The notes beneath the pieces were generated by a model. That model was not told where the DNA came from. It was given only the letters and a program-made list of their open reading frames with translations, and did not search any database. A DNA stretch of 12,806 nucleotides from assembly GCA_046483985.1 (NCBI GenBank), contig JAWOCD010000018.1, forward strand, positions 1 through 12,806, in the 5' to 3' direction. The translations under genes were made by a program, and so were the position numbers. This stretch comes from Promethearchaeia archaeon (lineage in GTDB: Archaea > Asgardarchaeota > Lokiarchaeia > Sigyniarchaeales > SOKP01). This document shows positions 1 to 12,806 of this stretch, in pieces (the stretch's first letter is position 1; the number at the start of each line of letters is the position of its first letter).

Positions 1-1485
1 TCAGCGGCTGAGGTGGAGGATCTGCCTGAGCAGCGCTTCTTCGCTGACTTTACCGTATTCTCCGTTATAGAACATTCCCACGTGGACTTCGGATCTGTAC
101 AAGCCTTTGGGAGAATAGCCCGCTCCCTCAAAAACGCCGATTTTGCCCTGATATAAATTTTGATATTTTTCTTTAATTTGTTCTATTTGAGTATCGAATG
201 AACTTTTGGTTTCTTCTATTTTATCTTTGAGGGCTTTAATTTCTTCAGGATCAGGCTGGTTTTGCCGCAGCCGCTCAATTTTCTTCTGCAGCTCAGCCAG
301 GGTCTCATCTCTCTCCTTACGCAGACTTTCCATTTCATCTTGGCCCCAGGGTGTGGGAATCTTTATTCCCGGGGTCAGTAAATGAGCCCATTTGATGTTA
401 TCCGGATCAAGGAGTGCTGTGATATTGGGTTCATGAGGTTCTATGCCCGGTGGATAGAATTCATTGTAGGAAACTGTGGAGGCGAAGTATTCATCTGCCA
501 GATTTCCAAAACCATGGCCGAATTCATGCATAAAGACATCTTCACTTCTTTCATGATCGACTGTAGTCATGGTGTAGTCGTTGTAAATACCACCCCCTCC
601 GTAACGTTTGCTGTTGGCAATGACGATAACCGAATCATAGGGAGCGCTGGAGGCAATATCCCGCAGGGCTTTGTTGTCGTCAATAAGGAGATAGCGCGGA
701 AGGTCGAGAGCATTGAAGGATGCGCTGACGGAGGTATTTCGAAAAATTCCTTTATGCGGCTGGTCCACGCCGGATTCTGAAGAAGGCCTGAAAACACCCC
801 GAACATTGAAGCGCTTTTTTTGTGACTGGAATGGTTGGGTGTTAAACAGAACATCGGTAAGTCGGGTCATATCCTCCTGGAATTTTTTGGCGTCCTCTTT
901 TGTATATCCTTCAGCCACAAACACAAGGTCCACTTTATCATGGGGGTGACCGTTTTCAAGTAGAGTGAACACTCTGTCGTCCGGACAAGGAGTGTGATGG
1001 ATTATATTCACATCTTTGGGATCAATTTTTGTGGAGAAAACAGGGCGGAGGAGGTTTTGCTGGCTCGGGTCTCTGCCTTCGATCACTAACAGAATGGAAG
1101 ATTTAGGAAAGGGAAGGAGCAGGGTTTGATGGAACGTCTTATTGATTCCTTGGAGAGCCGGATTTGTGGTGCGGTACTCACCAAAGATGGTGGCAAAGCC
1201 ACGGGAGTAAATGAGTTTATTGGATGAAATGGAGTACACTTTGAGATAGTACATCCCGCTGTTGAACGGATCGATAAGCTTTTCAGGATTGCCGGCCCAT
1301 CCATCCTGTCTGTAGATCTGGTCAATGCTGAAGAAAAGCTCCTGGGCGTCTCCTGTTTGAAAATAATCAACCCGCATGGTGGCGTCCATGAAGTAATCAT
1401 CAAAACGGATGTCTGTCTGTGAAAATAATATGGCCTGGAAAAAACAAAAAAGAACAAATAAAAATAATAATCTTTTTTTTCTCAT
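1..1485 (-). CDS. Peptidase M64 (IgA peptidase-like) zinc metallopeptidase with signal peptide
   Basis: 494-aa ORF with an N-terminal signal (MRKKRLLFLFVLF...). Carries 'TMRVDYFQTG' typical of the M64 N-terminal domain, 'DLVFVAEGYT', 'YGGGG', zinc motif HEFGH followed by 'LADEY', and 'GVFEGAGY..KGLYR'. Stop codon at 1-3. Confidence 0.9.
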   Translation of the reverse strand: MRKKRLLFLFVLFCFFQAILFSQTDIRFDDYFMDATMRVDYFQTGDAQELFFSIDQIYRQDGWAGNPEKLIDPFNSGMYYLKVYSISSNKLIYSRGFATIFGEYRTTNPALQGINKTFHQTLLLPFPKSSILLVIEGRDPSQQNLLRPVFSTKIDPKDVNIIHHTPCPDDRVFTLLENGHPHDKVDLVFVAEGYTKEDAKKFQEDMTRLTDVLFNTQPFQSQKKRFNVRGVFRPSSESGVDQPHKGIFRNTSVSASFNALDLPRYLLIDDNKALRDIASSAPYDSVIVIANSKRYGGGGIYNDYTMTTVDHERSEDVFMHEFGHGFGNLADEYFASTVSYNEFYPPGIEPHEPNITALLDPDNIKWAHLLTPGIKIPTPWGQDEMESLRKERDETLAELQKKIERLRQNQPDPEEIKALKDKIEETKSSFDTQIEQIKEKYQNLYQGKIGVFEGAGYSPKGLYRSEVHVGMFYNGEYGKVSEEALLRQILHLSR

Positions 1486-1633
1486 TTTTCCTCCATTTTT
1501 CTCTATTTCATCAAATTTCTAGTCTCAACGCAGCTCTTTCGTACATAATACACAGGAGAAACAATTCGAGTCAATAAAAACCGGTTTTCACTGCGGATGT
1601 GATGAACTGATTATACTCATTTAAAATTTTTAT

Positions 1634-2443
1634 TTAGCTTTCTTCAGCCATGTGGACAACATGCTGTGGAAAGGGAATTTCAATTTTATTGGCGTCGAAT
1701 TGTTCTTTAATCTTTCGGGTTAGGTCGAATTTTGTATCCCAGTAATCTTCTCTTTTAACCCAAGGACGGACCACAAAATTGACGCTCGAATCAGCCAGCT
1801 CTGATACTGCGATGGTTGGGGCAGGGTCTTTGAGGACTCTTGGGTCTTCTTTTAGAATTTTTTCAATCGTCTCATATGCCTTGGATATCGAGGATGTGTA
1901 GCCGATTCCAACCACCATATCCAATCTTCTCGTATCATTTACAGAATAATTCTTGATCACATCTCCGTTGAGCTTGCTATTTGGAACGACAACTTTGACG
2001 TTATCAGGAGTGGAAAGGATTGAATTAAATATTCCGATTTCTTTGACTGTGCCAGAGACTCCGGCTCCAATAATGAAATCTCCCACTTTGAAGGGACGAA
2101 AAATTAAAATCATAATTCCCGAAGCAAAATTGGAAAGAGAACCCTGTAGGGCAAAACCGATGGCAAAACCCAAAGCTCCGAGAACCACGACAAATGATGC
2201 GGTCTGTATTCCAAACTTTGCCAGAGCTGCGATGACAGCAAAGACGATGATCAGGATATAGGTTAAACTTGCAACAAATTTTATGAGGGCCTCATCCACA
2301 TCAGATTTCCCCATGATTCTAATGACGATCTTTCGGCCGATACCTGCTGCAATACGACCGATAATCAAAATCAGTATAGCGCCTATGATTTTGAGTCCGT
2401 AAGTTGTGGCAAAAACAATCAATTGATCCATGAAAGTTTCCAT
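1634..2443 (-). CDS. mscS: Small-conductance mechanosensitive channel MscS
   Basis: Three hydrophobic helices, then 'GFALQGSLSNFASG', 'RPFKVGDFI', 'T.DN..VVVPN' and 'IEIPFPQ'. GGAG RBS upstream on the minus strand. Confidence 0.93.
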   Translation of the reverse strand: METFMDQLIVFATTYGLKIIGAILILIIGRIAAGIGRKIVIRIMGKSDVDEALIKFVASLTYILIIVFAVIAALAKFGIQTASFVVVLGALGFAIGFALQGSLSNFASGIMILIFRPFKVGDFIIGAGVSGTVKEIGIFNSILSTPDNVKVVVPNSKLNGDVIKNYSVNDTRRLDMVVGIGYTSSISKAYETIEKILKEDPRVLKDPAPTIAVSELADSSVNFVVRPWVKREDYWDTKFDLTRKIKEQFDANKIEIPFPQHVVHMAEES

Positions 2444-2614
2444 ATCTTTGTCTCCTTTTTTAAAGTTTTATTTTAACTATAAGATAAAGCAATTTCTGTT
2501 GATGATTGTTTTTTGATCCCATCAATTTCTCACCCTCTTGATAATACTATCATACTCTCAGGAATCAAATCTTTTGATTTTTTCTCTTCAAACTGATTTC
2601 ACACCTCTGCTCCC

Positions 2615-2665
2615 ATTTTTGATAAAAAAATTAGGTAAACAGGTATGACGGTACTGTATTTTATG
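2615..2665 (+). repeat. 51-bp direct repeat, copy 1 (pairs with 5732-5782)
   Basis: atttttgataaaaaaattaggtaaacaggtatgacggtactgtattttatg; 50/51 identical to copy 2. Confidence 0.95.
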
Positions 2666-2779
2666 TATGAAATCCCTTATGTATTCTTGTTTACTGAAGG
2701 GTGTGTATTTTACCTTACCACAGCCTATGCACTTTCACTTACCGAGAGGGGTGCAAAAGTCCTTGAGTTTTACATCAAG

Positions 2780-2960
2780 TGTGAAAAACCGACAGAGCAG
2801 GGGATCGTTGAATGGAGAGACTTTGTGGAACTGTCCTTTTTTATCTGTCCCTCCCTCTGTAACCAGAAAATGGAGGTGAGGATGAAAGTTTATCCGGCTT
2901 CCGAATGACTGGATCACCGCAATGATGCCCGGAGTGATATCTTTTTTTGTGACTGCCTTT
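2780..2960 (-). pseudogene. Internal fragment of an IS91-family (HUH/Y2 rolling-circle) transposase
   Basis: Minus frame reads KAVTKKDITPGIIAVIQSFGSRINFHPHLHFLVTEGG..., matching the 'PG...Q.FG....HPHLH.LV..GG' HUH block. No N- or C-terminal domains attached. Boundaries approximate. Confidence 0.85.
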
Positions 2961-2974
2961 GATTTTGTCGTGCT

Positions 2975-3351
2975 TGCTTCACTCTGGGCTGACTACTATT
3001 TGAAGAGAATGCATGAGGAATCTCTGGAATCAGCCAAGGCGGCTTTTACGGTAATGGGCATGGCTGAGATCGCGGACGTCATGGCCAAGGGATATGAGGA
3101 AAACGGTTACCGGGGGGCGATGACCTCCGCAGCGGAGACCATGGCGGAGTTTTCGAAGCAAACTTATATTTCTCCCTATTTCATTGCTGAGACCTATGTT
3201 TTTGCCGAAGGCCATGGAATGGCTTGAGAAAGCCTATGAGATAAGAGATCCCATAATGCCTTATGTGGGTTATCACATTTTTGATCTCCTGGACGACGAC
3301 CCCCGGTACCAGGAACTTCTGCGGAAGATGAACCTGCCTCCATCAAAATAA
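2975..3351 (+). pseudogene. Frameshifted C-terminal TPR fragment of a Ser/Thr kinase or adenylate-cyclase/TolB-like TPR protein
   Basis: ...YISPYFIAETYVFA, then a frameshift near 3205-3210, then AMEWLEKAYEIRDPIMPYVGYHIFDLLDDDPRYQELLRKMNLP...stop at 3351. The 'WLEKAYE.RDP...FD.L..DPRYQ.LLR.MNL' tail is characteristic. The 5' part is missing and the start is approximate. Confidence 0.75.
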
Positions 3352-3380
3352 TAATATTATAAGCCAGGTTTAATATCCAA

Positions 3381-4175
3381 TCATCCTCTTACTATCGCTA
3401 TGAATTTTGAGAATTTCTCAAGAATGTCATTTCTTAAGTCTTGAATGAATTCATCAGGACCGTGTTCTTTTTCTACAAGCAGACATCCTTTACTTGTCTT
3501 CCGATTGAAATATTTATAAAGGTTTTCAGGAGTATCTACAAAGTATCCCTTATCTCTATATTGTTCTACCTCTTTAAAGATTGCAGCTTCATCAGGCACA
3601 TGTCTAAGAATGAAATACATATAATGTAAATCTTTAGCTCGCTTTAATTCATCTTCTCTATCTAAAAAGGTTGCCCCTTTATGATAAAGAAAAGCGGATG
3701 GGCGTGGGCAATAAATTTCATATTCAGCTTTTCGTCTGTCATCAGAAATATCTACTTTGCATCTATGGTTAAGAAGAAAATCAAATCTATCTACTTTATT
3801 TATATTTATCTGTCTTCCGATTAAATTGTCTATCGCATCCCTGCTGATTTCAGGATATGTGATGAATTCCACAGGAATTTTCCCTCCCTTATACAAAACA
3901 ACAGGATACATTTTTCCTATTTCTAAGTGACGCTCTGAATAATCCAAAGCAGAGAGTTTGTCAAAAACTGTCTTTTTCTTTTTCACACCTTGGATATCCC
4001 CAAATCCAAAATCGATGTCAACTGTTGTTATTATCTTTTTAGGTCTTTTCTTCCATAAATAATTTGAATAAATATAGGGAACCCAACCACCTACAAGTGT
4101 AAGGTTCTCAAGATATTCCTTAAGATCATTTAGAACACTGAAAAAAGCGGATTCAAGTTTATGTTGTTCAAACAA
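3381..4175 (-). CDS. Nucleotidyltransferase-fold toxin of a type IV TA / abortive infection pair (AbiEii / GSU2403-like)
   Basis: 'LVGGW', 'TTVDIDF', 'FLYHK' and 'KRAKDLHY' motifs of Pol-beta-like AbiEii NTases. TTG start overlaps the upstream antitoxin stop by 8 bp. Confidence 0.75.
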   Translation of the reverse strand: MFEQHKLESAFFSVLNDLKEYLENLTLVGGWVPYIYSNYLWKKRPKKIITTVDIDFGFGDIQGVKKKKTVFDKLSALDYSERHLEIGKMYPVVLYKGGKIPVEFITYPEISRDAIDNLIGRQININKVDRFDFLLNHRCKVDISDDRRKAEYEIYCPRPSAFLYHKGATFLDREDELKRAKDLHYMYFILRHVPDEAAIFKEVEQYRDKGYFVDTPENLYKYFNRKTSKGCLLVEKEHGPDEFIQDLRNDILEKFSKFIAIVRG

Positions 4176-4875
4176 GAGACTTACCTTGATTCCCTAAAAC
4201 ATTCTCAAGAAATTGCGCATGCTCTCTACCTCTCGGCTGAAAATTATAAAGGTCAAGATAGAGCTGTAAATTAGAGACAACATGGAAGCCTTTTATTACC
4301 TGAGAATTAAACAATATGCTTTTTTTATAATAGGGATTAATGATATAAATATTGCCTCCACTTACCAGTTCTTTGAGGTCTAATTCTTGTCGCAGTCTCA
4401 GAATCTCCTTCTCCCAATTTTTTGAAAAAAAATAAAAGTAAATATTATCCGTTTTAACATAGGATGTGATTAAATTCGCTCCAGAATGAAGAGTGAAAGC
4501 ATATTTGTCTTTATTTTGGATAGATTTAATTTTCTTAAATATATCTTTTTCCGGAGAATAATATAAATCGACTTCGTTAAATTCAAATCTATAATACTTT
4601 AGCCAGGCATTTATGAGCTCTTCCTTATTGGTGAGAACAGTAAAACTTTTAGGTCCTTTTTTTACTCTCTCTACAAAGCCCAACCTGGATAATTCTTCCA
4701 AAACCTCTTGGGCAAATCCTAAACTCACTTTGTTTTCACCAATAAAATCTCTTACTACCCATTTTTTATTTGGATCTTGAAGCATCTTTCTTAATATTAT
4801 GGACGCTTTATCTGCAAAAATATTCTTTCTTCTTTTCATGCTCTTTATAATGTTCACCATTCTTCTTATGTTCAC
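4168..4875 (-). CDS. AbiEi-like type IV TA antitoxin / winged-helix transcriptional regulator (true start probably ATG at 4839)
   Basis: N-terminal wHTH-like segment (VSLGFAQEVLEELSRLGFVER) and C-terminal 'VVSNLQLYLDL....PRGREHAQFL' typical of AbiEi_2-type antitoxins. Translationally coupled to the NTase. Confidence 0.78.
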   Translation of the reverse strand: MNIRRMVNIIKSMKRRKNIFADKASIILRKMLQDPNKKWVVRDFIGENKVSLGFAQEVLEELSRLGFVERVKKGPKSFTVLTNKEELINAWLKYYRFEFNEVDLYYSPEKDIFKKIKSIQNKDKYAFTLHSGANLITSYVKTDNIYFYFFSKNWEKEILRLRQELDLKELVSGGNIYIINPYYKKSILFNSQVIKGFHVVSNLQLYLDLYNFQPRGREHAQFLENVLGNQGKSLV

Positions 4876-4916
4876 TAATTTGCGTACAATATACTATAAG
4901 CGAACATTATTGTCAA
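4847..4916 (-). promoter_or_regulatory. Sigma70 promoter of the abiE-like operon with inverted-repeat operator boxes
   Basis: Minus strand: TTGACA (4916-4911), 17 nt, TATATT (4893-4888). ATAATGTTCGC in the spacer (4900-4910) is inverted relative to ATAATGTTCAC (4847-4857) and TTATGTTCAC (4866-4875). Confidence 0.75.
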
Positions 4917-5017
4917 TGAAAATGAAGGCGCAGGACTTTCCAAACCTGTTCGATGTTCTGTTTATAGAGCTCAAGATGTGTATCTATCCAATGGTTGATG
5001 AGATGAACAAGATGGCA

Positions 5018-5059
5018 TAAGGATAGGAATTTGGTTTTTAAGGATAGGAATTTGGTTTT
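5018..5059 (-). repeat. Perfect 21-bp tandem duplication of an IS91-type oriIS end
   Basis: taaggataggaatttggtttt x2. The minus strand reads AAAACCAAATTCCTATCCTTA, resembling the AAATTCCTAT end of IS91/ISCR ori sites, and lies downstream of the transposase remnant as expected. Confidence 0.75.
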
Positions 5060-5620
5060 TTTGTTGGTGATAATTTTCCCTCCATTTCATCAAATTCCCA
5101 TCATCTAAGCGACTTCATCACTCATCATACATGTAAAATAAAGGTCAAGTCAACAAGCAACCCACCAAAAAGAGAGAACATCAAAAAATCAGTCTAATAG
5201 TGCCACACAAAGAACAGAGATCTCCCTTACCCCTGAACTAGGGGATTAGAATATCACAAATACTCTGATAGTTCCTCAGCGGCTATAGAGAGCTGAGCTT
5301 GAGGAGGCGGGGGCCGAGCAGCCTTAAAAGTCAGATTAAGGTGTTTGATGATCTTGTCTATGACTTTGTGGTCTTCAATAAAGGAGACAATTCGCATGGT
5401 TCCTCCGCATTGGGGACAGATGAGAGGATCGATACTGTGCACATTGAATCCTGTATGACGCCAGTGAAGAATCTTTTGGAAGGCTCTCAAATCGGTTCTC
5501 ATATTCCGGAAGAAATGGCTCAAAATAATGGAAGAGCACACTGTAAAAAACGGTGCGCTCCGGATGATGTGGGCGGTAGACCCTGCTCATGGCAGGGATA
5601 GTGATTCAAGAAATGTGCCG
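5018..5620 (-). mobile_element. Internally deleted, non-autonomous IS91-family element
   Basis: Three non-contiguous transposase pieces are joined: N-terminus (MSRVYRPHHPERTVFY..LFHYFE.FL.EYE.RFE, from 5590), a middle piece (WRHTGFNVH) and the C-terminal zinc ribbon (DPLICPQCGGTMRIVSFIED..VI.KI..HL, to 5254). A hairpin cccct-gaact-agggg near 5230-5244 and the ori end follow. The ter boundary was not identified. Confidence 0.8.
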
Positions 5621-5731
5621 GGAAGGAGAAGAGATTAAAGTCCTCTGTTGATTGATAGGGTAGATTTTGGAGTGAAGTCGTCATGTGTCAACCGTCGTTT
5701 ACTTGAAGAAAAAACAACAATTTTTGTTCCT

Positions 5732-5782
5732 ATTTTTGATAAAAAAATTAGGTAAACAGGTATGACGGCACTGTATTTTATG
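5732..5782 (+). repeat. 51-bp direct repeat, copy 2; overlaps the probable tRNA promoter
   Basis: atttttgataaaaaaattaggtaaacaggtatgacggcactgtattttatg; one mismatch to 2615-2665. Confidence 0.95.
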
Positions 5783-5789
5783 GTAAATT
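5762..5789 (+). promoter_or_regulatory. Possible promoter for the tRNA-Ala gene
   Basis: ATGACG (5762-5767), 16 nt, TAAATT (5784-5789) with an extended TG at 5781-5782, 28 nt upstream of the tRNA 5' end. Confidence 0.4.
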
Positions 5790-5817
5790 ATAGGGGAGAC
5801 CCGTGATTTGATGACGT

Positions 5818-5855
5818 GGGCGGTTAGCTCAGTTGGGAGAGCGTGGCGTTCGCAA
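5818..5855 (+). tRNA. tRNA-Ala(CGC), 5' half only; interrupted at the 3' edge of the anticodon loop
   Basis: GGGCGGT-TA-GCTC-AGTTGGGA-GAGC-G-TGGCG-TTCGCAA: acceptor 5' strand with G3, a perfect D arm, anticodon 5' stem and a 7-nt loop with CGC. The next bases (GATGA) do not pair with TGGCG, and I saw no T-arm or 3' half in the window. Confidence 0.88.
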
Positions 5856-6015
5856 GATGATAGCAGGGAAGATGCTTAAGTTATTGAAATCAAGGGAAAT
5901 ACCAGTGATATCAGCGACTTATCTTTGATTTTCCTTTCAATTATAATACCATAATTTCAGCAATTTTCAATCGATTTTGGCACTTATTTGGCACATGGGG
6001 AGAAGTCTGGTTTGA
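5849..6015 (+). repeat. att-like 167-bp repeat, copy 1 (core TTCGCAA, IHF-like site, tandem arm-type repeats)
   Basis: Gap-free alignment to 11521-11687 with 149/167 identity by hand. Contains TAAGTTATTGAAA (one mismatch to the IHF consensus YAANNNNTTGATW) and TTTGGCAC x2 at an 11-bp period (5976-5983, 5987-5994). Confidence 0.9.
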
Positions 6016-6375
6016 TCATAAGAAAGGGAGTTTATGGAACATAAAGATATCTATGGAAATAGTAAACAATGGACAGTCTAAACCATTAATGTGTCTTCTG
6101 GAATTTTTTCAAATGATACACTTTTTTATCTTATTGTCTCTATGTCATCTGTTTTCAGTTTTACAAAGTGTAACATATGTTACAAAACATATAATCTTAT
6201 CACCGCCATATCTTTTATTTTCTGTTCTATGGATTTTGTTAGATGTAACATTAATTTTTATGTGGATGATTGTTTATAAATCATATCTAATTGATTTTAA
6301 AGGAAATTAATAGATTGGTATGAATTTTGCTCAATTTAATAATATTGGGAAATATTTTAATGAAAGGAAGAAGAG

Positions 6376-6549
6376 ATGATGTTTGTAAAATTATCAGAAG
6401 GAAATATTAGGAAACAAGGTTTTAAAAATAATGAAGTGAATGATGTAACGCCAGAAAGTTTATGCACAGAGCTATGTGCAATGATATGCGAAGCTCCTGG
6501 TGGAGATCGAAGCAATGACACTGTTTTGGGATGGAACATTGCTGGATAA
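6376..6549 (+). CDS. Cys-rich RiPP precursor peptide, 57 aa, absent from the ORF track
   Basis: MMFVKLSEGNIRKQGFKNNEVNDVTPESLCTELCAMICEAPGGDRSNDTVLGWNIAG*. RBS GAAAGGA at 6362-6368, a hydrophilic leader and a CxxxCxxxC core, upstream of and co-oriented with an rSAM/SPASM gene. Confidence 0.85.
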   Translation: MMFVKLSEGNIRKQGFKNNEVNDVTPESLCTELCAMICEAPGGDRSNDTVLGWNIAG

Positions 6550-6892
6550 TAAACTAATCACCATCTAAGTAATTGTATAAAATGTAAATTTGTTCAATTA
6601 ATTTCATTTCGTTATTTAAAAAATTTTATTTGATCTTACCAAAGGAATGAGGGATTTATTTTATTAGATTCCAGATATTTGAAGGTAAAGTGATGTTGGG
6701 TTCATTGGAAACGAGGTAATGAAAAAGTTGCCAAAAAGAAAAATTAGATATTACATAAAGACACAAGAAAGGAAATATCTTCTTTAATTAAATTTGTTTA
6801 AACATCTGAGATAATTCATATTTCATTTCGCTCCTGTTATGAGAAATAATTAATATTACATTACAATAATTTGATAAATTAAGTTCAAATTT

Positions 6893-8188
6893 ATGTCAAT
6901 AGAAAAGAGAAGTATTTATATTAAGAAGGGAACATTTATTTATTTATGTGATTATAATTTTATTATCAATAAAGAAATTGAGAAAGAATTTATAAAATAT
7001 AAGAGGTTTAGAAAAATTGAGGTTAGAGATATTATTATTTCTAGATCTAAACTATCAAGAGAAGTAAAAAAAATAAGACAGCTTCAATTTGAGGTAACAC
7101 AAAATTGTAATTTAAATTGTAAGTATTGTGTTTATGGAGAACATTATGATCGTCGTAAAAAAGCAAAAAAAGAACTGGAATATAAAACTGCGAAAGCAGC
7201 AATTGATTATGTTTTTAACATTATTTCCAAAAGATATAAAAAAGAATTTGATATAAGTTTCTACGGAGGAGAACCTTTATTAAATTTTGAAACAATAGAA
7301 AAGATTGTGGAATATGCAAAAAATAAATTTATAAATTGGAAAATTAATTTTCATATAACAACTAATGGAACTCTATTAGATAAAAAGAAAATAAATTTTT
7401 TTATAAAAAATAATTTTCATGTTTTAATAAGTTTAGATGGTCCTAAAGAAATACATGATGAAAAGAGAATTTATGCACATGGGAAAGGATCTTTCAGAAA
7501 AATTATGTTAAATTTGAATGAACTTAGAGATACAAACGAAAATTTTTATAACAAAAATATATCTTTTTCTTCCGTTTGGTCTTTTGATTTATCTTTAAAA
7601 AAAATATATGACTTCTATACTAAAGAAGAATTAGTTAAATACAATGAAATACTTTTATCACCACTAGATCCTGGAACAAAAAGTTATTTTAAGGAGTATA
7701 CCTTTGATAAAGAGAAAAAAATGAAAGAATTTTCTAATATTATAAATTTAATTGAGAACAAAAAAAAGAAAAAGATTAAAATAAATACTTTCGAATATAA
7801 TATTTTAGGAATTCATAACTCTATAGAGAATATGTTATTTAAGCGATTTTTTACTACTTTATATGGAACTTGTTTATTTAACCTTAAAGTTTTTTTGGAT
7901 GTTGATGGATTCTTTCATATATGTCATATGGTTGAAGAATCATGGCCTATTGGAGATGCATGGAATGGATTGAACTTCAATAAAATGAAAGAATTGTCTG
8001 ATAAGTTTATTTATTTAAACAAAGTATATTGCAACAATTGTAAATATAAATTTCTTTGTCGTAGATGTTTTGCACAATCTATAAAAAAAGGAAAAATCAA
8101 TATAAAGAATTTTTCTTGTGAAAATAGGAAGAAGTCAATACAAGAACAATTAGAAAGATATGTTAATTATAAAATAAAATACAAATGA
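6893..8188 (+). CDS. Radical SAM/SPASM peptide maturase
   Basis: CNLNCKYC (CxxxCxxC), 'FYGGEPLL', 'TTNGTLL', 'ISLDGP...HD..R', and SPASM cysteines (GTC...DG.FHIC...CNNC.....CRRC...C). Confidence 0.93.
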   Translation: MSIEKRSIYIKKGTFIYLCDYNFIINKEIEKEFIKYKRFRKIEVRDIIISRSKLSREVKKIRQLQFEVTQNCNLNCKYCVYGEHYDRRKKAKKELEYKTAKAAIDYVFNIISKRYKKEFDISFYGGEPLLNFETIEKIVEYAKNKFINWKINFHITTNGTLLDKKKINFFIKNNFHVLISLDGPKEIHDEKRIYAHGKGSFRKIMLNLNELRDTNENFYNKNISFSSVWSFDLSLKKIYDFYTKEELVKYNEILLSPLDPGTKSYFKEYTFDKEKKMKEFSNIINLIENKKKKKIKINTFEYNILGIHNSIENMLFKRFFTTLYGTCLFNLKVFLDVDGFFHICHMVEESWPIGDAWNGLNFNKMKELSDKFIYLNKVYCNNCKYKFLCRRCFAQSIKKGKINIKNFSCENRKKSIQEQLERYVNYKIKYK

Positions 8189-8201
8189 TAGAATTGGAAT
8201 A

Positions 8202-9011
8202 ATGACTGAATACTTCCATCAATTTGTTAGGATAGAACAGGGTGTAGTTAACTCAATAATAATAGATTTTTTGCATAATAAACTATTTCATATAGATAAT
8301 GTAACTATTAAAAAATTTTACAATAATAAGTATAATAGTATTCAAGACTTTGTAAATAGAGCAAGAGAAGAAAAATTGCTTATTAAGATAAAAGAAAGAA
8401 CTTGGATTCCGTATTTCAATTTTAAAAAAGAAAAACAAATGGAAAACAATATTAATTATCTTACGTTAGAAGTCGATGAAGGAGTTAATTTAGAGATTAT
8501 AAAAAGGAAAATTAACTATATCTCAAATGCTTATATTTCTAGAATAATAACATATGGTAAAAACAAAAAAATAAATGCTAAAAAAATTTTGATTAAAGGA
8601 AATATTATAAAACAAATATATAAGAAAAAAAATTTCAAAGATTGTGTTAATAAAAGTGAAGTCAAGCCTTGGTTGACAAAAGAATTAAATGTATATAAAT
8701 ATCAATTTAATATGAGTTATAATAGTTGTTGGGGCAAGAAAATTGCGATCTCAAATGAAGGAAATGTAAGACCATGCATTTATAGTCATTTATCTTTAGG
8801 GAATTTCTATAACCAACCAACTGAAGAGGTAATTGAAAGATTAACTAAATATTGGAATATAACAAAGGACAATATTGAAATATGTAAGGATTGTGAATTT
8901 AGATATTTATGTTTTAATTGTCCCGAATATAATTATATAAAAACGAATGATTTATATAAAAAAAATCCTTCTTGTAGTTATAATCCGTATTCTGGTAAAT
9001 GGATAAGTTAA
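8202..9011 (+). CDS. SPASM-domain protein lacking the SAM-cluster motif (pseudo-rSAM, grasp-with-SPASM-like partner)
   Basis: No CxxxCxxC. C-terminus 'NSCWGKKIAIS..G.VRPC...YWNITKD.IEICKDCEFRYLCFNC...CSYNPYSGKW'. N-terminal 'G...SIIIDF' segment could be an RRE. Starts 13 bp after the rSAM gene. Confidence 0.85.
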   Translation: MTEYFHQFVRIEQGVVNSIIIDFLHNKLFHIDNVTIKKFYNNKYNSIQDFVNRAREEKLLIKIKERTWIPYFNFKKEKQMENNINYLTLEVDEGVNLEIIKRKINYISNAYISRIITYGKNKKINAKKILIKGNIIKQIYKKKNFKDCVNKSEVKPWLTKELNVYKYQFNMSYNSCWGKKIAISNEGNVRPCIYSHLSLGNFYNQPTEEVIERLTKYWNITKDNIEICKDCEFRYLCFNCPEYNYIKTNDLYKKNPSCSYNPYSGKWIS

Positions 9012-9130
9012 TTGGATATATTTTTTTAACGAACTGCCCCCCAAAATTAGTACCACCTGGAGTGCTAAGATTTTCGTGTTATAATAGGCATTATCAGAGC
9101 GAAAGAGAAGCCCTTTTGAGGAGGCTGATG

Positions 9131-9439
9131 ATGTCCGGTAAATATGGGAAACGATACACTCCAAAATTTAAGTTTCAAGTCGTCATGGAAGTCATTAAGA
9201 GTTCAAAAACGGTCGCCCAGATTGCTCGGGGCTATGGTGTGCATCCGATTACGATCCATAAGTGGAAAAAGGAGTTTGAAGAGAAAGGCCCCGAGATATT
9301 CGGAGAGAAAACAACCATTCATGAATATGAGAGGAAGATCCGGGAACTTGAACAACTGATCGGACATAAGGAGGTGGAGATCGCTCTTTTAAAAAATTTT
9401 TTAACCGGAGACTCAGAAGAGAGGAAAAAATCGAGTTAG
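9131..9439 (+). CDS. IS3-family OrfA (HTH)
   Basis: 'KRYTPKFKFQVV...TVAQIARGYGVHPITIHKWKK' followed by a leucine-zipper-like segment. RBS GAGGAGG at 9118-9124 puts the start at 9128 or 9131, not 8999. Confidence 0.88.
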   Translation: MSGKYGKRYTPKFKFQVVMEVIKSSKTVAQIARGYGVHPITIHKWKKEFEEKGPEIFGEKTTIHEYERKIRELEQLIGHKEVEIALLKNFLTGDSEERKKSS

Positions 9440-10308
9440 TTAAAAAGTTTAAGGATGAACACGGACTCAACAGAATGTTAAAGATTTTGAGCTTATCGAA
9501 AAGCAGCTGGTATTATGCTAAGAATAAAAAACCATATACAGACAAATACAGTAATTTGAGAAAGCCATTGATGGAGATTGCCAAAAAAAATCCGGAATAC
9601 GGATACAGGCGGACAACATCTGAACTTGCTGAAAGAGGTTTTCTTATCAATCATAAGGTCGTAGAAAAGCTTCATCGGCACTGGAATTTATCAGTTATGA
9701 AAAGAGTTAAAATTCCCAAACCGAATCCCATTGTTAAGCTTTTAAAGAAAGCTGGATCGAAAGTAAACTTAGTTTCCAGCCTCAGAGAGATTGATGACCT
9801 TGAAGTTTTCTATACAGATTTCACTGAGATTGTTTATTGTAAAGGGCAGGCTAAAGCTCAGCTGATGCCCATAATCGACCACAGCAGCAAACTTGCTGCC
9901 GGGCATGCTTTGGGTAAAAGTGCCAACACAGATCTGGCCATCAAAGCCTGGAAGAAAATGAAAGCAACACTGAAGAGGTTTGGCCGGAGAATTGAAGACA
10001 TTATTATTCATCATGATCAGGATGGTGTTTATACAGGATACAGATGGCTCAATGAGATTATGTTGAATTCTAAAGCGCGGCTATCTTATTCAGAAGATGG
10101 AGCTAAAGAAAATGCTTATATGGAATCATTCAATGGCAGGTTTAAAGTTGAGAACCGTTTGATTTTCTGGGAGCTGGATGATTTTGAAGAATTAGAAAAG
10201 GTTGTCAATAACCGAATCCGTTATTATAATTTTGTTCGGAAACATTCGGCGCTTGGTAATAAGTCGCCAATGAAATATTTAAAAGAAAAGGGCAAACTGG
10301 AACTCTGA
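9391..10308 (+). CDS. IS3-family OrfB DDE transposase, probably expressed as OrfAB by -1 frameshift
   Basis: 'YGYRR', 'TDFT', 'HHDQ', 'NAYMESFNG.FK.E', 'YYN..R.HSALG..SP'. The -1 frame is open from 9370, with slippery run TTTTAAAAAATTTTTT at 9387-9402. Confidence 0.9.
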   Translation, partial: KKFFNRRLRREEKIELVKKFKDEHGLNRMLKILSLSKSSWYYAKNKKPYTDKYSNLRKPLMEIAKKNPEYGYRRTTSELAERGFLINHKVVEKLHRHWNLSVMKRVKIPKPNPIVKLLKKAGSKVNLVSSLREIDDLEVFYTDFTEIVYCKGQAKAQLMPIIDHSSKLAAGHALGKSANTDLAIKAWKKMKATLKRFGRRIEDIIIHHDQDGVYTGYRWLNEIMLNSKARLSYSEDGAKENAYMESFNGRFKVENRLIFWELDDFEELEKVVNNRIRYYNFVRKHSALGNKSPMKYLKEKGKLEL

Positions 10309-10377
10309 AATGTTAGCGCAAATTAGCCCCATAAGTGGTACTAAAAATGGGGGGCATATCCTAATAATTTAAATTCA

Positions 10378-11535
10378 ATGTGTTTATTTGAAAAAAAATA
10401 TTTAGCTTTTATTCTTCTTATTGTCAACTTAATTTCAATAATGATGAATAATTGCCAAATGGAGGAACGCACTTTTACTATCGAATCTGTTAATGGTTAC
10501 AAGATCATTCATAACAAGAAACCTCTTTGGAAAGATAGACAAAAGATCACCTTGAAGTTAATCAGAAAAATAGGAGGAATCGAGACAGAAAAAGAAGAAT
10601 ATATTTTTCATAGAAATTTCGACATGGTTAAAGACAAAAATAGTAATAAATATATTTTATCTTGGGGGAAGTTTTTTATTCGGAAGTTTAATAAAGACTG
10701 GAATATTGTATTGAGATTTGGCAAAGAGGGACAGGGTCCAGGAGAGATTGAATGGCCCATGTGTTTATCAAGTGATTCTCAGGATAACATTTATATTTTT
10801 GACTCGAGAAGTGGAACAAGAGCCACAGTCTATTCACCGGATGGAGAGCATCTCAAAGACATCAAACTTCCCGGACGCTGCCAGAAGATGATCATTCTCA
10901 ATTCTGGTGATTATGTCTTGGATACTCTGGATCTCAACAAAGAAGTCAATCCTACTATTATGGCAGTCGTATCTAATGAGGGGAAAATAATAAAAAGATT
11001 CTGTGCGGCTAAGGATTATGGGATACCTTCTCTTACTTATAATGCCAACCAGGTTTATTTCACCAATGATAATAAAGATAACATCTATATTGCTTTTGAG
11101 AATCAAAACAGAATAGAAAAGTATTCCTCTTCAGGAGATTTGATATACAGGGTGGAACAACCTTTGGATTACTCAATAATCAATAAAATGACTTTACAGG
11201 GTGAACAGAGGTGGCCTGAACTTACGTATGTCAATATAGATATTAAAATAGATTCCAAGGAAAGGCTTTGGGTGACAACTTTTAAAGACTTACCTGAGAA
11301 AAGAGGATCAAGATCTCAAACACTTGAGAATCAAGATAATCTTGAATTTCGGATTTATAGTAAAGATGGAATATGGCTAGACCGAATACCAGTTCCTGTC
11401 CCTCATTTTAAAAAAAGAATCTATGGAAACCGTATTTATTTGATCGATCCTTATTTTGAGACATGTATTTATGAATATGAGATAATTGAAATATATATAG
11501 GAGAGAAAAAAGACAATACTTTCGCAAGACAATAA
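10378..11535 (+). CDS. Exported 6-bladed beta-propeller (NHL-like) protein
   Basis: Hydrophobic N-terminus ending in a Cys (possible lipoprotein), 'FGKEGQGPGE', and repeated 'D..DNIYI.D', 'YS.DG' and 'IDSK.RLWV' blade motifs. Its stop codon lies inside att repeat copy 2. Confidence 0.8.
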   Translation: MCLFEKKYLAFILLIVNLISIMMNNCQMEERTFTIESVNGYKIIHNKKPLWKDRQKITLKLIRKIGGIETEKEEYIFHRNFDMVKDKNSNKYILSWGKFFIRKFNKDWNIVLRFGKEGQGPGEIEWPMCLSSDSQDNIYIFDSRSGTRATVYSPDGEHLKDIKLPGRCQKMIILNSGDYVLDTLDLNKEVNPTIMAVVSNEGKIIKRFCAAKDYGIPSLTYNANQVYFTNDNKDNIYIAFENQNRIEKYSSSGDLIYRVEQPLDYSIINKMTLQGEQRWPELTYVNIDIKIDSKERLWVTTFKDLPEKRGSRSQTLENQDNLEFRIYSKDGIWLDRIPVPVPHFKKRIYGNRIYLIDPYFETCIYEYEIIEIYIGEKKDNTFARQ

Positions 11536-11687
11536 CGAAGAGGATGCTTAAGTTATTGAAATCAAGGGAAATGCCAGTGATATCAGCGACTTACCTTTGA
11601 TTTTCCTTTCAATCCTAATACCATAATTTCAGCAATTTTCAGTCGATTTTGTCACTTATTCGTCACATGGAGAGGAGTTTGGTTTGA
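11521..11687 (+). repeat. att-like 167-bp repeat, copy 2
   Basis: Begins with TTCGCAAGA; 89% identical to 5849-6015. Arm-type repeats here read TTTGTCAC and TTCGTCAC (11648-11655, 11659-11666). Confidence 0.9.
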
Positions 11688-11758
11688 GAAAAAGTAAGGT
11701 AAGGAGACTGAATTCAAGAGGCATGAAAATATGATTGGTTTGAATGAACAACCAATCT

Positions 11759-12176
11759 TGTCAACAAGCATGGAATAATGACTCTTTACAGGCGTTGAAA
11801 AATGACCCCTCTAAAAGAGAGAGGGATTAAATAATGAAACAAAACGAGCTATACTTACTCCCGATAACAACATTGGGAGGAGCAAAGATGGTAAAAAGGG
11901 ACATGTGGTATGAGATCCACAGTCGTTTCAAACGCAACGAATCGAAAAAGTCGATTGCCAGGACACTGGATCTGGATGTACGCACTGTGCGGAAGATTCT
12001 GTCTCAATCTGAACCGAAAAGATATCAGAGACAGACGAGCGGTGATACTCTGTTGACAGGCTATCAGGATTACATAAAAAAGCGTCTTGAAGCAGTTGGA
12101 TACTGCGCTCAATCGATCTATGAAGAGCTCAAGGAGAGAGGCTACAGCGGAGGTTATGACACTGTAAGAAGATTCA
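11759..12176 (+). mobile_element. IS21-family element, left end with truncated istA
   Basis: Starts TGTCAAC with internal repeats ggaataatgactct and tgaaaaatgacccct, typical of IS21 multi-repeat ends, followed by the IstA N-terminus. Confidence 0.8.
11888..12176 (+). pseudogene. istA: IstA transposase N-terminus, interrupted
   Basis: MVKRDMWYEIH...SKKSIARTLDLDVRTVRKIL...IYEELKERGYSGGYDTVRRF, with RBS GGGAGG. Similarity stops at 12177, where another IS21 end begins. Confidence 0.82.
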
Positions 12177-12806
12177 TGCATATTCCGGTTAATCTAGCCA
12201 CCGATTCTGGAGTTATCCGGTCACTAGTTAGAGCGAAGCGACGCTGTAGTTTCATTATATCACCTTGTGGCCGGAATGAGTCAATGGAGAACTACGTTTT
12301 CTCATAGATTCTCCTTTAAGTTCCAGCCTATATGCGTTATGAATGACTCTATCCATAATGGCATCCGAGAGAGTTGGATTTCCGAATCGTTCATGCCATT
12401 CTGAGATAGGGACTTGCGTGATTAGGATTGTGGATGAGAGTTTATATCTATCCTCCATGATTTCGAGAAGGTCAGTGGTCTGTGTTTCGGATAAAGGACT
12501 GCGAAGCCAGTCATCGAGGATGAGAAGATGGGTTTTTCTAAGCAGGTCCAGCACCTTGGGGTAGGACCCATCTGCATGGGACATTTTTAATTTTTCAAAC
12601 AAGCGGGCAAGTTGAAAGTAGCGGACTTTAAATCCATTCCGGCAGGCTGCATTTCCCAGGGCACAGGCAAGATAGGTTTTACCAGCGCCGGTTGGTCCGG
12701 TGATTATAGTATTGAGTTTTTCCTGGATCCATTCTCCTTCTGCCAGGTAAAGAACTTGACTGCGATCAAGCCCGCGCTTTTTTGAGATCTCGAGATCTTC
12801 CATAAC
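12177..12806 (-). mobile_element. Second IS21-family element (right end plus istB), inverted, continuing beyond the window
   Basis: End sequence TGCATATTCCGGTTAATCTAGCCACCGATTCTGG... at 12177, immediately downstream of the istB stop. Confidence 0.8.
12255..12806 (-). CDS. istB: IstB AAA+ ATPase helper, 5'-partial at the window edge
   Basis: Walker A GPTGAGKT, Walker B LLILDDW, 'LLEIMEDRY..SSTI' and 'DAIMDRVIHNAY...LKGESMRK'. Confidence 0.93.
   Translation of the reverse strand, partial: VMEDLEISKKRGLDRSQVLYLAEGEWIQEKLNTIITGPTGAGKTYLACALGNAACRNGFKVRYFQLARLFEKLKMSHADGSYPKVLDLLRKTHLLILDDWLRSPLSETQTTDLLEIMEDRYKLSSTILITQVPISEWHERFGNPTLSDAIMDRVIHNAYRLELKGESMRKRSSPLTHSGHKVI

Follow-up and report, generated by a model that had tools for sequence, protein, structure and literature searches.

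This locus raises a simple question: why does a tRNA gene stop at its anticodon loop, and what is the DNA that follows? The window, by which we mean the whole 12,806-nucleotide stretch that was analysed, is a contig binned in the genome of an Asgard archaeon (a metagenome-derived bin of 4.06 Mb). Positions 5818-5855, on the forward strand, hold nucleotides 1-38 of tRNA-Ala(CGC). All canonical features of a 5' half are present: a 7-nt acceptor strand, T8, a D arm with G18 and G19, a 5-nt anticodon-stem strand and the loop TTCGCAA. An earlier note on this DNA had the tRNA ending right after that heptamer, and it does; ARAGORN makes no tRNA call anywhere in the window. The half has one mismatch to the 5' halves of intact tRNA-Ala(CGC) genes in genomes G152 and G153, and is identical to the version matched in G154:C97. 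On its 5' side is a module (5620-5817, forward strand) that, by homology, comprises the promoter and P arm, with a candidate extended -10 element, TGgTAAATT. The same -10 motif is found 5' of intact tRNA-Ala genes, and the module is homologous to DNA of contig G156:C55 across about 200 nt.

The loop itself (5849-5855, forward strand) begins a direct repeat. The two copies, at 5849-6027 and 11521-11699, are 179 nt long, 88% identical, ungapped and 5672 nt apart, so the heptamer-led repeat previously described (167 bp, 89%) is real and slightly longer. Similarity begins at the first T of TTCGCAA, and sequences to the left of the heptamer cannot be aligned between copies. Beyond this core, the 172 nt of arm are 87.2% identical. 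Arm copy 1 (5856-6027, forward strand), the putative P' arm of the element's attP, finishes with two spaced GGCAC repeats. An alignment that includes 20 other units shows at least 90% conservation over the last 110 nt or so of the arm. At junction 2, the core (11521-11527, forward strand) has no tRNA 5' half on its left. Arm copy 2 runs to 11699 and is followed by 55 nt shared with a related contig, L027 (11528-11754 in all, forward strand). An 8-9-nt direct repeat, of GACAATA type, flanks core 2 on both sides. Identity between the window and intact tRNAs stops after TTCGCAA, and identity at junction 2 starts there. The window thus shows a crossover point within the anticodon loop, as in Islander attP class A.

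The DNA between the cores consists largely of cargo, all on the forward strand. An 85-aa ORF (6053-6310), which may be cargo or spurious, has no family match. It is followed by a radical SAM/SPASM peptide-maturase-like gene (6893-8188; PF04055), for which the best NCBIfam matches, CcpM-type and GG_samocin-type maturases, are both below cut-offs. Next are a SPASM-domain protein (8202-9011; PF13186, with TIGR04193 below cut-off) and an IS3-family insertion sequence (9020-10370; PF01527 and rve domains). The latter comprises orfA (8999-9439) and orfB (9475-10308), with 45-nt inverted repeats at about 9024-9068 and 10323-10367. Hence, the description of this unit as cargo with no recombinase holds for site-specific recombinases, but an insertion sequence lies inside. 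The last gene (10378-11535) encodes a six-bladed beta-propeller protein of the DUF5128 family. As noted before, this ORF crosses core 2. However, its homologues (58-71% identity, PF17170) stop about 14 residues sooner, and the conserved part ends at '..YEIIE', some 30 nt short of the core. A short spacer therefore exists where none had been seen. No tyrosine integrase was detected in the window, by Pfam or by tblastn with the cognate integrase described below. Similarly, neither that integrase nor a tRNA-Ala 3' half, the latter proposed as something to look for downstream along with an adjacent tyrosine integrase, was found in the bin.

The repeat has only two copies in the whole bin. The complete junction, consisting of promoter, 5' half, TTCGCAA and an arm of about 170 nt, is conserved on about 25 other contigs. 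A pattern search with the arm alone recovered 24 contigs and genome G053, nearly all with the arm straight after the 5' half and TTCGCAA. Among about 40 full arm copies seen, the sole one without a preceding 5' half and core is copy 2 of the window. Two contigs (L026 and L059) have partial arm-like stretches after tRNA 3' ends. Of the 96 genomes in the bacterial family to which an Aminicenantes-labelled genome belongs, 62 have the 5' half, and 16 have at least two copies (two to four). Tandem stacking at the heptamer, as had been proposed, is thus evident, and reaches four or more units in G151:C10, where an array of four is spaced at 4-7 kb. In G152:C7, one unit is followed, after a further 3.8 kb, by an intact tRNA. 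Six further genomes (G246, G221, G225, G244, G240 and G217) have one or two displaced halves and then an intact tRNA. In G152 and these six, the displaced fragment is upstream of the intact tDNA and in the same orientation, the Islander arrangement. The window has the fragment, and its contig ends in IS21 with the intact gene absent. The tRNA had been thought to be left unrestored; instead, an intact tRNA-Ala(CGC) closes the downstream end of every array seen whole. Intact, CCA-encoding tRNA genes with the same 5' half are on bacterial contigs of 90-185 kb. In four arrays of this set, a 237/238-aa ORF lies 3' of the tRNA; this is the PF13386 (DsbD_2) gene that follows the tRNA in L045 and in the integrase loci. 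Units are 0.44-7 kb long, with 0-7 genes that are often co-oriented with the tRNA. The smallest, in G221, is free of cargo. Across the arrays, cargo includes PadR-permease pairs, kinases, toxin-antitoxin pairs and peptide-maturase clusters. Note that a unit normally comes with a promoter and 5' half of its own at its right side, and so is more than the core, one arm and cargo previously envisaged. Junction 2 of the window is an exception.

Comparison with L027 defines the unit precisely. This contig corresponds to the window minus 5856-11527, with the difference delimited exactly by TTCGCAA. Identity is 96.5% across the promoter and 5' half (5741-5855), 94.2% across arm 2 and 55/55 after the arm. 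The match stops at nucleotide 11754; sequence beyond this point in L027, judged by eye, may be IS21-like. In L027, an arm resembling arm 2 directly follows the promoter and 5' half. Because it does so from the first base after TTCGCAA, exchange occurred at the core rather than by homologous recombination within the arms. Hence, as read from these aligned sequences, a unit without an integrase has been gained or lost at the core, which is the unit boundary that had been postulated. Bounded by two cores with arms and lacking an integrase, the unit (5849-11527) has the makeup of a CIME or accretion remnant.

The island family has a tyrosine integrase of about 470 aa, with an excisionase-type HTH, Int_N, a SAM-like domain and a catalytic domain. 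At all nine full-length loci examined, the gene ends 0-15 nt before the intact tRNA-Ala(CGC), or overlaps it by 10-44 nt. The reading frame of the integrase can extend over the crossover site. Upstream of these loci are island-type genes (HTH_3, HTH_17, primase, restriction-modification), and downstream are host genes. Because the integrases reach or run into the tRNA from its 5' side, the island is placed upstream and gives the gene a new 5' half. The element had been expected to bring the missing 3' half. The tRNA promoter is probably supplied by the island too, and its position appears to be within the 3' end of the integrase gene. This end holds a promoter-like element, TAGAAA/TGGAAA ... 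TGgTAAATT, and two copies of ATTTGTCAC. Their DNA sequence is conserved even though the integrases compared have only 64-92% identity to the query. The far arm ends in the doubled motif that integrase 3' ends also contain. The two ATTTGTCAC-type repeats of each arm, spaced one helical turn apart, are likely to be arm-type integrase sites. The window's own promoter module is plausibly homologous to an integrase 3' end. Remnants of the integrase flank displaced 5' halves: 29 aa of its 3' end in three contigs (L016, L018 and L026) and a 115-aa catalytic-domain fragment in L067. At other displaced halves, flanks are deleted further, leaving only the promoter. None of about 35 displaced junctions has a full integrase upstream, consistent with the proposal that stacked units lack one. 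However, the adjacency of integrase and tRNA, and the remnants beside displaced halves, tell against units being integrase-less by nature. They fit what the earlier note had set aside as the duller alternative, tandem islands eroded by deletion.

We conclude that integrative islands targeting tRNA-Ala(CGC) probably built a tandem array here, since decayed, of which the window shows the upstream part. In this model, strand exchange would occur within the 7-bp anticodon loop, TTCGCAA, and the element, unlike most tRNA islands, would insert upstream of the tRNA gene. Along with a new 5' half, the island would bring a promoter, located within the final 110 nt or so of its integrase gene. The old promoter and 5' half would be pushed to the far end of the island and fused to the far arm of about 170 bp. 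Successive integrations, with loss of most of each integrase gene, would yield [promoter, 5' half, TTCGCAA, arm, cargo]n with the intact tRNA last. Decay would spare just the 3' end of the integrase gene, because the tRNA needs the promoter that appears to be there. Junction 1 (5818-6027) would then be a canonical displaced junction. Junction 2 (11521-11699) would have lost, or never had, the promoter and 5' half, after a recombination ending exactly at the core; the simplest candidate is a secondary site used by the integrase. Past the contig end, which IS21 has broken, would lie the intact tRNA and any integrase. Accretion followed by decay accounts for most of the picture, including the apparently broken tRNA gene.

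Some observations fit this reading less well. No single contig has an integrase-bearing island with both ends, and the link between arm and integrase is made by the shared motif and by split assemblies (C10 and C6 of G151; C55 and C33 of G156). The absence of full integrases upstream of displaced junctions suits decay and integrase-free travel equally. Junction 2 lacks the predicted promoter and 5' half, and so needs an extra event. The GACAATA-type repeat around core 2 is left over, and the cargo-free 0.44-kb unit of G221 is odd as a product of decay.

The window is a tidy example rather than a new system, since both displacement of the front half of a tRNA gene and tandem arrays are already published. 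The ssrA islands of Dehalococcoides reportedly form tandem stacks in which every island repeats the gene's 3' end. The target there is tmRNA (McMurdie et al. 2011, PMC3146451). Like Islander islands, those described here involve a tyrosine integrase in an anticodon loop, a restored gene, a displaced fragment and tandem arrays, with the 5' fragment upstream and oriented as the gene. Islander lists 2083 islands with an anticodon-centred attP and 125 tandems, and a 5' tDNA fragment is present in only 159 of the 3919 islands (PMC4383910). Our islands therefore use the rarer, upstream, mode of tRNA integration. A further difference is that the integrase ORF touches or runs into the tRNA, whose promoter it appears to contain. 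Each member of an Islander tandem must have its own integrase (Hudson, Lau and Williams 2015, PMC4383910). Most array members here do not, hence they would go uncounted, and island finders with such a rule will overlook these arrays. As with tycheposons of Prochlorococcus, successive integrations at one tRNA displace older elements deeper, leaving fragmented integrases, partial tRNAs and ordinary adaptive cargo, but the host phylum and integrase family are different (Hackl et al., 10.1101/2020.12.28.424599). The arrays thus show how ordinary genes accumulate beside one tRNA gene. Streptococcal CIMEs and ICE-IME accretion provide another parallel, with tandem, att-flanked and integrase-less derivatives of integrase-bearing elements, potentially mobilised in trans (PMC5704250). 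Trans action is only a candidate in our case, and genes for conjugation or mobilisation were not seen. The island family is widespread yet undescribed, in a poorly studied and uncultured bacterial group.

Might the units instead be cassettes, moved by an integrase encoded elsewhere? Each would carry a self-contained attP of about 330 bp, made up of the promoter-bearing 3' remnant of the integrase gene, the 5' half, the core and the arm. Such units would be excised and then inserted, either at the tRNA or at one of the displaced junctions, giving arrays like those of integrons or CIMEs, with cassette expression possibly driven by the displaced tRNA promoters. In line with this, comparison with L027 shows that the integrase-less 5.67-kb unit was gained or lost with the core as its boundary, and units are small, with genes often co-oriented with the tRNA. 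Furthermore, all displaced junctions retain both arm motifs despite having no intact integrase, and the last 110 nt of the arm are conserved across units. Conversely, erosion in place predicts remnants of graded size, as seen for the integrase (115 aa, 29 aa, promoter only), and the cognate integrase is absent from the bin. The sole near-identical cassette in two species (L070/L071, encoding HTH_3 and Fic) is within a block of 96-98% identity. Because this block continues beyond the tRNA and reaches the next host gene, it looks like an import by homologous recombination rather than a site-specific insertion. We consider this explanation unlikely, though worth keeping in mind. In its fullest form, complete attP units moved in trans by the tRNA-abutting integrase, and transcribed from displaced tRNA promoters, would be a tRNA-anchored integron analogue in Aminicenantes-type Acidobacteriota; this we think slightly less likely again. 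If so, the window unit, with a core but no tRNA half, would show that neighbouring genes can be captured via secondary sites.

Such a cassette-capture system, were integrase-less units mobile in trans, would be unlike integrons in design. Both have small, mostly co-oriented, recombinase-less units arrayed at one site, with a promoter heading each. However, in place of a folded attC, the site here is double-stranded and attP-like, a module of about 330 bp that includes a tRNA half. Neither arm has an attC-like fold on either strand, and folding energies are no better than those of shuffled sequences (z 0.08 to 0.71). With 88.9 bits, the family integrase falls below the cut-off of the integron-integrase model (265), and the window has no integrase. 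We therefore rejected an integron.

Archaea are known to have split tRNAs and tRNAs with introns. Given an Asgard bin, a break that adjoins the canonical 37/38 intron position and a promoter-like element kept by the unit, the locus could in principle encode a split or intron-bearing tRNA-Ala with a separate 3' half, or a chimeric non-coding RNA containing a tRNA half. This is highly improbable. The bin lacks the 3' half, there are no Rfam matches, and the arm alignment has no conserved structure or pairing (consensus -3.45 kcal/mol, covariation term about 0); an archaeal split tRNA was rejected accordingly. Moreover, the same 5' half is in intact, CCA-encoding bacterial tRNA genes, and the unit occurs in just 2 of 135 Asgard-family genomes, on short contigs both times. 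The M64 peptidase of the contig has full-length homologues in three bacterial genomes (G151-G153), and a match in only 1 of 60 other genomes of the Asgard family. The contig is probably a bacterial contaminant, from a host of the Acidobacteriota/Aminicenantes kind, and should be flagged within the Asgard bin.

An in silico join of repeats from different strains, or a genome-wide MITE, is likewise highly improbable. In its favour are a genome recovered as a metagenome bin, insertion sequences at the contig end and a hybrid arm in L055 (arm-2 start, arm-1 rest) that switches at a shared 30-mer, as in a de Bruijn graph artefact. However, Logan contigs from other sequencing runs reproduce 5828-11575 at 99.8% (L052) and 10303/10332-11651/12194 at 100% (L053 and L054), giving junction 2 in three independent assemblies and both junctions on a single contig in one, which excludes an assembly artefact, while two bin copies, and full arms that elsewhere follow a 5' half and core, led us to reject a MITE or dispersed repeat.

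The window has further features outside the unit. An orphan remnant of the promoter/P-arm module (2597-2665, forward strand), found by repeat match, stops just before the -10 element with no 5' half after it. It contains a 58-nt repeat, 95% identical to 5725-5782, and also matches the module 5' of the tRNA half in L027 and G156:C55. Genes for an AbiEii-like nucleotidyltransferase (3381-4175) and AbiEi-like antitoxin (4168-4875), both on the reverse strand (PF12281 and PF09952 for the pair, 3381-4875), are cargo of an older, decayed unit. Beyond arm copy 2, a broken IS21-family element (11755-12806; NF033546 and NF038214) fills the contig end, with an N-terminal fragment of istA (11834-12307, forward strand) and istB (12255-12803, reverse strand). 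Lastly, 5254-5541, on the reverse strand, encodes a C-terminal remnant of an IS91/ISCR-type transposase (NCBIfam NF052416, a weak match with E 5.8e-6), and a comparable remnant adjoins the unit in G156:C55.

The split gene in the window is a textbook tRNA-Ala(CGC) 5' half, at 5818-5855, and its last bases are the anticodon loop TTCGCAA, with anticodon CGC. ARAGORN detects no complete tRNA in the window. From the first base of the loop (5849) a direct repeat of 179 nt begins, taking in the adjacent arm (5856-6027). The second copy, at 11521-11699, is 5672 nt downstream and aligns without gaps at 88% identity. Upstream of the heptamer, the copies are unrelated. Logan contigs, assembled from other sequencing runs, match across both junctions: one reproduces 5828-11575 at 99.8%, and others reproduce 10303/10332 to 11651/12194 at 100%. 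Hence, both junctions are real, and the split tRNA and repeat described in the earlier note are confirmed. There is no third copy of the repeat in the bin (128 contigs, 4.06 Mb), of which the window is one entire contig.

Between the repeats are an 85-aa ORF, genes for a radical SAM/SPASM maturase-like protein and a SPASM protein, an IS3 element, and a DUF5128-type beta-propeller gene. The frame of this last gene does cross the second core (11521-11527), as had been claimed, but its conserved portion stops roughly 30 nt earlier. G+C content is 29.6% in this stretch, versus 38-43% in the flanks, and an 8-9-nt direct repeat flanks the second core on both sides. A further remnant of the promoter module that precedes 5' halves, the third such module in the window, lies orphaned at 2597-2665. 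Between 5600 and 6400, a sigma-70 scan gave 5 sites, where 4.1 are expected; the tRNA-proximal promoter was slightly below the threshold of the tool. An Rfam scan of the window gave chance-level matches only. By eye, 2922-3340 resembles a piece of the conserved C-terminal portion of a TPR-type regulatory protein, divided between two frames, with no NCBIfam match.

We searched for recurrence of the junction using a pattern drawn from the arm alone. This matched 5 genome contigs, 19 metagenome contigs and, in a second Asgard bin, 1 contig. In almost every one, the arm comes immediately after that 5' half and TTCGCAA. Along the arm, the opening ~55 nt vary; conservation is at least 90% across the final ~110 nt, which close with two GTCAC/GGCAC repeats. 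Judged by sequence, 5' half, core and arm together are a conserved unit. The genes that flank the unit vary and are of ordinary kinds: PadR with MacB/FtsX-type permeases, Ser/Thr kinases, PASTA proteins, an amino-acid permease and a sigma-54 activator. Weak arm matches in three relatives (G032, G025 and G006) were, on inspection, AT-rich chance matches. Viral contigs, scanned with the arm and junction patterns, gave no match.

Longer contigs show where such units lead. In a 185 kb contig of bacterial genome G151, four units are arranged head to tail, with a spacing of 4-7 kb. In a contig of G152, a single unit is followed, 3.8 kb further on and past a PadR-permease pair, by an intact tRNA-Ala(CGC) that encodes its CCA and has the G3:U70 pair. 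These genomes belong to a bacterial family of 96 (also including G153, G156 and G154, the last labelled Aminicenantes). The 5' half occurs in 62 of the 96; 16 have 2-4 copies, on a single contig in 9 cases. We read seven further arrays. Six show one or two displaced halves and then the intact gene; for the seventh (L073), the stretch examined stops at the second displaced half. Units measure 0.44-3.8 kb, with a maximum of ~7 kb in G151, and their cargo includes HTH_3 with Fic, SnoaL, an AbiEii-like protein, an epimerase with an ATP-grasp ligase, and PadR with a permease. No array unit read contains an integrase. In four arrays the tRNA is followed by a 237/238-aa ORF, which is the DsbD_2 (PF13386) gene also found behind the tRNA in L045 and at integrase loci. 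Note that the cargo in G151 (C10:7500-18000), the G152 contig and L073 is largely a PadR gene paired with one for a ~870-aa MacB/FtsX-type permease, in both orientations. Multiplication of these paralogues may proceed, in part, through arrays at tRNA-Ala(CGC). The smallest unit, in L068 (G221:C27; 7651-8128, oriented), has its displaced 5' half just 440 nt before the intact tRNA and consists of arm and promoter module alone, without cargo.

Elsewhere in G151 (contig C6), an intact tRNA-Ala(CGC) lies 13 nt beyond the end of a tyrosine recombinase gene that carries a frameshift. Homologues of this recombinase make up a large family; the proteins are ~470 aa long and combine HTH_17, Int_N, SAM_5 and Phage_integrase domains, and some are named Acidobacteriota or Zixibacteria by their sources. 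At all nine full-length loci examined, the integrase gene either ends 0-15 nt before an intact tRNA or overlaps it by 10-44 nt. Upstream are island-type genes (HTH_3, HTH_17, primase, restriction-modification); downstream are DsbD_2 and Mut7-C. Hence, the element lies on the 5' side of the tRNA and must supply a 5' half. A search 10 kb upstream of the nine integrases found no left end, which means that either the islands extend further or the contigs stop short of it. The final ~110 nt of the integrase genes contain a -35-like hexamer, an extended -10 (TGgTAAATT), and a pair of ATTTGTCAC repeats at a spacing of 11 bp. The elements are conserved in DNA although each integrase is only 64-92% identical to the query. 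The doubled ATTTGTCAC motif also closes the arm. We infer an attP of ~330 bp, with putative arm-type sites either side of the anticodon-loop core. In four loci, the integrase ORF as called extends 44 nt into the tRNA (L058 4207-4250, L063 6297-6340, L064 11418-11461 and L066 10437-10480). This overlap crosses the anticodon-loop crossover, so the final integrase codons would differ between integrated and excised forms.

The best explanation, which we consider likely, is that islands of this kind accrete on the 5' side of tRNA-Ala(CGC) and then decay. Upstream of displaced 5' halves, the sequence takes three forms. In the first, the last 29 codons of the integrase are joined to the promoter (L016, L018 and L026). 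The second has an additional ~45-nt deletion, and the third is the more diverged type of the window. In G246, the tRNA-adjacent unit retains a 115-aa C-terminal integrase fragment. Such graded remnants are what in-place erosion predicts if the integrase 3' end is protected, and protection would arise because the tRNA requires the promoter inside it. Another form of decay is apparent in L017 (~2650-2690, oriented), where a unit has lost, by internal deletion, the sequence between the D loop of its 5' half and a point inside the arm.

The main alternative, that cassettes are mobilised in trans, is in our view unlikely, though it gains from comparison of the window with the related contig L027. 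L027 (and L020) share 96.5% identity with the window in the promoter and 5' half, 94.2% in the second arm, and 55/55 positions in the next 55 nt, and lack 5856-11527. The L027 arm resembles the second arm of the window from the first base past TTCGCAA. Hence, exchange occurred at the core, not inside the 87%-identical arms. Such a core-bounded difference implies that an integrase-less unit was gained or lost site-specifically at least once, which favours the earlier interpretation, supported in part. The integron-like system it proposed is not favoured by the folding results: the arms showed no fold, whether as single strands or as RNA. As attC-like single strands, their energies were no better than those of shuffles; as RNA, RNAalifold with 17 units gave a consensus energy of -3.45 kcal/mol and no covariation. 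An apparent hairpin at the arm end is a direct repeat, with no stem. Furthermore, all-against-all comparison of cargo found only one near-identical cassette in different upstream contexts. This sits in a block (L070 4418-6613, L071 2349-4545) that is 96-98% identical between two species and comprises an HTH_3 and Fic cassette, tRNA-Ala and the DsbD_2 gene. Outside it, identity is 78% in the next host genes, and the flanks upstream bear no relation to each other. That the block continues past the tRNA, into a host gene, points to homologous import. Conserved modules may serve as portable homology for such exchange.

The family sits among known kinds of tRNA island, accretion and CIME. Of the 3919 islands in Islander, 159 have a 5' fragment and 2083 an anticodon-centred attP, and 125 are tandems (PMC4383910). 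Tycheposons of Prochlorococcus are a described case of accretion in which decayed integrases and partial tRNAs occur (bioRxiv 10.1101/2020.12.28.424599), and streptococci have CIMEs, which are integrase-less derivatives flanked by att sites (PMC5704250). Particular to the present family are an integrase that abuts or overlaps the tRNA, a tRNA promoter apparently inside the integrase 3' end, and frequent arrays of small integrase-less units.

The second junction of the window has no 5' half on its left, and so one recombination partner was a secondary site. It may have arisen by aberrant excision and re-integration or by integrase-mediated deletion. Homologues of the beta-propeller gene (L074-L077) have unrelated flanks and no modules. 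L055, a Logan contig of a different run, has at 1190-1341 the end of this gene followed by TTCGCAA, ~45 nt of the second arm, then first-arm sequence. Either this recombinant or circle junction is genuine, or the assembly graph switched paths at a 30-mer common to the two arms. The match with L027 and L020 stops at 11754, the nucleotide where the IS21 fragment of the window starts (11754/11755 corresponds to 7210/7211 of L027, oriented). From 11755 on, the window enters an istA fragment and, converging with it from the opposite strand, istB; from 7211 on, L027 apparently, by eye, enters an IS21-like istB 3' end. This suggests one common IS21 insertion, with rearrangement afterwards.

The contig itself probably comes from a bacterium and contaminates the Asgard bin. 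Both its insertion sequences and its tRNA half are of bacterial type; tRNAs of the bin look archaeal. Only 2 of 135 genomes of the Asgard family have the unit, on short contigs in both, and the long unit-bearing contigs are from bacterial genomes. The M64 peptidase of the contig has full-length, 45%-identical homologues in G151-G153, but of 60 further genomes of the Asgard family, just 1 has a match. The bin lacks both a tRNA-Ala gene and a cognate integrase, which is uninformative because the contig is most likely a contaminant.

Arm-like sequence also occurs beside tRNA 3' parts. In L026, ~3.37-3.55 kb past its unit, an orphan 3' part, with a Val-like anticodon arm and an acceptor strand matching the Ala 5' half, precedes partial arm-like sequence. 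In L059 (11506-11620), such sequence follows an intact tRNA-Ala, ahead of an ABC-transporter cassette and then the DsbD_2 gene. The 3' sides of tRNAs may also be sites for related arms.

Follow-up and report, generated by a model that had tools for sequence, protein, structure and literature searches.

A sacti/ranthipeptide-like RiPP cassette of an uncurated family that pairs a CteB-like radical SAM/SPASM enzyme with an RRE-SPASM partner protein

In a 12,806-nucleotide stretch of contig JAWOCD010000018.1 (positions 1 to 12,806, forward strand; hereafter the window), a 57-amino acid (aa) open reading frame (ORF) containing three regularly spaced cysteines lies upstream of genes for a radical SAM (rSAM)/SPASM protein and a SPASM-only protein, and a preliminary description put it forward as the precursor of a new thioether-containing RiPP. 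Is this ORF a genuine substrate, what might a maturase-type protein without a radical-SAM site contribute beside the rSAM enzyme, and which cross-links could the pair form? The features of the window are listed in Table 1.

Table 1. Features of the precursor-maturase cassette and its boundaries, in window coordinates
Feature	Position	Strand	Basis or remark
Left copy, 179-nt direct repeat	5849..6027	.	88% identity to 11521-11699
Precursor RBS AGGAAGAAGAG	6362..6372	+	Read off the sequence; immediately 5′ of precursor ATG
Precursor leader, residues 1-29	6376..6462	+	Divergent from family leader (family alignment)
Precursor core, residues 30-57 and stop	6463..6549	+	Three Cys codons; after C38, EAPGGD turn and 19-residue tail
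Radical SAM/SPASM peptide maturase, 431 aa	6893..8188	+	Pfam and NCBIfam scans, invariant residues, AF2 model
RRE-SPASM "pseudo-rSAM" partner, 269 aa	8202..9011	+	Alignment, AF2 model, Foldseek/VIA, fusions, complex model
IS3-family insertion sequence, orfA and orfB	9024..10367	+	Pfam and NCBIfam transposase matches, inverted repeats
Secreted beta-propeller protein, NHL/DUF5128-like, 385 aa	10378..11535	+	Pfam and NCBIfam scans
Right copy, 179-nt direct repeat	11521..11699	.	88% identity to left copy

Translation of positions 6376-6549 (+) gave exactly the 57 aa that had been claimed, with C30, C34 and C38 (codons 6463-6465, 6475-6477 and 6487-6489) and then APGG, and the RBS motif before the ATG is AGGAAG. 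Such an ORF might be a chance frame in AT-rich DNA, with the real substrate encoded elsewhere: the region is 24-28% GC, short ORFs are common there, an antisense ORF of 60 aa overlaps, and a word-based search with the 57-aa peptide returned only the peptide itself, so that its family was reached only through genomic context and a profile. However, the RBS is strong, and when the short ORFs upstream of homologous maturases were aligned, as the preliminary description had proposed, a peptide matching the family profile was found just upstream of the rSAM gene in 15 of 18 homologous loci, at the position and in the orientation of the window ORF (L016 and L093 instead carry a divergent Cys peptide there, and L012 carries none). 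The window peptide also has ICxxxPGGD in common with the peptide of L007, the closest rSAM relative, and when a family profile built without it (leave-one-out) was run against the whole genome that contains the window (60,444 ORFs of ≥30 aa), the precursor ranked first, though only at E = 0.02. A chance frame is extremely improbable, and the ORF, judged by its sequence and setting, is a genuine RiPP precursor.

A profile search of 1.84 billion (1.84e9) proteins gave 84 cluster representatives at E <= 1e-3, 82 of which were 47-70 aa long. Family peptides consist of a MLKKLT...ERTA leader and a core in which CxxxCxxxC (exact in 68 of 82 family peptides) precedes G-G-x-[GP]-D and a tail rich in Tyr and Asp. 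The tail extends 14-28 residues past the Gly/Pro/Asp turn (mean 19.3), contains 10.4% Tyr and 8.9% Asp, and has aromatics at alternating positions. In a reverse check, two of three arbitrarily chosen peptide matches lay directly upstream of an rSAM gene 46-49% identical to that of the window, and among 160 loci found by rSAM similarity, precursor matches or the partner's N-terminal region occurred only in the 13 close-family loci. Ten family peptides scanned against Pfam and NCBIfam had no significant match. Literature searched on Aminicenantes with SPASM or sactipeptide, grasp-with-spasm, pseudo-rSAM and CcpM did not describe this peptide family, nor any RiPPs for the host lineage, which is of phylum level and without cultured producers. 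By these profile and literature searches, the peptides are a recurrent, so far undescribed family that comprises 80 or more sequence clusters, shares a simple, conserved core and comes mostly from uncultured Aminicenantes.

The window has the family's organization, with a short ORF co-oriented with and upstream of the rSAM gene, an RRE-SPASM partner gene after it (6376-6549, 6893-8188 and 8202-9011, the order in related loci), and a Cys triad at i, i+4 and i+8 followed by the G/P/D turn. In the family alignment, where leaders carry MLKKLT (M[LIF]KKLT in motif form) and ERTA (ERxA), the window leader reads MMFVKLSE and lacks both the KK and the ERTA motif. The window peptide did not match TIGR04149 (that of a relative, L094, gave E 0.088), and by alignment and profile it is a weak, divergent member of its family. 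A 22-aa ORF at 6719-6787 (MKKLPKRK...QERKYLL) has the look of a canonical leader; its family-profile score was not significant and it was rejected. Promoter and terminator scans of 5900-9100 performed no better than on shuffled sequence.

The first downstream gene does encode an rSAM/SPASM protein, as described previously: it matches PF04055 (8.4e-18; Pfam), and its CxxxCxxC motif (C72/C76/C79, at 7106-7129) and seven SPASM cysteines (codons between 7871 and 8119) do not vary among 31 relatives. The AF2 model (pLDDT 90) begins with a short RRE-like domain of three strands and two helices. A PDB profile search matched CteB (E 1.8e-39), which was also the closest solved structure (5wgg_A; Z 28.2, rmsd 4.5, 387 residues aligned), a predicted likeness of fold that would not establish the same regiochemistry; anSME (Z 25.6) and TigE (Z 20.9) were other close structural matches. 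The best NCBIfam matches were CcpM, GG_samocin, PapB, RumMC, QhpD and SCIFF, nearly all of them thioether-forming or Cys-peptide maturases. When the TIGRFAM rSAM/SPASM models were run, which had likewise been suggested, no curated family reached its cut-off: the top model, CcpM TIGR04068, gave 243 bits (E 7e-72; cut-off 500), the second-best, TIGR04148, 187 bits (cut-off 300), NF047865 159 bits (cut-off 340), RumMC NF035951 156 bits (cut-off 720) and TIGR03974 125 bits (cut-off 425). No AlbA, ThnB or TrnC/D-type model was among the best 25 NCBIfam matches, and CteB, PapB, QhpD and CcpM resemble the maturase more closely than TrnC/TrnD or AlbA do. The claim of novelty stands in that no curated family covers the cluster.

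The second downstream protein matches the SPASM domain alone (PF13186 and TIGR04085), in agreement with the earlier reading, and its reduced barrel of ~90 residues has no CxxxCxxC. Its RRE occupies approximately residues 1-65 (8202-8396) and its SPASM region Cys176-Cys258 (8727-8975); the seven SPASM cysteines are invariant in the family alignment, and N239 and P241 stand where >90% of relatives have Asp and Arg. In the AF2 model (pLDDT 92), residues 1-65 resembled the TbiB1 RRE (Z 6.5, rmsd 2.5-3.6 over 61-65 residues), while the whole chain resembled TigE (Z 8.2) and CteB (Z 7.9); structural matches by Foldseek and VIA comprised CteB, TigE, SuiB and the RREs of TbiB1, LynD and MccB. The nearest curated relative, TIGR04193, gave 88 bits (cut-off 175), and TIGR04150 was absent from the partner's NCBIfam matches. 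In every judgeable locus (16 of 16), the partner gene comes after the rSAM gene, and about nine relatives have both in one fused protein of 690-713 aa; L014 and L172 carry such natural fusions. From its modeled fold and the complex model described below, the partner looks like a leader-binding subunit without any radical-SAM site. Because it is always rSAM-linked, is sometimes fused and has a predicted leader-binding domain, the cluster offers a directly testable role for pseudo-rSAM and SPASM-only proteins, which have been in databases for more than a decade without a function.

A complex model of partner and precursor scored 0.73 (best of three controls, 0.02). Of 80 solved complexes, 58 reached the mark applied to this score, as did 2 of 110 mismatched pairs; these counts are only rough because our own alignments were used. 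At least 42% of contacts agreed between runs. Precursor residues 1-11 dock on strand 25-32 and helix 47-57 of the partner RRE; the partner pLDDT was at least 36, the precursor pLDDT was 36-39, and the peptide's own fold is uncertain in the model. Since solved RRE-leader complexes exist, the model may pass by likeness alone. In the model, the leader appears to be held by the partner's RRE.

What the analysis shows is the genes, a conserved family of peptides, close gene linkage with fusions, and predicted folds; we infer a binding mode, a thioether chemistry and a ring topology as follows. The 57-aa peptide would be the substrate, its leader held by the RRE of the SPASM-only protein, which would be a degenerate paralog of an RRE-rSAM-SPASM maturase that has lost the radical-SAM site and kept two auxiliary Fe-S cluster sites. 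Together with the catalytic rSAM/SPASM enzyme, it would form a two-subunit maturase (one polypeptide in some relatives), in which the catalytic subunit would cleave SAM and take hydrogens from the C-terminal tail; Cys30, Cys34 and Cys38 would then be joined to tail residues as thioethers to give a cross-braced hairpin. The pathway would be completed in relatives by a protease of the HxxEH (M16-like) type and an ABC exporter; L007, with enzymes 48% identical to those of the window, has M16-like protease, propeller and ABC genes. We consider it likely that this is an uncurated RiPP cassette in which a CteB-like rSAM/SPASM enzyme and an RRE-SPASM partner act as a two-subunit maturase and join the precursor cysteines as thioethers; the rSAM enzyme probably cross-links all three, with the help of its catalytically dead partner.

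The preliminary description had proposed a hairpin sactipeptide or ranthipeptide, for which the thuricin register would give the links C38-S46, C34-V50 and C30-W53; attachment could be to alpha carbons, as in sactipeptides, or to beta/gamma carbons, as in ranthipeptides. Here only the layout was borne out: donor cysteines in the N-terminal part of the core at conserved i, i+4 and i+8 positions, the Gly/Pro/Asp turn and a tail long enough to supply acceptors fit a thuricin-CD-like hairpin. No acceptor position is conserved, except for a frequent Asp five residues past Cys3 (21 of 68), so the ring pattern is not readable from the sequences. The same genuine RiPP cluster could instead perform other chemistry, such as cross-linking of the Tyr/Trp-rich tail through C-C or C-O bonds, anSME-like oxidation of Cys, or modification of other residues with the Cys triad as a metal/Fe-S ligand or recognition element. 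The Tyr and Asp content of the tail, its alternating aromatics, the structural closeness of anSME and TigE, which make no thioethers, and the lack of a known chemistry for CcpM, the nearest curated family, would fit this. We nevertheless think it rather unlikely: the cysteines, identically spaced in 68 of 82 peptides, are the sole invariant residues of the core, aromatic residues have no conserved position, and the best-scoring characterized relatives (PapB, RumMC, QhpD, the SCIFF maturase and CteB) all join Cys sulfur to carbon.

The 179-nt direct repeats bound a low-GC cassette (22-28% GC inside vs 40-45% outside). The IS3 element, which ends in 45-nt imperfect inverted repeats, separates the partner gene from the propeller gene without interrupting any coding sequence; the junction sequences place it in a spacer of ~1-20 nt from the partner stop codon to the propeller ATG, and contigs from other samples bridge the junction. 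It is single-copy in the assembly, and its ends are not fixable by copy comparison. The propeller protein is 23% identical to P0130 of L007, which matches PF17170, and the clusters of L014, L171 and L172 are likewise followed by propeller genes; by sequence and gene order, the window gene corresponds to the propeller gene found at the end of several homologous clusters. It is the only gene downstream in the cassette, in which no protease or exporter gene was found, and the window's genome contains no copy of the M16-like gene. Deletion of an M16-like protease gene by IS3 was considered and dropped because the element lies in so short a spacer and because L014 and L172, which have no M16-like gene, show the same order, with the maturase genes followed directly by the propeller gene. 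A tRNA scan of the window found none.

Several of these features would suit a decaying, non-productive relic on a mobile low-GC cassette, as would the diverged leader and marginal profile score, N239 and P241 of the partner in place of the near-invariant Asp and Arg, the operon split by IS3, and a precursor-rSAM gap of 344 nt (68-112 nt in L007 and L009). We find this reading doubtful. All three core ORFs are complete, both enzymes retain all residues that are invariant in their families, IS3 spares the coding sequences, the M16-like gene is missing likewise from L014 and L172, and the gap is also long (610 nt) in another relative, L253. Several independent sediment metagenomes contain the identical cassette, and RNA-library contigs agree perfectly with the partner and propeller genes, which hints only weakly at transcription; the precursor and most of the rSAM gene were uncovered by these contigs, which is uninformative either way.

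Beyond the two-subunit maturase, we tentatively propose, with somewhat less than even confidence, that the maturase is split and cannot work without the SPASM-only protein, a catalytically dead subunit, that the RRE of this protein binds the leader while its two auxiliary Fe-S clusters handle substrate or electrons, and that the product is a new class of three-thioether hairpin peptides of an uncultured Aminicenantes lineage. If true, this would be the first function for "pseudo-rSAM" proteins and would take TrnC/TrnD-type synergy to its endpoint. Hairpins with nested thioethers, such as thuricin CD, are narrow-spectrum antibiotics, and the cluster product may therefore be bioactive.

As in thuricin CD, the first half of the window peptide's core contains three cysteines spaced i, i+4 and i+8, the tail is about as long, and there are two maturase-type proteins, of which the rSAM enzyme combines CxxxCxxC with a SPASM domain as sactipeptide maturases do. 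In thuricin CD, TrnC and TrnD bind each other tightly via their RREs, and only the radical-SAM activity of TrnC is essential (PMC12093266), a precedent for the window pair. The earlier suggestion that the two downstream genes are the precursor's maturase pair was upheld, but its thuricin two-maturase analogy is only loose, as the second protein has no radical-SAM cluster motif and a barrel of only ~90 residues. Thuricin CD further differs in having two precursors (TrnA/TrnB) rather than one and a Bacillus host rather than Aminicenantes, and by NCBIfam ranking the window maturase is nearer to CteB/CcpM than to the classic sactisynthases.

With CteB/SCIFF and PapB, the window system has in common the RRE, rSAM and seven-Cys SPASM organization and a Cys-containing peptide substrate. 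It differs in that its maturase scores far under the TIGR03974 and NF047865 cut-offs and has a shorter N-terminal domain, its precursor has neither the SCIFF pattern nor the CxxxD repeats, and a putatively obligatory RRE-SPASM partner is present. To our knowledge, the nearest curated families, CcpM and the GG-Bacteroidales enzymes, are themselves uncharacterized. CcpM (TIGR04068, Clostridia) also acts on Cys-rich peptides, but CcpM-like loci in the examined set have no partner protein and no MLKKLT peptides.

Grasp-with-spasm proteins (TIGR04193) have the partner's RRE-like N-terminus, SPASM motif and W..TKD...CKDCEFRY.C.DC block; their chains exceed it by ~90 residues, and in Bacteroidota they occur together with an ATP-grasp ligase, whereas the window partner is paired with a radical-SAM enzyme and no ATP-grasp ligase was found among the window's ORFs. 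The GG-Bacteroidales systems (TIGR04148/TIGR04149/TIGR04150, IPR026418) likewise combine an rSAM maturase, a dead "pseudo-rSAM" and a small peptide, although with a GG leader that the window peptide lacks, and have DUF5128-type propeller genes close by; their pseudo-rSAMs have no assigned function (PMC10352776). Set beside these systems, the cluster is a sacti/ranthipeptide-like RiPP cluster of an uncurated family.

The window is one entire 12.8-kb contig of a 4.06-Mb genome that is 97% complete. The preliminary description had read a short ORF with a ribosome-binding site and three cysteines, then an rSAM/SPASM gene, then a SPASM-only gene (hereafter the partner), and all of this was borne out by the sequence. 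The GC content was 22–28% across 6000–9000 and 40–45% in the flanks; given this low GC and the bracketing direct repeat, which resembles the attachment sites of an integrated cassette, the cluster sits on an acquired cassette. No tRNA was found in the window using ARAGORN. A contig of a Candidatus Aminicenantes MAG matched mscS, one of the flanking genes, at 100% identity. Genes for an AbiEi-like antitoxin (PF09952) and a nucleotidyltransferase (PF12281), likely an AbiE-type toxin-antitoxin pair, lie at 3381–4875 on the reverse strand, and a transposase-like fragment lies at 5254–5541.

Features of the cassette and the repeats that bracket it
Feature	Position	Strand	Remarks
Precursor ORF, 57 aa	6376–6549	+	Cys at residues 30, 34 and 38; AGGAAGAAGAG in front
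Radical SAM/SPASM protein, 431 aa	6893–8188	+	
Partner, 269 aa	8202–9011	+	SPASM the sole domain recognised
IS3-family element with orfA and orfB	9024–10367	+	45-nt inverted repeats at 9024–9068 and 10323–10367
NHL/DUF5128-like beta-propeller protein, 385 aa	10378–11535	+	Hydrophobic N-terminus
Direct repeat, 179 nt, 88% identical	5849–6027 and 11521–11699		Encloses the entire low-GC RiPP/IS3/propeller block

A word-based search with the window peptide matched only the peptide itself. The rSAM protein has ~50 relatives at 30–48% identity, and collections of genomes, metagenomes and assemblies supplied 18 loci around such proteins. Of these, 15 carried a peptide fitting the family profile immediately upstream of the rSAM gene; in that place two (L016 and L093) had a divergent Cys peptide and one (L012) had no peptide. 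Alignment of the short ORFs upstream of homologous maturases, as the preliminary description had proposed, revealed a conserved leader and Cys spacing: a common leader of ~25 residues, M[LIF]KKLT...E(E/R)RxA, a C-x3-C-x3-C core and a tail of 14–28 residues. A profile from 18 peptides was searched against 1.84 billion representative proteins with a threshold of E ≤ 1e-3, giving 84 matches, 82 of them 47–70 aa long. Exact CxxxCxxxC was present in 68 of these 82 peptides, with mostly Cx4Cx3C or a similar variant in the rest. When the peptides were anchored on the triad, the third Cys was seen to be followed by a G-G-x-[G/P]-D turn; the tail is rich in Tyr (10.4%) and Asp (8.9%) and is otherwise without fixed positions. 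As a reverse check, three peptide matches were picked arbitrarily: two lay just upstream of an rSAM gene 46–49% identical to that of the window, and the third, a tandem pair, was located where its contig ends. Among 160 loci gathered by rSAM similarity, precursor matches or the partner N-terminal region were confined to 13 close-family loci (0 of 147 CcpM-like or more distant loci). The short ORF is a member of a conserved peptide family. Multiple precursors were also observed: locus L015 has three precursor genes, with extra copies at 9957–10127 and 10576–10755, and locus L255 has a tandem pair at 296–755.

In the rSAM protein, C72/C76/C79 and seven SPASM cysteines were invariant across 31 relatives. 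No curated model reached its cut-off; the best scores (score/cut-off) were CcpM 243/500, GG_samocin_CFB 187/300, PapB 159/340 and RumMC 156/720, along with QhpD and the SCIFF maturase. The AF2 model (pLDDT 90) was best matched by the thioether synthase CteB (Z 28.2 over 387 residues, N-terminal domain included), then by ChlB and anSME; CteB was also the nearest solved structure by sequence profile (1.8e-39). The N-terminal domain is short: ~58 residues that make up two helices and three strands. On contig C101 (15032–16189), the same genome has another, distantly related rSAM/SPASM gene (24% identity), which contains a single in-frame TGA.

The partner gene followed the rSAM gene in 16 of 16 loci with a contig long enough to judge; given this constant linkage, a stray ferredoxin was rejected. 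In about nine relatives the partner was fused to the rSAM C-terminus in single proteins of 690–713 aa. The partner model (pLDDT 92) has three parts. Residues 1–65 form a strand-rich winged-helix domain that aligned with the lasso-peptide leader-binding protein TbiB1 (Z 6.5, rmsd 2.5–3.6 over 61–65 residues) and with the RREs of TruD/LynD and MccB (Z ~5). Residues 80–170 form a reduced alpha/beta segment without CxxxCxxC; this segment aligned with a portion of the radical-SAM barrel in SuiB, SkfB, PqqE and BtrN. A SPASM domain whose seven cysteines are invariant makes up the C-terminus. The entire chain matched TigE (Z 8.2) and CteB (Z 7.9). As modeled, these parts identify the partner as a degenerate RRE-rSAM-SPASM maturase, or 'pseudo-rSAM'. 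Among curated families, it came closest to the SPASM proteins that belong to grasp-with-spasm systems in Bacteroidota (88 bits, cut-off 175); the window contains no ATP-grasp ligase.

The complex model of partner and precursor did better than its controls, with a score of 0.73 (best of three controls, 0.02). Among solved complexes 58 of 80 met this mark, and among mismatched pairs 2 of 110, counts that hold only roughly because the author's own alignments were used. Contacts agreed between runs in at least 42%, and partner pLDDT was at least 36. Confident contacts join peptide residues 1–11, the conserved leader start, to partner strand 25–32 and helix 47–57. Contact through a strand and a helix is the canonical mode by which an RRE holds a leader; since RRE-leader complexes have already been solved, the model is a likeness rather than proof. 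From the complex model and the fusions, the two proteins would most likely form a two-subunit maturase, in which the dead subunit would recognise the leader and supply two auxiliary clusters and the CteB-like subunit would carry out the radical chemistry. Our best guess for the modification is Cys thioethers, because nothing in the core but the cysteines is invariant, the top-ranking matches that have been characterised all link Cys sulfur to carbon, and the triad-turn-tail layout fits a nested hairpin. Link type (alpha versus beta/gamma) and acceptor residues are not readable from sequence, the sole hint of a preferred acceptor being an Asp five residues past the third Cys in 21 of 68 peptides.

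Within the family, the window peptide is divergent. Its leader (MMFVKLSE...) retains the first motif only in part and lacks ERxA; scored against a profile built without it, the peptide outranked every other ORF of its genome (60,444 in total), though only at E = 0.02. Its core, ICEAPGGD, closely resembles ICDKSPGGD of the peptide at L007, the locus of the nearest rSAM relative. Within the 344-nt precursor-rSAM spacer, a 22-aa ORF, MKKLPKRKIRYYIKTQERKYLL (6719–6787), is closer to the canonical leader (MLKKLT...ERxA) than the real precursor's leader is, without statistical significance, and may be a relic of a second precursor. Partner residues 238–241 (8913–8924) read CFNCPE, compared with CFDCRE in >90% of relatives, changing two near-invariant residues beside cluster-binding SPASM cysteines. 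We consider it unlikely that the window copy is non-productive. IS3 alone separates the partner gene from the propeller gene; without it, at most ~20 nt would lie between the partner stop codon and the propeller ATG, so no gene was cut by IS3 and none need be lost. Loci L014 and L172 have the same partner-then-propeller order. The identical cassette, IS junction included, was found in contigs from other sediment metagenomes. Exact matches to 8580–9041 and 10693–10983 in contigs of two RNA libraries hint only weakly at transcription. IS3 is single-copy in the assembly; in one sediment run contig depth was 2–4 times higher over IS3 than in the flanks, and IS3 is probably multi-copy in that community.

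At nine loci, a gene for a ~300-aa protein with an HxxEH motif and a marginal Peptidase_M16 match (22.0 bits, cut-off 22.3) comes after the partner gene; the window's genome has no M16-like copy. In L007 (6070–6960) and equivalents the motif reads HLFEH, and the protein is only half as long as an M16 peptidase; it may serve the family as its leader protease. Several loci continue with a DUF5128 propeller gene and one with ABC transporter genes; in locus L171 a YcaO enzyme (5871–7637) after the M16-like gene suggests hybrid chemistry.

The preliminary reading as a sactipeptide or ranthipeptide is partly supported, in that the cluster is predicted to work like one and its layout suits a nested hairpin; among the curated families tested, it is a member of none. 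Literature searches turned up no account of the peptide family, of its occurrence in Aminicenantes or of an RRE-SPASM partner. For the GG-Bacteroidales system, bioinformatic analysis had already paired an rSAM with a 'pseudo-rSAM', to which no function has been assigned (PMC10352776). In thuricin CD, a close parallel, TrnC and TrnD are active only as a tight complex joined through their RRE domains, and the radical-SAM activity of TrnC alone is essential (PMC12093266). The cluster does not open a new category but offers a solid lead that can be tested; its rSAM/partner pair looks like a more advanced form of the TrnC/TrnD arrangement, one in which a radical-SAM site is wholly lost.
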